Source: Escherichia phage TH09. From it: a DNA stretch of 64,000 nucleotides. The translations under genes were made by a program, and so were the position numbers. The stretch is taken from sequence record MT446387.1; one strand, 5' to 3'. Under the pieces are notes generated by a model. It worked only from the letters and a program-made list of their open reading frames with translations. It was not told where the DNA came from and made no database searches. Of this stretch, positions 1 to 64,000 are shown one piece after another (within the stretch, counting starts at the first letter, position 1; each line of letters opens with the position of its first letter).

Positions 1-663
1 ACCATTTCCGAAAAAGAAGCACAATGCATGAAGTTTCAGGTCTGGGATTATGTTCCATTAGTAGAAATATATGGTCTTCCTGCATTTCGTTTAAAGTATG
101 ATGTACGTTTTTCTAAACTAGAACAAATGACATCAGGCTATGATAAAGTAATTTTAATTGAAAACCAGGTAGTAAATAACCTAGATGAAGCTAAGGTAAT
201 TTACAAAAAGTATATTGATCAAGGTCTTGAAGGTATTATTCTCAAAAACGTTGATGGGTTATGGGAAAATGCCCGTTCAAAAAATCTCTATAAATTTAAA
301 GAAGTAATTGATGTTGATTTAAAAATTGTAGGAATTTATCCTCACCGTAAAGACCCTACTAAAGCAGGTGGATTTATTCTTGAGTCAGAGTGTGGAAAAA
401 TTAAAGTAAATGCTGGTTCAGGCTTAAAAGATAAAGCCGGCGTAAAATCACATGAGCTTGACCGTACTCGCATTATGGAAAACCAAAATTATTATATTGG
501 AAAAATTCTAGAGTGCGAATGCAACGGTTGGTTAAAATCTGATGGCCGCACTGATTACGTTAAATTATTTCTTCCGATTGCGATTCGTTTACGTGAAGAT
601 AAAACTAAAGCTAATACATTCGAGGATGTATTTGGTGATTTTCATGAGGTAACTGGTCTATGA
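1..663 (+). CDS. 30: ATP-dependent DNA ligase, C-terminal part (5' end lies outside the window)
   Basis: Frame 1 is open from base 1; the 211-aa ORF translation matches the C-terminal region of T4 DNA ligase as recalled (EGIILKNVDGLWENARSKNLYKFKEV...). Confidence 0.9.
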   Translation, partial: TISEKEAQCMKFQVWDYVPLVEIYGLPAFRLKYDVRFSKLEQMTSGYDKVILIENQVVNNLDEAKVIYKKYIDQGLEGIILKNVDGLWENARSKNLYKFKEVIDVDLKIVGIYPHRKDPTKAGGFILESECGKIKVNAGSGLKDKAGVKSHELDRTRIMENQNYYIGKILECECNGWLKSDGRTDYVKLFLPIAIRLREDKTKANTFEDVFGDFHEVTGL

Positions 664-848
664 AAGCTTACTTAGAAACAATTGTCATTGCTCAAAAAGA
701 AGGTGGAGATGTTTCTACTTCTGTATCACAAGTCATTCTCGAATTTGTAGATGCATACGCTTATAATAAATTTACAGAAACATTTGATGCCTATGAAAAA
801 GGACCAAAGTTTGAAATATATCGTACTCTCTTACCACTAGATTACTAA
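660..848 (+). CDS. hypothetical small protein (62 aa)
   Basis: ORF whose ATG overlaps the ligase stop (ATGA); followed by a hairpin terminator. No recognisable motif. Confidence 0.5.
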   Translation: MKAYLETIVIAQKEGGDVSTSVSQVILEFVDAYAYNKFTETFDAYEKGPKFEIYRTLLPLDY

Positions 849-870
849 AGGCCTTCGGGCCTTTAATTTT
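847..870 (+). terminator. hairpin (UUCG loop) plus T-run
   Basis: aaaggccTTCGggccttt followed by aatttt. Confidence 0.6.
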
Positions 871-877
871 ATAAATA
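870..877 (+). promoter_or_regulatory. late promoter TATAAATA (alt)
   Basis: Exact TATAAATA 20 nt upstream of the alt ATG. Confidence 0.7.
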
Positions 878-897
878 GAATAAACACTAGAGAGGCT

Positions 898-2994
898 ATG
901 ATGGAACTTATTACAGAATTATTTGACGAAGATACTACTCTTCCGATTACAAACTTAAATCCAAAGAAGAAAATACCGCAAATTTTTTCAGTTCACGTTG
1001 ATGATGCAATTGAACAGCCAGGCTTTCGTTTATGCACCTATACATCTGGAGGTGATACTAATCGCGATTTAAAGATGGGCGATAAAATGATGCATATTGT
1101 TCCTTTTACATTAACTGCTAAAGGTTCAATTGCTAAATTAAAAGGTCTTGGTCCAAGCCCAATTAATTATATCAATTCAGTTTTTACTGTTGCAATGCAA
1201 ACTATGCGTCAGTATAAAATTGATGCCTGTATGCTCCGTATTCTTAAGTCTAAAACCGCTGGTCAAGCTCGACAAATTCAAGTTATTGCTGATAGACTTA
1301 TCCGTAGTCGTTCAGGTGGTAGATACGTCCTTCTTAAGGAACTCTGGGATTACGATAAAAAGTATGCATATATTCTTATACATCGCAAAAATGTATCACT
1401 AGAAGACATTCCAGGAGTTCCGGAAATTAGTACCGAGCTCTTTACTAAAGTTGAATCAAAGGTCGGTGATGTTTATATCAATAAAGATACTGGAGCTCAA
1501 GTAACTAAAAATGAGGCAATTGCTGCATCTATTGCGCAAGAAAACGATAAACGTTCTGACCAAGCTGTAATCGTTAAAGTTAAAATTTCCCGTAGAGCAA
1601 TTGCACAAAGTCAATCATTAGAATCTTCTAGATTTGAAAGTGAATTATTCCAAAAGTATGAATCTACCGCAGCTAATTTCAATAAACCTGCTACGGCTCC
1701 TTTAATTCCCGAAGCAGAAGAAATGAAGCTTGGAATTAATTCATTAGCTTCTAAAACTAAAGCAGCAAAAATCATTGCCGAAGGAACTGCAGATGAACTT
1801 CATTATGACTATAAATTCTTTTCAAAAAGTGAGGTTAATGAAGTTTCTGAAAAAATTAAAGATGTAATTCTTAATGCGATTAAAAATGAACCAACTACTT
1901 CAATAAAATGTTTAGAGAAATACGCAGCAGCTGTAAATCAATTCTTTGAAGATTATAAAGATAAATGGCTTGCTAATCATAATAAAAATCGTAAAGGACA
2001 ACCAGATGAAGTCTGGGAAGAAATAACTAAAAATTCCTGGAACGCAGCAAAAACTAAATTCCTCAAACGAATGATTTACAGTTTTTCTGGAATTGGTGCT
2101 GGTCCAATGATTGATATTACTATTGCCCGCGATGGTTCTAAATATACTCCATCACAAAAGCGTGGCATTAGAGAATATTGCGGTTCAGGATATACTGACA
2201 TCAATAATCTTCTTTTAGGTCGTTACAATCCAGAACGATATGATGTAATGAGTGAAAAAGAAATTGAATCTGCTATAAATAACTTAGATTCAGCTTTTGA
2301 AAATGGTGACCGCATACCGGAAGGCATCACAGTTTATCGTGCTCAAAGTATGACTGCTCCTATATACGAAGCACTAGTTAAAAATAAAGTGTTCTATTTC
2401 AGAAATTTTGTATCTACTTCTTTAACTCCTATCATTTTTGGACGTTTTGGAATTACACATGCTGGTATTGGTCTTTTAGAACCAGAAGCTCGTAATGAAT
2501 TGACAGTTGATAAAAATGAAGAAGGAATAACTATTAATCCAAACGAAATAAGAGCGTATAAAGAAAATCCTGAATACGTTAAAGTTCAAATAGGATGGGC
2601 AATTGATGGAGCTCATAAAGTTAATGTTGTATATCCAGGAAGTCTCGGAATAGCAACAGAAGCTGAAGTTATTCTACCGCGCGGATTGATGGTCAAAGTT
2701 AATAAAATAACTGATGCTTCTAATAATGACGGAACCACGTCTAATAATACAAAACTCATTCAAGCTGAAGTTATGACCACGGAAGAGCTCACCGAATCGG
2801 TAATCTATGATGGAGACCATTTAATGGAAACCGGCGAAGTAGTTGCAATGACAGGTGATATTGAAATAGAAGACAGAGTTGACTTTGCATCATTTGTTTC
2901 ATCAAATGTTAAACAAAAAGTAGAATCATCTCTTGGAATTATTGCGTCTTGCATAGATATTACAAACATGCCTTACAAGTTCGTTCAAGGATAA
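898..2994 (+). CDS. alt: Alt ADP-ribosyltransferase, capsid-packaged and injected
   Basis: 698-aa ORF; N-terminus MMELITELFDEDTTLPITNL and overall sequence match recalled T4 Alt; ART-like motifs (FYFRNFVSTSL, EAEVILPRG); TATAAATA late promoter 20 nt upstream. Confidence 0.9.
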   Translation: MMELITELFDEDTTLPITNLNPKKKIPQIFSVHVDDAIEQPGFRLCTYTSGGDTNRDLKMGDKMMHIVPFTLTAKGSIAKLKGLGPSPINYINSVFTVAMQTMRQYKIDACMLRILKSKTAGQARQIQVIADRLIRSRSGGRYVLLKELWDYDKKYAYILIHRKNVSLEDIPGVPEISTELFTKVESKVGDVYINKDTGAQVTKNEAIAASIAQENDKRSDQAVIVKVKISRRAIAQSQSLESSRFESELFQKYESTAANFNKPATAPLIPEAEEMKLGINSLASKTKAAKIIAEGTADELHYDYKFFSKSEVNEVSEKIKDVILNAIKNEPTTSIKCLEKYAAAVNQFFEDYKDKWLANHNKNRKGQPDEVWEEITKNSWNAAKTKFLKRMIYSFSGIGAGPMIDITIARDGSKYTPSQKRGIREYCGSGYTDINNLLLGRYNPERYDVMSEKEIESAINNLDSAFENGDRIPEGITVYRAQSMTAPIYEALVKNKVFYFRNFVSTSLTPIIFGRFGITHAGIGLLEPEARNELTVDKNEEGITINPNEIRAYKENPEYVKVQIGWAIDGAHKVNVVYPGSLGIATEAEVILPRGLMVKVNKITDASNNDGTTSNNTKLIQAEVMTTEELTESVIYDGDHLMETGEVVAMTGDIEIEDRVDFASFVSSNVKQKVESSLGIIASCIDITNMPYKFVQG

Positions 2995-2997
2995 ATC

Positions 2998-5055
2998 ATG
3001 GAACTTATTACAGAATTATTTGACGGCGCTTCGGCGCCGGTTGTTAACTTAAATCCTAAGCATAAAATACCGCAAATTTTTGCTATTCAAGCCGGCGAAG
3101 AAAGTGTGCTTCCTGGATTTAGATTTTGTACATACACCTCTGGCGGTGATACAAATAAAAACGTTAAGCCAGGCGATAAAATGATGCATATCGTAATGAT
3201 AGGTGTCAATGAGAAACTATCGCTCGTTAAACTTAAAAACTTGGGTGGAAATCCAATTGGTGTCATTAATGCGGTTTTTGATACTGCTCTTCAAACAATG
3301 AAACAGTATAAAATTGATGCATGCTTATTCCGCGTACTAAAGAGTAAAACAAATGGCGCAGCTCGTCAAATGCAAGTTATTGCTGACCGTTTAGTACGTA
3401 CTAAAGGAGCAGGTCGATATGCTCTTTTAAAGGAAATCTGGGATTACGATAAAAAGTATGCATATATTATGGTTTACCGTAAAAATGCCAATTTAGAAGA
3501 CATTCCAGGTGTACCTCCTATTTCAACTGAGTTATTCACAAAAGTTGAATCAAAGGTTGGTGATGTTTATGTAGACGTTAAAACAGGTAATGCTGTTCCT
3601 AAAGCTGTTGCTGTTGCTGCTTCTATTGCCTTAGAAAATGATAAGCGCACGGATCAAGCTGTTATTCAGAAAACTAAAATTAGTCGTCGATTAGCAGCAC
3701 AAGCTCAATATTCTACTGTTGATGCTTCACTTCAGGGTGATAGCTTCGCTGCTAAGAAATATCAAGAGTTTGAATCTAAAGTTCCGGTATATAAAGCAGA
3801 AGGACCAATGAACTCCGGGGTTATCCAGATTGGTTCAAACTTTAACAAAGGAGCTATCGGTGGTATGAGAAGTGCTTCTCGTTTTAAATCTAATGATTAT
3901 GAACTAGAAAGTTTCCGAAATCATATTGCATTAGCCCATGCGCGTTTACGTGATCCATCTATCAAGTTGCAGAGCGATATAACATATCAAGGTTCTCAAG
4001 AATATTTAAAGAATAAAGAATTCTTTGATTATAAAACTGATAAAATTTTAAGCGATCTTGCTGACATTAATATTTCTAATAGCTTTGATGTTATTAAGAA
4101 AATTATCAATGATTTAGTTAAAGGTTCTAAAGCTACACCAGATGAAAAGACAGCTATTATTCAATTTGTCATGAATGGCATTTATAAATTGATTAATGAA
4201 TCTGCCGCTCAGGCATATGAATACGCGAGCACCGAAGTAACTCCAAAAGGATTAACTCAAGCTGAATCTGATGTAATTGAAGATTATTGTGCAGATTCAT
4301 ATGTTGAAATGAACTCGTTCCTTTTGGGTAAACCAGATTCTACCCGCGAAGAATATATGGAACGAGCTATTAAACATATTGAGACGCTTGATTCTGCATT
4401 CGCTAAAGGTTCAGTTCTTCCTCCAGGAACTACACTTTACCGTGGACAAGAAGTTACATTTAAAACTTTGCGTCATAACATTGAAAACAAAATGTTCTAT
4501 TTCAAGAACTTCGTATCCACATCGCTTAAACCAAATATCTTCGGTGAGCATGGTAAAAACTATATGGCCTTAGATGATTCCGGCGCAGTATTTTCTGGTG
4601 AAGGAGAAGGTTCCGTTGATGCAGAAGATTTGATGCATATGGGTAGTCATTCTACATATGCTAGTGAAGATGCCGAAACTAGCGTGGGTATGGTAATTAA
4701 AGGAGCTGAGCGAATCAAAGTTATCGTTCCAGGTCATTTATCAGGATTTCCATCAGAAGCTGAAGTTATTCTACCACGTGGAATTTTACTGAAGATTAAT
4801 AAAGTAAGTACGTACTTTATGAAAGAAACTGCTTATAACAAGTATCTAATCGAAGGTACAATCGTTCCTCCTTCTGAACAATTAGAGGAATCAGTATATG
4901 ATGGCGACCATTTGATGGAAACTGGTGAAGTTCGTCCAATGACTGGATTTAATCAATTCCTTGTCGAAGAATCAAAAGAAGAGGAAAACGAAGTTTCTCA
5001 AATCTTAGCTTCTTTGGTTAACATTAACGGAATGTCTAAAAAGTTCAAAATGTAG
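2998..5055 (+). CDS. Alt-like ADP-ribosyltransferase paralog
   Basis: 685-aa ORF starting 4 nt after the alt stop. N-terminal ~220 aa and C-terminal ART region (FYFKNFVSTSL, SEAEVILPRG, YDGDHLMETGEV) are clearly paralogous to the upstream Alt; the middle region is divergent. Confidence 0.8.
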   Translation: MELITELFDGASAPVVNLNPKHKIPQIFAIQAGEESVLPGFRFCTYTSGGDTNKNVKPGDKMMHIVMIGVNEKLSLVKLKNLGGNPIGVINAVFDTALQTMKQYKIDACLFRVLKSKTNGAARQMQVIADRLVRTKGAGRYALLKEIWDYDKKYAYIMVYRKNANLEDIPGVPPISTELFTKVESKVGDVYVDVKTGNAVPKAVAVAASIALENDKRTDQAVIQKTKISRRLAAQAQYSTVDASLQGDSFAAKKYQEFESKVPVYKAEGPMNSGVIQIGSNFNKGAIGGMRSASRFKSNDYELESFRNHIALAHARLRDPSIKLQSDITYQGSQEYLKNKEFFDYKTDKILSDLADINISNSFDVIKKIINDLVKGSKATPDEKTAIIQFVMNGIYKLINESAAQAYEYASTEVTPKGLTQAESDVIEDYCADSYVEMNSFLLGKPDSTREEYMERAIKHIETLDSAFAKGSVLPPGTTLYRGQEVTFKTLRHNIENKMFYFKNFVSTSLKPNIFGEHGKNYMALDDSGAVFSGEGEGSVDAEDLMHMGSHSTYASEDAETSVGMVIKGAERIKVIVPGHLSGFPSEAEVILPRGILLKINKVSTYFMKETAYNKYLIEGTIVPPSEQLEESVYDGDHLMETGEVRPMTGFNQFLVEESKEEENEVSQILASLVNINGMSKKFKM

Positions 5056-5084
5056 TTTACAAGTCCCTCGTGTTGTGTTATAGT
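5055..5084 (+). promoter_or_regulatory. early-type promoter (GTTTAC, 18 nt, TATAGT) with overlapping inverted repeat
   Basis: Sequence match to the T-even early promoter pattern upstream of the 96-aa ORF. Confidence 0.5.
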
Positions 5085-5115
5085 AATCTTACTGACATAA
5101 CATGAGGAACACAAA

Positions 5116-5406
5116 ATGAAATCTTCTTTGCGCTTTTTAGGTCAAGAACTTGTAGTTGAAGGCGTTATTCCTGCTGATAATGCTTTTAATGAAGCAGTTT
5201 ACGATGAATTTATCAAAATTTTTGGAACAGATAAAAAGTTCGGAATTTTTCCTTCTGAAAATTTTTCAAAGCCAGAACAGACTGAAAGCATTTTCCAAGG
5301 TGTAGTAACAGGTAAATTTGAGTCAGAAGCTCCGGTAAAAATTGAAGTTTATATTGAAGACAGTTTAGTTGCTTCAGTTGCTGCTTTTATTTCATTCCGT
5401 AAATAA
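5116..5406 (+). CDS. hypothetical protein (96 aa)
   Basis: ORF preceded by an early-type promoter (GTTTAC, 18 nt, TATAGT) and followed by a bidirectional hairpin. Confidence 0.5.
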   Translation: MKSSLRFLGQELVVEGVIPADNAFNEAVYDEFIKIFGTDKKFGIFPSENFSKPEQTESIFQGVVTGKFESEAPVKIEVYIEDSLVASVAAFISFRK

Positions 5407-5411
5407 AAATA

Positions 5412-5432
5412 TGGGGACCTTTCGGTCCCCAT
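5412..5432. terminator. bidirectional hairpin between convergent genes
   Basis: atggggacc-tttc-ggtccccat with A/T runs on both sides. Confidence 0.65.
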
Positions 5433-5434
5433 TG

Positions 5435-6400
5435 TTATATTGCTCCTAATATTTTACTTTGCGAGTTGACAATTCCCGTCATAGTATTAATGTTTGAAAT
5501 GCTTCCAGCAGTTCCTCCTAATCTACTAAGTCGTGAAAGCGAATTAGATAATCCAGTAACACCTCCACTATTTCCGAGAACACTTTGAATGCCATTTATA
5601 GCAGCAGATTCAAGCCACTCAAGCGCAGCTTGTCTATCAACCGACCCAGCCTGCATGACTCTATACGCAAAAGTAACATCAAATGTAGTTATTTGGTTAT
5701 CTCCATCATATGATAACTCAGGAGCGCTCACTGACACTGGAATGCATCCGGTGAACATCACCGCAGTATGAGGTAATCCATTACGAGCATGAAGATTAAC
5801 CTGAATATCTGCCTCGACATCCTGTGGCAAAGCACGCAATCCAGTTACTGGGTCTTGAACAGAGTTAACCCAGTCTTGCATTGCACGATAGTTACAAGCT
5901 TCTGAATCCATTCTAAATGAAATAACCAAAGGGTCTAATTCTCTTCCGGTTATACGAATATTAGGAGAATTATAGTTCCAGTCAGTTTCATAAGATAATC
6001 TATTCTCTGGCATTTTTACAGAGTATATCATCAATCCAGATGAGTTATATGCCATGTTAAAGAAGTCAATTAAATATGTACCAACTGTAAATGAGCCCAA
6101 TAAACTTTGAACTGTACGTTGACTCATGGCACCAATAAGATATTTACTAACCCCTGATTTTCTTATCAGTTTTTGTGTGCCAGCAGTAATTAGCGTGGTA
6201 ATTCCCTGATTAATATCGCCTTGAGACAATCCTAACCAGTCTGAATTTAGACCCAAGTTATTATAAGAAAAGTTGCTAATTGAACTTATCAACGAAGAGC
6301 TTTTAGTTGATGGAGTTGTCGCAAAAACGCAGCTAAACATATTATTACGTTGGAAATCTGCGTTTATTGCTTGATTATTAAATTCCTCTAAAGAATACAT
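5435..6400 (-). CDS. 54: baseplate tail-tube initiator gp54
   Basis: 321-aa ORF; position and length match T4 gp54; recalled sequence similarity. Confidence 0.85.
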   Translation of the reverse strand: MYSLEEFNNQAINADFQRNNMFSCVFATTPSTKSSSLISSISNFSYNNLGLNSDWLGLSQGDINQGITTLITAGTQKLIRKSGVSKYLIGAMSQRTVQSLLGSFTVGTYLIDFFNMAYNSSGLMIYSVKMPENRLSYETDWNYNSPNIRITGRELDPLVISFRMDSEACNYRAMQDWVNSVQDPVTGLRALPQDVEADIQVNLHARNGLPHTAVMFTGCIPVSVSAPELSYDGDNQITTFDVTFAYRVMQAGSVDRQAALEWLESAAINGIQSVLGNSGGVTGLSNSLSRLSRLGGTAGSISNINTMTGIVNSQSKILGAI

Positions 6401-7494
6401 TAAAAAGTCCCCGCATATAAAGAAGCACGGTTTAACGTGATAATTTCTCTCATAGTAATCTCGAGAGTAAATGTACTAGGGAGGTTTGGAGCAATAGCTA
6501 ATCCGTTAAAGTTACCATTAGGCGTTTTATCAAATCTAATGCTTTGTATTTGGCATGGACCAAATATTTCCGTTTTTCCATCAAACTTAGATGTTGCACC
6601 AAAGTTTTTCACCATCCAAATTGTCGGGTTTGAAACTACTAGAACGTTAGTTAAACTCGATGTCATTTTCTCAAATAGTGTTTTATTTTTAGCTGCGTCT
6701 TCCGGAGATAAAGGTTCAATTAACGTAGAACGATACCAATCATCTAAATACCCCTTTATTTCAGCAGCATATTGAGATTTACCAGTTTCACCATAAGAAA
6801 AATAGTTAAAATATTGATAGATATTAATAATAGCCATTAAATCTTCTGTTGAACGTGGAGTCAAATCCCAAGTAAACACTTTAGTTCTATTTTCAGCACC
6901 ACCATACATACTTCGAGCCGTAGTGTATATTTGTTCATTATTATCAGCCATTATACCTTGTGTTATACTTTCCAGTGCTCCAAATACTGCAGTTGAAGCA
7001 ATATTACTTAGCACACCAGTAGCAGTACCTCCGCCTCTGCTGATAAGACTTTCTTGAACATCATTAAATCTATGTGATGATGTATCAACATCGGATTTAG
7101 ATCTTGGTAAAAGAATATTTGCAACAGGGGCTTTACTTATTGTTCCTGAATTATTATCTGATATTAATCCATTTGACAGTTTTGATACTGTATTACTGAT
7201 AGTGTTTCTGGCTGTACGTAAAATACTCGAAGATGAAGAAGAGTAGTTAGATCTCATCGATCTAAGACTTCCAGAATCCCTAGATGACATATTGTATGCA
7301 GTAAATAATAATCCATTCTTATATAGATCTGTTACCTGGAAGTCCCCTGTAGTGTCATTACCACTAGCACGCCCAGTTGGAAACTGGGCTGTGTATGTTT
7401 TAGTTCCTACTTCTGATTTAGTACTCTGTCCGGCTGAAATTTTCTCACCGGACTTTTTAATTAAATCAGCAGTTATTTCTTTAACAATTGCCAT
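6400..7494 (-). CDS. 48: baseplate tail-tube junction protein gp48
   Basis: 364-aa ORF, same length as T4 gp48; conserved position between 54 and 29. Confidence 0.85.
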   Translation of the reverse strand: MAIVKEITADLIKKSGEKISAGQSTKSEVGTKTYTAQFPTGRASGNDTTGDFQVTDLYKNGLLFTAYNMSSRDSGSLRSMRSNYSSSSSSILRTARNTISNTVSKLSNGLISDNNSGTISKAPVANILLPRSKSDVDTSSHRFNDVQESLISRGGGTATGVLSNIASTAVFGALESITQGIMADNNEQIYTTARSMYGGAENRTKVFTWDLTPRSTEDLMAIINIYQYFNYFSYGETGKSQYAAEIKGYLDDWYRSTLIEPLSPEDAAKNKTLFEKMTSSLTNVLVVSNPTIWMVKNFGATSKFDGKTEIFGPCQIQSIRFDKTPNGNFNGLAIAPNLPSTFTLEITMREIITLNRASLYAGTF

Positions 7495-7502
7495 ATTATT
7501 CC

Positions 7503-9275
7503 TTAATTAACCCCAGTCGCATCAAATACACCAGGAGCAGTTGTGCTTGTGACAGGTGTCATATTATGAACGACAGTATTTTTCTTAATAACATTATTAG
7601 TATTGTTGATTGAAGGAGATGCTTGTTGAACAGGAGCTTGCTGTGCTTTGTTCTTTTCTATTACCTGGACTTGTTTTGCTTCTGGCGATTTAGCAGAAGT
7701 TTCAGGTTTGGCATTAGGCTGATTTTTCTTGAGCTCTTGATAAGTAGCATCAATTTTAGAAAATCTAGCAGCAAGTTCTTTTTTAACTGCCGGTGAATTA
7801 TTTAAATCCGGGTCATCCATCCGTTTTTTAAGGTCTTCATAGGCAGATTCAACAGATTTAACCGTTGAGTCTTTACTCATATCAGCTGAATCAGCATATT
7901 TTTCAAAGCGAATCATTGCGGCACGGGCTTCATTAGCCTTCATTAAAGCATTTTTTCTTTCTTCAGGTGAAAGTTGCTTTAATTTTTCTTCTTCTGCTGC
8001 ACGTTCTTCGTCGGTAGTCAGTGCTTCTTTATTATCTACACCACGAATCCAATTAGATGCACGAGTTTTCCAATTAGCAATTTTATCTAATCCTTTTGCT
8101 ATCGGACCAAGGTCTCCGTTCATTCGTTTATCTTGATAATTTGCAACTTTTTCCTGGTCTTCTTTATTGAGAGATGCTCCAGTAGAATTTTGGAAATTTT
8201 CTAATGCTCTTCCTTCTACTTCATCAGCAGTATCCTTCATACCAGGAATGACTCGAAGAATTGCTGCAGATAATTTAGCCATACCTAATTGAATAAGTTC
8301 ACCTAAATTAAAAAGAACACTTCCGAGTCCTTCAACAATAGCTGCTGTCAATCCACCCCAATCTCCCGCTTCCCAAAGTTGTTTAATTTTATCAATAGAA
8401 TCAAAGATGCTCTGTAATAAAGGACCCCATGTTCCGGTTTCGCTAGAGAATTTAGTAAAGTCAGTATTAAATAAATCCCAGGCTTTTGAAAATTTATCTG
8501 ACCAGTATTTAAAATGAACCATCAACAGGTCTATTCCAACAACAACAGCCAATATCATTGCAGTCATTTTAGCAGCTTCAATAGCAGCACTGATGGTGTA
8601 CTTAAATAACATGCTTGATATTTTATCAGTAATTGAAATGGATTTTTTAAATCCGAAATCAACAGTCTTCGTTAATTTATCTAAAGCTTGAGATAATTTT
8701 AAGTTAAATGCTTCTTTTTTCTGTTTTTCTTCTGGCGATTCTTGTTTGGGTTCAACTGGCTGAGGGGTAGGGAAAAAATCAGCGTCAGGATCATTATTAA
8801 CTGCTTCAGGGGCCGGTAATAAAGGACCCACAGATTCAGCTGTATCATCCTCAACAACTTTAACAGGAATAGCGCTTTCAACCGTGGCTAAACTGGTTCC
8901 TGTTTGTTGAATTCCAGCTGTCTGAATTTTTTGTTCTAATAAACTCGTTAATTTATCTAATTTGCTTCCGAGTGATTCACCAATTTCTTTATTAATATTG
9001 TTGCCAATTTCGACAGTTTCAGCAATTAACTCAGAACCGGCAGTAGTATCACTCACTGCGCTTTCTACGTTATCAATTGCTCCAATTATTTCATTCGATT
9101 TTTCTTCGACAGTTTGAGCTATTAATTCAGAGGCAGCTTGAGCATCATCCAATTTCGTAGATATATCGTTAAGTCCAGATAAAGTGTTGGAAGCGGATTT
9201 AGCCGCTTCCTGTGTTGGTTTATTATCTGAAATAACTTTTCTACGCATCGTTTGCATTTCTTGTGGCTTTTTCAT
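7503..9275 (-). CDS. 29: baseplate hub / tail length determinator gp29
   Basis: 590-aa ORF, same length as T4 gp29; conserved position in the hub block. Confidence 0.85.
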   Translation of the reverse strand: MKKPQEMQTMRRKVISDNKPTQEAAKSASNTLSGLNDISTKLDDAQAASELIAQTVEEKSNEIIGAIDNVESAVSDTTAGSELIAETVEIGNNINKEIGESLGSKLDKLTSLLEQKIQTAGIQQTGTSLATVESAIPVKVVEDDTAESVGPLLPAPEAVNNDPDADFFPTPQPVEPKQESPEEKQKKEAFNLKLSQALDKLTKTVDFGFKKSISITDKISSMLFKYTISAAIEAAKMTAMILAVVVGIDLLMVHFKYWSDKFSKAWDLFNTDFTKFSSETGTWGPLLQSIFDSIDKIKQLWEAGDWGGLTAAIVEGLGSVLFNLGELIQLGMAKLSAAILRVIPGMKDTADEVEGRALENFQNSTGASLNKEDQEKVANYQDKRMNGDLGPIAKGLDKIANWKTRASNWIRGVDNKEALTTDEERAAEEEKLKQLSPEERKNALMKANEARAAMIRFEKYADSADMSKDSTVKSVESAYEDLKKRMDDPDLNNSPAVKKELAARFSKIDATYQELKKNQPNAKPETSAKSPEAKQVQVIEKNKAQQAPVQQASPSINNTNNVIKKNTVVHNMTPVTSTTAPGVFDATGVN

Positions 9276-9805
9276 TCAAATAATCCAATAATATTGCCAA
9301 TTCCGGTTATTGGACCATTAGGGCCAGGAATTGCTAAAGTTGTAAAAATATCATTTGCCCATTTTAAAACGAATGCTGGCATCTCAAGAAAATTAATTTC
9401 TTTAACTTCATCATTGACCTTAAGCAAGCATTTAGATAACATATCGCTCACCGTTAAAAATTGTTCAAATTTTCCAGGAGGTCTAAAATAAAATGTATTT
9501 CCTTGGTATTGAAATTCCAATCTTTGGCATACATAAACATCATTAATGTCATAAGTATAACCATCTATTTCTTTACGAGATTTAATCTTTCCATTAAATT
9601 CCAATAGATGAATAGAAACGAAATCAACTTCTGCCGGTGATAAATTCGGACAAATAGAATCAATAAGAAGTTTTAAATTTTCATCAGGACCTTTAACATC
9701 TTTTAAAATGTTATAGTGTTTAAGACCCATTTTAGGAATAGAAACTTCTTTATTGCTTATTGGAAGAACTACTTTCTTCAGTGGTAGTATCAGATTTAAA
9801 TTCAT
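9272..9805 (-). CDS. 28: baseplate hub distal subunit gp28
   Basis: 177-aa ORF, T4 gp28 length; its start overlaps the 3' end of gene 27 by 56 nt. Confidence 0.8.
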
Positions 9806-10925
9806 TTTTAACCTTAACTGGGTCTATTGTTTCCAGTTTCGTTGCATTAGTGAACATATATAGATGAGTTACTGAATTATTATTGGATAATTCATGGATG
9901 ACTTCATCAACGTAAAATTCTGTTTTAAATTGGTTTTTACTATCATTAAAAATAATTTTAACGCCAGGAGTCAAGTTAAAATTACCGACAGTAGAACATT
10001 TAGCATAGCCATCGTATTGCGCCATAGTTTGAAGACGAATAGCTTCTTCATAGCCATTCCTATAAGTCATTTCAGAATAAGCACCTGACCTTGACACTAC
10101 AATAGAGTTTTCGCCCTTTCCCGTAGTAATCATTGGCAATGAAGAATCTAAAAATGAATGCGCATAGATAGTAGCATTTTTCATTGGGTCACGTTTGTGA
10201 GGATTCGATTTAGTCAACCAAACGAAATCATATGCTAATGGATATTTTAATTCTTGGATGAATTGACCTATTAAAGATGGCTCGCCGACAATCATTGGAT
10301 ATGGTTCTTGATTTATCATCATATCATAGTCCATCATGTTAACTCCCATGATGTCTTGCCATACAAATACAAATTTGTCGCTTCCTACAGCTAGAGCAAC
10401 TTCTCTTACATATGACAAATAGTTTTCAAATGTGCTAGTCCATGGAATATCAGGAACATAAGCATTTATAGCATTTATTGCTGGAGTTAATAATGTGCGA
10501 TCCTGATAAATGACACCAAGCATTTCTTTTATAGATTCACCTGCATCAGGGAAAAATGGTCTACCAAATTTAAGATTTTCTATAGAATGAATAGTTCCCA
10601 ATTCAATAGCAATGATGTTATCACCTTTTGAATCTACTGACACGGAAAAATGCTTGCATCCATAAATTCGTGTTTTAACATTATTAATATCGTTTGCATT
10701 AGCTACAGAAATTTGAATTATTTCATTTCCATCCATTTTTGTGTGGATATTTTTAGAATCATAAAACTGCAGCATTCCTTCATTTCGTCCATAAAGAGAA
10801 TCCCGCATAGTTAATGTGGTAATAGTAGCAGCTAATTCAACAAATCTATTATTACTCCAAGCGTCGTAGCTATCAAATAATTTAACGCTGAGATTTGGAT
10901 ATCCTGGGCGTTGCAACATACTCAT
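9750..10925 (-). CDS. 27: baseplate hub subunit gp27
   Basis: 391-aa ORF, T4 gp27 length and position. Confidence 0.85.
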
Positions 10926-11674
10926 TATTGTTTATCCTTCTCAATCAGTTTTAATACGAATCCGCGCTCAGCAGGAATCATTTTCATTATTGAATTTAAG
11001 CTATAATTACTTTTTACGAGCGTGTGATTGATTTGATAAAAAGTAAATATTTCATCTGGGTTAACTAATAGCTTAAACACATCTACTATATCAGTGTATT
11101 TTTTTACATACTTATTACAGCATGACATATGCAATGTTAAATTAATAGGATTCATTGCATCGAGAATTTTTTCTAATGTTTCTATCTCGATGGCATCAAC
11201 AAGTTCTATTTGACTTGATTCGCTAATTTCATTCCAATCATACCACATTTCATCTACTTGAACAGAATGAATATTTTCAGTAATCATCTTTGCTTTATTT
11301 TCATAAAACTCAGAAGGAAACTTTAATTTAATTTTAACATTAGCTACATCAAAAACAGGTTCCTTTAATTCTTTTTGATATATTTCAAATGGAACTGTCT
11401 TTTCTTTTTTACATTTTGGACATACAAATGTGACCGGTACTTTAGTTTTACCTATTGACCCTACAAATACCTGCAAAAATATAAATGGTTGCCAAGTCTT
11501 CGGATAGTCTCCAAAATAATCAGCAATTAAATCAGCAATTATTTCTTTTTGTTCTTGTGGTGACCGATGTTCTATATCGTTTCGAACTAACAAAAAATCT
11601 CGATAATCTTCTACCGTAAATGGTTTAAAACGATGAACACCATCTGGTAATTTACAACGAATAATGTTTGCCAT
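10925..11674 (-). CDS. 51: baseplate hub assembly protein gp51
   Basis: 249-aa ORF, T4 gp51 length and position; TATAAATA late promoter upstream on the minus strand. Confidence 0.8.
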
Positions 11675-11691
11675 AGATGCTCCTTTTATTC

Positions 11692-11703
11692 TATTTATAA
11701 ATA
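11692..11703. promoter_or_regulatory. overlapping divergent late promoters (TATTTATAAATA) for genes 51 and 26
   Basis: TATAAATA on the minus strand at 11692..11699 and on the plus strand at 11696..11703. Confidence 0.65.
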
Positions 11704-11724
11704 TGATAAATAAAGGAGCTAAAT

Positions 11725-12351
11725 ATGTATGAATACAAATTTGATGTGAGAGTTGGTTCTAAAATAATCAACTGTCGCGCATTTACTCTTAAAGAATATC
11801 TAGAACTTATTACTGCTAAAAAGAACGGTTCAGTAGAAGAGATCGTTAAAAAGCTAATCAAAGAATGCACAAATGCAAAAGATTTAAACCGCCAAGAATC
11901 AGAACTACTATTGATTCATTTATGGGCACATTCTCTTGGAGAAGTTAATCACGAAAACTCCTGGAAGTGCACCTGTGGAACTGAAATACCAACCCATATA
12001 AATCTATTACATACACAAATAGATGCACCAGAAGACCTCTGGTATACACTGGGTGACATTAAAATTAAATTCCATTACCCTAAAATTTTTGATGATAAAA
12101 ATATAGCCCACATGATAGTATCATGTATAGAAACGATTCATGCTAACGGGGAAAGCATTCCAGTTGAAGACTTAAATGAAAAAGAACTGGAAGATTTATA
12201 TTCTATCATCACAGAGTCAGATATTGTAGCTATAAAAGATATGCTTTTAAAGCCTACCGTTTATTTGGCTGTTCCAATTAAGTGTCCAGAGTGTGGAAAA
12301 ACTCACGCTCATGTAATAAGAGGACTCAAAGAATTCTTTGAGCTATTGTAA
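11725..12351 (+). CDS. 26: baseplate hub subunit gp26
   Basis: 208-aa ORF, T4 gp26 length; divergent from gene 51, with a late promoter upstream. Confidence 0.8.
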
Positions 12352-12749
12352 TGGCAAATATTAATAAGCTTTATTCTGATATTGACCCAGAGATGAAAAT
12401 GGATTGGAACAAAGACGTTTCAAGATCACTTGGATTAAGGTCAATTAAAAATAGTCTTTTAGGAATTATTACAACAAGAAAAGGTTCAAGACCGTTTGAC
12501 CCTGAATTTGGATGTGATTTATCTGACCAACTTTTTGAGAATATGACTCCTCTTACTGCTGACACGGTTGAGCGTAATATCGAAAGCGCAGTAAGAAACT
12601 ATGAGCCACGTATTGATAAATTAGCAGTTAATGTAATACCGGTTTATGATGATTATACTTTGATAGTAGAAATACGCTTTTCAGTCATCGATAACCCTGA
12701 TGATATCGAGCAGATAAAACTACAACTGGCTTCCAGTAATAGAGTATAA
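12351..12749 (+). CDS. 25: baseplate wedge / sheath initiator gp25
   Basis: 132-aa ORF, T4 gp25 length; start overlaps the gene 26 stop (TAATG). Confidence 0.85.
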   Translation: MANINKLYSDIDPEMKMDWNKDVSRSLGLRSIKNSLLGIITTRKGSRPFDPEFGCDLSDQLFENMTPLTADTVERNIESAVRNYEPRIDKLAVNVIPVYDDYTLIVEIRFSVIDNPDDIEQIKLQLASSNRV

Positions 12750-12775
12750 TGCTTCACGTATAAACGTGGTATAAT
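12750..12775 (+). promoter_or_regulatory. middle promoter: MotA box TGCTTCA plus -10 TATAAT (uvsY)
   Basis: aaTGCTTCA at 12750..12756 and TATAAT at 12770..12775, spacing 13 nt. Confidence 0.7.
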
Positions 12776-12815
12776 GAATCTAAGTCCATCCAATAACAAT
12801 TGAATAGAGAACAAT

Positions 12816-13229
12816 ATGAGATTAGAAGATCTTCAAGAAGAATTGAAGAAAGATGTGTTTATAGATTCGACTAAATTACAGTATGAAGCAGCTAATAATG
12901 TGATGTTATATAGTAAATGGCTTAATAAGCATTCAAGTATTAAAAAGGAAATGCTTAGAATTGATGCACAGAAAAAAGTTGCTCTTAAAGCTAAATTAGA
13001 CTACTACTCGGGACGAGGAGATGGTGATGAATTTAGTATGGATCGTTACGAGAAATCAGAAATGAAGACAGTTCTATCAGCTGATAAGGATGTTTTAAAG
13101 GTTGATACTTCATTACAATATTGGGGAATTTTATTAGATTTCTGTAGCGGAGCTCTTGATGCTATCAAATCACGTGGATTTGCTATTAAGCATATTCAAG
13201 ACATGCGGGCATTTGAGGCTGGAAAATAA
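12816..13229 (+). CDS. uvsY: recombination mediator UvsY
   Basis: 137-aa ORF matching recalled T4 UvsY; MotA-box middle promoter upstream. Confidence 0.9.
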   Translation: MRLEDLQEELKKDVFIDSTKLQYEAANNVMLYSKWLNKHSSIKKEMLRIDAQKKVALKAKLDYYSGRGDGDEFSMDRYEKSEMKTVLSADKDVLKVDTSLQYWGILLDFCSGALDAIKSRGFAIKHIQDMRAFEAGK

Positions 13230-13453
13230 TGAGATATAGCATTGATGATGCTTTTAATTATGAAGAAGAATTTGAAACGGAAATTCAATTCTTAATGAAA
13301 AAGCATAATCTTAAGCGTCAGGATATTCGTATCCTGGCCGACCACCCGTGCGGTGAAGATGTCCTTTATATTAAAGGAAAATTTGCCGGATATCTTGATG
13401 AATATTTTTATTCTAAAGATATGGGCATTGATATGCATATGAGAGTTGTATAA
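13229..13453 (+). CDS. hypothetical protein (74 aa)
   Basis: ORF overlapping the uvsY stop; no motif recognised. Confidence 0.5.
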   Translation: MRYSIDDAFNYEEEFETEIQFLMKKHNLKRQDIRILADHPCGEDVLYIKGKFAGYLDEYFYSKDMGIDMHMRVV

Positions 13454-13456
13454 ATA
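13449..13456 (+). promoter_or_regulatory. late promoter TATAAATA
   Basis: Exact motif upstream of the 55-aa Cys-rich ORF. Confidence 0.5.
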
Positions 13457-13481
13457 GATATATAATTCAGAGGAGACAATC

Positions 13482-13649
13482 ATGTCAGATAAGATTTGTG
13501 TTGTCTGTAAAACTCCAATCGATTCTGCATTGGTTGTTGAAACAGACAAAGGTCCTGTACATCCTGGGCCTTGCTATAATTACATTAAAGAACTACCAGT
13601 TTCAGAAAGTTCGGAAGAACAATTAAATGAAACACAACTTTTGCTATAG
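13482..13649 (+). CDS. hypothetical small Cys-rich protein (55 aa; CxxC ... C)
   Basis: ATG at 13482 preceded by AGGAG; not in the ORF track because it is under 60 aa; TATAAATA at 13449..13456; followed by a hairpin with T-run. Confidence 0.45.
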   Translation: MSDKICVVCKTPIDSALVVETDKGPVHPGPCYNYIKELPVSESSEEQLNETQLLL

Positions 13650-13672
13650 TGTGACCTTTAGTCTATAGTTTT

Positions 13673-13701
13673 GGCCCTTCCTTTTTGGTTGGGCCTTTTT
13701 T
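13673..13701 (+). terminator. hairpin plus T-run
   Basis: ggccc...gggcc followed by tttttt. Confidence 0.5.
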
Positions 13702-13704
13702 AAT

Positions 13705-13947
13705 TTAAAAGCTTTCTTCTACTTCATCGTCTGAATCTTCTAATTCAGCTCTTTTTCCTGCCAAAGCATCTCTCACAGAGATGTCATCAGTATCTTTTAA
13801 TTCAGTTTCTTTAACTCTTTTCTTGTAATAAGCTTCAAGTTCTTCTAAACCTTCTAATGTTTGACAAGAGGCAATTTTACCCATAAATTCATCAATAGAA
13901 GCTTCATAAAGAAATTGTTTAAATCCTAGTAACATCTTTTTCTCCAA
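13705..13947 (-). CDS. UvsW.1-like small acidic protein
   Basis: 80-aa ORF immediately downstream of uvsW on the minus strand, separated from it by a UUCG hairpin. Confidence 0.65.
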   Translation of the reverse strand: MEKKMLLGFKQFLYEASIDEFMGKIASCQTLEGLEELEAYYKKRVKETELKDTDDISVRDALAGKRAELEDSDDEVEESF

Positions 13948-13960
13948 AGGGCCGAAGCCC

Positions 13961-15472
13961 TTATAAATTAACTGTTTTCATTACGTAATTAAATTTTTCA
14001 TCTGCGTAGCGCTGAATACGATCAATGCCGTGTTTTAAAAGATAGTTCAAATGAACGTATTTCTTTTTCGTATTAGCAGATTTTGGCTTAACACCACAAT
14101 CATCGATGAGGTCCCAGACTGTTGCTATTGTCTTAGAACCATGCTTACGTAATACACGACCGATTGTTTGTAATACAATGATTTTTGATTTAACGCCGTG
14201 CGCTAAAACAACATGATGCAGATTTTTAACTGAAATACCAGTAGAAAATACACCATAACTCGCTACTATAATTATTCCTTTACCATTTTCAGCTAAGGTT
14301 TTCATTATATTGCGGGTTTCAGTATCAACTTCCCCTGATACGTAATAAACTTTATCGTATTCATTTTTAATTAAATCGAAAATAGCTTTACCGTGCGATA
14401 CGTGTTTAAACATGACAAAAGCGTTTTCATCTTTTTGTGCAAGCTTAATAGCTAATTTAGCGATCCATTTATTTCTTTTACTGAGCCCAGTAATAATTTT
14501 TATTTCTTCTTGGTAAGTTTTTCCCTTTAATTTAGTAGTGAACTCATCGGGATAGCGAAGAAAAATACTATTAATTTTTAACTCAGTTACTTGTCCATCT
14601 TCCATTAATTTAGAGGTCGTTACTGGCTTAAATATTTCACCAAACATTCCAACATACTGCATGATATTGGCTTTGCCGTCACGTAATGAACCTGATAGAC
14701 CAAATTTAAACATGCAGTTATTTAAACCTGATATGATAGATGAAATACTTTTTCCTGTAGCAAGATGGCATTCATCATTCATCATCATTCCAAACTGTGA
14801 GAACCATTCTTTCGGCTGTTTTACTACAGTTTGCCATGTACCAACAACGACTGGTGCATCATTTTTATATTTATCATCTTTTGATGCTCCACCGCCGATT
14901 TTCTTTATCATTGCATGACTGAATAAACGATAGTCAACAAAGTCATCAGCCATCTGAGTTGTCAGAGCAGTTGTTGGAACAATGATAAGAATTTTACCTT
15001 CATAATTTTCCAAATAATACCGAGCAAGCAAAGCTTGAATTAAAGATTTACCTGCAGATGTTGGAAGATTAAGAATTCTACGACGATTAACTAATCCTTC
15101 GAACACTGCATCTTTTTGATACCAGTGCGGTTCAATTCTTTTATTTCCTGAATAGATTTCTAATTTAGAAAGCCATTCATCAAAATCTTTTCTTGATAAT
15201 TCTTCTTTTTCGTTAATTTGCGGGTCAATCCAGGCTTTATAGCCAAAGTTATCACAGAACTTTTTAATTTGCCCGACCAAGCCGAATGGAAGAAGGCGAT
15301 TATAATCTAAAAGACGGATTCGTCCATCCCAGTGGCCATATCTGTACTTCGGATTAAAACGATACCCATCAGCTTCAAAGCTAAAGAAATCACGGAGTTC
15401 ATGAAATGTACTTTCTTCACAATCAATTCTCACGTGACTAAAATCATAAAAATGTACTTTAATGTCAGTCAT
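13961..15472 (-). CDS. uvsW: UvsW DNA/RNA helicase (SF2)
   Basis: 503-aa ORF with Walker A (TSAGKS), DECH box and helicase C motifs; length matches T4 UvsW. Confidence 0.9.
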   Translation of the reverse strand: MTDIKVHFYDFSHVRIDCEESTFHELRDFFSFEADGYRFNPKYRYGHWDGRIRLLDYNRLLPFGLVGQIKKFCDNFGYKAWIDPQINEKEELSRKDFDEWLSKLEIYSGNKRIEPHWYQKDAVFEGLVNRRRILNLPTSAGKSLIQALLARYYLENYEGKILIIVPTTALTTQMADDFVDYRLFSHAMIKKIGGGASKDDKYKNDAPVVVGTWQTVVKQPKEWFSQFGMMMNDECHLATGKSISSIISGLNNCMFKFGLSGSLRDGKANIMQYVGMFGEIFKPVTTSKLMEDGQVTELKINSIFLRYPDEFTTKLKGKTYQEEIKIITGLSKRNKWIAKLAIKLAQKDENAFVMFKHVSHGKAIFDLIKNEYDKVYYVSGEVDTETRNIMKTLAENGKGIIIVASYGVFSTGISVKNLHHVVLAHGVKSKIIVLQTIGRVLRKHGSKTIATVWDLIDDCGVKPKSANTKKKYVHLNYLLKHGIDRIQRYADEKFNYVMKTVNL

Positions 15473-15501
15473 GTCTAAATACCATGTAATAAATATATCT
15501 A

Positions 15502-15509
15502 TATTTATA
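15502..15509 (-). promoter_or_regulatory. late promoter TATAAATA (uvsW)
   Basis: TATTTATA on the plus strand, 30 nt upstream of the uvsW start. Confidence 0.6.
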
Positions 15510-15522
15510 CTGAGGAAATATT

Positions 15523-16203
15523 ATGATAGATAAAGATTATATTGCAGAGCTGAAGGCTCTTGATGATAACAAAGAAGCTAAAGCTAAATTAGCTGAATAT
15601 GCTGAGCAGTTTGGTATAAAGGTCAAAAAGAATAAATCTTTTGATAATATCGTTGTTGATATTGAAGAAGCCCTCCAGAAGCTCGCTAGTGAACCTATGC
15701 CAGAGACTGATGGGTTATCTATTAAAGACTTAATTGATGCTGCTGATGCTGCAGAGGGGTTAAAATATGACGATGAAGAAGTCAATCCAGAGGCAGCACT
15801 TCTGATTGATTCTCCGGTTAAATCTGACATTAAAATTGAAGTAGTAGAAACGGATAAAATTCCTGAAAATACCGATGTTTTGATTGAAGATACTCCTTTT
15901 GTTGAAGAAAAATTCGAGCAGGCTGTAGCTGAGATTATTGAATCTGAAAAGCTGTCTGTATTTACTCTTCCGGAAAACTTTAGTCCGAATCTTCAGCTGA
16001 TTGGAAAAAATCCAGGATTCTGCACCGTTCCTTGGTGGATTTACCAGTGGATTGCTGAAACTCCGGATTGGAAATCTCACCCAACTAGTTTTGAGCATGC
16101 GTCAGCACACCAAACTTTATTTAGCTTAATTTATTACATTAACCGTGACGGATCAGTTTTAATTCGTGAAACACGCAATTCTTCTTTCGTAACATTAAAA
16201 TAA
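15523..16203 (+). CDS. inh: Inh-like protein (inhibitor of prohead protease), tentative
   Basis: 226-aa acidic ORF in the position of T4 inh, between uvsW and hoc. Confidence 0.55.
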   Translation: MIDKDYIAELKALDDNKEAKAKLAEYAEQFGIKVKKNKSFDNIVVDIEEALQKLASEPMPETDGLSIKDLIDAADAAEGLKYDDEEVNPEAALLIDSPVKSDIKIEVVETDKIPENTDVLIEDTPFVEEKFEQAVAEIIESEKLSVFTLPENFSPNLQLIGKNPGFCTVPWWIYQWIAETPDWKSHPTSFEHASAHQTLFSLIYYINRDGSVLIRETRNSSFVTLK

Positions 16204-16212
16204 GGATAACTT

Positions 16213-17631
16213 ATGACTTTTACAGTTGATATAACTCCTAAAACACCTACTGGAGTTATAGATCAGACTCAGCAGTTTACTGCTACACCCAGTGGTCAAA
16301 CTGGAGATGGACCTATTACCTATGCTTGGACTGTTGATGATGCACCGCAGGAAGAAACGTCTGCAACTTTTAGTTATGTACTAAAAGGTCCTGCTGGACA
16401 AAAGACTATTAAGGTAGTTGCAACAAATCCAGTTCCTGATTCTGAAGCTGAAACAGCTGAAATTAGTACAACTATCACAGTTCAAAATAAGACACAGACA
16501 ACTACCTTGGCAGTAACTCCTGATAGTCCTGCTGCTGGAGTGATTGGAACAGCTGTTGAATTTACCGCTGCCTTAGCTTCACAGCCATCAGGTGCAAACG
16601 CTACGTATCAATGGCACGTTGACGGTTCTCCTGTAGACGAAGCAACTGACGCTACATTCAATTACACTCCTGACACAAGCGGAGTTAAAACAATTAAGTG
16701 TGTAGCTCAAGTAACCGCGACAGATTATGATACAAAGGAAGTTACTTCCAATGAAGTGTCACTGACTGTTAATAAAAAGACGCAGACAACTACCTTAGCA
16801 GTAACTCCTGATAGTCCTTCAGCTGGAGTAATTGGAACCCCAGTTCAATTTACTGCTGCCTTGGTTTCTCAACCTGTTGGAGCGTCTGCTACATATAAAT
16901 GGTATGTAGATGATTCACAAGTTGGTGGAGAAACTAACTCTACATTTAACTATACTCCAACTACAAGTGGAGTAAAAAGAATTAAATGCGTAGCCCAAGT
17001 AACTGCTGAAAATTACAATGAAAAGGAAGTTACTTCGAATGAAGTATCATTAACAGTTAATAAGAAGACAATGAATCCACAGGTTACATTGACTCCTCCT
17101 TCTATTAACGTTCAACAAGATGCTTCGGCTACATTTACTGCTAATGTCACTGATGCTCCAGAAGAAGCGCAAATTGCGTATTCATGGAAGAAAGATTCTT
17201 CTCCTGTAGAAGGGTCAACTAATGTATATACCGTTGATACCTCATCTATTGGAAGTCAAACTATTGAAGTTACTGCAACTGTTACTGCTGCTGATTATGA
17301 TAGCAAAACTATTACGGCGGAAGGTCAAGTTCAGGTAACTGATAAAGTTGCTCCAGAGCCAGAAGGTGAATTACCTTATGTTCATCCTCTTCCACATCGT
17401 ACTTCAGCTTACATCTGGTGTGGTTGGTGGGTTATGGATGAAATCCAAAAAATGACCGAAGAAGGTAAAGATTGGAAAACTGAAGATCCAGATAGTAAAT
17501 ACTACCTGCATCGTTACACTCTTCAGAAGATGATGAAAGACTATCCAGAAGTTGATGTCCAAGAATCACGTAATGGATACATCATTCACAAAACTGCTTT
17601 AGAAACTGGTATAATCTATACCTATCCATAA
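16213..17631 (+). CDS. hoc: Hoc outer capsid decoration protein with four Ig-like domains
   Basis: 472-aa ORF; repeated ~96-aa Ig-like units; C-terminal capsid-binding region matches recalled T4 Hoc (YTLQKMMKDYPEVDVQESRNGYIIHKTALETGIIYTYP). Confidence 0.85.
   Translation: MTFTVDITPKTPTGVIDQTQQFTATPSGQTGDGPITYAWTVDDAPQEETSATFSYVLKGPAGQKTIKVVATNPVPDSEAETAEISTTITVQNKTQTTTLAVTPDSPAAGVIGTAVEFTAALASQPSGANATYQWHVDGSPVDEATDATFNYTPDTSGVKTIKCVAQVTATDYDTKEVTSNEVSLTVNKKTQTTTLAVTPDSPSAGVIGTPVQFTAALVSQPVGASATYKWYVDDSQVGGETNSTFNYTPTTSGVKRIKCVAQVTAENYNEKEVTSNEVSLTVNKKTMNPQVTLTPPSINVQQDASATFTANVTDAPEEAQIAYSWKKDSSPVEGSTNVYTVDTSSIGSQTIEVTATVTAADYDSKTITAEGQVQVTDKVAPEPEGELPYVHPLPHRTSAYIWCGWWVMDEIQKMTEEGKDWKTEDPDSKYYLHRYTLQKMMKDYPEVDVQESRNGYIIHKTALETGIIYTYP
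16489..17064 (+). repeat. tandem duplication of an Ig-like domain-coding unit inside hoc (2 x 288 bp)
   Basis: Units 16489..16776 and 16777..17064 encode near-identical 96-aa segments (KTQTTTLAVTPDSP...EVSLTVNK). Confidence 0.8.
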
Positions 17632-17635
17632 TCAT

Positions 17636-17664
17636 AAGGGGCTTCGGCCCCTTTCTTCATTTTG
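17636..17664 (+). terminator. hairpin (UUCG loop) plus T-run after hoc
   Basis: aaggggcTTCGgcccctt followed by tcttcatttt. Confidence 0.65.
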
Positions 17665-17720
17665 AAAGCACACAAAACACACTCAGAAAATGATGTATAT
17701 AATGGCACCAACTCGATAAC

Positions 17721-17936
17721 ATGAGATTGATTATGAGAACTGAAGTTGTGGTGTTTACTCTTCATGAGTCTGGAAAGTCATTCATTGAAATTGCTCGTGA
17801 ATTGAACTTACAGGCAAAAGAAGTGGCTGTATTATGGGCTCGAGCTATGACTGCTAAGAATAAATTTGAAACTCGAGAAAAAGTTGTCTATAGAAAAAGA
17901 CATATTAATAAAAAGGTGAAAAATGGAACAGTATGA
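17721..17936 (+). CDS. hypothetical small protein with helix-turn-helix-like segment (71 aa)
   Basis: ORF; segment SFIEIARELNLQAKEVAVLW resembles a DNA-binding HTH; basic C-terminus. Confidence 0.45.
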   Translation: MRLIMRTEVVVFTLHESGKSFIEIARELNLQAKEVAVLWARAMTAKNKFETREKVVYRKRHINKKVKNGTV

Positions 17937-18201
17937 TCTTTATGAAAATGAATCTTTTGCTAATCAATTACGCGAAAAAGCACTTAAAAGTAAACAGTTT
18001 AAGCTAGAGTGTTTTATTAAAGATTTTTCGGAACTTGCTAATAAAGCAGCTGAACAAGGTAAAACATATTTTAGTTATTATTGTACTGCTCGCGATAAAT
18101 TGATTACTGAAGAAATTGGTGATTGGCTGAGAAAAGAAGGATTTAGCTTTAAAGTCAATAGTGATCAACGTGATGGTGATTGGTTAGAAATTACATTTTG
18201 A
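17923..18201 (+). CDS. hypothetical protein (92 aa)
   Basis: ORF overlapping the upstream stop; no motif recognised. Confidence 0.5.
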   Translation: MEQYDLYENESFANQLREKALKSKQFKLECFIKDFSELANKAAEQGKTYFSYYCTARDKLITEEIGDWLRKEGFSFKVNSDQRDGDWLEITF

Positions 18202-18210
18202 GGATTAATT

Positions 18211-19215
18211 ATGTTTAAAAAGTATAGCAGTCTTGAAAATCATTACAATTCTAAATTCATTGAAAAACTTTACAGTTTAGGATTGACTGGCGGCGAATGG
18301 GTAGCTCGTGAAAAGATTCATGGCACAAATTTCTCACTGATTATTGAACGCGATAAAGCAACTTGTGCTAAACGTACTGGACCGATTCTTCCTGCTGAAG
18401 ATTTCTTTGGGTATGAAATTATTCTAAAGAATTACGCTGATTCCATTAAAGCAGTACAAGATATTATGGAAACTTCGGCAGTTGTATCTTATCAAGTCTT
18501 CGGCGAATTCGCTGGACCTGGCATTCAGAAGAATGTCGATTATGGTGATAAAGATTTTTATGTATTTGACATTATTGTTACTACAGAAAGTGGTGATGTG
18601 ACTTATGTCGATGATTATATGATGGAATCATTCTGTAATACATTCAAATTTAAAATGGCTCCACTTTTGGGTCGTGGTAAATTTGAAGAACTTATTAAAT
18701 TGCCAAATGATTTAGATTCTGTCGTCCAGGATTATAATTTTACGGTAGACCACGCTGGATTAGTTGATGCAAATAAATGCGTTTGGAATGCTGAAGCAAA
18801 AGGCGAAGTATTTACTGCTGAAGGATATGTATTGAAACCTTGTTATCCTTCTTGGATGCCTAATGGTAATCGCGTAGCTATCAAATGCAAGAACTCTAAA
18901 TTTAGCGAAAAGAAAAAGTCTGATAAGCCTATTAAAGTTAAAGTTGAACTGTCAGAAGCTGATAACAAATTGCTGGGAATTTTAGCTTGCTACGTTACAC
19001 TGAATCGGGTAAATAACGTTATTTCTAAAATTGGCGAAATTGGTCCAAAAGATTTTGGAAAGGTGATGGGACTAACTGTTCAAGATATTTTGGAAGAAAC
19101 TTCTCGTGAAGGTATTACTTTAACTCAAGCGGATAATCCTTCCTTGATTAAGAAGGAATTAGTTAAAATGGTACAAGATGTACTTCGTCCGGCTTGGATT
19201 GAATTGGTAAGTTAA
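18211..19215 (+). CDS. rnlB: RNA ligase 2
   Basis: 334-aa ORF matching recalled T4 Rnl2 ([20 protein letters not shown]..., KIHGTN nucleotidyltransferase motif). Confidence 0.9.
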
Positions 19216-19219
19216 ATAA

Positions 19220-19246
19220 AAGGGACCTTTCGGTCCCTTTGTTTTA
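19220..19246. terminator. bidirectional hairpin between rnlB and gene 24
   Basis: aagggacc-tttc-ggtccctt flanked by A/T runs. Confidence 0.65.
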
Positions 19247-20527
19247 TTCATCAACGATAATTTTTGGTAGCTTAACACCTAATAAAACAGACAAATCTGA
19301 ACGACCCGCCATTTTATCCATGTCTCCACCATCAATTATTCTTGCTTCTTTTTCATCTTTTGCTACAGTATAAGGATTTGCAGATAAAGCATATCTAACC
19401 AATAAACCGATAGATGGCTGCAAACTTTCTGGATCAACTACAACTTTAAATGCACCTACATGTTCAGGGTCATCTAAGTCAAGACCTTCTGTATATGGAG
19501 CATAGAAAATTGATCCAACAATTTCTTTTTCACCGATATTTTCTACTACGCCAACGATTACATAATCTAATGGGCTGTTGGTATCGCAATAAAGCGGTAA
19601 ACCATTAGCTAAGAACCCGTAGGCATTTTGTGAAAGATATTTGTCATCTTCTGGTTTATGTTTTAACCAACCTGATGCAGCAAGAATCGCAGCGGCACGA
19701 GCTGAAGCAACACAGAACGTTGCAGTATAAGTTGATTCTTTTTGGATATGCGAAACCATTTCACACACCATTCGGTATAATGAACGACCAGCTTCAGGTG
19801 CAGATGCATAACTCAAATCAATGAATCCAGTATCAGTAATTCCTGTGACTTTATAGCGTTTTGATACTGTAATCAAAGACTGCAGAATATCTTTATTGAT
19901 TTCATCTGCCATTTCGGTTGCAAGCAAATCTTCCAAGAAATTAGGAGCATCGAATCCATTTGCTTCTAAATCTTGTGCTAATTCAACTGTAATGCCAGTT
20001 TTAAGTTTACGAGATTTAACTGCGGTTTGCCATTTATTAATCTGGAATCTAGCATCCGCAATTTCACTATCAGAGCTTTCAAATTTGCTTGTTACTGCAG
20101 CATCAGAAAATAGACGAACCTTTAAAAGAACAATTGCAATCTGAAGAGCTAATTCTAAATCACTTTCTTCAATATCAGCAAATGGTGTATTTTCTAATAC
20201 TTTATAAACGATATTATTATATTTGAATAAATCGCCTTTATTGAGAGTTAATTTAGACTCTTCTGTTAATTCTGTGATTTGTTCTCGGTCTACGTATCCA
20301 GCTTCGCCGGCGTAAGTAGCACCAGTTTTAAATGTAAATTCGTTATCAGGGTTAAGGTATTTGATACCATAAAAAGCAGCAACAGGTTGATTAGTTCTTT
20401 GCGTTGCTACAATGTCAGAATATATTAATTTAGTGGTAGCGCGAGTCAAAGCAACGAGATTTGGGCGACCGATTGAGTTGCTATTCGTTGTGGTTGATTC
20501 GCGCAGAAGTTCGTTGATTTTAGCCAT
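19244..20527 (-). CDS. 24: head vertex protein gp24
   Basis: 427-aa ORF, T4 gp24 length; paralogous to gp23; late promoter upstream. Confidence 0.9.
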   Translation of the reverse strand: MAKINELLRESTTTNSNSIGRPNLVALTRATTKLIYSDIVATQRTNQPVAAFYGIKYLNPDNEFTFKTGATYAGEAGYVDREQITELTEESKLTLNKGDLFKYNNIVYKVLENTPFADIEESDLELALQIAIVLLKVRLFSDAAVTSKFESSDSEIADARFQINKWQTAVKSRKLKTGITVELAQDLEANGFDAPNFLEDLLATEMADEINKDILQSLITVSKRYKVTGITDTGFIDLSYASAPEAGRSLYRMVCEMVSHIQKESTYTATFCVASARAAAILAASGWLKHKPEDDKYLSQNAYGFLANGLPLYCDTNSPLDYVIVGVVENIGEKEIVGSIFYAPYTEGLDLDDPEHVGAFKVVVDPESLQPSIGLLVRYALSANPYTVAKDEKEARIIDGGDMDKMAGRSDLSVLLGVKLPKIIVDE

Positions 20528-20554
20528 TGCGCTTTCCTTTTGGTTTATATGATT

Positions 20555-20562
20555 TATTTATA
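20555..20562 (-). promoter_or_regulatory. late promoter TATAAATA (gene 24)
   Basis: TATTTATA on the plus strand, 27 nt upstream of the gene 24 start. Confidence 0.7.
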
Positions 20563-20577
20563 CCATAAAAACAACTA

Positions 20578-20597
20578 AAGGGACCCGAAGGTCCCTT
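20578..20597 (-). terminator. hairpin after gene 23
   Basis: aagggacc-cgaa-ggtccctt, followed on the minus strand by tagttgtttt. Confidence 0.55.
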
Positions 20598-20610
20598 AAA
20601 TCGTCAAAGA

Positions 20611-22176
20611 TTAGATACCTTTAACATATACACGGCGGAAGTAAGCGTTTTTACCAAGGCTATTCAGAATAGAAGGCATACCGCTCTGGATGCGAGAAGC
20701 CGGAGCCTGAGCAGCGGATTCTGCAAATGGGTTGATACCGATACCGTAACGAGTTTTGAATCCCATTACTGGTTGGAAGTTCTTCGGATCGGAACCACGC
20801 AGCGGAGTTAGAGCTACATATGGAGCGTAGTAAATACCAGCATCCATTTCGTTCGGACCTTTATAACCTACAGTGAAATAATCCTGTTTAGCATACTGGT
20901 CGATATATACACGGTATTTACCACCCAGAACACCAGCAAATACTGACTTGGTAGTATCAGTGTTAAAGCCGGTAGCCAGACCTTGCGCAGCATAAGAAAT
21001 GCCAGTATCAACTGAAGCCAGAACGTTAACTACGTTACGGGAAGCGATAATGAAGTTACCTTCACCACGACCGGTCTGACGAGCAATTTCAACTGCTTCT
21101 TTGTCAATCTGGAACAACAGAGCTTTAAAGGATTCACCCGCCCAGCGAGCACCACGAATATCGATTGGGTCCTGGAAGTCAAATACACCAGCTTTAGAAC
21201 CCGGAGTCAGGGTCATACCAGATTTACCAACCTGAGCTGAGTAGTTAATCCAATCAACAACTTCACGGTTGATTTCCAGCATAATTTCTGTAGCCAGAAT
21301 GCCAGACAGTTCAGCATCAGCATCCATACCGTGAACAGCACGGAGGTCTTGTGCTAATTCGATAGAGTAAGCAGCTTTCAGCTGACGAGATTTAGCTTCG
21401 ATAACTTGTTTATCGATACGGAAGCCCATTTCATTCCATGGGTTATCGGTAGAACCATTGAAACCTTCCTGGAGTTCAGCGATAGAAGTAGCCATACCTT
21501 CAGCGATTTCTACCAGTGCACCAGCTTCCATTTGTTTCTTAATTTCAGCATCTAATTTAGCAGCATCAGTCGCGCCAGCATCGATTGTTACTTGAACAGA
21601 AGCTTGCAGATATACAGTACCAGTTTCCTGGAAGAAGTGAGTATAGATATCACCTACTGTAGTTTGTGTGCTAGCAGCCAGAGCTGGGAATTTCTTAGCA
21701 GCACCCTGACCAGAGAACATTGCATCTGGACCATACATTGGGTGGAATGCTTCTTTAGCATCGGAAGCGATTGGGTCTTTACCGTATACTGCGCGCAGTG
21801 CGAATACCTGGCCAGTCGGGCTGTTCATCGGCTGAACACCACAAATATCGAAAGCAATCAGGTTAGGAATAGCACGACGTACCATACCCATAACAGCTGG
21901 GCCAATCTGAGTTACCGCGCCAGAAGTCTGACCTGCAGCAATGTTAGTAGCATTATAACCGTGGTCACCACCGATTTCAGCTTCTGTTAAGAAAGAACCG
22001 AATGCCTGAGCAATTTTTTCGTCTTTATATTCCGGAGCTGTCTGGAAATCTTTTTCCTGGTTTTCAAAGATTTTAGCGATAATCGCTTGTTTGCTATTAG
22101 CAATTTCCGGTAAACCTTCACCTTCCAGTAATGGCTTCCATTTGTTCAAAAGTTCAGCTTTAGTTTTGATAGTCAT
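20611..22176 (-). CDS. 23: major capsid protein gp23
   Basis: 521-aa ORF matching recalled T4 gp23 (MTIKTKAELLNKWKPLLEGEGLPEIANSKQAIIAKIFENQ...). Confidence 0.95.
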   Translation of the reverse strand: MTIKTKAELLNKWKPLLEGEGLPEIANSKQAIIAKIFENQEKDFQTAPEYKDEKIAQAFGSFLTEAEIGGDHGYNATNIAAGQTSGAVTQIGPAVMGMVRRAIPNLIAFDICGVQPMNSPTGQVFALRAVYGKDPIASDAKEAFHPMYGPDAMFSGQGAAKKFPALAASTQTTVGDIYTHFFQETGTVYLQASVQVTIDAGATDAAKLDAEIKKQMEAGALVEIAEGMATSIAELQEGFNGSTDNPWNEMGFRIDKQVIEAKSRQLKAAYSIELAQDLRAVHGMDADAELSGILATEIMLEINREVVDWINYSAQVGKSGMTLTPGSKAGVFDFQDPIDIRGARWAGESFKALLFQIDKEAVEIARQTGRGEGNFIIASRNVVNVLASVDTGISYAAQGLATGFNTDTTKSVFAGVLGGKYRVYIDQYAKQDYFTVGYKGPNEMDAGIYYAPYVALTPLRGSDPKNFQPVMGFKTRYGIGINPFAESAAQAPASRIQSGMPSILNSLGKNAYFRRVYVKGI

Positions 22177-22194
22177 TTGTGTTAACCTTTAAAA

Positions 22195-23004
22195 TTAGAA
22201 ACGAGATGCGACTTTCGCATATACACTTACAATATCTTCTGCACCTTGTGCAGATTTATCTTCTACAGCTTCAGTGACGAAATTCAGTCCGGCTGCTTCA
22301 GTATCAGGAGTATTTATACTCTCAGTAATAGTGCTTTCATCTTTATTAGATTTCTTCACCATTTCTACGATTGCACTCAATTTACTTGAGAATGCATCTG
22401 AATAATCCATACCTTCGACCAGAGCAGAGACTTTTTCTTTTTGAGACTCAGTCAGATCTTTAGTACTTTCGCTCAATGCCACTTCACGCTGCACATAATT
22501 GATATATGCGTCACGCTTATTGAGTTCTTCGAACAGACGAGCTGATTCTTCTTTATGTTCTTGCAGTTCTTCTTCCATTTCAGCTACAACATCAACTGAT
22601 TCTTCTGGAACAACAACGTTGTGTTCAACGAAGAGCTCTTTCAATCCACCAAGCATGGATTCAAACAGTTCGGCTTTGATGCCTTTATCTACTGCTAATT
22701 TATTTTCAGTGAGCCATTCTTTTGCAAGATGGTCAAGGAATTTAGAAGCTTGCTCAGCGATTTTCTTCTCAGCTTTTTCTTCTGCTTCTTCTTTATTTTT
22801 TTCTACTTCTTCTTCTGCTTTTTCAGCAATTTTAGCGATATGAGATTCAGCTAATTTAACGGCGTGCTGCTTGACGGTAGCTTCGAATACAGTGCCGAAA
22901 GTTTCTTTTGCTTCCGGAGAAATATTAACTGATTCGAAAATACTATCAAGAGCAACGGAAGCATCAATTTTCTGCGCTTCGGCAATCAGTTGTTCTTTAA
23001 GCAT
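22195..23004 (-). CDS. 22: prohead core scaffold protein gp22
   Basis: 269-aa acidic coiled-coil ORF, T4 gp22 length; late promoter upstream. Confidence 0.9.
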   Translation of the reverse strand: MLKEQLIAEAQKIDASVALDSIFESVNISPEAKETFGTVFEATVKQHAVKLAESHIAKIAEKAEEEVEKNKEEAEEKAEKKIAEQASKFLDHLAKEWLTENKLAVDKGIKAELFESMLGGLKELFVEHNVVVPEESVDVVAEMEEELQEHKEESARLFEELNKRDAYINYVQREVALSESTKDLTESQKEKVSALVEGMDYSDAFSSKLSAIVEMVKKSNKDESTITESINTPDTEAAGLNFVTEAVEDKSAQGAEDIVSVYAKVASRF

Positions 23005-23031
23005 TTTGTAGTCCTGTTGTTTAGATAATAA

Positions 23032-23039
23032 TATTTATA
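23032..23039 (-). promoter_or_regulatory. late promoter TATAAATA (gene 22)
   Basis: TATTTATA on the plus strand, 28 nt upstream of the gene 22 start. Confidence 0.7.
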
Positions 23040-23673
23040 ACGCTTTTTTCATGGCCTCTGCGAGAGCCATATAGGCGTCATCGGCACTTGTATCGGCTTC
23101 CGCCGTCTGTGATTCGGTAATTTCCTTAGGAGTTACCCATGCATCTGGAGCACTTGGACCCCATACTGCATCAACACCTACAGTTAATTTGAATCCTTCG
23201 TTTACGATACGATAACCTTTATTTGTGTCAGTCAATGAACCTAATCCACGAGAAGAAACTCCTGGAATCCATCCGGCACGAATATTAGCTGCTAATTTAT
23301 CTCCAGGACCATGGTCACCTTCAATAACACGAGCTCGTCCGTATACGTCATTTCCTTTCCACCACATATCTTCTATAATGATAGCGGCTTGCATCGGGTC
23401 AACATTAGCGCGTGGAGGATGATTTAATTCTCCGAGAGCTTGTTTAGTTAAAACTTGCTCATTAATATAGTCTTTTACCGCTTTTTCTAATATACGTTTT
23501 GGATAAAGACGTTTATTTCTATTGACGACTTCCGCTTGCATGAATATTCCTTCGATGTATAAACCAGGTTTTAAACCTAAGTCTTTTCCATCATGAGATT
23601 CAAGCATTGGTACGCCATCAATAATTTCGCCAGGTTGACCCCAAGTTTCAATTAGTAATTGGGGTTCATTCAT
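23035..23673 (-). CDS. 21: prohead core protease gp21
   Basis: 212-aa ORF, T4 gp21 length and position. Confidence 0.9.
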   Translation of the reverse strand: MNEPQLLIETWGQPGEIIDGVPMLESHDGKDLGLKPGLYIEGIFMQAEVVNRNKRLYPKRILEKAVKDYINEQVLTKQALGELNHPPRANVDPMQAAIIIEDMWWKGNDVYGRARVIEGDHGPGDKLAANIRAGWIPGVSSRGLGSLTDTNKGYRIVNEGFKLTVGVDAVWGPSAPDAWVTPKEITESQTAEADTSADDAYMALAEAMKKAL

Positions 23674-24098
23674 TAGCTTAATCCTAATGCTTTACGGCGT
23701 TTAAGAGCTTTTTTACGCTTACGCTGAGCACGAGATTGACCTGCTGGATTGGCAATCTTCGTTTTGGTAGCTTTACGAGCAATTTGTCTACGTTTTGCTT
23801 TAGACAACCCGGTAGTTTGAAATGCATTACGTTCGCGGGTTTTGCGATCTTTAGTGCGAGTAATTTCACCACGGGCAGAAACATGTTTAACGATAAATTC
23901 ATTTAACGGCATATTTTCATTAATAGAAGCTAATGCAACCGCTAAATCAGTTTCATCATCAAGCATATTCTCGACAATTGTATTTATATCGTCTTTATTT
24001 AAAGCAGAAGACAATTCGTCAAAGCGACCCTGTGCTTCAGGAATAAGTGCTTCGACATTCTCGAGAACTAATTCATGAGTTTCAGGGATCAGAAGCAT
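23673..24098 (-). CDS. 68: prohead core protein gp68
   Basis: 141-aa ORF, T4 gp68 length and position. Confidence 0.8.
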
Positions 24099-24336
24099 TA
24101 TTCATCATCCTCGTCTTCGTCAGAGTCTTTGTCTTTTTTGTCGTCTTTATCATCACTATCTTCGTCTTCGTCATCATCCTCGTCATCAGGTTCTTCACCT
24201 TCGATTAAGAAATTACGAGCGATAGCGATTTTTTCTTCTTTAATTAAATCAGTCGTTCTTGCAGCCATGGCTTCAACAAATAATTTACGAGCGGCTACGA
24301 GGTCGTTTGATTTAATAGCTTCAATTAAACCTTCCA

Positions 24337-24337
<1 letters not shown>
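24098..24337 (-). CDS. 67: prohead core protein gp67 (highly acidic)
   Basis: 79-aa ORF with poly-Asp/Glu tail, T4 gp67 position. Confidence 0.8.
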
Positions 24338-25962
<1,625 letters not shown>

Positions 25963-25994
25963 TTAAGCAGGATGGGGATTTCTCCCCATTCATT

Positions 25995-26486
25995 TTATTC
26001 CCAATAATCGAGAGCAAGAGTTACTTCAAAGGTTTGGATTTCATTGTTTGAATCCCAATCTAATTGAAGTTCACCCACGTTAGTAGGCCACAGACCTTTA
26101 ATTTCAATTTCTTTTGTTACTGTTTTAGCGTCACGAGCATATTGACGAACGATAGCGCTCTTTTTATACTCTGCAGGTTTTCCACCAGTAATTTCGTTTC
26201 CTTGCCCCGCAGCAATGCTTTGCCAATCAACGAACTTCTGGCGAGCATCATGAGCTTCATCGTTCATTACTGTAACAGTCCAGTCATCGAATGTACGATC
26301 GCCTGCTACGTTAATTTTACGGTTCATAAATCCGACTGGAATTTTTTCTACAATACCAGCTGGTAAAGCAGTGGCTTTACATTGAAACGTAAAATTTTGT
26401 CCAAGATAAGAAATTTCTACTTGGAATAAGTTAGGTCGAGCAAAATCACCAGATTCAAACGCTCGTGTTACATCATCTACAAACAT
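25995..26486 (-). CDS. 19: tail tube protein gp19
   Basis: 163-aa ORF, T4 gp19 length; late promoter upstream. Confidence 0.9.
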   Translation of the reverse strand: MFVDDVTRAFESGDFARPNLFQVEISYLGQNFTFQCKATALPAGIVEKIPVGFMNRKINVAGDRTFDDWTVTVMNDEAHDARQKFVDWQSIAAGQGNEITGGKPAEYKKSAIVRQYARDAKTVTKEIEIKGLWPTNVGELQLDWDSNNEIQTFEVTLALDYWE

Positions 26487-26500
26487 ATTAGCCTCTGTAG

Positions 26501-26508
26501 TATTTATA
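26501..26508 (-). promoter_or_regulatory. late promoter TATAAATA (gene 19)
   Basis: TATTTATA on the plus strand, 15 nt upstream of the gene 19 start. Confidence 0.6.
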
Positions 26509-26602
26509 TCCCTATGTTTAACCTAGGGCATATAGAATTAAAGAATTAAGGATATAGTGTATTTATATGGCCTGCCGAAACAGGCCTTTAGAATGCACCG
26601 TA

Positions 26603-28582
26603 TTAACCTGCAAGACCAGTTAACTCATCGAAATCTGCACCAGTAGCAGTTGCGACGAAATTCAAAGTAATATAATTTATACTGCGCGCCGGTTGAATGT
26701 AGAATGTTGCAACAAACTCATTTCTATCAATTACTGACGGAGTGTTATTTGTTGTATCGCAAACTACACGATATTCATAAATTCCACCGAGAGCTTTAAT
26801 TCCCTGTAAGTACTGGGAAGTTTCTGTGCGGAACGATGAACGAGTAAACGCGTTGTTTAATTCGAACAAACGATATTTTGAACTACGTCCGATATTCGTT
26901 TTTAACATATTAAACAGACGACGAACGTTAATACGATCAAATGGAGAAGGAACAGAAGTAGCTGTTTTATCACCATACAATACGTAACCATCACCACCTG
27001 TACCAGTTACTGGGTTGATAGCTTCTTGGTATAAACGGTCGCGCTGCGCCTGGCGAGTTTCAATAGCAAGTTTAATAACGTTAAGAATCTGACCACGATT
27101 ATAACCAGCTGGAGACATCCAAGTCTGAGAAACGTTATCTGTTCTCGCGCATAAACCAGCAATATCAGCTGCTAATGGAACCCAACGATTCACATCATTA
27201 TATTTGTCATACTGATACTTGTAGTTACCATCGATTGCTGCATAGGTTGAACTGATATTAAAGTTGTTATCAGTGTATGAACCTGCCGCAGTTCTCCAGT
27301 TAACTAAATTATCTACTGCGCGAGTTACAGGAATTCCAACTACAGTTTCACGTGGTGGTGAGCACAATACTAAGCAATCTTGACGAGCATCCCCAATTGA
27401 AACGACGTGTTTTTGGACAGTAGATGCTGTTTCTAAAGATTCACCGGCACAAGAACCCGCAATAAACAGTTGAACATCTACAGATTCACGGTCAGCAAAG
27501 AAGTCCCAAGCTTCCATCAAATCTCCTGCTGTTACTTCAGCATTTGATGATAATCCACCAGAAAGAGTTAAAATTCCAGAGAAGCCTTCTGGCCAGTTTT
27601 GTGCAGTTGCAAAAATATATTCTGAACCACCTTTTGCGAAAAAGTCATCGATATAGATGTTACTATCGTAAATATCTTTTTCACCACGCTTCGTTGAAAG
27701 AACAACGCTTTGAACAATAGCATCATTGCGACGAACTATAATAGCGTATTGTGAATCAGTTTGTGGTCCATATCCAAACACTGCTTTGGCAGTAGATGCG
27801 CGTGTTCCGCCACCTGGATAAATTGGGAGTAATGCAGAAGCACCTTTTGCGTAGTCAGCTTTAGATACGATTTCAATTTCGATTTTATCGCCCAACTCGC
27901 CTGGATAAAGAGCTACTACTCCTGGAATTCCATATTTTTCGAGATTTGCTTGAAAGTCAACAGCTGTCATAGCAGCTTCGGCATTTTCAATTTCAGCTAA
28001 TAAAATACCAGAATCAGTAATAATTTTTCCAAGAGTTATTACTGCAGCTAAACCAGAGGAAGACGAAGAAATTTCCGCAGTCCAGTTAGAACCTAATGCT
28101 GGGTATTCACCGACTTCTTTCGCTTTAGCGATAATTTTTGCGGTAGGAATATTAATTTTCTTAATTTTTCCATCAGCATCTACTTCAGTAATTTTACCTT
28201 CTGTTTCAACATCTTCTGAAACATACTTAACAGTGATTTTATCTCCAACCGCGTAGTTACTACCTGGGGTAGAAATAGTGTATTCAATATTACCGGCAAT
28301 CGGAGATGAGTTTTTAGCGGTATCTCTATCGACAGCACGCACAACTCGCAAATCATTTCCGTATTGTAAGAAATTCATTGCAGACATAAAATAGTCAGCA
28401 GTTTCAGCTGTAGGTTGACCAAAAGTATTAACTAAATCTACTTCATTTGTAACCTGTTTAATTTGAAAAGCAGGACCCCACTGGAATTTACCGGCCAAAG
28501 CTGCTGTACCAGTAGAGTTATTAACCACGGTGCTTTGAACCGTAGTTTCTTTGAGCTCAATGCCCGGAGATAATAAAGTCAT
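26603..28582 (-). CDS. 18: tail sheath protein gp18
   Basis: 659-aa ORF, T4 gp18 length; late promoter upstream. Confidence 0.95.
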   Translation of the reverse strand: MTLLSPGIELKETTVQSTVVNNSTGTAALAGKFQWGPAFQIKQVTNEVDLVNTFGQPTAETADYFMSAMNFLQYGNDLRVVRAVDRDTAKNSSPIAGNIEYTISTPGSNYAVGDKITVKYVSEDVETEGKITEVDADGKIKKINIPTAKIIAKAKEVGEYPALGSNWTAEISSSSSGLAAVITLGKIITDSGILLAEIENAEAAMTAVDFQANLEKYGIPGVVALYPGELGDKIEIEIVSKADYAKGASALLPIYPGGGTRASTAKAVFGYGPQTDSQYAIIVRRNDAIVQSVVLSTKRGEKDIYDSNIYIDDFFAKGGSEYIFATAQNWPEGFSGILTLSGGLSSNAEVTAGDLMEAWDFFADRESVDVQLFIAGSCAGESLETASTVQKHVVSIGDARQDCLVLCSPPRETVVGIPVTRAVDNLVNWRTAAGSYTDNNFNISSTYAAIDGNYKYQYDKYNDVNRWVPLAADIAGLCARTDNVSQTWMSPAGYNRGQILNVIKLAIETRQAQRDRLYQEAINPVTGTGGDGYVLYGDKTATSVPSPFDRINVRRLFNMLKTNIGRSSKYRLFELNNAFTRSSFRTETSQYLQGIKALGGIYEYRVVCDTTNNTPSVIDRNEFVATFYIQPARSINYITLNFVATATGADFDELTGLAG

Positions 28583-28610
28583 TTTTAATCCTCTTTAATA
28601 TGCTTTAATA

Positions 28611-31751
<3,141 letters not shown>

Positions 31752-31792
31752 GATTTCTCCTAATCTGGGCTTTAATTAGTTTATAATATTTA

Positions 31793-33494
<1,702 letters not shown>

Positions 33495-33526
33495 TTAAAA
33501 ATCCTTTGGGGCCTTGCGGCCCCATG

Positions 33527-34990
33527 TTATGCTGGTGATAAAAAGGTAGAAAGTAATACCCATTCGCCGTCTTTACGAACGTAAGCTTGACCATCTTTTG
33601 GAGCTTCAGGAATATAACCTGCTTCTTGTAGAGCTTGAACATCGCCTTGCAGAGAAGATATACTACCTTTGGCTGTATTCACTTCTTGTGTAACTGATGC
33701 AATGTTGGTTTCGTTAGCTTTTATTGAATTGGTTAATCCACGTTCTTCGACAGTTGAACCGTTTGGATTAGTTCCATTTACTAAAGTATTTAATGCTACA
33801 ACTTGCCCTTTAATTCCTGTGCTGTTATTACCAATCTCTACTTGTAGGTTTTGAACATCGTTGTTCAAGCTTGAAACAGAAGTTTCAATTGTAGAAACTC
33901 GGTTTAAAAGAGACCCAGGAGGAGAAGGTTGTCCACCGCTAGAATCAGTTCCAACAATTTGGTTTAACCACGAAACATTCGCTCTTAAACCAGATGAAGT
34001 GTTTTCACCGACGATTCCATTTAAAGATTCGATTGAAGTTGTATTATCTTTGATTTGGCCTTTAATACTCGAAGGAATATCATCTGAACCAATAGAAGTT
34101 TCAATAACGGTTAAACGCTGTTTAATACCTCCACTTTGATTTAGCTCTAAATTAATAGATGCAATACTATCAGTGTTTGTATTAACACTCGTAATAATCG
34201 AATTATTTCCTGGATATCCTATTGAGGTCTTAATAGCACTAATGTCAGACTCAACTGTTGTCTGTTTAGTGTCAATTTCATTTAAGCGGCTGTAAACGTT
34301 TTGTGAAAATGACGGTGGTTTAGGTCCAAGCTCTTCACGGAGATTACCAACTTCAATAGTTAAAGAACCTACATCAGATTCAATAAATTTTGTTTCTAAT
34401 TCGCTTAAACGTATTCCCTGTGAAGTGATGACATCAGTATTATTAATAATGCGATGCTTCATTCCTGTGCTAGGATTTCCTACAACAGGAAGACCATTAA
34501 TATCTTGGCCTGTGTATTGTCCAAGTTCACGCTTTATCCACAGTAAATCATTTCTGATCGTTCTGTATACAGAGTTGGCCTCGGAGTTAAATGGACCAAT
34601 ATCAGCAAGAATGCTGTCAACCGTACTATTAGTCCCATTTAATATTTCTGTATGTTCACTGGTTAGCGTTTTAAGGTCAGAAATATCCTTTTTATTGATA
34701 CTTATTTGGGCCAAAGCTTCAATATCACCAGATACATCTAAGATGCCCTGAATTGTTTTAATATCACTATTTGCGGTTTCTAAAGATGTTTTAAGTATTC
34801 CGATGTTTTTATCAAGAACTTCAACATTTCTTAGTACAGAAACTGTAGGTCTATTCATTGAGCCTTCACTTCCATATTGTGTGTCAGCTCCTAATATTTC
34901 TTCGCCGTTTTTAATCCAGGAAATGCGGCTCTGGCCCTCTGCAGGAGGGCCGTCAACGAATGGTAAGTCATTCAGTACAATATCTGTCAT
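33527..34990 (-). CDS. wac: fibritin (whisker / collar fibre)
   Basis: 487-aa ORF with repetitive coiled-coil segments and foldon-like C-terminus ([27 protein letters not shown]). Confidence 0.9.
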
Positions 34991-36570
34991 TCTTTTACCT
35001 TAATTATGTAGTTTAAAGAAATGTTCCATGGACGTGTTTCATTTCCAATTAATTCAGGACGATTTAGTGTATATTTGGAATTTCGTTGTGATGCTGGGTC
35101 AATTTCATATCCGTCATTGGTGAAATATGAACGGTTATCCCAGTCAAGTCCTTTACGTGTACCAACAAAATTTGATCTACGGGTATTACCGAATGCTCCA
35201 GAATCATCATGCTCACCGAATCCGCCAGCGTGTTTATGATAAGACATCTGCTGTTTTTGCACTTCGCCAACATATCCACCAGTACAACCTACACCTAATC
35301 TAGGCTTACCAAATTGGTCATTACCATTAACATTTGGATTTGTTAAGTGAGAGCCACGACCAGAGCCACGAACAAAAAGACCACGCATATCAGGTAATCC
35401 AGGATTTGATGAGCTTCCGCCGTATCTTGTTCCAATTCTAGAAGCATATAATGGACAATCTGATGCTGAAACAGTTCCGCCATGACAGAAGCGCCAAGCA
35501 TCACTAGGAAGGCTATCAGCCGCCCACATCATAATAGCTCCGACAGGAATAGTTCTATCTATTTCATTCTGCGTTACAACACGCTTACCCTGAATATAAC
35601 CACCGGTCATGTTAACTGTTCCGGTAATATTTGCTCCGCCTGAAGCTATTGTGAGCGTATTATTAATGCGAAGTGTTCCATTAATCGTTTGACCACCTCT
35701 TTGATGGATAACGTCAGCATTCCAAGCTAGTGCTGATGAAGCATCACCTCCACTCTGTGAGCCGGCGGTTGTAGTTAATTTAACTACGCCTCTCATTGAC
35801 GTTGTAGAACCACGACCATTAAGAGTTGCGCCAGTAACCGCAACAGAAGCATTATTCGAGTTAACTTCTGATTGTGTTCCTAATTTAATTACGCCTTTAT
35901 ATTCTTCAGTAGCAGTAGAATTCATTAGCGTATAAGGAGAAATTGCATAGCCTTCTCTTAAGGTTCCTTGACGAACTTGAGCTACTGTCGCTAATTGAAC
36001 AACACCTTGGTCCGATTCGGTAGCTGTGGTTTCAGAAGGAGCGATTTGCGCAATTAGTTTAATAGCTAACTGCTGCGTTTTTAACGGAGTCATCGCAGTA
36101 GTATCATCTGCGCCAGCTAATGCTTGCGGTAGAGATGAAATTTTAATAACTCCATTTGATGATTCAGTTGAAACTCGTGTTTCAAATGCATTATTAAGGG
36201 CAACAGTAAATTTAGCAGGAGTTATAGAAGATTCATTATTAACTCCAGCAATCGCTTCATCATCTGTTGAATATCTTGTTAATCCGTAAACAGTTTCAGT
36301 TGCGTTTGGATAAGATAATCTTGTTGCCAACGTTGCGGGTGTAACTGCTTTGGTATTATCAGTTCCGTCGATAACTTCCTGTTCAGTGGCAAGAAATAAA
36401 ATTCCTTTTGTTGTTGATGATGCATCAGGAACTCCATTTACACCAGCAGGAGAAATGGCTGCTATAGCAGCCTGAACATCAGTAATCTCTGCCGGAAAAT
36501 TTGTACCAGTTGGATCAAATTTTACATAGCGAGATTCATTAGAAACGTGTTGATATGTATTATTACTCAT
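34987..36570 (-). CDS. 12: short tail fibre gp12
   Basis: 527-aa ORF, T4 gp12 length and position. Confidence 0.9.
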
Positions 36571-37226
36571 GCTGTTCTCTCAAAATGATAAAGTACTATT
36601 GGAGTTTGCTGATTATCTAAAGTTACAGTTTGTGCACCAAGCAAATTCCATGTGCCATATCCAGGCTTAGATTCTGAAATAATTTCTTGGGAAATAGTTA
36701 TTCCATATGTGGAATATGTGCTTAATACATGTTTCTGATTATCTAAATAAGTAACTTCTAATTTACTACCATCGGTTGGATGGTCTTTATATGAATTGAT
36801 AGCAGTAAATGACGCAATAGCTTCTTGCAGCGCAACACGAACTTTGGCGACAAACTCAATAGCTGTCATTCCGGTTGTTGCTGAAACTGGAAGACCGAAT
36901 ACTAATACAGTAACAGGAGAACCAGGAGGAAGCGAATCATCTGTTACAGTTCCCGAAAACGCCCAATAATCAGTTTGAGAAACACCCTCAGGAGAAACAC
37001 CAGTTTTATTAGTAATAATTGTACCAACGTCTTTTATAGAAAAATTATGAACATCATTAATAGCTGATTCTACGTTTGGTTCATAAAATCCTTTCGCTAG
37101 TTGAGAAATTGTCACTGACCCAACTGATTGACGATTCATTACATCGATGTCGCCAGTTTTAGGTCTAAAACCAAGAAAATCGGCTAAGCGGGAAATAACT
37201 CCCGCTTTATTATTAAGTAAACTCAT
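36567..37226 (-). CDS. 11: baseplate wedge protein gp11
   Basis: Track ORF is 225 aa; internal start [14 protein letters not shown] gives 219 aa matching recalled T4 gp11 and overlaps the gene 10 stop. Confidence 0.85.
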
Positions 37227-39034
37227 TATGCAATCCTTATCCAACGATAAACTGTAATATATGGTTGAATGTTAGTTATTGATGTTGGCGGAGTGTGAGT
37301 AGAGTTAGTAGATGCTTTAGCTTCACGGTATTTCGTGTAAACTGGACCAGATTCATCTGGATCGTATTGACATCCACCAACAATGACTGATCCATTTTCA
37401 TCAACTATTAGAACTTCTTCATCTGTTTCAGTTGCAGGAAGATTAGCATTTTCCAATGTAACAGAAGTAGAACCACCTGTTCCGCCCGCAGTATGTGAAG
37501 GATTTCCACCCGAATCTAAATCGTTGTTATTTAGAGCAAAGTTAGGGTCCGAAATATCTTCATTCCATCCAACTAAAACTTTTCCTTGCCCAAATAATTT
37601 CCATGAGCCGAATCCCATATATGTAACAGGGTTATTTGGATTAACAGCGTTTTCATATATAGTTCCAATAGGATAAATCGTATCAAAGATATTTGAAACA
37701 GCATTAAATTCACGTTGATAAGATTGAACTGCTTCTACATTTGGCCAACCAATTTTATCGAAGTCTGTTAAATTTACATCACCGGAAATATCTACTCCTG
37801 GTCCTTGCGATACATAGAGATTATCAGTTTCATCAATAATCTCGTCTTTTGTTAATAATGTACCTAAATCATTATTAAACCAGGTGATATTGATAATGTC
37901 GCCATGCTCAAATACTCTATCGAAATGTAAAATTTCCGGTATGCCGTTTTCATCAGTTTCAACTGAATAGTCGGTATGAGACTGTTCCCAAGTTCCACCT
38001 AAAACAGAGCATTCTACTTCATCGTCTGAATCGGCACCGACACAATGAAATAATGGCATTCCAACTGTTCCAGCCAATTCTTGTAAAATTCCATTAAAAC
38101 GGACCTCAAGAGAATTAGGATTAATAGGTTCACCTGGAATTAATCCAAAAGCTGAAAACGGAATTGATTTCATTGTTGATAAATCAGTAACGTAAATGCT
38201 TCCTTCTAAAGAAGTCTTTGACGTTAATTTTGAATCTAACAGTCTAATTTGGCGTCTTGTATATGAACTTCTCCATTGTGATACGCCATCCATAAATGTT
38301 TCAATTTGAACAGTATCACCAATATTACAAGGCTGTCTTAATCGAATATTAAATCCATCAAGAGGAACTAATTCACCTTCGCTTTCGCCCGGAGAGCCAA
38401 AATCGCTGTTTTCACTAAATACATCGCCGTAATACAATTCGTTACCACGATGTTTTACTCTGATGTTATTTACATTATAACTAGTTCCACGGAAAACATC
38501 TAAAAAGTCTGTTTGTCCTTGGACTTCGACTAAAAATTCTTTACGAGCTACATTACTAATGTCTGAACTGGTAATTTTGTCAATTTGCTTATTTTTGACA
38601 TATTCCCAACGTCCTGGGGCGCAATACACTAATTCTAAATCGCTGAATTGAACATTAATTTCAACTGGTACTGCAGACCCTTTAATTGTATCGCCGGAAG
38701 CAGCTACTAATGTAACTGGGTTGACGTTCCATGTAGCAAATACGTCTCTAGCTCTAATTACCTTGTTGTAATCATTGACAGTTCCTTTTGGAAGATTTAT
38801 AGTCACTCTTCCAGAAGAGGTATTAATAGCGTATGATTTTCCCCATTCGGCTTTTAGTGTTTGACCAGATGAAGCATCATAAGTTTTCCAGGCACCGGCT
38901 GAATATGGAACATCTCCATCACCGAGCTCATAATAAAGCTCATCAAAGTTTTCATTTATTTTTATACCACCTTTACGCAGGTAGTCACCGGTACCATCAT
39001 CAACAACATTACCGATATTAATATTTTGTTTCAT
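37226..39034 (-). CDS. 10: baseplate wedge protein gp10
   Basis: 602-aa ORF, T4 gp10 length and position. Confidence 0.9.
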
Positions 39035-39900
39035 TATTGAGCCACCCCGATTTTCTGCGTAGCGATAACTTTAACTGCTGCTCTCATACCGACAGTTGAA
39101 GAACTTATAGTCGCCGTTACATAATTTTCTTTAATACTAAATGCAATGTTAGCGATTTCGTCTTCTTCGGTTTCATTCCCAACTCGCATGACAGCATATT
39201 CAGAAGAAATGACCTCTGAATTAACAGTATCCACAAGAATATTTATTTCTGCTGTTTTAATTTTTCTTCCATCTACTGATTGGCATGTAACTAGCAATTT
39301 AGCCATATTGTATTCAGTGCGATGAAATAGTGGAATATCAACTGATCCGGATGTAGAAATATTCCATGTACCTTCAGCTGGTGATTCCTTTTGGCCAAAC
39401 ATACTTTCAATAGAATAATTCCACACCGATGTAGAATTATCAGATGAAATACAACGTAAAGTAACTTTACTATATGGGCTAGTTACTACTAAATTACCTG
39501 AAACACCTTTAATTGAATCAATCGCTTGAATCGTTAAAGGATTAGTAACTGATATAGATCCATTTGAGTTAATAAATTCAACACAATCACCAAGTTCGCC
39601 TCTTTCAATGATAACTTTAACACCTACAGTAGAGGTATCAATATCATGCCTAGTGCCAACTTTTACTGGAGTTGCGTACTCTGCAATAGAGTGTTTTTGA
39701 TAATATCCAGTAGCATGGATAATTTGGCCATCTGCTCCAGTTCCATTTGCTACTGCCATTTTACGTTGATCGCCAAACGCATTATAAATTGCGTTAAAAT
39801 CACTATTAATTTTATTACCACCGTCGAATAAGATATCACCAGTAGAAGCGTTACCAATTTCGCCGGTATCAATCAATTTCTTTGGTTCTTGAATGAACAT
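39034..39900 (-). CDS. 9: baseplate wedge / long-tail-fibre socket gp9
   Basis: 288-aa ORF, T4 gp9 length; late promoter upstream. Confidence 0.9.
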   Translation of the reverse strand: MFIQEPKKLIDTGEIGNASTGDILFDGGNKINSDFNAIYNAFGDQRKMAVANGTGADGQIIHATGYYQKHSIAEYATPVKVGTRHDIDTSTVGVKVIIERGELGDCVEFINSNGSISVTNPLTIQAIDSIKGVSGNLVVTSPYSKVTLRCISSDNSTSVWNYSIESMFGQKESPAEGTWNISTSGSVDIPLFHRTEYNMAKLLVTCQSVDGRKIKTAEINILVDTVNSEVISSEYAVMRVGNETEEDEIANIAFSIKENYVTATISSSTVGMRAAVKVIATQKIGVAQ

Positions 39901-39924
39901 AGCGGTTTCCTTATGAGTTTATAG

Positions 39925-39932
39925 TATTTATA
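39925..39932 (-). promoter_or_regulatory. late promoter TATAAATA (gene 9)
   Basis: TATTTATA on the plus strand, 25 nt upstream of the gene 9 start, just after the gene 8 terminator. Confidence 0.7.
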
Positions 39933-39940
39933 AAGAAAAA

Positions 39941-39958
39941 GGGAGCCCATGGGCTCCC
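39941..39958 (-). terminator. hairpin plus T-run after gene 8
   Basis: gggagcccatgggctccc, followed on the minus strand by tttttcttt. Confidence 0.65.
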
Positions 39959-39963
39959 TTAAG

Positions 39964-40968
39964 TTAAAATGTAAACAGAATATTGATTTCTTCTGTTTGA
40001 TCCATTGCCATGATAATAGGTGGCCTATTTTCCATATAAATCATTTCGCCCGAATGCCTCATTAAATCTTCCGGATCATAATAATCCTTTTCAGCTTTAA
40101 CGTTTGGGTCATTTGGATGAGCTTTAGCTTCAAGAGGATTCGTGATTATTGATATTTGTCTAAATCCTTTATTTCCCGGCAATGCAGCTTCTGGAAAATA
40201 AACTGAATCTAAATATGCTTTAAAACGGATAGTATTTGCCTTAACACGGTAAATTAATCCAAAATCATCTTGTTGCCAAGTGAGATTATCTTCATACCCC
40301 CATCTAGCCGGGTCTTCTTTTAATTCCTCAGGCCAAGGAACCACGATATATTCATTCGTGCATCTATTTATAGATACATCAGGCGGAATCTCAAAAAGAT
40401 ATTCCCAAACATATCCGTCTCCTGGTTCGATTGTTCCTTCCGCGTCTCCTCGACCTTCAGGAGGAGTCATTGACCTAACAGAAGGAGTCCATTTTCCACC
40501 TAACTTAAGGCATTCATCTTTATCAGTTAAAGATGCTATTGAACACATTCCTGTGTCAGGAACATCTAAACAGCGATATACTAACCAGCCTGCGCCTGAT
40601 TCAGTAGCATTGTAAGGAGCTGAGTTACACACTACAATATCGTTAATTCTAAATGTATATGGATCCGGATATCTAGTATCTCCCCAATCTCTACGAGGAA
40701 TAACTGCATCAAGCATAGATGGAAGAACCTTTACGGTTCCCATCATATGCGTCCACATGTCAGTTACGCCTAATACAGAATCAGTTGGATAAGGTGGAGC
40801 AAAGCCCACCTCATTTTCATTTGATGACCACGGTTCTGATCTTCCAAATGTGATAAAGATAGTGTTTTTATCCGGACCACTTCCAATTGAATTATAAAAA
40901 TTCAACATTTTTTCTGTTCTAAATTTTGAAGTAACTATCGCACGATAGATAACACTTGAATCATTCAT
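39964..40968 (-). CDS. 8: baseplate wedge protein gp8
   Basis: 334-aa ORF, T4 gp8 length and position; hairpin terminator downstream. Confidence 0.9.
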   Translation of the reverse strand: MNDSSVIYRAIVTSKFRTEKMLNFYNSIGSGPDKNTIFITFGRSEPWSSNENEVGFAPPYPTDSVLGVTDMWTHMMGTVKVLPSMLDAVIPRRDWGDTRYPDPYTFRINDIVVCNSAPYNATESGAGWLVYRCLDVPDTGMCSIASLTDKDECLKLGGKWTPSVRSMTPPEGRGDAEGTIEPGDGYVWEYLFEIPPDVSINRCTNEYIVVPWPEELKEDPARWGYEDNLTWQQDDFGLIYRVKANTIRFKAYLDSVYFPEAALPGNKGFRQISIITNPLEAKAHPNDPNVKAEKDYYDPEDLMRHSGEMIYMENRPPIIMAMDQTEEINILFTF

Positions 40969-43900
40969 CTATTTTAACCTGTGTTGGATTTTCAGGGTCT
41001 CTTGGATTTCCTATATTATCTTTTAGACGTTTATTAACTAAATCTCTAAATTGCGCAAATGTTGTTCCAGATGCGTCAAATAGAGGACTCATTAATTTAC
41101 GTCGTTCAGACGGCAATTGACCTTGAAATATTGAATTGTTATTTTCAGCATTATAGTCATCAGGAAGAGGATATTCTACACCAGCCATTGGGCCAGGCTC
41201 ATAAATTGCTTCGCCTGTTACCGAATCATGCTCAATTTCACCAGTTGGAGTCAATTTAGCTACTCTATCAGCATATTCAGTAGGCAATCCAGAATCCCAT
41301 TTATAGTTTTTGTATTTATTAATTATAGTCTCTGTGTGTTTAAGAGTTAAACCAACATTAATAAACATCGTTAAAAGGGTAATTGCTATAAATCCAAATC
41401 CTACTGGATGAACAAAACGAATAACGTCAGATTTCCAACGAGAAGAAGGTAAATTGGATTTAATTTTCATTACATAATATGATCGACTTCTATTAATATA
41501 GTCTATATTATTTTGAAGCAAATCCTTTCCTTTAACCCCACGAATAATTTCGCCTTCAAAACTAGGAAGTCTTTCTGCTTTAACTTCTTGGCCAGCAATT
41601 AATCGTCCCAAAAGATTATGAATAGTTACGGTCCATTGCAATTTACCATTAGAATAGCTTCTTTCTATATAAGTAACATTACATCTTCCTGTAGCTGTAT
41701 AAATCGTTTGTCCTACTAAGTCTTCAGTCAAAGAATCAGATTGAACGATTATATCATATTCAGTACCAGCCCCAGATTCAATTTCAATTTCAACTTCTTC
41801 ATTATAAAGAACTTTAAAAAGAAACTTGTATGATGCTTCAATTCCTTTAGTAGAATAAAAATCATAGCTACGTGATTCAAAGAATCTCGCAACAGCATCG
41901 CGTTTATCAGCATTTAAATAAATGTTTCTTTTATATATCTCTGACCACAAATATTCCCATGCATGCTCTTCTCGTGGATATTTGTTACGAATTAAATTTC
42001 GTAAATTGTTATACTGAGTTCCATATCCATCAGAAAGATACTGAATATATGCTTCGCAAAATGCCTCAAAATTCGAATCCTGCAACAAATAAGAATCAGG
42101 CATCATTGTGCCAATCAATGGTCTTAAATCAGGGTCAGCCAATCCACGCTCTTCTTCAGGCGACCAAGGAGTTTCATGCTCTTGGTTTTGTAAAAATGCT
42201 TTTAAAAATACTTCAGTTGGCTTCCAAATAATTTCTACTGTATCTCTCACGCGATAGTTAAAATCATAGTAAGAAATTATTTCACCAGAGGCTTTATAGA
42301 AAAGCATCCCAGATGCATATTTTTTAAATCCAGTGAATTTAACATTTGGCATTACTATAGTACAATCGCCATCATCCCAGTATTCATGAACTAATCTATC
42401 TGGTGATGTTTCCGGAATATTTTCTATAACTTTAGTGTATTTTAAATCAGCATAAACTACTACAACCCTATCGGAGTTGTTTATCCAACAGCGTGTGTTA
42501 GATTTTTTAGACCAGTTAAAGAACGGTTCTGCGTAGTATTTCATTGGTTGAGGAGTAAAAGTCTCCCAATCAGATGTTTCATCCGCTATAAATGCCATCA
42601 TATGATAATGCTTATCAGCTAACCATTCACGAGGAAATTCATATTTAACAGCGCCAATTAACTGATATTTTGCTGCAGTTTCAGGGTCATTAACAACATT
42701 ATCACTTAAAAATTTAAAATTACTCGAAGACAGAGAAACTAATTTACCGTCAGTTGACATATTCGCATATCCGGGTTGAATACGTCTTCTTTCTTCTTCG
42801 GTATTACCAAAAACTCTTTTCCATGTTTTTTCGTCATGATTTAAAACATATATTCCTTTATCAGCAGAATCAATTATTTTTGAAGTTCTCGGATTAGCAT
42901 TTAATGTTTCAACTTCACCAATAATAAGAGCAAAAACTTTATCACCAATAGAATCCATTTTATAGCATACTGCTTTAGGATTTCCGGTTATAGTCATTGT
43001 ATCAGGTTCAAAAAGCCTTTCCGAATATGTTGGAGATAATGGATCAGAATCTATAGGTGCATTACTCGTTTTTATGTATCTAACTTTGTCTCTGGCAACA
43101 ACGTAAATGTAATCATCGGTGCAAGTAATAGCTTCTGCAATACGATATACATTCGCTGGTAAAGTCGCGTAAGTGGCAAAAATTTCTACATCAAATCCTA
43201 AATGTAATTGGTCGCCAAGTTTAGCGAATGTTATATCCTGAGAACTAAATCTGACATCGTCAGCTGACCATCTAACATCAGTCGATTTGCGGCCATAGAA
43301 AATCTTGTCGTATCCTAGAACGTATGTTGTGTTCGCAGATTGGTAATATACTGTCTTAGATAAAGGATATCCTACGTGGTCATTGAAGAGCTTTACAGCT
43401 TTCCAAGTTTGTCCTTTATCATTGGATACTTTAACTACAGGTTGATAACGCTCAAAAAGGTATAAAATCCCTTCTGATTCCATCAAATAAACTCGGTTAA
43501 TATCCTTACATACTTGCTGAATAGAACCTTGTATTTCATGATATTCATTTTCACCAATAATAAAATTACTTATTGATGAAACGTCAACATATGATGGGCT
43601 GAATTGGAACGATTCATTCATCAATGCAGCCATTATAGTGTCATTATTAAAATTAACATAGTTAGAATTATTAAGAGTAAATTTTTCCTGAATGAATTTA
43701 TTAGCTAATTGCATTTCAATCATGTTTTGAAATGTATAAGCATTTGTAGCAAAAGTTTCAAACTCTTCGGTATAAATCCAATCAGACTGCTCAAAATCTT
43801 GTGCAGCTGTAGCTACTCTGATAATGTATGATGTCAATGGGTCAGCATCATCAAAAAAGAAGCTGTTATTTGCAGTATATCCTAAGTTAATCCATCTGTA

Positions 43901-44059
43901 TTGATTACTCGGGAGATTTTCCCCCGAGTTTGTTTTTGTCTCAGCGATTTCTACAAAATAGTAGAAATTAACACCAACGTCATCCCAGCGTACTTGCACC
44001 TGATTTGCGGATAACTTGGAAATTCTGAGACTAGTGACTGAAGGTGCTTTTACTGTCAT
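40961..44059 (-). CDS. 7: baseplate wedge protein gp7
   Basis: 1032-aa ORF, T4 gp7 length and position. Confidence 0.9.
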   Translation of the reverse strand: MTVKAPSVTSLRISKLSANQVQVRWDDVGVNFYYFVEIAETKTNSGENLPSNQYRWINLGYTANNSFFFDDADPLTSYIIRVATAAQDFEQSDWIYTEEFETFATNAYTFQNMIEMQLANKFIQEKFTLNNSNYVNFNNDTIMAALMNESFQFSPSYVDVSSISNFIIGENEYHEIQGSIQQVCKDINRVYLMESEGILYLFERYQPVVKVSNDKGQTWKAVKLFNDHVGYPLSKTVYYQSANTTYVLGYDKIFYGRKSTDVRWSADDVRFSSQDITFAKLGDQLHLGFDVEIFATYATLPANVYRIAEAITCTDDYIYVVARDKVRYIKTSNAPIDSDPLSPTYSERLFEPDTMTITGNPKAVCYKMDSIGDKVFALIIGEVETLNANPRTSKIIDSADKGIYVLNHDEKTWKRVFGNTEEERRRIQPGYANMSTDGKLVSLSSSNFKFLSDNVVNDPETAAKYQLIGAVKYEFPREWLADKHYHMMAFIADETSDWETFTPQPMKYYAEPFFNWSKKSNTRCWINNSDRVVVVYADLKYTKVIENIPETSPDRLVHEYWDDGDCTIVMPNVKFTGFKKYASGMLFYKASGEIISYYDFNYRVRDTVEIIWKPTEVFLKAFLQNQEHETPWSPEEERGLADPDLRPLIGTMMPDSYLLQDSNFEAFCEAYIQYLSDGYGTQYNNLRNLIRNKYPREEHAWEYLWSEIYKRNIYLNADKRDAVARFFESRSYDFYSTKGIEASYKFLFKVLYNEEVEIEIESGAGTEYDIIVQSDSLTEDLVGQTIYTATGRCNVTYIERSYSNGKLQWTVTIHNLLGRLIAGQEVKAERLPSFEGEIIRGVKGKDLLQNNIDYINRSRSYYVMKIKSNLPSSRWKSDVIRFVHPVGFGFIAITLLTMFINVGLTLKHTETIINKYKNYKWDSGLPTEYADRVAKLTPTGEIEHDSVTGEAIYEPGPMAGVEYPLPDDYNAENNNSIFQGQLPSERRKLMSPLFDASGTTFAQFRDLVNKRLKDNIGNPRDPENPTQVKIDE

Positions 44060-46038
44060 TGTGATATAGGCTCCAAATCGATAGTTAAGTATTGTGGACG
44101 TAAGTCATTTTCAAATACAATCAGTGAACCATCACGAGTAAAGATAACATCATCGGTTGGGTCAGAATATAATTCAATAGTCTGAACTTCAAATTTTTCA
44201 GATGTTAAATTAATTTTAGCGATATTCCAATAAATCATGTCAGCTGGATAATTTATTTCACCGATAACATAGTATTTGTCGCGTCCATCAGAATTTGCTA
44301 ATTTGTTAAAATCGTTTCCTGTATACGGCTGAATGTTTTCATTTTCTGTAACATCGCCAGAAGCAAATGGACCAATAATAACTTTACCAATTCCTTTAGA
44401 ATCTCGGTCTGTTGATACTATACGAACGTCATATAATACATCTTCTTCTAAACCAGTATCAGGATTTACAACCTTTCGTCCAGAATTAAATGAAAACGTA
44501 TTAGATTCCATAGAACGATCTTTTATTTGATTATTGTATTTAATACCCGCTTCAGGCGTTTTATAGAAGTTTTGTACTTCACGAACCATTTGAATAGTCG
44601 CTGATGAACCAATGACAGAATGATCTGCATCATCTACATATGTCAACATCTTAGATTTAGCGAAAGATGAGTTAAAAATTTCTACGTCTTCGGTATAATA
44701 ACGATCAATTTTATCAATTATTTGACCTTCAAGCCACTGTTCAGATTCTTGCAGCTTATTTAAAGCATATGTGACTTTTAAATTAGTCTTAATAAAAAGA
44801 TAATTAGGAGAAATAATTGATGGTGTAATAGGTGCTAAATTATAATCTTTGAGATAATTTTTAATATCTTCACGCTGCACAGTAGTTAAATACAATCCTG
44901 ATTTAGGTTTAGCAGCAATAAATGCATAACCAGGTTTAGTAGAATCAGTGAAAGTCTGAACGGCTTGAATAATAGAACCAAATCTTTCTGAGACAAATGT
45001 ATCATAATCTGTCGCAGTTACGCATCGTTGCTGGGTTTCGCGTTTAATAGTACCCAATTCGCGAATACGCTCAATATCTTCTGGATCACCGCCACCATCT
45101 GCTCCAACAAAATCTGGGTCATCGTTTGGATTTTCATTAATATTGATGACAGTTATATTTGTTAATGTATCTGCGTATGAAAATCCGACTGCTCCGTTTG
45201 CGTCAGCGCCATTAGTACTGATGTACTCAATGACAATCGTAGAGTTCTGAGTAGGTTTAAGACCTCCGATATAATTAGCGGTCAAAGCTCCTTCAGAAGC
45301 ATTAACAGAAATTTCACCTTCACCAAAATAGAATTCAGTGTTTCCATCAATAGTTTCACGCATATAGTAAATCGTTGATGTTGAACCAGCATGAACCATT
45401 GACTTTCTCGTCCAGTTAATCCATTCCGCTCCATCAACATATAATTTAACCTGGTTTCTATCAATATTTTTATCATAAATGATAATAGGTGTTAATTTAT
45501 CATAAATGATTTCAGTTCTTACTATACGTCCCTGGGCCAATTTTAAACGCGGAAAATATTGGTTATTTTTATCACGAATAGCAATAACGTCTTCGGTAGA
45601 AACGAAGTTATATGGATTAACAGAAGTATCTTTTGCATATGCTAAAAAGCGAGTTCCGCGAGGAATTGTAATGTAATTCCTATTCAATGCGTCGGTGCAT
45701 GTTAACATAATTTCGGTCTGTGCAGCGGATTTTGAAGTAGGTAAATATCCGTTATCTTGTGCAGCTTGAACAACTGAACTTCGTAAGTTAGCAGTACGCA
45801 TAAAGCTTTCATACACAGCAGCATTACCAAACTGTTGAATGTACAGCGTATTATAAGCCAAAAGGTCACACAGAACGTTTAATCTTGAGCCTTCAAAATC
45901 ATAATCCAAAAATTCATTTTGGCCATTAAGCCATTCAATGAGGTTTTGTTTTATTTCAGCAAACGTACCCCCGACGAATATCTCGGGAATAGCATTTGCT
46001 GTTCTTGTTAATTGATAATTTACAGGGGTATTTGCCAT
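44056..46038 (-). CDS. 6: baseplate wedge protein gp6
   Basis: 660-aa ORF, T4 gp6 length and position. Confidence 0.9.
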   Translation of the reverse strand: MANTPVNYQLTRTANAIPEIFVGGTFAEIKQNLIEWLNGQNEFLDYDFEGSRLNVLCDLLAYNTLYIQQFGNAAVYESFMRTANLRSSVVQAAQDNGYLPTSKSAAQTEIMLTCTDALNRNYITIPRGTRFLAYAKDTSVNPYNFVSTEDVIAIRDKNNQYFPRLKLAQGRIVRTEIIYDKLTPIIIYDKNIDRNQVKLYVDGAEWINWTRKSMVHAGSTSTIYYMRETIDGNTEFYFGEGEISVNASEGALTANYIGGLKPTQNSTIVIEYISTNGADANGAVGFSYADTLTNITVININENPNDDPDFVGADGGGDPEDIERIRELGTIKRETQQRCVTATDYDTFVSERFGSIIQAVQTFTDSTKPGYAFIAAKPKSGLYLTTVQREDIKNYLKDYNLAPITPSIISPNYLFIKTNLKVTYALNKLQESEQWLEGQIIDKIDRYYTEDVEIFNSSFAKSKMLTYVDDADHSVIGSSATIQMVREVQNFYKTPEAGIKYNNQIKDRSMESNTFSFNSGRKVVNPDTGLEEDVLYDVRIVSTDRDSKGIGKVIIGPFASGDVTENENIQPYTGNDFNKLANSDGRDKYYVIGEINYPADMIYWNIAKINLTSEKFEVQTIELYSDPTDDVIFTRDGSLIVFENDLRPQYLTIDLEPISQ

Positions 46039-46046
46039 TTTAAATC

Positions 46047-46340
46047 CTATTTAATGAATACTTTAGATGATGCCTGAGCCACAGTATCACCGCATGATAT
46101 TGGATCAGCCATTTGAACAGCTTTCTTTCCAGTGACATATACCTTAGAAGTTCTGGGTTGTGTCACTCCGCCATGTGTTTCATATGGCTTTTTAATTTCT
46201 GTATGTTCTGTAATTGGATCACCTGCTACGAGAACAGCAATTCCTCCAGTGAATACTTTACTTTGTGTAGCATTCACAACTGTTGGAGGCCATGCTTCAT
46301 GACCAGCAGTAACACATTTATCATAACTTAATCCTGACAT
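46047..46340 (-). CDS. 5.4: baseplate spike tip protein gp5.4 (PAAR-like)
   Basis: 97-aa ORF, T4 gp5.4 length and position directly downstream of gene 5. Confidence 0.8.
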
Positions 46341-46898
46341 CTATGACCTCTCATACACATAGCTTCTTAATTTATTAGCCCAACGACTCCAATTTCCAAC
46401 TATAGTTTTAGTATAATTTTTAACGAGAGTTTTTCTTACTGGAGCAGGAGGATCTGTCGGTTCAGTAGTATCAGAAGATGACCTAGAATTACTGCCAGAA
46501 CCTCCAGATTCACTTTGTTCTTGGTAGTCATATATTAATGTTACTTCGTAAGTGAATGTCTTCTGGAGATTTTGAGGAGCTTTCCACAAATACAACTGAG
46601 TGTCAGAATCAGTAGGAAGTTCTTCCCATGAAGCAGCAGTTTTAAATTCATCACCTAAACGATATTTCAACGCGTCATTTCCAAAACCAAATACAGATTC
46701 ATACGTTCCGTATAAGCGATTTTCTTCTACTAAAACCCCAGGAGTTTCTTCGTAACTAGTTATATTTATAGATACTAACGTTTCACCTGTTTCTAATTGA
46801 GCGGTAAAGGTGACGTCGATAGAAGAACCTTCCATGGATTCTCCTAAATCAGCGCTCATTGGAAGTATATTAGCCAATGTCAATCCTCGATCCATCAA
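46341..46898 (-). CDS. 5.1: gp5.1-like protein
   Basis: 185-aa ORF overlapping the gene 5 3' end by 29 nt; true start may be an internal Met. Confidence 0.6.
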
Positions 46899-48597
46899 TT
46901 GTGTATTGACCAGATGAAATAGAACTCATAGATGCCATTTTTTCTGTCCAATCACCACCAACGTCCCAATCAACTGTCCCAGCAACTTTCCAAGAAAGAT
47001 TTCCATTTACTGTATTAGTCTGATTTCCTTCAACTAAAGTGGTAGCATCTCCTTTAACTGTAATGTCAGCATTACCTTCAACTACAATAGTAACATTACC
47101 TTTAACTAGGATAGTTCCATTACCTTCAACCGTCTTAGTTTCATCGCCACGCACAAATATTGTATTGCTTCCATCTATTTGGTGGAGACGATTATCCATG
47201 TTGTAATAAATTTCTGACCCACCGACGTTAGTCTTTTTATCGCCAGCTACCAAAAAATTACCATCAGCGTTGGTTATATCATACAAATTATCAACAGTTT
47301 TTCTTGTTCTTCTCCCTGACGGTGATACTTCTTCATAAGTCCCAGTTGGATGAACTAATCTATATCGTTCTTGCCCAGGGGTATCATCAAATTCCTGAAT
47401 ATGTCCACTTTCAGTTTCCATTGTATGCACATAAGGATATTCACCTTTATATGAAGAAACTGGTTCTTTGAATAAAATTCTCGAGTCATTTGGAATAGGA
47501 GGGTCAGCAGGGTCAGAAGATTTAGCTACAGTAGCAGCCATTGCTGATAGAGACCTAGCTGGGGTTTTCACTTCAACGCCATATGATTCTAAATTTCCCG
47601 TAAGAATAATCATGGTAACACGGGATGCACGGCCTTTTGTTTGTTGATACCACAATGAATCACGACCAGCTTTATATGCCTTTTCCCAATCTCCGGCTAA
47701 CATAGCAGTTAACATTGTGTTAAATTTAGCTACACCGCCAACACCCATCTGAAATGCCATATTTTCTAATGCCATTTGACGAGAACGATTAACTGCTTGC
47801 CAAACTGGGCCAACTTTAGAATGTGATTTAATGTCACGTTGCATATCAGCCAAATCACGTTCAAATAAAGCTACCGCTTCTTCCATTGTAATAGAACCTG
47901 GATTTCCGGTAATTTCACGACCAACTTGTTTTGATAAAACTTTATTAATTTGAGCCATATCACGAACTGGCTGCTTCATAATAAGATGACCAATACCAAT
48001 TGTCGGATATCCTTCTGTATCCCAATAAACTTTTAGTCTTAATCCTTCATCGCGGCGAAGCATTTCAGCCATTGACATATTTGGATTATCATCAGTTGGA
48101 ATTTCTGATAATGGTCTATCATCAGGATTTATCGCAGTGTCTAGATTGCTATCTTGGATAATATTAGAAGACGAATCATATCCTACTTCTCCGCCTTGGT
48201 TTAATACGTTAGTATCATTTCCTAGACGTCTAGGATATTGTCCAGTTGGATCAGAAAATCCTTCAAGTCTATTCGGTTTTTCGCGAACTATTCCACCATA
48301 CGTGCCAAGGACAATTCCGTTAGTTTTCCATTTGTCTAAAAAATGACCATAAACTCTAGTTCCTTCTACCGGACCAGTAACGGAGCCTCCAATTCCTGAC
48401 ATTGCTGCAGAAGTTATAGGTTGAATAACTGACATCCATGGTAATTTTTCAGTTGGAATACCCATTACATCACCTTGTGCTCTTTGAGGTGGATGCAGAC
48501 CAACAACACGAACACGAACACGACCTAATTTTAATGGGTCCATTCTATCTTCAACAACACCAACAAACCAATTGAGGTTATTACTTATCATTTCCAT
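46870..48597 (-). CDS. 5: baseplate central spike and tail lysozyme gp5
   Basis: 575-aa ORF; lysozyme domain resembles gene e product (RLKVYWDTEGYPTIGIGHL); C-terminal VxGxxxxx beta-helix repeats. Confidence 0.95.
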   Translation of the reverse strand: MEMISNNLNWFVGVVEDRMDPLKLGRVRVRVVGLHPPQRAQGDVMGIPTEKLPWMSVIQPITSAAMSGIGGSVTGPVEGTRVYGHFLDKWKTNGIVLGTYGGIVREKPNRLEGFSDPTGQYPRRLGNDTNVLNQGGEVGYDSSSNIIQDSNLDTAINPDDRPLSEIPTDDNPNMSMAEMLRRDEGLRLKVYWDTEGYPTIGIGHLIMKQPVRDMAQINKVLSKQVGREITGNPGSITMEEAVALFERDLADMQRDIKSHSKVGPVWQAVNRSRQMALENMAFQMGVGGVAKFNTMLTAMLAGDWEKAYKAGRDSLWYQQTKGRASRVTMIILTGNLESYGVEVKTPARSLSAMAATVAKSSDPADPPIPNDSRILFKEPVSSYKGEYPYVHTMETESGHIQEFDDTPGQERYRLVHPTGTYEEVSPSGRRTRKTVDNLYDITNADGNFLVAGDKKTNVGGSEIYYNMDNRLHQIDGSNTIFVRGDETKTVEGNGTILVKGNVTIVVEGNADITVKGDATTLVEGNQTNTVNGNLSWKVAGTVDWDVGGDWTEKMASMSSISSGQYTIDGSRIDIG

Positions 48598-49171
48598 AAG
48601 ATTTCTCCATTATACGTATAAGGTCGTTCATAAATGAATTGATGTCTGATTTTGCTATTATTTTTATTTGACGAAGTTTTTCATTTTCAAGAACAGCAGC
48701 TTCATACGTATCGACCGCAGCAAGCGCTCCTTCATATTGAGGATATTTTTTAGCTTTATCGCCTTTATCATACCAAACATATGGATTATCATCGTATGAT
48801 ACTAAATTATAAAATTTTTCACCGTTTTCATTCACATGATATACTATTTGGTCTCCACCTACGTTTTTGTATTTTTGTATAGATGCTTGATAAGCAGCTT
48901 CTTGTGAAGTAATCCATCCATAATACGGGTCATAATTATCATTACACATCAATAAAACCCAATACAACTGCGGATTTCCATATATAGCATTTGCTAATTC
49001 TTCCGGGCGTGGTGAACCTTTGATATAGTAAGTGCGTAAGCGATATCCCGCAAGAGCGCGTTTGAAATAGTCTTTATAGTTTCTAAAAATATCTGTCATA
49101 GGAATAGTCGGCGCGTTTTTATTCACCGTTTTGGCCGCATATTCAATCGGATCAAAAAATGTAAAGAGCAT
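48581..49171 (-). CDS. 53: baseplate wedge protein gp53
   Basis: 196-aa ORF, T4 gp53 length; late promoter upstream. Confidence 0.9.
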   Translation of the reverse strand: MLFTFFDPIEYAAKTVNKNAPTIPMTDIFRNYKDYFKRALAGYRLRTYYIKGSPRPEELANAIYGNPQLYWVLLMCNDNYDPYYGWITSQEAAYQASIQKYKNVGGDQIVYHVNENGEKFYNLVSYDDNPYVWYDKGDKAKKYPQYEGALAAVDTYEAAVLENEKLRQIKIIAKSDINSFMNDLIRIMEKSYGNDK

Positions 49172-49184
49172 GGGCCCTCCTGTT

Positions 49185-49207
49185 TATAAATATATTATCT
49201 ATTTATA
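49185..49207. promoter_or_regulatory. back-to-back divergent late promoters for gene 4 (plus) and gene 53 (minus)
   Basis: TATAAATA on the plus strand at 49185..49192; TATTTATA at 49200..49207. Confidence 0.7.
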
Positions 49208-49218
49208 AGGAGAATCCA

Positions 49219-49671
49219 ATGGCATATTCTGGAAAATGGGTTCCTAAAAATATATCAAAATATAGAGGTGACCCTAAAAAAATTACGTATAGATCAAATT
49301 GGGAAAAATTCTTTTTTGAATGGTTAGATAAAAATCCAGAAATTATTGCATGGGGTAGTGAAACAGCAGTAATTCCTTATTTTTGTAATGCAGAAGGGAA
49401 AAAACGTAGATACTTCATGGATATTTGGATGAAAGATTCTTCTGGACAAGAATTTTTTATTGAAATAAAACCTAAAAAAGAAACACAACCACCAGTTAAA
49501 CCAGCACATCTAACAACCGCAGCGAAGAAAAGATTTATGAATGAAATTTATACATATTCCGTTAATACCGACAAATGGAAAGCAGCGCAAGCTTTAGCTG
49601 AAAAGCGTGGAATAAAATTTAGAATTCTAACAGAAGATGGATTACGAGCTCTTGGCTTTAAGGGGGCATAA
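49219..49671 (+). CDS. 4: head completion protein gp4
   Basis: 150-aa ORF, T4 gp4 length; late promoter upstream. Confidence 0.9.
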
Positions 49672-50495
49672 TGGCTATTTTTCAAATAATTAATGAAAGC
49701 ACTCCCCAAGTTCCAAAGGTTAAGCAATCATTAAACGAAAAGAAATGGATTCAGATAGGTCTTGAATACAAAAAGGCCAAAGCAAAAGGAATGACAGGAA
49801 AACAATTTGCTGAAGAAAGAGGAATCAAATACTCTACGTTTACTTCGGCAATGTCAAAATATGCTTCAGGAATTAAAACGGCTGAAAAGATTCAAAAGCT
49901 TGAATCAAAACCAATGAATAAACTCAATAAGCAAGAAAGACAACTGCTTATGATAAATTCATTCAGGCAAACATTGCGTGATAAAATTCGTAATGAAGGT
50001 GCAGCAATTAATAATAAAACCAGAAAGTGGTTTGCTGAAACTATTAAGCAGGTAAAAGGACATAAAGTTGTTCGCCCGCAGCCGGGACGAATATATGCTT
50101 TTGCTTATGATGCTAAACACAAGGAAACTCTTCCTTACTGGGATAAATTTCCTTTGATAATTTATCTTGGTTTAGGTAAGCATAACTTAATGTACGGATT
50201 GAACTTGCACTATATTCCACCTAAAGCTCGTCAGCAATTCCTAGAAGAGCTTCTAAAGCAATATGCAAATACACCTACTATTACTAATAAAACGAAATTA
50301 AAAATTGATTGGAGTCAAGTGAAAGGATTTAGGGGTGCAGACCAAATGATTAAGGCATATATACCTGGTAATATTATGGGTAGCCTTGTTGAAATCGCCC
50401 CGAAAGACTGGGCGAACGTTGTGTTAATGCCACTTCAGCAGTTCGTTTCAAAAGGAAAACGTTTCTCTGCAAACAAAGTCTGGTCAAATATCTAA
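49671..50495 (+). CDS. 2: DNA end protector protein gp2
   Basis: 274-aa ORF, T4 gp2 length; start overlaps the gene 4 stop. Confidence 0.9.
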
Positions 50496-50601
50496 TTCTA
50501 TTATCTTCCATTCTTTTCTGTTGTTTGTTCTAAATGGAATTGAATGGAAGGGACTTAGACCCATTATACCACCAACAGTTATAAAGCATTATGAGGAATA
50601 T

Positions 50602-51132
50602 ATGTCGCAAGCTCTGCAACAAATTTTTAACCAAGCAAATACAACTAACTTTGTAGTATCAATACCACATAGTAATACTACATCTGCTTTTACTTTAAAT
50701 GCTCAGTCAGTTCCTATTCCGGGAATTAGAATACCTGTTACTGATACCGTGACTGGGCCGTTTGGACTGGGCCGAGCACAACGTCCAGGTGTTACATTCG
50801 AGTATGATCCACTCATTGTGAGATTTATAGTTGATGAAGAACTTAAGTCGTGGATAGGAATGTATGAATGGATGCTAGGAACTAGCAACTATCTTACAGG
50901 TGAAAATACTGCTCAAAAAACAGGTCCTGAATACATTACGCTTTACATCTTAGATAATAGCAAAACTGAAATCGTGATGTCAATAAATTTTTATAAGCCT
51001 TGGGTTTCTGACCTGTCTGAAGTAGAATTTAGCTACACAGAAGATTCAGACCCAGCCTTAGTATGCACAGCAACGATTCCTTATACGTATTTTCAAGTAG
51101 AAAAAGATGGAAAAATTATAGCAGAAGTTTAA
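50602..51132 (+). CDS. 3: tail tube terminator gp3
   Basis: Track ORF starts at an upstream alternative codon; ATG giving MSQALQQIFNQANTTNFVVS (176 aa) matches recalled T4 gp3. Confidence 0.85.
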   Translation: MSQALQQIFNQANTTNFVVSIPHSNTTSAFTLNAQSVPIPGIRIPVTDTVTGPFGLGRAQRPGVTFEYDPLIVRFIVDEELKSWIGMYEWMLGTSNYLTGENTAQKTGPEYITLYILDNSKTEIVMSINFYKPWVSDLSEVEFSYTEDSDPALVCTATIPYTYFQVEKDGKIIAEV

Positions 51133-51156
51133 TGCTTCAGTTTCATGTGTTATAAT
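51133..51156 (+). promoter_or_regulatory. middle promoter: MotA box TGCTTCA plus -10 TATAAT (gene 1)
   Basis: TGCTTCA at 51133..51139 and TATAAT at 51151..51156, spacing 11 nt. Confidence 0.65.
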
Positions 51157-51181
51157 CTTAACTAAATTTGAGGAGAAACAT

Positions 51182-51894
51182 ATGAAACTAATCTTTTTAA
51201 GTGGTGTAAAGCGTAGTGGAAAAGATACTACTGCTGATTTTATCATGAGCAATTATTCTGCAGTTAAATATCAACTTGCTGGTCCTATTAAGGATGCATT
51301 GGCTTATGCATGGGGTGTATTTGCAGCAAACACTGACTATCCTTGTTTAACTCGTAAAGAGTTTGAAGGAATTGACTATGATCGTGAAACTAATTTAAAT
51401 CTGACTAAATTAGAAGTAATTACGATTATGGAACAAGCATTTTGCTATCTTAATAGTAAAAGCCCAATTAAAGGTGTGTTTGTTTTTGATGACGCAGTTA
51501 ATTTCGTAGCATTTAACAAGATTGCTGACGTTATAAATAATATTGAAGATCAATGGTCAGTCCGTCGTCTGATGCAAGCCCTAGGTACGGATTTGATTGT
51601 TAATAACTTCGACCGCATGTATTGGGTAAAATTATTTGCTTTAGATTATCTTGATAAATTTAACTCAGGTTATGATTATTATATCGTTCCTGATACTCGT
51701 CAAGATCATGAAATGGATGCGGCTAGGGCGATGGGTGCTACAGTAATTCATGTAGTTCGTCCTGGTCAAAAATCCAATGATACTCATATTACAGAAGCTG
51801 GATTGCCAATTCGTGATGGCGATTTAGTAATTACAAACGATGGTTCTCTTGAAGAACTTTTTTCTAAAATTAAAAATACACTAAAGGTACTATA

Positions 51895-51895
<1 letters not shown>
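51182..51895 (+). CDS. 1: deoxynucleoside monophosphate kinase gp1
   Basis: 237-aa ORF with P-loop (GVKRSGKDT); MotA-box middle promoter upstream. Confidence 0.9.
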
Positions 51896-52592
<697 letters not shown>

Positions 52593-52604
52593 TTTCACAA
52601 AGTT

Positions 52605-52641
52605 GTTTACACGCTGATGAGGTAGTGATACTATTATCTCA
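52605..52641 (+). promoter_or_regulatory. early promoter with stem-loop enclosing the -10 (PeSL-like cassette)
   Basis: GTTTAC, 17 nt, gtgATACTAtt; inverted repeat gatgag/ctcatc spans the -10. Confidence 0.65.
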
Positions 52642-52664
52642 TCAAAATTAATTAGGAAAATAAA

Positions 52665-52922
52665 ATGAAAACTTTCAAAGAGTTTGCTACAAAAACTACT
52701 ATCACCGAATCTTCCCACGGTATGGAAGTAAAGCTTGGAATGGCTTTAGCTGAAGCTGAGCGTCTTTTCTCTCGTATTAAAGAACTTGCTGCTGCAGTCG
52801 ATCCTTCATCTTTTAAAGGAGACCAAACTAAAGTTAAAGCGCTTTTAGCATTATGCTCAGATGCAGGAGAAATTGCTAAAAATGGTTCTAAGATGAAGAA
52901 ACGATTAGAAGATTTAAAATAA
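52665..52922 (+). CDS. internal-protein-like protein with CTS-like N-terminus (85 aa)
   Basis: N-terminus MKTFKEFATKTTITE resembles the T4 capsid targeting sequence (MKTYQEFIAE); preceded by an early promoter/stem-loop cassette. Confidence 0.6.
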   Translation: MKTFKEFATKTTITESSHGMEVKLGMALAEAERLFSRIKELAAAVDPSSFKGDQTKVKALLALCSDAGEIAKNGSKMKKRLEDLK

Positions 52923-52934
52923 TTTCACAAAGTT

Positions 52935-52966
52935 GTTTACACAGGGTTTTAGTAGTGATACTATTA
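52935..52966 (+). promoter_or_regulatory. early promoter (PeSL-like), near-identical copy of the cassette at 52605
   Basis: The sequence aatttcacaaagttgtttacac ... agtgatactatta is repeated. Confidence 0.65.
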
Positions 52967-52998
52967 CTCTATCAAAACAAAACCAAATGGAAATCAAA

Positions 52999-53232
52999 AT
53001 GAAAACTTTCAAAGAGTTTATCGCTGAATCTTCTGATGTAAAAGTTGAGTTTATTTACACCGGCAAGAAAGATAAAATGGGTGAAATGCCTCATGGAGTT
53101 CTTCGTGATGCATTAGATAATTTCGGTCAACTCGCCGCAGAAGATTACGGTGATAAAATTGTTGTTACTGGTCCTGCTGCAGTTATTGAAAAATGGGCAG
53201 CAGAAAATAAATCAATTTTTCGTAAAAAATAA
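52999..53232 (+). CDS. internal-protein-like protein with CTS-like N-terminus (77 aa)
   Basis: Track ORF starts at a TTG inside the promoter; ATG at 52999 gives MKTFKEFIAESS..., same arrangement as the upstream gene. Confidence 0.55.
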   Translation: MKTFKEFIAESSDVKVEFIYTGKKDKMGEMPHGVLRDALDNFGQLAAEDYGDKIVVTGPAAVIEKWAAENKSIFRKK

Positions 53233-53271
53233 GTTTACTTTTAGATAGGGTAGTGATACTATTACCCTATC
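53233..53271 (+). promoter_or_regulatory. early promoter with stem-loop (gataggg / ccctatc) enclosing the -10
   Basis: GTTTAC, 17 nt, gtgATACTAtt inside an inverted repeat. Confidence 0.6.
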
Positions 53272-53290
53272 AACTACCGAGGAGAATAAA

Positions 53291-53476
53291 ATGAAACGTT
53301 GTGAATTAATTCGAAATGTTGCTATTGCAATTTCTGCTTCTGCTTTTAGTTTTTCAATGTTTGTTGGATTTATATGCGGATTATTGACTACAGCAGAAAA
53401 TGTGTTTTCGCTTGTAGTAGCATTTTTAATTGGTTTAATCGCTATCGTTATGGATAAAATTTCTAAAGGTGAATAG
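53291..53476 (+). CDS. small membrane protein (61 aa, two predicted TM helices)
   Basis: Hydrophobic ORF with its own early-type promoter/stem-loop upstream. Confidence 0.5.
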   Translation: MKRCELIRNVAIAISASAFSFSMFVGFICGLLTTAENVFSLVVAFLIGLIAIVMDKISKGE

Positions 53477-53477
53477 A

Positions 53478-53858
53478 ATGTATAAAGTGTACGCGGATTA
53501 TCAGGCTAATCCATCTGAAAAGCCAGATTGCCAAATTGGATGGGCTCATGATACCCTGCTTGAAGCAGTAGATGCTGCTCAAAAATTAGGATATAGTTAT
53601 GTAGATATTGTTCAACCTGGCGGAACAGTTATTACTCTTGAAGAGTTTAATAATATTAAACCAAACTTTTTACTTTTTGCAGGTGATAATTATTATCCTC
53701 GCGGTGGATATGCTGATTTAATCGCTAAAGCCGCTACCGAAGATGAACTCCGTGACATTATCAAAGAAAATGAAAACAAACCAATGTATGGTTTTAATCG
53801 CTTTGATTGGTGGCAAATTGTAAATGCCCACACTCATACTATTGTTGATGAAGGGTAA
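53478..53858 (+). CDS. hypothetical protein (126 aa)
   Basis: Track ORF starts at a GTG; ATG at 53478 with AAGG upstream immediately follows the upstream stop. Confidence 0.5.
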   Translation: MYKVYADYQANPSEKPDCQIGWAHDTLLEAVDAAQKLGYSYVDIVQPGGTVITLEEFNNIKPNFLLFAGDNYYPRGGYADLIAKAATEDELRDIIKENENKPMYGFNRFDWWQIVNAHTHTIVDEG

Positions 53859-53861
53859 ATA

Positions 53862-54155
53862 ATGATTCTTTATGCTAAAGTATCATCCATTGAAAATGGA
53901 TATAAATATGATCAAGACGCGGCTAAAGCCTTGATTGATGATTATGGCGTTTTAACATGTTTTGAAGTTGAAAAGGTTTATATTGACCGTTCATCTTCTC
54001 AAGTTAAATTATTGAAGGAAGACTGTAAATTTAATACAGTAAATTTTGATTTCTTTATTGAAACAGAAAAAGGTCCTCTTGAATATGATATTTTCAAGAA
54101 TCCTTTGGGTCTTGAATGTATTGAATATACTTACATTAATATGGTGAGTAAATGA
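53862..54155 (+). CDS. hypothetical protein (97 aa)
   Basis: ORF with AAGGG ribosome-binding site; tightly packed. Confidence 0.5.
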   Translation: MILYAKVSSIENGYKYDQDAAKALIDDYGVLTCFEVEKVYIDRSSSQVKLLKEDCKFNTVNFDFFIETEKGPLEYDIFKNPLGLECIEYTYINMVSK

Positions 54156-54667
54156 ATATTTGTTTAGGTACTACAATTCCACAGGGTTACGTAATTGATG
54201 TCACTACCTGGGAAAATGATGGTGACAACTATAAAACTAAAACACTGTTTGGCGTAGAAGAGCATGAAATCTTACAATTCCAATATCTTTTAAAGAAGTT
54301 TAAAAGCAGACATTCTAGTACTAAAGCTGAACGTTATTGTGGTAATGGCTTGTTCAGCGAGCAATCGCTTTTTATTTATGAATACTTGGTTGAAGGACTG
54401 TTCTCAGAACAACTTTATCCAGAATTCATTAAAAAGGTCTTTGATATAGAAGTTGACCTTGGTAATAAATCCGAAGAAGACGAAGAACGTGTATTTGACT
54501 TATTCTTTGTGAATGGTAATAAAGTGCTTGAAGGACTTATTAATATTTTAGGCAGTGCTTCTGAGTATTATGATTATGATTTTTTGCGTGTAGTTGAGAG
54601 TGTTAAATACTCTTATATAGAAGAAGAAATTGTTTTGCCGACCGTTAAAATGTTTAATTTGCTTTAA
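54152..54667 (+). CDS. hypothetical protein (171 aa)
   Basis: ORF whose start overlaps the upstream stop (ATGA). Confidence 0.5.
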   Translation: MNICLGTTIPQGYVIDVTTWENDGDNYKTKTLFGVEEHEILQFQYLLKKFKSRHSSTKAERYCGNGLFSEQSLFIYEYLVEGLFSEQLYPEFIKKVFDIEVDLGNKSEEDEERVFDLFFVNGNKVLEGLINILGSASEYYDYDFLRVVESVKYSYIEEEIVLPTVKMFNLL

Positions 54668-54753
54668 GAATTATTTGTTATTATTAACTCATGCCGCACT
54701 GATTAATACCCTCTATCATCAAGGGTTCTTATTTGAGAGCCTTTGTTAATAAT

Positions 54754-54826
54754 TGGGAATTAGCCAAGTTGGTAAGGCACTGGATTTTGATTCCAGGATG
54801 CAAAGGTTCGAGTCCTTTATTCCCAG
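54754..54826 (+). tRNA. tRNA-Gln (anticodon TTG)
   Basis: Hand-folded cloverleaf: acceptor tgggaat/attccca, anticodon loop ttTTGat, T-loop ttcgagt. Confidence 0.85.
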
Positions 54827-54827
54827 C

Positions 54828-54914
54828 GCGAGAATGGTCAAATTGGTAAAGGCACAGCACTTAAAATGCTGCGGAATGATTTCCTTGTGGGTTCGAGTCC
54901 CACTTCTCGCACCA
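54828..54914 (+). tRNA. tRNA-Leu (anticodon TAA), type II, CCA encoded
   Basis: Acceptor gcgagaa/ttctcgc, anticodon loop ctTAAaa, long variable arm, T-loop ttcgagt. Confidence 0.85.
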
Positions 54915-54919
54915 AATTT

Positions 54920-54993
<74 letters not shown>

Positions 54994-55003
54994 ATTTAAT
55001 TTA

Positions 55004-55077
55004 CTCCGTGTAGCTCAGTTTGGTAGAGCGCCTGATTTGGGATCAGGAGGTCCAAGGTTCAAATCCTTGTATGGAGA
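55004..55077 (+). tRNA. tRNA-Pro (anticodon TGG)
   Basis: Acceptor ctccgtg/tatggag (two G-U pairs), anticodon loop ttTGGga, T-loop ttcaaat. Confidence 0.8.
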
Positions 55078-55079
55078 CT

Positions 55080-55169
55080 GGAGGCGTGGCAGAGTGGTTT
55101 AATGCACCGGTCTTGAAAACCGGCAGTCGCTCCGGCGACTCATAGGTTCAAATCCTATCGCCTCCGCCA
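55080..55169 (+). tRNA. tRNA-Ser (anticodon TGA), type II, CCA encoded
   Basis: Acceptor ggaggcg/cgcctcc, anticodon loop ctTGAaa, long variable arm, T-loop ttcaaat. Confidence 0.85.
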
Positions 55170-55174
55170 GTTTT

Positions 55175-55250
55175 GCTGATTTAGCTCAGTAGGTAGAGCA
55201 ACTCACTTGTAATGAGAAGGTCGGCGGTTCGATTCCGTCAATCAGCACCA
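55175..55250 (+). tRNA. tRNA-Thr (anticodon TGT), CCA encoded
   Basis: Acceptor gctgatt/aatcagc, anticodon loop ctTGTaa, T-loop ttcgatt. Confidence 0.85.
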
Positions 55251-55251
55251 A

Positions 55252-55326
55252 GGCCCTGTAGCTGGAAGGTTCAAGCAAGCGACTCATAATCGCCAGATGG
55301 TGGTTCAATTCCACCCAGGGCCACCA
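55252..55326 (+). tRNA. tRNA with anticodon CAT, probably the AUA-reading tRNA-Ile of T-even phages (could be Met)
   Basis: Acceptor ggccctg/cagggcc, anticodon loop ctCATaa, T-loop ttcaatt. Confidence 0.75.
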
Positions 55327-55339
55327 AATTAAGAATTAA

Positions 55340-55426
55340 GGGGAGTTATCCCGTAGAGGTAGCGGTGTGGACTGTAAATCCATTGTCATTGCGACTCGGG
55401 TGGTTCGACTCCATCACTCCCCACCA
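55340..55426 (+). tRNA. tRNA-Tyr (anticodon GTA), type II, CCA encoded
   Basis: Acceptor ggggagt/actcccc, anticodon loop ctGTAaa, long variable arm; the D-arm fold is slightly atypical. Confidence 0.7.
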
Positions 55427-55430
55427 ATTT

Positions 55431-55505
55431 GGATGTGTAGCTCAATGGCAGAGCGATCGCCTGTTAAGCGATTGGTTATAGGTTCGAATCCTATCACGTC
55501 CGCCA
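55431..55505 (+). tRNA. tRNA-Asn (anticodon GTT), CCA encoded
   Basis: Acceptor ggatgtg/cacgtcc, anticodon stem atcgc/gcgat with loop ctGTTaa, T-loop ttcgaat. Confidence 0.8.
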
Positions 55506-55509
55506 AATA

Positions 55510-55585
55510 CGAGGCATAGCTCAGAAGGAAGAGCAAGGACCTTCTAAGTCCTGGGTCGTAGGTTCGATCCCTACTGCCTCGACCA
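55510..55585 (+). tRNA. tRNA-Arg (anticodon TCT), CCA encoded
   Basis: Acceptor cgaggca/tgcctcg, anticodon stem aggac/gtcct with loop ctTCTaa, T-loop ttcgatc. Confidence 0.85.
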
Positions 55586-55589
55586 AACA

Positions 55590-55930
55590 AGAAGCCGGGT
55601 CGCTACCGGTAAGTCGTCGGACTGATGTTCCCTGGGTAAGGACTGGCATTAACAAATCTTTACGATCGGTTAATGCCCCCTTACATCACAGCAGAAACGG
55701 CGCACCGAATTATCGATTCGAGGAAATATCTTTGCCGTAAGCCGAGTAGCGTTTTTGACGGAACGTTCGGATATGGTTGAGATATGGCCTTTTAAAATAT
55801 TAAGTAGCGTCAACTGCTTAATAACCGGGTTCGAATCCCGGCGTTTCGTACAAACACTTGCCTTAGCAGGTGGAACCCCGACAAGGTTGCCGCAAGGCTT
55901 AGCCCCGACCGAAAGGTTGGGGCTTTTTGG
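55590..55930 (+). ncRNA. structured non-coding RNA region directly after the tRNA cluster (one or two small stable RNAs; boundaries uncertain)
   Basis: About 340 nt without a plausible ORF, GC-richer than its surroundings; 8-bp hairpin gcattaac/gttaatgc near 55646..55677; tRNA-like T-arm ccggg-ttcgaat-cccgg at 55825..55841; ends in a GAAA-tetraloop terminator. The position corresponds to the small stable RNAs of T4. Confidence 0.5.
55902..55930 (+). terminator. hairpin (GAAA loop) plus T-run ending the small-RNA region
   Basis: gccccgacc-gaaa-ggttggggc followed by ttttt. Confidence 0.7.
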
Positions 55931-55938
55931 TATAAATA
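55931..55938 (+). promoter_or_regulatory. late promoter TATAAATA
   Basis: Exact motif 41 nt upstream of the ORF at 55979, right after the terminator. Confidence 0.6.
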
Positions 55939-55978
55939 TAGTAGTATATTAAAACCACGAATTAAAACAGGAAATAAG

Positions 55979-56452
55979 ATGAAATCATATGCTCAATTTT
56001 TAAATGAAGCGGTGTTAAATGAAGCATCTAGCACCGAAATTCAAGCTGTCGCAAAAGCTGCCATTGCCGCGGGTAAATATTCCTATAAAGATGCTTCCGA
56101 TGAATCACGATTCCAATTTGCTCGTGATATGAAAGCCGAAGGATTTACAGGGAATGCAGTTAGTATGGCTTGGAAAAGTTTAGTTGCTACTGGAGCTGCT
56201 TTTGCAAAGGCTTCAGGTAAACCTGCTCCTAAAGCAGATCCTAAAGTCGCACAAGAGAAAAATATTGTTAAAGGAATTATCTCCAAATATGAAGCTATCC
56301 TTAAAGAGCTTTTAGTAATTAAAACTGAAGGCCAAAAGCTAGCTCGTGCTTATAGTTTCAAAGATAACCCACATGTTCACTCTCTTGAATATGTTGAAGA
56401 CATCCAAAAAATTATTAAAGACCGCATTTGGTCTGCTAAACAAATCAAATAA
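55979..56452 (+). CDS. internal-protein-like protein with CTS-like N-terminus (157 aa)
   Basis: N-terminus MKSYAQFLNEAVLNE; TATAAATA 41 nt upstream; hairpin terminator downstream. Confidence 0.6.
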   Translation: MKSYAQFLNEAVLNEASSTEIQAVAKAAIAAGKYSYKDASDESRFQFARDMKAEGFTGNAVSMAWKSLVATGAAFAKASGKPAPKADPKVAQEKNIVKGIISKYEAILKELLVIKTEGQKLARAYSFKDNPHVHSLEYVEDIQKIIKDRIWSAKQIK

Positions 56453-56460
56453 CATTCTTA

Positions 56461-56489
56461 GCCCTAGCCGAAAGGTTGGGGCTTTTTAG
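56461..56489 (+). terminator. hairpin (GAAA loop) plus T-run, near copy of the 55902 terminator
   Basis: gccctagcc-gaaa-ggttggggc followed by ttttt. Confidence 0.65.
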
Positions 56490-56570
56490 TTTGAATCGCT
56501 CGGAGAATGCTGTTACATATAACAACGTGATAAATAATTAATAACCAATAAATTATTTCAAGGATTTTAA

Positions 56571-57134
56571 ATGAAAACCTACGCCGAATTTTTAACCGAA
56601 GCAGCAAAATTACCATCTGAAGCAGATCTTACTAAAGTATTCTTCCACTTGGACCCAAAAGACCGTGGCGATTTTCTTAAGTGGAAAGCTAAAGCTATTG
56701 AAATGTACAACATCGATAATAGTTCTTTTACAATGAGTCAAGAAAATAAATTCAATAAAGCATTTTTCAAAATTTCTAAGAAATTGGCATCTGGCGCTCA
56801 GGTTCCTAAATCTGCATTAGCTACTCCTGAACGCGCACCTGTTAAAATTTCTAAGAATATGTTCGACACTAAAAAATACGTTAATGCTTTGAATAAAGCT
56901 CTTGATGCATTGGATGATGCAAAGAAGGCAGCCCGTGATCTTCAAGACGTGTACACCGATTTTGATCGTAAAACTAAAGGTTCTATTTCAAATAGCGAAC
57001 GCAATAGTGTAAGTGTTTATTCTGATAGCCTTGACGTTCTTGGCGATGCGTATACTGAAATTAAAAATCGTATTAACACTGCATCTAAGCTAAAAGCTGC
57101 CGCAGAAGCTATAATAACTAAACTAGATAAATAA
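56571..57134 (+). CDS. internal-protein-like protein with CTS-like N-terminus (187 aa)
   Basis: N-terminus MKTYAEFLTEAAK; hairpin terminator downstream. Confidence 0.6.
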   Translation: MKTYAEFLTEAAKLPSEADLTKVFFHLDPKDRGDFLKWKAKAIEMYNIDNSSFTMSQENKFNKAFFKISKKLASGAQVPKSALATPERAPVKISKNMFDTKKYVNALNKALDALDDAKKAARDLQDVYTDFDRKTKGSISNSERNSVSVYSDSLDVLGDAYTEIKNRINTASKLKAAAEAIITKLDK

Positions 57135-57142
57135 TTTTAAAT

Positions 57143-57168
57143 CCCTATCTAAATGATAGGGCTTTTTG
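57143..57168 (+). terminator. hairpin plus T-run
   Basis: ccctatc-taaat-gataggg followed by ctttttgg. Confidence 0.65.
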
Positions 57169-57300
57169 GCATCTAGGCCTTTCTGGATCTCTCTAGGCAT
57201 CATTTAGTTTCTACCCTTTATAATATATTATCCTATCCTTTAATTGCCCCTTCCATCCCTAGAATTCCCTAAAACTTTTTAAAAAATTTTTCACAAAACT

Positions 57301-57330
57301 GTTTACATCCCTGTTCTTCCATGGTACTAT
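57301..57330 (+). promoter_or_regulatory. early-type promoter (GTTTAC, about 18 nt, TACTAT)
   Basis: Motif match upstream of the ORF at 57374. Confidence 0.5.
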
Positions 57331-57373
57331 ACAACTATCAACTACTGATACAGAAAACAACTTGGAGAATGAA

Positions 57374-57637
57374 ATGGATAATTACGGCGAACTGTTCAAC
57401 TTCTTTATGAAATGCGTTTCAGAAGATTTCGGTCGTACAGTGAATGATATTAAAGTTATCGGTCCTGATCATCCGATGTTTGAAACTTACGCAGTAATGG
57501 GTAATGAAGACGGTCAGTGGTATACTGTAAAGGTTGTGATTAACATGTTCACAGCAGAAGGTTATGTTAAACTGTCTTCTAAAGTTTACCATGATAACGA
57601 CGAAATCGCAGAAGAATATTTCAATAATATGAAATAA
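57374..57637 (+). CDS. hypothetical protein (87 aa)
   Basis: Track ORF starts at a TTG; ATG at 57374 with GGAGA 5 nt upstream; early-type promoter at 57301. Confidence 0.5.
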   Translation: MDNYGELFNFFMKCVSEDFGRTVNDIKVIGPDHPMFETYAVMGNEDGQWYTVKVVINMFTAEGYVKLSSKVYHDNDEIAEEYFNNMK

Positions 57638-57674
57638 GTTTACACAGGCTCATGATTGAGATATTATGAGCCTG
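57638..57674 (+). promoter_or_regulatory. early-type promoter with 9-bp stem-loop (caggctcat / atgagcctg) enclosing the -10
   Basis: GTTTAC at 57638; inverted repeat 57645..57653 / 57666..57674. Confidence 0.5.
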
Positions 57675-57692
57675 TAACTTGAGGAGAACATT

Positions 57693-58031
57693 ATGAAACG
57701 TAACTTTAGTAAAGCTTTTTGTAATCGAAATTATTATCCCGAAGAGCTTTTTGAATCTAAGGACTTTAAAGAGTTTAATGAACGTTCTCAAAACATGCCT
57801 GTACAATGGGTGTTAGATTATGCCAATCGTATCTTTGAAGGTGTGCGGGATATTTGTCCTGATGATGAAGCTCCTTATTTTAAAAAGGCTTGGGAGCTCG
57901 CCAATCAAGCATATATCAATGCTTCAGAATCTTATAAAGGTACTGACGACGATTTTATTTTACTGGCTATTAACGATGCTATTATAGAGGCCATCGATGA
58001 CTTTATTACGCTGAATTCAGATGAAGAATAA
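57693..58031 (+). CDS. hypothetical acidic protein (112 aa)
   Basis: ORF with GAGGAG ribosome-binding site. Confidence 0.5.
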   Translation: MKRNFSKAFCNRNYYPEELFESKDFKEFNERSQNMPVQWVLDYANRIFEGVRDICPDDEAPYFKKAWELANQAYINASESYKGTDDDFILLAINDAIIEAIDDFITLNSDEE

Positions 58032-58093
58032 GTATACAATCTATCTATTAGAAACGTGATATTATCTAATTATACCGACATGAGGAAACTGTT

Positions 58094-58624
58094 ATGTCTC
58101 TTTATACTGAACTGAATGAAACTTCCGAAAGATCTTTTGATGGTATTTTATCAATAATGCAAAAGCAGGTATTAGAACAGCTTAGTGAAGCCGCAAGCAA
58201 CGGACATAAGGCTTGTCGAATCCCAAGCCCACATCGTCGCCTGTATGAACGCCCTCTTATTAATTGGCTAGAAAGCGAAGGTCTTACGGTTAAGATTTGT
58301 CCTGCCAAATTTGATGTTCCACGTATTCTTAATATTTACTGGGATAAACCGATTGAGAAACCGATTGAGAAAAGTGACCCTTGGGTTGTTAATGTAAAAA
58401 CATGTGATAATGGATGCTCACTTGAGGTGTCTGCTGTAATTAAAGGCACTCACGGTGAAAAATCGTGGGGTTGGCCTGGTAAAAATAAAGAAATCGTGTT
58501 AAGTGTAAAAGCTACTAGTATTAGTACTCCTATAGCTAAAAGCATTATTAATGCTGCTATCGATGAAGCTGAACGAATTTGTAAAATTAAAAATAGTTTA
58601 CATCTCTCAAATAATGGGATATAA
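58094..58624 (+). CDS. hypothetical protein (176 aa) with internal KPIEKPIEK repeat
   Basis: ORF with GAGGAA ribosome-binding site; 12-bp tandem duplication at 58347..58370. Confidence 0.5.
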   Translation: MSLYTELNETSERSFDGILSIMQKQVLEQLSEAASNGHKACRIPSPHRRLYERPLINWLESEGLTVKICPAKFDVPRILNIYWDKPIEKPIEKSDPWVVNVKTCDNGCSLEVSAVIKGTHGEKSWGWPGKNKEIVLSVKATSISTPIAKSIINAAIDEAERICKIKNSLHLSNNGI

Positions 58625-58667
58625 TTCTTCCACAGATTTTAAATCTTAATCAACCTAAGGAAATACT

Positions 58668-59261
58668 ATGAACACACTGAAGAAAATTGTTGAGTTTATT
58701 CGCACTAAACTTGGTTCTGCTATGGCTAAAAATTTATCTGTTGAAGAACAGTATACTGCTGCAGCAGCAAAACTACTTGATAAAATTAAAGATCTAAAAA
58801 CTGCTTCTATTAAATCTATTAATGAAGAAAAACGTATTCGTGAACTTGTTATCGAAAAGAATCGACAAGCCGAATCAAAAGAGCGTGAAATTCGTAAACT
58901 TCTTTCCGAAGGTCAAGATGTAACAATGCATGCTAAACTCGGTTTACTATATCGCCGAACAGCTGAGCAGTTGACTACTAAAGCTGACGGTTATGCTGAA
59001 ATGCGAATTGAAATCGCCAAGAAAGTAGTTGAGTTAGATGATGCCCGTCAAGAACTTGCAGTTAAATTGGAATATATCCGTGAAACTCGTGCGGCAAATG
59101 CCCTTGGAATTAGTACTGCCGATGATGTAGTTGAAATTGCAGCACTGACTAAGGTTGATATTGAAGATACCCTTGCTCGAGTTGAAACCTTTAATGGTAA
59201 TATTTCTGGGGTTGAAACTACCTCTGCCGATGTTCAGGAATACATTAATTCTCTGAAATAA
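58668..59261 (+). CDS. coiled-coil protein with PspA/IM30-like character (197 aa), tentative
   Basis: Strongly helical, charged heptad-like sequence; segments resemble PspA-family proteins as recalled (for example ...[11 protein letters not shown]...). Not verified by search. Confidence 0.45.
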
Positions 59262-59275
59262 TGATAAGGGGCTTC

Positions 59276-59291
59276 GGCCCCTATTACTTGG
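59276..59291 (+). terminator. stable UUCG hairpin without a clear U-tract (possible RNA-stability or processing element)
   Basis: aggggcTTCGgcccct between the ORFs at 58668 and 59303. Confidence 0.4.
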
Positions 59292-59302
59292 AGTAAATAG
59301 GA

Positions 59303-59908
59303 ATGAAAATGCAAAGTGATTTCAATTCAATGTTTGAAGAGTTCCAAAGACAAGTTGATGTTCCAGACCAATTACTAAATGCTCTTAAACGCATGGCAGA
59401 AGGACGTAATTACTATTGGAGCTCTTCATATGAAACTGATGAAAGTCTTTCTGGATTTTATAAAGGTAAAAAGTCTTTAATACGTCCTGGAATACTCATT
59501 AAAAGTATTGAATCAATTCATTCATTGACGTGTGATTTTGATGTTGAATTTACTGATTTCATTTCTCCTGAATGGACAGTTTGTTATTTAAACGACGATT
59601 ATGATTATCTTGGCGTTTATAGTTTAAGTGACGCATGGTTTAAACGTAATTTACAAAAGTCAAATTTGTTCTATATTGATACTACGGTAAAATTTCAGGG
59701 AAAGAAATATTTCTTTACTCTTATAGTTGACTCTGAAACAAAATATGAAAATAAGCGTATTCTTAGTAAAAAGAATATCTTAACTATCGTTGATGATCTT
59801 TTTGATAAATTCGTGGAAAATCCTAATTTTGAAAGCGATTTATTATTAGAAAAATTTGTTAAGGAATGTAGAGAATATGTCAAAGCCATCACTATACCTT
59901 CCAAGTAA
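59303..59908 (+). CDS. hypothetical protein (201 aa) sharing a C-terminal tail motif with the downstream membrane proteins
   Basis: ORF; C-terminus ...EKFVKECREYVK; its 3' end carries the ribosome-binding site of the next gene. Confidence 0.5.
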   Translation: MKMQSDFNSMFEEFQRQVDVPDQLLNALKRMAEGRNYYWSSSYETDESLSGFYKGKKSLIRPGILIKSIESIHSLTCDFDVEFTDFISPEWTVCYLNDDYDYLGVYSLSDAWFKRNLQKSNLFYIDTTVKFQGKKYFFTLIVDSETKYENKRILSKKNILTIVDDLFDKFVENPNFESDLLLEKFVKECREYVKAITIPSK

Positions 59909-60269
59909 ACCTGTGAAGTATGAACTAAAGCGTCAGCTAATTCCTACTGATGTATTAATAGGTCCTGTGACAGCTATATCATTTGTAATTCTATTGATTG
60001 TTGGAATGGTTATAGACTTTATGACTGATATTGAATCTGGCGTAATATTTTTGTTAGTATTAATTCTTCCATTAGTAGTTCCATTTTTATTGGTACCTGT
60101 AAATTGGGTAGGATATTGGTATCAAGGAAGGCATTATCGTAAACGTGTACGTGAATGGAAAGCTCAGTGTAAAAAGATTAAAAAGGAACACCAGCTTAAA
60201 CTAAATATGTATGAATTTAATGAAATTATGAAATTTGTTAAGGAATCACGATGCAAAAGCCAAAACTAA
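59877..60269 (+). CDS. small membrane protein, paralog A (about 130 aa, two predicted TM helices)
   Basis: Track ORF starts at a TTG; ATG at 59877 gives MSKPSLYLPSKP...; hydrophobic core then basic tail ending FVKESRCK. Confidence 0.55.
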   Translation: MSKPSLYLPSKPVKYELKRQLIPTDVLIGPVTAISFVILLIVGMVIDFMTDIESGVIFLLVLILPLVVPFLLVPVNWVGYWYQGRHYRKRVREWKAQCKKIKKEHQLKLNMYEFNEIMKFVKESRCKSQN

Positions 60270-60625
60270 ATAAAGTCAAATATTCTTTTTCTGAGTCATT
60301 TTTAATTTTTGCTGTGGCGTTGGCTGCAGCTCTTGCTGGTAGTCTTATTGGATTAATGATTGACTGTATTATTTTAAACATCCGCAGTAACGTCAGCGGT
60401 ATAGTAGATATAATAGAAGTTTGGAGTGAACTTCATTATACTATAGCGATTTCATTATTTTCATTCTTTGGTATTATTTTATATTTTCATTATGATAATT
60501 TTAAAATAAATTGGCAAAGAAAAAAGGATTACAAAATACAATTAAAAGAATATAATAACTACATGTCTTATATTGAAAATGAATCAATGAAAGAATTCGT
60601 GAATGATTGTAGGAAAATCAAATGA
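60251..60625 (+). CDS. small membrane protein, paralog B (124 aa, two predicted TM helices)
   Basis: ATG preceded by TAAGGAA; hydrophobic core then basic tail ending FVNDCRKIK. Confidence 0.55.
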   Translation: MQKPKLNKVKYSFSESFLIFAVALAAALAGSLIGLMIDCIILNIRSNVSGIVDIIEVWSELHYTIAISLFSFFGIILYFHYDNFKINWQRKKDYKIQLKEYNNYMSYIENESMKEFVNDCRKIK

Positions 60626-61091
60626 TTTTAAAAACTCGCTGGTATGATTTAGATGATGGGGACGATGGCATTTCAGTCGATAGAGTTGACTGGAGCGGCT
60701 GTTCTGAAGATACAAAGAAACGATTAATTAGGGAGTTTAGAATGGGATATCAAGCAGTTAAGCCATCTACTGTAACAGATGATAAATTCGTGTGTATTCA
60801 AAATGGTCGTGCTAAGTTAACGAACGCTGATTGGTTCACAGATAAGAAGGTTATTCTGTGGTATATTATTAGTTTTCCTGTGACATCATTTGTATTTTGC
60901 TTCTTTGGAGAAAGTCCAGTAGGCAGAACGGAAGATTGGATTCTTTTAATTATACTTGTTAATATTTTTACAGCAGCAGTACTATCAGGAATATGGTGCG
61001 TGTTCATTGAAATGCCATGGCGGTTACGTAGGCAGCAAAAGATTTTTGATGAAAAGAAATATACTCAAAATTTAAATAATTTTATCACTGA

Positions 61092-61110
<19 letters not shown>
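60622..61110 (+). CDS. small membrane protein, paralog C (162 aa; soluble N-domain plus two predicted TM helices)
   Basis: ATG overlaps the upstream stop (ATGA); tail ending FITECRKLK. Confidence 0.55.
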
Positions 61111-62079
<969 letters not shown>

Positions 62080-62083
62080 AGTT

Positions 62084-62120
62084 GTTTACTTTCTCCTAGA
62101 ATTGTGATAGTATATTCACA
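62084..62120 (+). promoter_or_regulatory. early-type promoter with stem-loop (tgtga / tcaca) enclosing the -10 (denV)
   Basis: GTTTAC at 62084; -10 region gatagtatatt inside an inverted repeat. Confidence 0.55.
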
Positions 62121-62138
62121 GTTAATTGGAGGGATAAA

Positions 62139-62555
62139 ATGACTCGTATTAATTTGACTTTAGTATCTGAACTTGCTGATCAACATTTAATCGCAGAATA
62201 CCGTGAATTGCCGCGTGTTTTTGGTATAGTTCGTAAGCATGTGGCAAACGGTAAGCGCGTTAAAGATTTTAAAATATCTTCCGAGTTTATTTTAGGTTCT
62301 GGTCATGTTACGTTCTTTTACGATAAGTTAGAATTTTTGCGAAAGCGTCAATTAGACATTATAACGGAATGCTTAAAACGCGGGTTCAGTATAAAAGATA
62401 CTGAAGTTCCTGACATCAGCGATATTCCAGTAGAATGGAAAAATGATTATAATCCATGCAAATCAGCTATTAAATTGAGTCAACAACGACTTGATGAAAA
62501 AATTTTAATGAAACCACATTGGTATAAGTATTACGGTAAAAATATTTACATTTAA
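62139..62555 (+). CDS. denV: endonuclease V (pyrimidine dimer DNA glycosylase)
   Basis: 138-aa ORF matching recalled T4 endo V ([17 protein letters not shown]...). Confidence 0.9.
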
Positions 62556-62564
62556 AGGAAACAT

Positions 62565-63038
62565 ATGAAAACATATCAAGAATTTATCACTGAAGCAGCT
62601 ATTAATTCTCAAATTATTGCTGAATCTTTTACTGATCTTTTGAAATTTAAAAAAGGTCAAAAAATCACTGCTGTATTGGATGATGGTACAGAAGTTGAGA
62701 TGGATGTACAGGGATATAATTATGCAGTAGATGGAAAATTGTATAATAAATCTCATGCTAAATTTGATTCATTTGACGACTTTGTTAATACAGTTGAAGA
62801 TGAAAAAACTCGTCGATCCATTGCAACTGGTGATGCTAAGGTTCTTATGGCACATGGTCATGAACGCATTCGCGCTAAACAGAATAAAATGGGCGAAGAT
62901 AATTTCGCATTAGTTGGTTATCAATCTGGTAAACAAACTTATGGTTATCAACGTACTGCTACCATGTATAATAAAAATGGTAAAATTGCCTTTGTGAATA
63001 GTAAAGGTTCTATTCAGTACGTTAAATCGTTCAAATAA
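62565..63038 (+). CDS. internal-protein-like protein with CTS-like N-terminus (157 aa)
   Basis: N-terminus MKTYQEFITEAAINS is almost the canonical T4 capsid targeting sequence. Confidence 0.6.
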   Translation: MKTYQEFITEAAINSQIIAESFTDLLKFKKGQKITAVLDDGTEVEMDVQGYNYAVDGKLYNKSHAKFDSFDDFVNTVEDEKTRRSIATGDAKVLMAHGHERIRAKQNKMGEDNFALVGYQSGKQTYGYQRTATMYNKNGKIAFVNSKGSIQYVKSFK

Positions 63039-63179
63039 TATGGGAACAAGCTGGACCTCATGATTCTGTGAGGGATTCCCGCCAACCTGTGATAAGGTCG
63101 AGCCTGAGTGCGGTAATGGGTAAATACAGAAATGGACAATTCATGCGCCACGGAATGGCCCAAATTTAGAGAGAATAAA

Positions 63180-63722
63180 ATGAGAACATTTTTAACTGGT
63201 CCTTATCTATCCCTGATGAATGCTTTTATACACCATTCTGATGCTAGAGTAGAAGAAATTTGTAATAGTGGATTTTATGTACCTGATTCGTCGCATTTAT
63301 TTAAAGAATATTGTACACTTCGACTAGATGGTGGACGTCAATCCGGTAAATCAATTGCTGTGACTAACTTTGCTGCTAATTGGCTGTATGATGGCGGAAC
63401 AGTTATTGTTCTTTCTAATACTTCAGCTTACGCTAAAATTTCTGCAAATAACATTAAAAAGGAATTTTCGCGTTATTCTAATGATGATATACGTTTTCGT
63501 TTATTTACTGATTCTGTGCGCAGTTTTATTGGTAATAAAGGAAGTAAGTTCAGAGGTTTATCGCTTTCGCGAATTTTGTATATAATTGATGAGCCTGTCA
63601 AATCTCCTGATATGGATAAGATTTATAGCGTCCATATTGACACTGTACACTACTGCTGTAATAGTAAATGTTGCATTGGTGGTATTACTCGTCCACAGTT
63701 TTTCGTAATCGGAATGCAATGA
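63180..63722 (+). CDS. hypothetical P-loop protein (180 aa)
   Basis: Track ORF starts at 63132; the ATG at 63180 has a GAGAG ribosome-binding site; Walker A-like GGRQSGKS and Walker B-like ILYIIDEP. Confidence 0.5.
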   Translation: MRTFLTGPYLSLMNAFIHHSDARVEEICNSGFYVPDSSHLFKEYCTLRLDGGRQSGKSIAVTNFAANWLYDGGTVIVLSNTSAYAKISANNIKKEFSRYSNDDIRFRLFTDSVRSFIGNKGSKFRGLSLSRILYIIDEPVKSPDMDKIYSVHIDTVHYCCNSKCCIGGITRPQFFVIGMQ

Positions 63723-64000
63723 TGACAGACACACAGCTTTTCGAATATCTCTATTTTTCGCCAAAAACTATTAAAAATAAATTGGTAAATCATTTTGAAA
63801 TTTTGGCAAATAATAACATTTTAAGCGAATTTTATCCCAAGCAATACAAATTACAAAAAGGCGTATTCAAAGGATGCAGAGTTTTGTGCACTGCTCCTAA
63901 TGCACGGCTAATGAATAAAATTCCATATTTTACCATGGAATTTATTGATGGGCCTTTTAAAGGACTAATCACCCAAAGTTTAATGGCATATGATTCTGAG
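63722..64000 (+). CDS. hypothetical protein, 5' part only (runs off the window end)
   Basis: ATG overlapping the upstream stop (TGATG); open to base 64000 (MTDTQLFEYLYFSPK...). Confidence 0.4.
   Translation, partial: MTDTQLFEYLYFSPKTIKNKLVNHFEILANNNILSEFYPKQYKLQKGVFKGCRVLCTAPNARLMNKIPYFTMEFIDGPFKGLITQSLMAYDSE

Follow-up and report, generated by a model that had tools for sequence, protein, structure and literature searches.

Gene e.6 of T4-like phages very probably encodes a highly divergent relative of PspA and Vipp1

Gene e.6 and its expression signals

The window analyzed here, a stretch of 64,000 nucleotides from Escherichia phage TH09 (record MT446387.1), is 99.6% identical to Tequatrovirus CrRp10 and carries on its plus strand, at positions 58668-59261, an ATG-to-stop ORF of 197 codons plus stop. 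The product is 98% identical to T4 e.6, and the counterparts in RB69 and RB43 bear the name e.6 as well; judged by sequence, the gene is orthologous to e.6 of T4. The ORF represents a genuine gene, not a chance reading frame, since its protein matches phrog_1203 end to end (E=3e-87), homologs are spread widely among phages (1,099 phage records by tblastn), a Shine-Dalgarno sequence and a promoter match precede it, and the T4 e.6 protein has been seen by mass spectrometry (PMC9697503 supplement). The coordinates of all features are collected in Table 1. The family extends to phages that infect Aeromonas, Morganella, Erwinia and Serratia, where identity is 20-50%, and the gene is accessory, with decayed copies (split ORFs) in RB43 and at locus L043.

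Within the e.6 clade, the proteins are annotated as hypothetical, as "host specificity protein" (in some records and in UniRef) or, for one homolog, as "tail completion protein". We found no evidence for either of the two functional names and take both to be propagated misannotations. Upstream of e.6, the 112-aa ORF at 57693 is e.7 by T4 coordinates, and the 176-aa ORF at 58094 is without a T4 counterpart.

Table 1 Features of the e.6 locus (positions in the window)
Feature	Position	Strand	Basis
Sigma-70-type (T4 early-type) promoter-like site TTTACA-N17-TATAAT, directly upstream of e.6	58597..58625	+	11/12 match
Shine-Dalgarno AAGGA, 6 nt before the e.6 ATG	58657..58661	+	Read from sequence
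e.6 coding sequence, 197 aa plus stop	58668..59261	+	Read from sequence; phrog_1203
e.6 residues 3-20, predicted N-terminal amphipathic cationic helix (alpha0 equivalent)	58674..58727	+	AF2 helix, low pLDDT
e.6 residues 25-80, hairpin arm 1 (alpha1 equivalent)	58740..58907	+	AF2 helix, pLDDT 68-95; aligned with PspA alpha1
e.6 residues 81-85 (EGQDV), hairpin tip	58908..58922	+	Sole break between the long helices
e.6 residues 86-145, hairpin arm 2 (alpha2/alpha3 equivalent)	58923..59102	+	AF2 helix, pLDDT 75-92; aligned with PspA alpha2/3
e.6 residues 146-197, short C-terminal region, two short helices	59103..59258	+	Low to moderate pLDDT
Stem-loop AGGGGC-UUCG-GCCCCU, just past the e.6 stop codon	59267..59282	+	Sequence, stem-loop detection
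e.5, 201 aa, soluble, C-terminal FVKECREY tail	59303..59908	+	phrog_2607
e.4, small 2-TM protein, predicted cytoplasmic C-terminal tail ..FVKESRCK..	59877..60269	+	phrog_2604
e.3, small 2-TM protein, tail ..FVNDCRKIK	60251..60625	+	phrog_2330; TM segments 11-29, 61-79
e.2, 2-TM protein, tail ..FITECRKLK	60622..61110	+	phrog_2203 "membrane protein"; TM segments 76-94, 103-121

The promoter-like site ahead of e.6 is the best of 24 sigma-70-type sites in 57200-61700 (about 4.5 kb), and we infer that it may act as the e.6 promoter. It is consistent with the early RNA class assigned to T4 e.6 (PMC9697503 supplement). The stem-loop behind the stop codon, whose plus-strand tail is not U-rich, could be a terminator, an attenuator or an RNA-stability hairpin; in phage SP1 a terminator is annotated under the e.6 counterpart, and in Morganella phage MP1 a rho-independent terminator is annotated right behind the e.6 homolog. 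In the published proteomics table, T4 e.6 ranks among the more abundant early proteins, with an intensity of up to ~6e9 versus ~1e8 for e.5 and e.4 and a level ~50-fold over that of the neighboring genes (PMC9697503 supplement). Knockdown of T4 e.6 was scored "Not Fit", that is, without fitness defect in the laboratory (PMC11879866 supplement).

Sequence evidence for homology to PspA and Vipp1

The preliminary description had seen a likeness to the PspA/IM30 family in the 197-aa protein. For e.6 alone, scans found no PspA match in Pfam, NCBIfam or PDB sequences, an outcome that, had the analysis stopped at the single sequence, would have counted against the proposed likeness. The Pfam profile PF04012 (PspA_IM30), whose curated gathering cutoff is 33.9 bits, does not match the protein from the window at a threshold as loose as E<=1, and our own PspA HMM scores it at only 6.5 bits (E=0.34). 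The profile A1 of close homologs fares no better, reaching Vipp1 only at E of ~2-4 among PDB sequences and 7% with hhalign, and a profile search of 1.8 billion representatives returned a closed 45-protein e.6 family with no direct bridge to PspA. The PspA signal appears only once divergent family members are included, so that the proposed resemblance is borne out at the level of the family and not for the single protein.

Two Ackermannviridae members of the family, P0066 and P0065, reach 39.0 and 35.1 bits on PF04012 and thus exceed the gathering cutoff. Their residues 6-146 align with profile positions 2-143, and the next Pfam family follows at E=0.03-0.05, leaving a gap of seven orders of magnitude below PF04012. 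Both proteins match the close e.6 profile over their full length (residues 2-196) with E=3e-20 and 1e-21, respectively; a further member, P0067, scores 22.3 bits on PF04012, below the cutoff. Among 41 e.6-family members, PF04012 is the strongest Pfam family and no Snf7 Pfam match was obtained.

Profile-profile alignment of the e.6 family with PspA and Vipp1 by hhalign yielded a probability of 93.1% (E=3.3e-7, score 50.2) over 158 columns, which begin at the first residue on either side and cover helices alpha0-alpha3; without the Ackermannviridae-like members the probability is still 87.9%. Reversed profiles scored 19-21 compared with the real 50.2, heptad-block shuffles 13.8 +/- 2.5 (maximum 21.4, z=14.7) and 28-column-block shuffles 26.7 +/- 2.9 (maximum 37.4), and in neither shuffle did any of the 60 trials reach the real score. 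In addition, when the e.6 family HMM was searched against 177,635 PDB sequences, the seven best matches were all Vipp1/PspA (E=1e-4 to 8e-4), with alignments colinear from the start (1-146 against 1-147). As shown computationally, the homology spans the N-terminal ~160 residues, that is, alpha0 and the alpha1-alpha2/3 hairpin. Since four independent lines agree, namely the Pfam cutoff, hhalign with its controls, the ranking by the family HMM and the Foldseek ranking given below, we conclude that e.6 is very probably a highly divergent phage protein of the PspA/IM30(Vipp1)/LiaH family, which forms the bacterial branch of the ESCRT-III superfamily. The sequence signal appears to favor the PspA branch over Snf7.

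Predicted structure of the e.6 protein

The AlphaFold model of e.6 is almost wholly helical, in line with the extended helical protein that had been described, and its two long helices form a long antiparallel hairpin of 56+60 residues, modeled with a pLDDT of 83-95 and followed by shorter C-terminal helices. The tip EGQDV aligns with the tip of PspA/Vipp1 (..LKEREDLA.. / ..TNGEENLA..). The 13-letter segment quoted in the preliminary description corresponds to residues 134-146, in arm 2 of the hairpin. The N-terminal helix aligns with residues 1-20 of PspA/Vipp1, has a net charge of +4 and shows a hydrophobic moment of 0.45, against a background of 0.26 +/- 0.12 in the remaining family sequence; the mean for this helix is 0.40 across the e.6 family, compared with 0.42 for PspA and 0.57 for Vipp1. 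The helix is thus predicted to be the equivalent of the membrane-binding alpha0.

The two C-terminal helices (165-175 and 186-196) are modeled with low to moderate confidence. Residues 146-197 are possibly a shortened alpha4/alpha5 region, though one that is not demonstrably PspA-like: this part alone scores 14.8 against PspA in hhalign, versus 11-13 for reversed controls. A global alignment of e.6 with PspA pairs ARVETF with ARFESF and EYINSLK with EQLAQLKAKM, without significance, and we make no claim for this likeness, appealing as it is by eye. Within the e.6 family, G147, T174, F175 and Y192 are kept.

Consistent with the sequence results, a Foldseek search of the model against the PDB returned Vipp1 chains at all of ranks 1-9, with archaeal CdvB2 next. 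Among the BFVD viral models, Snf7 and a PspA/IM30 protein from a phage are among the first matches outside the e.6 family. CdvB2 and Snf7 match e.6 in structure only and more weakly than Vipp1.

Genes downstream of e.6

Three small membrane proteins had been noted beside e.6. They are real, namely e.4, e.3 and e.2, but not directly adjacent to it, because the soluble e.5 sits in between. Across loci gathered with the close-homolog alignment A1 and P0066, a TM protein is found at +2 from e.6 in 22/39 loci versus 1-5/39 at upstream positions, yet e.5 proved the more strongly conserved partner: in 43 of 48 loci, the gene directly after the e.6 homolog belongs to the e.5 family. Ackermannviridae and Pseudotevenvirus copies of e.6 have no e.5-family neighbor; for Ackermannviridae this context was taken from loci L044 and L047 and the FEC14 annotation, as ORF calling missed the FEC14 locus (L003). 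The structure prediction for e.5 is poor, with a pLDDT of 59.6 and no recognizable fold.

Each of e.4, e.3 and e.2 has two hydrophobic segments, and both termini are predicted to be cytoplasmic by the positive-inside rule. In e.2, a soluble N-terminal part of 75 aa precedes the TM segments. For e.4, the match to phrog_2604 begins at residue 8 of the ORF that starts at 59856, and CrRp10 annotates a start equivalent to 59877. Its paralog e.3 matches phrog_2604 weakly, and the iterated HMMs of the two hit each other. The FxxxCR tail at the C terminus of e.5 also occurs in the 2-TM proteins e.4, e.3 and e.2, and the motif is present in 32 of the 39 non-redundant +1 neighbors of e.6 versus 0/117 upstream. 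Both the succession of e.5 after e.6 and the tail common to e.5, e.4, e.3 and e.2 are new here. No family of the PspB, PspC, PspF, LiaI or LiaF type was found among the neighbors of e.6 with Pfam, PHROGs and NCBIfam.

Proposed function and alternative explanations

The preliminary description had suggested a module that manipulates or protects the inner membrane, and we likewise infer that the e.6 locus may serve as a membrane-stress module. Our best reading, which we consider fairly probable, is that e.6 is a phage PspA that coats and stabilizes the inner membrane after the host stress response has been shut off; as to membrane binding and stabilization as the function of e.6, we regard the chances as about even. 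The protein would accumulate in the cytoplasm soon after infection, use its cationic amphipathic N-terminal helix to bind the inner membrane from the cytoplasmic side, and polymerize by hairpin packing like PspA and Vipp1, and the polymer would seal or stabilize the stressed membrane and so preserve the proton-motive force. The stress could come from DNA injection, from the many phage membrane proteins and from accumulating holin. The phage would need e.6 because host transcription is shut off, so that the host Psp response is not inducible. The high abundance of e.6 in T4-infected cells is as expected for a stoichiometric coat former and compatible with self-assembly on membranes, although it proves nothing.

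The products of e.5, e.4, e.3 and e.2 might be partners or membrane anchors of e.6 through their cytoplasmic FxxxCR(K) tail. Docking of this tail onto e.6, by analogy with PspB/PspC for PspA and LiaI for LiaH, seems to us doubtful. Only tentatively, we propose that Straboviridae (T4-like) and Ackermannviridae (Vi1-like) phages carry a Psp/Lia-like membrane-protection system of their own, made of an ESCRT-III-type polymer of e.6, expressed very abundantly from an early promoter, and tail-docked e.5, e.4, e.3 and e.2. If so, such a system would keep the inner membrane energized after host shutoff, set the timing of lysis and lysis inhibition, and give protection from abortive-infection effectors that puncture the membrane or from superinfecting phage; the phage would then have a "phage shock protein" of its own, serving both counter-defense and maintenance of infection.

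A very unlikely and largely refuted explanation is that e.6 is a generic coiled coil or helical bundle unrelated to PspA, its likeness coming from composition and heptad periodicity, as the preliminary description itself had cautioned. Controls that preserve composition and periodicity do not reproduce the PspA signal (50.2 versus 13.8 +/- 2.5 for heptad shuffles and 19-21 for reversed profiles), and two family members pass the curated Pfam cutoff with seven orders of magnitude to the next family. Moreover, the alignments run colinearly from the first residue and place the hairpin tips at matching positions, and in two independent structure libraries the top matches are enriched in Vipp1, CdvB2, Snf7 and PspA.

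If e.6 is a true PspA homolog, it might still act against or through the host Psp system without any membrane repair of its own, for example by co-polymerizing with or capping host PspA, or by binding PspF or PspBC and locking the response on or off. The conserved part of e.6 is alpha0-alpha3, and in E. coli PspA this region holds the determinants of self-assembly and PspF binding; the altered C-terminal region might suit a dominant-negative or capping subunit, and no phage-encoded PspBC-like partner was recognized. However, T4 shuts off host transcription, so PspF-dependent regulation would matter little, the very high abundance of e.6 suits a bulk coat more than a regulator, and 20-50% identity across Aeromonas, Morganella, Erwinia and Serratia phages is hard to square with the tracking of a specific host surface, all of which makes action on the host system rather improbable. 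It is also unlikely that e.6 is a PspA-derived scaffold for some other membrane-linked phage process, forming a dedicated module with e.5 and the tail-motif TM proteins; candidate processes would be resealing after injection, exclusion of superinfecting phage or ghosts, organization of phage membrane proteins, and countering of host defenses that hole the membrane. The conserved e.6-e.5 pair (43/48 loci), the TM proteins enriched at +2, the C-terminal motif confined to downstream neighbors, the early expression of e.6 and the accessory character of a gene that has decayed to split ORFs in certain lineages (RB43, L043) all speak for a scaffold. Against it stand the lack of direct evidence for a physical link of e.6 to e.5 or the TM proteins, the absence of a recognizable fold in e.5 (pLDDT 59.6) and the Ackermannviridae and Pseudotevenvirus copies without an e.5-family neighbor; the scaffold also overlaps with the membrane-coating PspA that we favor, the main difference being the trigger.

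Significance

Although no virulent phage has been studied better than T4, a genome-wide screen of 2025 still listed e.6 as of "unknown function" (PMC11879866). Our literature search found no relevant paper on phage-encoded PspA, ESCRT-III or IM30, and neither a survey of how PSP evolved nor a review of ESCRT-III from 2025 discusses virus-encoded members. A tblastn search with E. coli PspA gave matches in only 2 of 50,697 phage records. Placing e.6 within PspA/Vipp1/ESCRT-III would add virulent bacteriophages, nearly devoid of canonical PspA, to the range of an ancient membrane-remodeling family, and would give a testable function to ~1,100-1,500 phage genes. It suggests that T4-like phages bring their own membrane-stabilizing protein into the cell, which bears on how the infected T4 host stays energized after injection damage and host shutoff, and on how holin builds up during lysis inhibition without premature triggering. 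It also suggests a new type of counter-measure against membrane-targeting abortive-infection systems. For structural work, e.6 would offer a small, naturally minimized PspA (197 aa, with shortened alpha4/alpha5).

Comparison with known systems

E. coli PspA is of nearly equal size (222 versus 197 aa for e.6) and, like e.6, dispensable without stress. The two share a predicted N-terminal amphipathic helix, a hairpin of ~56+60 residues and the position of the tip, and their profiles align from residue 1 to ~160. In contrast to PspA, e.6 is encoded by a virulent phage, is only ~11-14% identical, falls in its window copy below every single-sequence threshold, and has an alpha4/alpha5 region ~25 residues shorter and without significant similarity. 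Unlike the psp locus, the surroundings of e.6 hold no PspF, PspB or PspC, and e.5 comes next instead. The host pspA gene is driven by a sigma-54/PspF promoter, whereas e.6 has an early sigma-70-type promoter-like site.

Vipp1/IM30 of cyanobacteria and chloroplasts (e.g. PDB 7O3W, 6ZVR, 8QFV) gives the best PDB profile match (E=1e-4) and the best Foldseek matches to e.6, and shares with it the predicted cationic amphipathic alpha0; e.6 differs in having no Vipp1-specific C-terminal extension, a shorter alpha4-alpha5 region and a host without thylakoids. As in liaIH of Bacillus subtilis, a PspA-like gene is clustered with genes for small multi-TM proteins. LiaH is a PspA homolog recruited by the small membrane anchor LiaI, and the e.6 cluster may be likened to this pair by analogy, with the difference that soluble e.5 sits in between and that Pfam and NCBIfam gave no sequence similarity of e.2-e.4 to LiaI. 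With respect to archaeal and eukaryotic ESCRT-III (CdvB2 and Snf7, including the Snf7-like proteins of giant viruses), the sequence signal of e.6 points to the PspA branch instead. Acinetobacter phage vB_AbaM_ME3 likewise encodes a member, its "PspA/IM30 family protein", which the e.6 model matches in structure (E=4e-3) and which, unlike e.6, is recognizable enough to bear the family name.

Identity and distribution of e.6

The window is a segment of a Tequatrovirus genome, whose interval 57300-62100 matches Citrobacter phage CrRp10 at 99.6% identity and several hundred T4-like phages at 90% or more; 3' of the e.6 region lie nudE, which encodes a NUDIX hydrolase, and ORFs resembling lysozyme (e) and denV. 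The ORF delimited in the preliminary description proved real at its coordinates. Its product shares 98% identity with that of T4 (T4p129, UniProt P39224 in T4 tables), matches phrog_1203, a family of no known function, end to end (E=3e-87), and is present in 1,099 of 50,697 phage records by tblastn. The gene is named e.6 in the RB69 and RB43 records, and databases list family members as 'hypothetical', 'host specificity protein' or 'tail completion protein'.

Positions of features in the window and in the e.6 protein
Feature	Position	Strand	Details
Predicted tRNA genes (11)	54754-55851	+	Gln, Leu, Gly, Pro, Ser, Thr, Met, Tyr, Asn, Arg, Lys
Dissimilar ORFs (15-26% identity)	55979-56452, 56571-57134, 62565-63038	+	common N-terminus MK[ST]Y.[EQ]F[LI].EA
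Promoter-like site before e.8	57302-57330	+	TTTACA-N17-TA..AT
Promoter-like site before e.7	57639-57667	+	TTTACA-N17-TA..AT
e.7	57693-58031
176-aa ORF	58094-58624	+	phrog_6869
Promoter-like site before e.6	58597-58625	+	TTTACA-N17-TATAAT, 11/12
Shine-Dalgarno	6 nt 5' of e.6 ATG	+	AAGGA; sequence
e.6	58668-59261	+	197 codons, ATG to stop
Stem-loop after e.6 stop codon	59267-59282		GGGGC-UUCG-GCCCC; sequence
e.5, e.4, e.3, e.2	59303-61110		tail F-[VI]-x-[ED]-C-R-(K)
e.2	60622-61110		162 aa, 75-aa soluble N-terminal part; phrog_2203 matched full length
Short N-terminal helix	residues 3-20		AlphaFold2, low confidence
Two long helices	residues 25-80 and 86-145		AlphaFold2, pLDDT 83-95
Hairpin tip between long helices			EGQDV; AlphaFold2
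Segment quoted in the preliminary description	residues 134-146		[13 protein letters not shown]
Shorter C-terminal helices	residues 165-175 and 186-196		AlphaFold2

Kinship of the e.6 family with PspA/IM30

The preliminary description had judged the protein PspA/IM30-like by eye. The window sequence alone gave no PspA match in Pfam, NCBIfam or PDB sequences; at the family level the resemblance is supported by Pfam, hhalign, an HMM search of PDB sequences and Foldseek. A profile of 30 close homologs reached Vipp1 only at E ~2-4, in an alignment colinear from the N-terminus. An exhaustive profile search, which covered 1.8 billion representative proteins, ended in a closed family: it has 45 representatives, almost all ~200 aa long, and no direct link to PspA emerged.

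We then turned to alignment A2, which holds 41 sequences with identity down to 18% and includes divergent e.6-family members. PF04012 (PspA_IM30) was the top Pfam family across its members, matched by five of the 41 (best E=8.9e-10). Two divergent Ackermannviridae-like members, P0066 (39.0 bits) and P0065 (35.1 bits), exceeded the curated cutoff of 33.9 bits, with residues 6-146 paired to PF04012 positions 2-143 and a second-best Pfam family at only E=0.03-0.05. Both also match the close e.6 profile over their whole length (E=3e-20 for P0066 and 1e-21 for P0065) and have near kin in Ackermannviridae, e.g. Kuttervirus FEC14 and Taipeivirus IME250; as a tblastn query, P0066 additionally finds Straboviridae genes annotated e.6. 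Searched against 177,635 PDB sequences, the A2 HMM placed Vipp1/PspA chains at ranks 1-7 (E=1e-4 to 8e-4; 1-146 aligned to 1-147). Since coiled-coil false positives start at E=2e-3, this search is supportive and not sufficient alone.

Profile-profile comparison by hhalign of A2 with an alignment of eight enterobacterial PspA and Synechocystis Vipp1 gave 93.1% probability (E=3.3e-7, score 50.2) over 158 columns, from residue 1 of both, and 87.9% after removal of the four Ackermannviridae-like members. A generic coiled coil is largely excluded by the controls: reversal of one partner scored 19-21 (~2% probability), 60 heptad-block shuffles scored 13.8 +/- 2.5 (max 21.4; z = 14.7 for the real score), and 60 shuffles of 28-column blocks, which retain long stretches of true local similarity, scored 26.7 +/- 2.9 (max 37.4). 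In the opposite direction, a PspA HMM run against 1,046 e.6-neighbourhood proteins found the e.6 homolog of Morganella phage MP1 as the best match after E. coli PspA (E=5e-5); the window's own copy scored only E=0.34. These alignments lead us to place the e.6 family within PspA/IM30 as one of its divergent branches; Tequatrovirus e.6 is tied to PspA/IM30 transitively, through intermediate sequences.

Predicted structure

AlphaFold2 modelling from the family alignment (mean pLDDT 74.8) predicted a helical hairpin, and Foldseek placed Vipp1 chains at PDB ranks 1-9 (best E=1.2e-3, probability 1.00), with filaments of archaeal CdvB2 next. Among predicted viral structures, the model retrieved its own family first and then an unnamed 222-aa protein; next were a Snf7-family protein from a giant virus (E=3e-3) and, from Acinetobacter phage ME3, one named 'PspA/IM30 family protein' (E=4e-3). 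In the model, the helix order is that of PspA and ESCRT-III: alpha0, alpha1, alpha2+3, alpha4, alpha5. Homology to PspA/Vipp1 spans alpha0-alpha3. The N-terminal helix is predicted to be amphipathic and cationic (net charge +4), with a hydrophobic moment of 0.45, compared with 0.42 in PspA, 0.57 in Vipp1 and 0.26 +/- 0.12 in the rest of the e.6-family sequence. The C-terminal third is ~25 residues shorter than in PspA and, taken alone, not significantly similar to it (score 14.8 versus 11-13 for controls); the global alignment pairs ARVETF with ARFESF and EYINSLK with EQLAQLKAKM there, which is suggestive only.

Expression and dispensability

The best sigma-70-type promoter match within 57200-61700 lies just 5' of e.6, and a terminator is annotated at the place equivalent to the stem-loop in two other phage records. 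In T4, the e.6 RNA is classed as early and the protein as middle, with a label-free intensity that climbs to ~5-6.5e9, against ~1e8 for e.5 and e.4, 5e7 for e.7 and 2e8 for e.8 (PMC9697503 supplement), in agreement with the promoter match. By CRISPRi-ART, knockdown of T4 e.6, listed as a gene of unknown function, was 'Not Fit' (score 0.30, p=0.195; PMC11879866 supplement). Taken together, these T4 data indicate an early, very abundant accessory protein, dispensable in the laboratory. In RB43 (L045, 4001-4459) and another locus (L043, 4998-5583) the homolog is split into two ORFs of 54+97 and 115+94 aa, respectively; these are probably frameshifted pseudogenes, which fits an accessory gene open to loss.

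Similar promoter-like sites before e.8, e.7 and e.6 suggest a row of early genes, each with a promoter of its own. The 176-aa ORF between e.7 and e.6 has no Pfam match and is present in part or full in a subset of related phages; the T4 interval is only 62 nt, so the ORF is an extra gene relative to T4. Further 5', the window carries 11 predicted tRNA genes and T4 eight; the last, a 94-nt 'tRNA-Lys' at some distance from the others, is atypical in appearance and could be a small RNA of another kind. The N-terminus common to three dissimilar ORFs resembles the capsid-targeting sequence of T4 internal proteins IPI-IPIII, by which these would be variable injected internal proteins.

Genomic neighbourhood and a shared C-terminal tail

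We compared 48 loci (40 IMG/VR contigs, several GenBank phages and the window). Where e.6 sits depends on the phage group: T4-like phages carry it in the tRNA-e region, Pseudotevenvirus and Tulanevirus close to nrdD/nrdG, and Ackermannviridae between their primase/helicase and ligase genes. The e.6-e.5 pair is conserved, an e.5-family gene lying directly 3' in 43 of the 48 loci (iterated HMM, local set), and no conserved gene was found 5' among them. Loci without an adjoining e.5-family gene are those of Ackermannviridae, Pseudotevenvirus and Morganella phage MP1. In Ackermannviridae the neighbourhood differs from that of Straboviridae yet is again membrane-linked: directly after the PspA-like gene, in the place of the Straboviridae e.5, come a 177-192-aa single-TM 'putative membrane protein' (FEC14, L003, 5647-6225; +1 in L044 and L047) and a 56-60-aa single-TM protein.

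Of the three small membrane proteins noted beside e.6 at the outset, e.4, e.3 and e.2 do exist, each with two TM segments, and their cross-hitting HMMs mark them as paralogs; they are separated from e.6 by the soluble e.5. A TM protein stands at +2 in 22/39 non-redundant loci (each upstream position, 1-5/39; overall, 14.5%); the steadiest neighbour is e.5. The T4 table gives e.2 only 309 nt (67652-67960); the T4 gene may be truncated, its annotation may be too short, or the phages may carry different forms of it.

A motif at the C-terminus is common to the e.5 family and the 2-TM proteins in the window and the compared loci (L001-L049), e.g. FVKECREY, FVKESRCK, FVNDCRKIK and [10 protein letters not shown]. 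The pattern [hydrophobic][hydrophobic]xxCR is found within 25 residues of the C-terminus in 32/39 +1 neighbours of e.6 and 0/117 upstream neighbours. By the positive-inside rule, the TM-protein tails would face the cytoplasm, where e.6 would be. The tail coding regions overlap or abut the start of the next gene, and a DNA-level constraint is a candidate source of the motif. A different ending, G.W[VI]SSS..C (GAWVSSSALC, GGWVSSSHTC), for which we know of no function, closes tandem small-protein families of 65-160 aa, often three in a row, at +2 to +5 after the e.6 homolog in L008-L026.

Possible function and comparison with known systems

The function we infer for e.6 is that it would bind the inner membrane via alpha0, polymerise through hairpin packing, and stabilise the stressed membrane so as to keep proton-motive force during infection. 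T4 shuts off host transcription, and the host Psp response would then not be inducible. More speculatively, e.5 and the 2-TM proteins might dock to e.6 via their common tail, an idea modelled on PspBC-PspA and LiaI-LiaH. Rival readings would make e.6 a modulator of the host Psp system, or a PspA-derived scaffold for resealing, superinfection exclusion or counter-defence.

Our literature search found no paper tying e.6 or T4-like phages to PspA, and virus-encoded members go undiscussed in an evolutionary survey of PSP and in a 2025 review on ESCRT-III in bacteria and archaea. With E. coli PspA as the query, 50,697 phage records gave only two matches, both unannotated metagenomic contigs. An abundant T4 early protein as a PspA/ESCRT-III relative would surprise the specialist, and existing T4 genetics allow a direct test. 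The superfamily is known; what is new is a form that phages carry, that has diverged strongly and is shortened at its C-terminus, and that differs from known PspA in its promoter type and in its new conserved partner.

Follow-up and report, generated by a model that had tools for sequence, protein, structure and literature searches.

Class II holins have two transmembrane domains (TMDs), both termini in the cytoplasm (N-in/C-in) and a charged C-terminus, and the T4 proteins Imm and Sp are early membrane proteins of superinfection exclusion. T4 is also known to recombine at minihomologies (PMC8262927), and an outline of PeSLs, short repeated control elements that flank non-essential genes and at which recombination adds or removes whole genes, is given in Arbiol et al. 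(2010, PMC2839356). The T4 genes e.5, e.4, e.3 and e.2 (UniProt P39223, P39222, P32274 and P32273) are annotated as "conserved hypothetical, predicted membrane protein", and a literature search by gene name or UniProt accession found no functional study of e.2-e.5. These four "hypothetical proteins" have been annotated for a long time and their function stays inferred.

The window that we analyzed, a stretch of 64,000 nucleotides from Escherichia phage TH09 (MT446387.1), belongs to a Tequatrovirus (T4-like) and contains homologs of T4 e.5, e.4, e.3 and e.2, followed by nudE. These orthologs have approximately 90% nucleotide identity to their T4 counterparts and are arranged in the same gene order with the same overlaps. 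The two phages differ in e.2, which is intact here (162 aa), whereas in wild type T4 it is split by a 1-nt deletion (frameshift) into an annotated ORF of 102 aa and an unannotated one of 63 aa. The original prediction, made from the DNA alone, had delimited the four ORFs with exactly the coordinates given below and had not recognized them as the long-annotated T4 e.2-e.5; its structural reading was upheld overall and is extended here. The locus is an accessory operon of early genes from a T4-type phage, e.6-e.5-e.4-e.3-e.2-nudE, with the following features:

58597..58625, plus strand: TTTACA-17-TATAAT, a promoter match of the sigma-70 type (T4 early-like) that precedes e.6 and agrees with the consensus at 11 of 12 positions (a consensus match only)
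58668..59261, plus strand: e.6 homolog, 197 aa, helical/coiled-coil, at the head of the conserved block of e.6, e.5 and membrane proteins
59267..59282, plus strand: hairpin GGGGC-UUCG-GCCCC between e.6 and e.5 (MFE -13.1 kcal/mol, z = -1.8)
59303..59908, plus strand: e.5 homolog, 201 aa, soluble (phrog_2607, E = 1.2e-107), with a C-terminal helix that bears the tail
59877..60269, plus strand: e.4 homolog, 130 aa, predicted to form a two-TM hairpin; the N-terminal peptide is conserved, the juxtamembrane stretch is basic and the tail is FVKESR
60251..60625, plus strand: e.3 homolog, 124 aa, predicted two-TM hairpin with the tail EFVNDCRKIK
60622..61110, plus strand: e.2 homolog, 162 aa, with a conserved 75-aa N-domain predicted to be cytoplasmic, a predicted two-TM hairpin and a 10-residue tail
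61107..61547, plus strand: nudE (Nudix hydrolase), ATG at 61107, translationally coupled to e.2; end of the array

The promoter match at 58597..58625 is probably the start of an early transcript that runs from e.6 to nudE. The overlaps between neighboring genes are, in order, 32 nt (e.5/e.4), 19 nt (e.4/e.3), ATGA (e.3/e.2) and ATGA (e.2/nudE). Homologs of e.6 were present in 1099 phage records across Straboviridae, and the block of e.6, e.5 and membrane proteins was also found in Mosig-, Gapriver-, Dhaka-, Jiaoda-, Moon- and Roskildevirus. An Rfam search identified no RNA in the array. Minus-strand ORFs beneath the array were 71 aa or shorter, and a scan for MotA boxes gave 333 loose matches and was uninformative.

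Profile searches assigned the three small proteins to PHROGs over their full lengths: e.4 to PHROG 2604 (phrog_2604, E = 3.6e-71, 1-130/130), e.3 to PHROG 2330 (E = 9.7e-62, 1-122/122) and e.2 to PHROG 2203 (E = 9e-78, 1-166/166). The e.5 protein falls within PHROG 2607, likewise along its entire length and including the F-x-x-x-C tail, and a Jiaodavirus e.5-like protein matched phrog_2607 with E = 9.7e-10. The homologs of e.3 (n = 45) were all Tequatrovirus-like. PF26873 is precomputed on 99 of 99 e.4 homologs and PF26896 on all e.2 homologs; the local copy of Pfam gave no match for e.4, presumably because the model PF26873 is absent from that copy. Searches of Pfam, NCBIfam, PADLOC and PDB sequences returned no meaningful match for e.5, e.4, e.3 or e.2, and the PADLOC-DB defense profiles gave only noise (E > 0.02) against the array proteins. 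Together with the PHROG results, these searches agreed with the earlier view that the array matches no characterized system. NCBI attaches the names "sulfurtransferase" and "DNA primase" to some homologs; no profile supports either.

Hydropathy analysis (Kyte-Doolittle, 19-residue window) revealed two peaks in each of the small proteins (2.6 and 3.1 in e.4, 2.5 and 1.8 in e.3, 2.1 and 2.4 in e.2) and no TM peak in e.5 or NudE. The N-termini are net-positive, apart from the neutral N-terminal domain of e.2 (net 0), the C-termini are strongly positive and the loops are acidic, a charge pattern that predicts an N-in/C-in arrangement for e.4, e.3 and e.2. Both hydropathy and charge counts were consistent with the two TM helices originally proposed for each protein, and all three are predicted to be small inner-membrane hairpins with both termini in the cytoplasm. 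Identity was 85-98% in the cytoplasmic parts versus 51-80% in the TM hairpin. The conserved cytoplasmic parts are the N-terminal peptide, the basic juxtamembrane stretch and the C-terminal helix, whose end has the form F-[IV]-x-[ED]-[C/x]-[RK]. Variation is greatest in the TM hairpin and loop, the periplasmic loop being short and among the least conserved parts. AlphaFold2 models were too poor for use (pLDDT 50 for e.2 with an 18-sequence alignment, and 45 for e.5 as a single sequence).

The membrane proteins had been proposed to be three paralogs, which cross-genus profiles confirmed for e.4 and e.3. These two aligned by hhalign at 94.6% (E = 6.7e-8, 113-118 columns), and BLASTP gave E = 4.6e-4 for Gapriver e.3 against e.4 and E = 0.001 for Dhaka e.3 against T4 e.4, with values ranging to 0.002; e.3 matched the PHROG e.4 family with E = 0.008. 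Neither pairwise BLASTP of e.5, e.4, e.3 and e.2 nor hhalign restricted to Tequatrovirus alignments reached significance, and the relationship of e.4 to e.3 emerged only after other genera had been added to the profiles. An exhaustive search of 1.84 billion representatives with an e.4 profile HMM identified seven proteins, all of them e.4 variants or chimeras, and no member of the e.3 or e.2 family. The cross-genus alignments indicate that e.4 and e.3 are true full-length, ancient paralogs.

The evidence for e.2 as a relative of these two proteins was partial. In hhalign comparisons with e.4/e.3 the 14-residue tail alone aligned (probability 25-40%), and full-length and TM-region similarity was not significant by hhalign or pairwise comparison. 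The e.2 family phrog_2203 matched a Mosigvirus 101-aa protein (Mos_101, E = 0.0017) and a Jiaodavirus 98-aa protein (Jia_98, E = 0.0078), and the indirect links through these two proteins and phrog_944 were weak (E = 0.001-0.008). A microhomology was detected at the start of the first TM helix (TM1) of e.4 and e.2:

59963..59990, plus strand: start of e.4 TM1 (PVTAISFV), TCCTGTGACA[GCTATA]TCATTTGTA, common to e.2 TM1 (p = 0.022)
60876..60897, plus strand: start of e.2 TM1 (PVTSFV), which shares the microhomology with e.4 TM1

A natural e.4::e.2 hybrid, P0098, is joined at this microhomology. The tail, the TM1 microhomology, the hybrid and the weak profile links suggest a partial tie of e.2 to e.4/e.3.

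The tail is also common to the upstream 201-aa protein, e.5, as had been noticed originally. In the six-frame translation of the window the pattern F[VI]x[ED][SC]R[CK] occurred three times (0.04 expected from shuffles) and F[VI]x[ED]CR also occurred three times (0.09 expected), and all these matches were confined to the ends of the four genes, 2-11 residues before the stops of e.5, e.4, e.3 and e.2. The Cys in the e.4 "...SRC" is encoded in the start codon region of e.3 (cgATGc), so that, beside the genuine core F-[IV]-x-[ED]-x-R, the seven-residue pattern of the original prediction partly includes residues forced by the overlap. Across the array the core is F-[IV]-x-x-C-[RK], with the C replaced in the e.4 lineage, which has S, I, V or M instead of Cys in all genera, and the tail is not uniform. 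In e.5 a second, degenerate copy of the tail, EYVKAIT, follows FVKECR.

The codons of the tail also contain the signals for translation of the next gene. The SD lies inside the K-E or C-R-K codons of the tail and is accompanied by ATGA or longer overlaps, and the joints themselves are repeated, the second type of repeat having the form TG[TC]AGGAAA[AT]T[CT]AAATGA at 60608-60625 and 61093-61110:

59852..59867, plus strand: 16-nt junction repeat, copy 1, AAATTTGTTAAGGAAT, identical to copy 2 (codon-shuffle p = 0.008)
59855..59872, plus strand: e.5 tail FVKECR, of which the K-E codons AAGGAA are the SD for e.4
60231..60246, plus strand: 16-nt junction repeat, copy 2, AAATTTGTTAAGGAAT, containing the tail of e.4 as well as the e.3 SD (ATG 60251)
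60608..60625, plus strand: junction repeat TGTAGGAAAATCAAATGA, in which the C-R-K codons are the SD and an ATGA stop/start overlap leads onto e.2
61093..61110, plus strand: junction repeat TGCAGGAAATTAAAATGA, with an SD and an ATGA overlap onto nudE; in phages without e.2, the site that crossed over with 60608-60625

The repeats and the placement of the SD bore out the earlier description of a tightly coupled array in which the joints were duplicated with the genes and the last codons of one gene form the ribosome-binding site (RBS) of the next. In phage PP01 the e.3 tail is joined to nudE via the e.2-type joint, which represents an exact excision of e.2. The match to phages T2 and RB32 stops at the end of e.3 and otherwise includes only nudE, and their loss of e.2 likely occurred at the joint as in PP01. 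Comparison of the Dhakavirus AnYang with VR26 identified in AnYang an e.5 joint fused to the e.4/e.3 joint, an exact excision of e.4. The presence of e.2 is polymorphic among Tequatroviruses, with loss, truncation or frameshift in several lineages, and several natural chimeras of array genes exist. These genome comparisons indicate that exact excision of whole genes took place at the joints, which are repeats made up of tail, SD and ATG.

We propose that the array encodes membrane anchors that present a common cytoplasmic docking helix, with the joints serving as crossover sites, an interpretation that we consider to have about an even chance of being correct. The tail would be a shared docking or oligomerization helix, and e.2 would be a third protein of the same build as e.4 and e.3 with an extra N-terminal domain. 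Early in infection, soluble e.5 and the membrane anchors may associate on the cytoplasmic side of the inner membrane, either directly or via one shared partner, with the variable TM hairpins acting mainly as anchors. Since loss, truncation or frameshift of e.2 is tolerated, any such complex cannot strictly need e.2. The approximately 25 nt that encode the tail also hold the SD and ATG from which the following gene starts, so that translation would be chained along the array, and at the repeated joints whole genes could be inserted or excised with frame and coupling kept. The docking role and the complex are what we infer from these comparisons, as is any influence on the membrane of the host.

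The first alternative to be weighed is that the tail has no function as protein, and that a junction cassette of the SD and the next start was copied whenever recombination at the edges of genes duplicated or inserted them, with the amino acids as a by-product of hitch-hiking and RBS coding. This would be in keeping with the SD lying within the motif in most array members, the 16 nt identical between the e.5 and e.4 joints, the exact excisions of genes at joints, and the dual coding of the residues past the motif with the conserved N-terminus of the next gene; indeed, conservation of the tail is partly forced by dual coding with the SD and N-terminus that follow. However, among 11 e.5-like proteins from nine genera, which have 13-49% identity, F185 and C189 were the sole invariant columns besides Met1. 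The motif is kept in the e.5-like proteins of Biquarta- and Pseudotevenvirus despite a distance of 89-106 nt to the next gene, and in e.5 of Dhaka-, Jiaoda- and Moonvirus, where the SD falls outside the motif. The F, I/V, C and R codons use all synonymous codon families, including both AGR and CGN for Arg, and a 101-aa protein of HX01 has FIKECR encoded with AAAGAA, which is not an SD, its SD coming from the following R-G-K codons. The invariant F and C, the persistence of the motif away from a next gene and the synonymous codon variation argue against the tail being just an RBS constraint, a possibility raised along with the original prediction. On this sequence evidence we regard the tail as a protein-level signature and a mere copied cassette as unlikely.

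Other alternatives concern what the proteins do, and here the expression of the genes is relevant. The array genes are dispensable and are expressed early, with protein products in T4: according to PMC9697503, T4 e.2-e.6 RNAs are classed as early and all array proteins were detected in T4, early to middle, and the T4 clone T4_583L is missing e.7-e.3 together with the 5' half of e.2. Action on the cell envelope, whether to control lysis or for superinfection exclusion (holin/antiholin-like or Imm/Sp-like), would explain the place of the array near nudE and e, to which it is close in Tequatrovirus, and would suit early membrane proteins, like Imm and Sp, that have the two-TM, N-in/C-in build and charged C-terminus of class II holins. 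Yet early RNA and early to middle protein fit lysis control poorly, the window scan found no late promoter in the array (the first TATAAATA being at 61551/61564), e has its own late promoters, and adjacency to nudE/e is lost in Mosig-, Gapriver-, Dhaka- and Moonvirus, all of which disfavors the guess of a lysis-timing function made originally. No holin, Imm or other family profile matched, and the existence of T4_583L also speaks against an envelope role. Moreover, the conserved parts are cytoplasmic and the hairpin and its short loop variable, which is a poor fit to an exclusion protein that acts in the periplasm, and we consider an envelope role of either kind quite improbable. It has also to be asked whether the array is a host-range or counter-defense module, each membrane protein neutralizing a different host membrane-associated defense or abortive-infection effector, with the hairpins as specificity determinants and gene gain and loss as the product of an arms race. 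The array belongs to a hyperplastic region, and its genes are dispensable accessory genes with early expression, polymorphic presence and natural chimeras, in which a hypervariable TM hairpin lies between conserved termini; neighboring T4 accessory genes, ipIII and nrdC.5, are host-range or anti-defense factors in the account of PMC9391042. However, that T4 anti-defense paper does not mention the e.x genes, there was no PADLOC or other family match, and fast TM evolution is common without an arms race, so that this explanation, too, appears unlikely to be correct. Finally, e.6 could be a divergent PspA/Vipp1 protein (ESCRT-III superfamily) that is recruited to the inner membrane via the F-x-x-x-C-R tails of e.5, e.4, e.3 and e.2 and forms with e.5 and the hairpins a Psp-like module, which would, early in infection, keep the membrane energized or counter membrane-disrupting abortive-infection effectors; we view this as highly improbable. 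An 8-sequence e.6 profile matched Vipp1 (8qfv) with E = 0.025, 1-140 to 1-142, a weak match that was gone with a 10-sequence profile, the e.6 ortholog of EC-F1 matched PF04012 with E = 4.6e-4 and 20.3 bits, below the 33.9-bit cut-off, and hhalign of e.6 against E. coli PspA gave 0.7%. These weak, N-terminally anchored matches of e.6 to PspA/IM30/Vipp1 were not robust to the broader profile or to hhalign.

The interpretation of the array as membrane anchors with a common docking helix concerns four of the many early genes without an assigned role in the best-studied virulent phage. One C-terminal signature links the soluble e.5 family and the membrane hairpins over at least nine genera, so that they can be tested as one unit through mutation of a defined motif, and if the tail is a docking helix it would provide a handle for the partner of the module and for what the module does at the membrane of the host. 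The array also illustrates a compact route by which T4-type genomes can add or drop genes, through crossover at repeats within coding sequence, which complements the intergenic PeSL mechanism.

Compared with the known systems, the array proteins are of the same size class and predicted topology as class II holins. Holins are late, whereas the array genes are early, unneeded for plaques and outside any conserved lysis cassette, and Pfam, PHROGs and NCBIfam gave no holin profile match in the array. The proteins resemble Imm and Sp in being early, small, membrane-embedded and non-essential, and differ from them in the lack of sequence or profile similarity (Pfam, PHROGs) and in having conserved surfaces that are predicted to be cytoplasmic. 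An analogy may be drawn with PspB and PspC, the partners of PspA, as small inner-membrane proteins with cytoplasmic helices are found beside the helical e.6; no PspB or PspC domain was identified in the array membrane proteins with Pfam or NCBIfam. The indels of whole genes at repeated joints, of e.2 and of e.4, are reminiscent of PeSLs. As outlined by Arbiol et al., a PeSL is an intergenic early promoter with a terminator stem-loop, whereas the repeats here are within coding sequence, with no promoter or terminator found between e.5 and nudE, a promoter-like site before e.6 and a hairpin after it. Unlike at a PeSL, the products of exchange at these joints stay in frame and translationally coupled.

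Synteny and annotation identified the four array ORFs, and e.6 before them, as T4 e.5, e.4, e.3, e.2 and e.6. The 1.8-kb array interval was 100% identical to that of Citrobacter phage vB_CroM_CrRp10 (a Tequatrovirus) and ~90% identical to that of T4. The features of the region are:

55004–55582, seven-tRNA gene cluster, upstream of the e.x block
58094–58624, 176-aa ORF (phrog_6869) between the e.7 and e.6 homologues
58597–58625, strong consensus match to a sigma-70-type promoter, upstream of e.6
58668–59261, + strand, e.6
59267–59282, tetraloop hairpin (GGGGC-UUCG-GCCCC) between e.6 and e.5
59303–59908, + strand, e.5
59877–60269, + strand, e.4
60251–60625, + strand, e.3
60622–61110, + strand, e.2
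61107, + strand, ATG of nudE, followed by e (lysozyme) and denV
61551–61571, two tandem late-promoter boxes (TATAAATA) directly upstream of e

The genes themselves are already known, and T4 records have long labelled e.4, e.3 and e.2 "conserved hypothetical, predicted membrane protein". No recorded function was found for e.5, e.4, e.3 or e.2 in the T4 annotation or in the literature searched by gene name and UniProt accession. The array proteins fitted no characterised family or defence model in Pfam, PHROGs, NCBIfam or PADLOC, in agreement with the original prediction, which could tie them to no characterised system. The array is a known T4-type early gene family without a characterised role. 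The public names "sulfurtransferase" and "DNA primase" on some e.4 and e.3 homologues and "host specificity protein" on some e.6 homologues (proteins P0010, P0019, P0034, P0112, P0127 and P0130, matches H106 and H109) look like propagated mis-annotations, as no NCBIfam, Pfam or PHROGs profile supported them. The 176-aa ORF looks like a cassette insertion, because T4 has no equivalent there (e.7 directly abuts e.6) and the early-promoter-like site of e.6 sits within its 3' end. The longest nudE ORF begins at ATG 61092 (MQEIKMKT..., region 61092–61110); the start at 61107 is the annotated, conserved and ATGA-coupled one.

The overlaps between consecutive genes from e.5 to nudE were 32 nt, 19 nt, ATGA and ATGA. 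Both types of joint (tail codons, SD and next ATG) proved to be true nucleotide-level repeats, as proposed: two identical copies of AAATTTGTTAAGGAAT lie at 59852 and 60231, and TG[TC]AGGAAA[AT]T[CT]AAATGA occurs at 60608 and 61093. In e.5 and e.4 the nucleotides for the residues following the motif also encode, in another frame, the conserved N-terminus of the next protein (e.4 and e.3, respectively), and the C of the e.4 "SRC" comes from the start region of e.3 (cgATGc). Hence the core that the tails truly have in common is F-[IV]-x-[ED]-x-R, and its fifth position is Cys in e.5, e.3 and e.2. A six-frame search of the whole 64-kb window gave 3–4 matches, only at the ends of the four array genes, with 0.04–0.09 expected for the strict forms of the motif.

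The shared tail could reflect merely a ribosome-binding-site constraint on coding, as the SD of the following gene falls in the K-E codons (AAGGAA/G) for most members and, for Tequatrovirus e.3 and e.2, in the C-R-K codons (TGYAGGAAA). However, comparison of 26 gene ends from nine genera argued for conservation at the protein level. In several e.5-like genes the SD lies outside the motif, and the tails LFVDYCR and KFIHSCK persist in phages of Aeromonas (Biquartavirus) and in Pseudotevenvirus, where the start of the next gene is 89–106 nt downstream. All synonymous codons are used for the tail Phe, Ile/Val, Cys and Arg (Arg by both AGR and CGN), and F and C are the sole invariant columns besides Met1 among 11 aligned e.5-like proteins (13–49% identity), one family by PHROG cross-matches. 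These data indicate that the tail is a protein signature and not only a ribosome-binding site. Tail type tracked orthology: e.4-type tails (EFVKE[SIVM]R) had no Cys in any genus examined, and e.3-type tails (xFIKEC[RK]) retained it, so the array is old within Tevenvirinae.

The claim of three paralogous proteins held for e.4 and e.3, with partial evidence for e.2. Single sequences gave BLASTP E = 0.2–0.3 only, Tequatrovirus-only alignments gave hhalign probabilities of just 1–7%, and all that an e.4 profile matched among 1.84 billion proteins were e.4 variants. With cross-genus profiles, to which syntenic genes from Mosig-, Gapriver-, Dhaka-, Jiaoda- and Moonvirus had been added, e.4 and e.3 aligned full-length (hhalign probability 94.6%, E = 6.7e-8, 113–118 columns), and intermediate sequences linked them by BLASTP (E = 4.6e-4 to 0.002). 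They share an N-terminal M-x-[KR]-P-x-L, both TM helices, the basic stretch and the tail; at the level of sequence profiles, their paralogy is demonstrated. The e.2 protein aligned to the e.4/e.3 profiles only over the 14-residue tail, and it has its own conserved 75-aa N-terminal domain, for which profile and sequence searches detected no relatives. Weaker observations tie e.2 to the family: profile links via Mosigvirus 101-aa and Jiaodavirus 98-aa proteins (E = 0.002–0.008), 10+9 identical nt, separated by a 6-nt indel, where TM1 begins in e.4 and e.2 (p = 0.022), and a natural hybrid in phages UFV05/UFV11 (P0098). In this hybrid e.4 residues 1–32 are joined to e.2 exactly at the TM1 microhomology, and the two-helix architecture is retained, the e.2 part running from TM1 to the end.

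As originally described, e.4, e.3 and e.2 each had two strong hydropathy peaks; the same scan found none in e.5 or NudE. Loops are acidic, C-termini clearly positive and N-termini net-positive, save the e.2 N-domain (net 0), a pattern that predicts N-in/C-in hairpins. The cytoplasmic parts are 85–98% identical within families, where variation is greatest in the TM hairpin (51% identity in e.4). In low-confidence AF2 models the tail forms the last part of a long helix running on from TM2 (e.2) or lies within the terminal helix (e.5).

Late-promoter boxes were found only at 61551 and 61564, immediately before e. The hairpin at 59267–59282 has no T-run after it; instead of terminating transcription, it may act in RNA stability or processing. 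In the supplements of PMC9697503, T4 e.2–e.6 RNAs are listed as early class and all five proteins as seen by mass spectrometry. The genes are dispensable: one T4 mutant clone, by its sequence, is missing everything from e.7 into e.2, including the 5' half of the latter, and e.2 is frameshifted in wild-type T4 itself. Compared with CrRp10 and most relatives, T4 e.2 has lost 1 nt, which leaves an annotated 102-aa ORF (4734–5042 of the T4 locus L003; counterpart 60622–61110) and an overlapping, unannotated 63-aa ORF (MDRIGDW..., 5030–5221), which holds TM2 and the tail and is still ATGA-coupled to nudE. The 102-aa form also occurs in other phages (clusters P0193 and P0194).

One tail closes both soluble e.5 and the membrane hairpins. 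Since the cytoplasmic parts are conserved and the hairpin is variable, the most economical interpretation is that the hairpins would be membrane anchors displaying a common cytoplasmic docking helix. Through it, e.5 and the anchors may bind one another, or a single partner common to them, at the inner membrane during early infection. The earlier suggestion of lysis timing, with the array proteins acting in lysis or as holins beside e, is disfavoured by early expression, the lack of any profile match and the non-conserved adjacency to e. A host-range or counter-defence role is a less probable candidate. We also considered e.6, a helical protein that heads the block and is conserved in ~1,100 phage records across Straboviridae. 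The best PDB match of an 8-sequence profile was Vipp1/IM30 (8qfv; weak, E = 0.025), collinear and N-terminally anchored (1–140 to 1–142), and one orthologue aligned in that register with Pfam PspA_IM30, at a sub-threshold E = 4.6e-4. The signal was gone with a 10-sequence profile, and hhalign with E. coli PspA was negative. A PspA/Vipp1 relationship is an unconfirmed lead, and a reading built on it has low probability.

Two independent, exact excisions at joints were found, of e.2 in Tequatrovirus and of e.4 in Dhakavirus. In PP01, which lacks e.2, the e.3 end ...GATTGCAGGAAATTAAAATGAAAACA consists of the e.3 tail to TGCAGGAAA and then the e.2/nudE joint; in T2 and RB32 the match runs only to the e.3 end, followed by nudE (alignment extents), which fits the same deletion. 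The e.2 gene is present in ~440 of 504 related records. Gaprivervirus VR26 has the order e.6, e.5, e.4, e.3; the e.5 3' end of Dhakavirus AnYang matches that of VR26 up to AAAGAGGTTCAAAATG and runs straight into the e.4/e.3 joint, which amounts to an exact loss of e.4. Two chimeras point the same way: P0195 is e.4 with both TM helices deleted in frame, and P0198 is a Mosigvirus e.3 fragment joined to the e.4 C-terminus. Separately, Mosig-, Gapriver-, Dhaka- and Moonvirus carry after e.3 a second tandem array of 3–5 small soluble paralogues (comparison loci L005 4230–5024, L006 3664–4452, L011 5022–6264 and L008 5566–6335). All end W-[VI]-S-S-S-x-x-C, and the SD of the gene that follows (TGCTAAGGAA) contains the stop codon. 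They make up a further family of tail-plus-joint repeats, absent from the window.

The original observation holds up: the pattern is non-random and reaches far beyond this single phage. What is new is the e.4/e.3 paralogy, the protein-level tail signature common with the e.5 family, and the coding-joint repeats, which from these comparisons appear to mediate exact cassette gain and loss. T4 recombination machinery uses very short homologies (PMC8262927). The nearest described process, going by the account in PMC2839356, is PeSL-mediated modular shuffling. There the repeats are promoter–terminator cassettes, whereas the array repeats are coding joints, and a promoter/hairpin scan found no promoter or terminator between the array genes.

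Follow-up and report, generated by a model that had tools for sequence, protein, structure and literature searches.

The window, the whole 64,000-nucleotide stretch of Escherichia phage TH09 (MT446387.1) that was analysed, carries on its plus strand the genes nudE, e, denV, ip4 and vs.8 in that order, with denV directly after e and the CTS-bearing gene after denV, as the original prediction had described. Starting from the 5′ side, nudE (61092–61547) is followed by e (61585–62079; Phage_lysozyme), the soluble lysozyme gene that forms the conserved left border of an array of internal-protein (ip) cassettes. Two exact matches to the late promoter TATAAATA lie 5′ of e on the plus strand, at 61551 and 61564. 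The denV gene (62139–62555; Pyr_excise, PHROG 1183) is a divergent allele encoding endonuclease V, a pyrimidine-dimer glycosylase. The right border of the array, also conserved, is a vs.8 homologue (63180–63722; 180 aa from MRTFLTG), which matches PHROG 1488 with E = 1.3e-77 over profile positions 2–177 of 177. The T4 record reads nudE, e, ipIII, ipII, denV, vs.8, all oriented as in the window, and the placement of ipIII and ipII between e and denV, which the prediction had given for T4, is borne out.

The ip4 gene (62565–63038, plus strand) is an ATG open reading frame that encodes a predicted 157-aa internal-protein precursor of 17.8 kDa with the N-terminus MKTYQEFITEAAINS. An AAGGA Shine–Dalgarno sequence stands 7 nt 5′ of its start codon, which lies 9 nt past the denV stop codon. 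The product matches Pfam DUF7412 (PF24183) with E = 5.7e-96 and 319.4 bits (cutoff 27), residues 1–157 aligning with profile positions 1–158 of 158, and, likewise over its full length, PHROG 3155, ‘internal virion protein’, with E = 6e-102. The proteins of T2, RB18 and RB33 are 100% identical to it, and a fold search of the BFVD viral structure library returned UniProt Q38388, Ip4 of Enterobacteria phage K3, at 99% identity and a TM of 0.96. The names ‘Ip4’ and ‘ipIV’ have already been given to the protein in the records of phages JK1, GiZh and ime09. Repoila and colleagues reportedly named Ip4 in 1994; a full-text literature search on ‘Ip4’ returned no paper, and internal proteins are not discussed in Petrov 2010. 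Judged by its sequence, the reading frame is ip4, which encodes a known, presumably capsid-packaged ‘internal protein’ of T2-like phages, and is not new.

The 157 residues of Ip4 fit neither T4 protein, as had been noticed, IPII having 100 residues and IPIII 193. In BLASTP alignments the similarity to IPIII is confined to residues 1–13, and that to IPII is a weak, gapped 31% over 77 residues, driven by the CTS; likeness is thus limited to the first approximately 13 residues, with no high identity over the full length. By these alignments Ip4 is not an orthologue of T4 IPII or IPIII. The length and the CTS-limited similarity together mark the product as another internal protein, and the locus as rearranged, which is what had been proposed, but the distinct protein is one that already bears the name Ip4.

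The protein is common and its family is narrow. By tblastn it is present in 470 phage records; identity reaches at least 99% in 290 and at least 95% in approximately 306. The family comprises 14 clusters at 61% identity or above in a set of 5.8 billion proteins, all 14 with PF24183, and an exhaustive profile search adds three more remote full-length relatives at 34–36% identity.

Gene order and the cassette array

The window follows T4 closely on both sides of the rearranged segment, with 96% DNA identity through nudE, e and 49 bp beyond (to 62128), and 93.8% identity between window positions 63038–64000 and T4 from the denV stop codon on, into vs.8 and vs.7. The denV allele is more divergent, its protein being 77.5% identical to that of T4 and its DNA 78.6% identical over the first 294 nt, against 94–96% in the flanks, and by this comparison denV is a mosaic patch. 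The DenV translation contains Thr2, Arg3, Arg22, Glu23 and Arg26, which we take to be the residues with catalytic roles in T4 endonuclease V.

The relation to T2 is simpler. The T2 sequence equals the window minus positions 62129–62549, a 421-bp module that contains the denV ribosome-binding site and denV except its last six bases. In T2, ip4 comes directly after e and denV is missing, whereas here the denV module lies between them. A T2 record (PV648364.1, locus 3504–4150) has this locus without denV, and its vs.8 is broken up into two pieces, of 35 and 110 aa.

The junction between denV and ip4 falls in a stretch of shared ip leader and CTS-coding DNA (62537–62600, plus strand) that matches the leaders of T4 ipII and ipIII and a repeat in phage teqsoen. 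Positions 62537–62596 are 95% identical to the leader and CTS of T4 ipII, and positions 62550–62596 are 93.6% identical to those of T4 ipIII. Phage teqsoen encodes an extra CTS protein of 105 aa between denV and ip4, and this additional cassette has the 49-bp leader and CTS segment corresponding to 62552–62600 at both ends of the insertion. The genes of the ip4 locus form an array of cassettes delimited by a common leader and CTS DNA repeat, and 62537–62600 is taken to be the recombination substrate of the array.

The first 28 nt of this stretch (62537–62564) have two roles, forming both the end of denV (the last six codons, K-N-I-Y-I-stop) and, with the Shine–Dalgarno sequence, the leader of ip4. 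The same 28 nt are identical to the non-coding leader 5′ of T4 ipII (T4 65719–65746), and T4's own denV has a different 3′ end from the window allele. Taken together, this identity and the differing T4 denV end suggest that the T4 ipII leader may descend from a denV–ip joint like that in the window, a joint that is possibly ancestral.

An early-promoter-like site, TTTACT-N17-TAGTAT (62085–62113, plus strand), follows the e stop codon and overlaps a partial stem-loop in the manner of the promoter/stem-loop (PeSL) elements. An identical sequence stands after e in T4, before ipIII, and in T2, before ip4, as it does before denV in the window, and it fits the PeSL consensus TTTACW-N17-TAYWAT (PMC4122927) except that the −10 hexamer has G, not Y, as its third base. 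An inverted 38-bp match to the T4 ipIII–ipII spacer is also present. A generic sigma-70 promoter and terminator scan was uninformative and did not list 62085–62113. From its sequence and position, the site is probably the promoter of denV and ip4, serving whichever cassette stands first. No exact copy of the late promoter TATAAATA occurs on the plus strand between 61571 and ip4, which suggests that late expression relies on read-through. By analogy, ip4 would be made together with denV, from the early promoter after e and by read-through from the late promoters 5′ of e.

Among sequenced T4 relatives, the layout seen here is the commonest and that of T4 is in the minority. At least 164 phage records have denV joined directly to ip4, and the whole e–denV–ip4–vs.8 stretch is covered to 80% or more in 417 of 710 matching records. 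The T4-type e–ipIII–ipII–denV block occurs in 31 records, and the 12 among the matches listed are T4 isolates, RB55 and RB59. With 31 records against 164, T4 is the unusual one.

Outside Tequatrovirus, Ip4 homologues (61–71% identity) stand directly after e, in a locus without denV. This is the arrangement in Salmonella Gelderlandvirus and in Serratia phage SP1, where denV is absent at the locus, and in Klebsiella Jiaodavirus, where the order is e, ip4, an IPIII homologue, a third ip gene and vs.8. In Klebsiella phage FRZ284 (locus 2006–4132), tandem genes encode an Ip4 homologue, a true IPIII homologue and one more CTS protein; the lysozyme gene of this phage is annotated ‘sulfurtransferase’. 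A Mosigvirus has the order e, CTS protein, denV, vs.8. Since the gene next to e encodes Ip4 or a homologue in T2, Jiaodavirus, Gelderlandvirus and SP1, it looks as though denV, rather than the ip gene, is the module that varies in position and presence.

The present layout would have arisen by cassette shuffling through the leader and CTS repeat and the promoter/stem-loop elements, with the 421-bp denV module placed, relative to T2, between e and ip4. Comeau, Arbiol and Krisch have proposed the PeSL elements as shuffling sites, and their paper recalls that shuffling within the IP locus had already been described by Repoila et al. 1994 (PMC4122927). The denV–ip4 arrangement is therefore real but ordinary, the protein, its name and the polymorphism of the locus being already in the literature and in hundreds of records. 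The prediction picked out a hypervariable anti-defence cassette locus, and for itself it changes little.

A structured RNA candidate between ip4 and vs.8

A G+C-rich stretch of approximately 136 nt (63038–63173, plus strand) separates the ip4 stop codon from vs.8, which starts at 63180. In the T4 annotation, the corresponding DNA opens a vs.8 of 219 aa and supplies its first 39 codons. In the window this N-terminal frame is broken, with a GTG start, an in-frame TAG and an 8-bp deletion, and it is also broken in T2. We reject 63068–63169 as a coding N-terminus of vs.8, because the frame is interrupted in both phages and because Vs.8 has approximately 177–180 aa in other genera.

The stretch has a conserved core of approximately 31 nt, CCTGTRATAAGGTCGAGC-N4-RNGCGGTAA, which recurs across most of the sampled genera, namely Tequatrovirus, Dhakavirus, Gaprivervirus, Tegunavirus, Jiaodavirus, Gelderlandvirus and most Mosigvirus copies. 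The core is also kept in the rV5-like Vequintavirinae, where it is intergenic, near a tRNA cluster and followed by its own promoter-like site, and where the neighbouring genes are unrelated to vs.8. In FRZ284 the element lies between the second and third ip genes, with a partial second copy 5′ of vs.8.

Ten copies from Tequatrovirus and Dhakavirus were used to build a covariance model, which then matched 41 of 42 sources; the matches number 42, one Dhakavirus locus having a second, weak one. Pairing holds in 93.1% of the cells of the alignment so obtained, but in no more than 51% once the partners are slid by 1–3 columns; since the alignment was fitted to the model, these figures are biased in favour of the structure. 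Helix P1 shows changes on both sides in each of its five pairs (for example GGGAA/UUCCC, GGGAG/CUCCC and AAAGG/CCUUU), and one other pair of the core covaries as well (AU 20, UG 8, UA 6, CG 3). The element matched nothing in Rfam 15 or in E. coli genomes, its single-sequence folding z-scores were not significant, and the literature searched for vs.8 and denV yielded only dengue papers. We propose 63038–63173 as a candidate structured RNA element, supported by covariation, unannotated and common to T4-like and rV5-like phages. This by-product may matter more than the ip4 finding, as the element is currently annotated as protein-coding in T4.

The CTS, the cleavage site and the predicted fold of Ip4

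The first ten codons of ip4 (62565–62594, plus strand) encode the CTS, MKTYQEFITE, with a predicted gp21 cut, ITE/A, after Glu10. Nine of the ten residues are those of the T4 CTS, MKTYQEFIAE, which makes the N-terminus almost canonical, as had been claimed. When MKTYQEFIAE was sought in all six frames of the 64-kb window, 3 mismatches being allowed, there were 3 matches, all at the starts of open reading frames and that of ip4 with a single mismatch. Among 13 members of the Ip4 family, spanning 61–100% identity, M1, K2, F7, E10 and E20 are invariant, and the core of the protein has 66 invariant columns. Two of the three remote relatives also start with CTS-like peptides, MNFEQFLNE and MNFKDFLNE, the third being a longer ORF call that is much less CTS-like. 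This pattern of conservation marks the CTS of Ip4 as intact and under purifying selection.

The CTS ends in I8-T9-E10/A11, which fits (L/I)-x-E, the motif of prohead-protease sites. The 95-aa T4 IPI has the ITE tripeptide, likewise before an A, at residues 17–19, consistent with the published processing of its 95-aa precursor to the 76-residue IPI* (PMC3012670). A second gp21 site is possible in Ip4, at IAE/S after the invariant Glu20, which is of the (I/L/M)-x-E type. Cleavage after Glu10 would give a mature protein (residues 11–157) of 147 residues and 16.5 kDa, with a predicted pI of 9.1 and 22 K+R against 18 D+E, and cleavage after Glu20 instead would leave 137 residues.

An AlphaFold model computed with 13 close homologues had a mean pLDDT of 50 and was discarded; adding the three remote homologues raised the mean pLDDT to 83.9, with a pTM of 0.78. 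Residues 1–20 are of low confidence in this model, and from approximately residue 21 on the chain is predicted to form a compact domain of beta strands and three helices. The BFVD fold search returned nothing besides Ip4 itself, and a profile search of PDB sequences gave no match below E = 0.6.

Four further CTS-like reading frames occur in the window, two at the ipI locus (starting at 52665 and 52999) and two after the tRNA cluster (starting at 55979 and 56571). The first two, at 52665–52922 (85 aa) and 52999–53232 (77 aa) on the plus strand, occupy the place of T4 ipI, downstream of 57B. As a pair they match PHROGs 3499 and 8111, families of internal head or virion proteins, and a near-identical promoter-like repeat starting tttcacaaagttgtttaca lies 5′ of each. 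The other two, also on the plus strand, encode proteins of 157 aa (55979–56452, MKSYAQFLNE) and 187 aa (56571–57134, MKTYAEFLTE) that are paralogous, belong to PHROG 2280 (‘unknown function’) and have CTS-like N-termini ending in L-x-E. The 56571 protein occurs in 164 phage records, and the 14 among the matches listed all label it ‘hypothetical protein’. By these N-termini, the two proteins may be unrecognised internal proteins that form a third ip locus. The tRNA cluster itself (54754–55851) has 11 ARAGORN tRNA calls, including Met, Tyr and Asn, and besides these a 94-nt ‘Lys’ call at 55758–55851 that may instead belong to a stable RNA. The T4 cluster has 8 tRNAs with segB among them, whereas that of the window has no segB-sized reading frame.

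Proposed function of Ip4 and comparison with known internal proteins

By analogy with T4 IPI, IPII and IPIII, the CTS would direct the Ip4 precursor into the scaffolding core of the prohead, where the prohead protease gp21 would remove residues 1–10, or possibly 1–20. The basic mature protein of approximately 16 kDa would then be packed with the DNA and injected with it, and would neutralise a first-line host defence that attacks glucosyl-hmC DNA, the target being most probably a variant of a type IV restriction enzyme. Precedents for such activity exist, in that each of Ip1, Ip2 and Ip3 blocks a single GmrSD type IV restriction enzyme, different for each (PMC12373910), IPIII is active from the cytoplasm without its CTS (PMC9391042), and Bas37_0260, a CTS protein, blocks McrBC (HIDEN-SEQ preprint, bioRxiv 10.1101/2025.11.20.689424). 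We are highly confident in the explanation as a whole, in which Ip4 is one of the interchangeable internal-protein cassettes between e and vs.8 in T-even phages, with packaging, anti-defence activity and shuffling included.

The target of Ip4 is not among the GmrSD variants tested so far. Silas et al. assayed ip4–ip10 against a panel of GmrSD variants and saw no reproducible inhibition (PMC12373910, Supplementary Fig. 9), and the GmrSD systems of ECOR17 and ECOR21 restrict T2, whose Ip4 is identical (PMC12373910). If Ip4 were a GmrSD inhibitor, its target would be a variant outside the published panel. By analogy with Bas37_0260 and McrBC, the target could also be another type IV enzyme, or it could belong to a quite different class. 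The fold through which Ip4 could act would be a small beta barrel with helices, without a close relative among solved structures. The joint reading, in which Ip4 inhibits a defence outside the tested GmrSD variants and the denV–ip junction is perhaps an ancestral joint, we put forward only tentatively. As Ip4 is among the commonest internal proteins of Tequatrovirus, it is a sensible candidate for target-finding screens, which bear on phage host range and phage therapy.

Alternatively, Ip4 could be packaged yet have no specific host target, acting as a basic DNA-associated protein that neutralises or organises the condensed genome or aids its ejection. The basic character of the predicted mature protein (pI 9.1, 22 K+R against 18 D+E) agrees with such a role, as do the approximately 1000 internal-protein molecules in each T4 head, with lysines touching DNA phosphates (PMC3012670), and the failure of the published GmrSD panel to give an Ip4 target (PMC12373910). 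The net charge of Ip4 is small, however, and its presence or absence among close relatives (it is absent in T4) better suits an accessory gene in an arms race than a structural requirement. Furthermore, all four CTS proteins of known function are inhibitors of type IV restriction, and the 66 invariant columns among 13 members suggest a specific fold and interface. We consider a purely structural role of this kind unlikely. That the CTS is left over from cassette recombination, and Ip4 an unpackaged cytoplasmic early protein co-expressed with denV, would agree with the position of ip4 9 nt past the early gene denV without a late promoter of its own, and with a CTS-coding DNA that could persist simply as a recombination repeat, but this is very improbable, as M1, K2, F7 and E10 are invariant down to 61% identity, the I-x-E cleavage motif is also retained, and the CTS-like MNFEQFLNE and MNFKDFLNE of homologues at 34–36% identity argue for selection on the peptide and not on the DNA repeat alone.

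An injected anti-defence protein, the reading that we prefer, can be set against several known systems. The nearest is Ip4 of T2 and K3 (Q38388, PF24183, PHROG 3155), which is the same protein, of equal length and with the same CTS, so that only the neighbourhood differs. T4 IPII and IPIII resemble Ip4 in their locus between e and vs.8, in their leader and CTS (as DNA and as protein) and in having a basic mature protein, and they presumably share its route of packaging, gp21 cleavage and injection. They differ in that homology with Ip4 is not detectable past approximately residue 13, in their lengths of 100 and 193 aa against 157 aa, and in their targets, Ip2 acting on the GmrSD of ECOR21 and Ip3 on that of ECOR17, whereas T2, with Ip4, is restricted by both. 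T4 IPI/IPI*, the inhibitor of GmrSD-CT596, has a CTS-type N-terminus and the identical gp21 site, I-T-E/A, and is an injected accessory protein, as is presumed for Ip4. Bas37_0260 is, like Ip4, a CTS-bearing cassette protein of a Tequatrovirus, but it is encoded at a different locus (ipI); its action on McrBC shows that the type IV targets open to ip cassettes extend beyond GmrSD.
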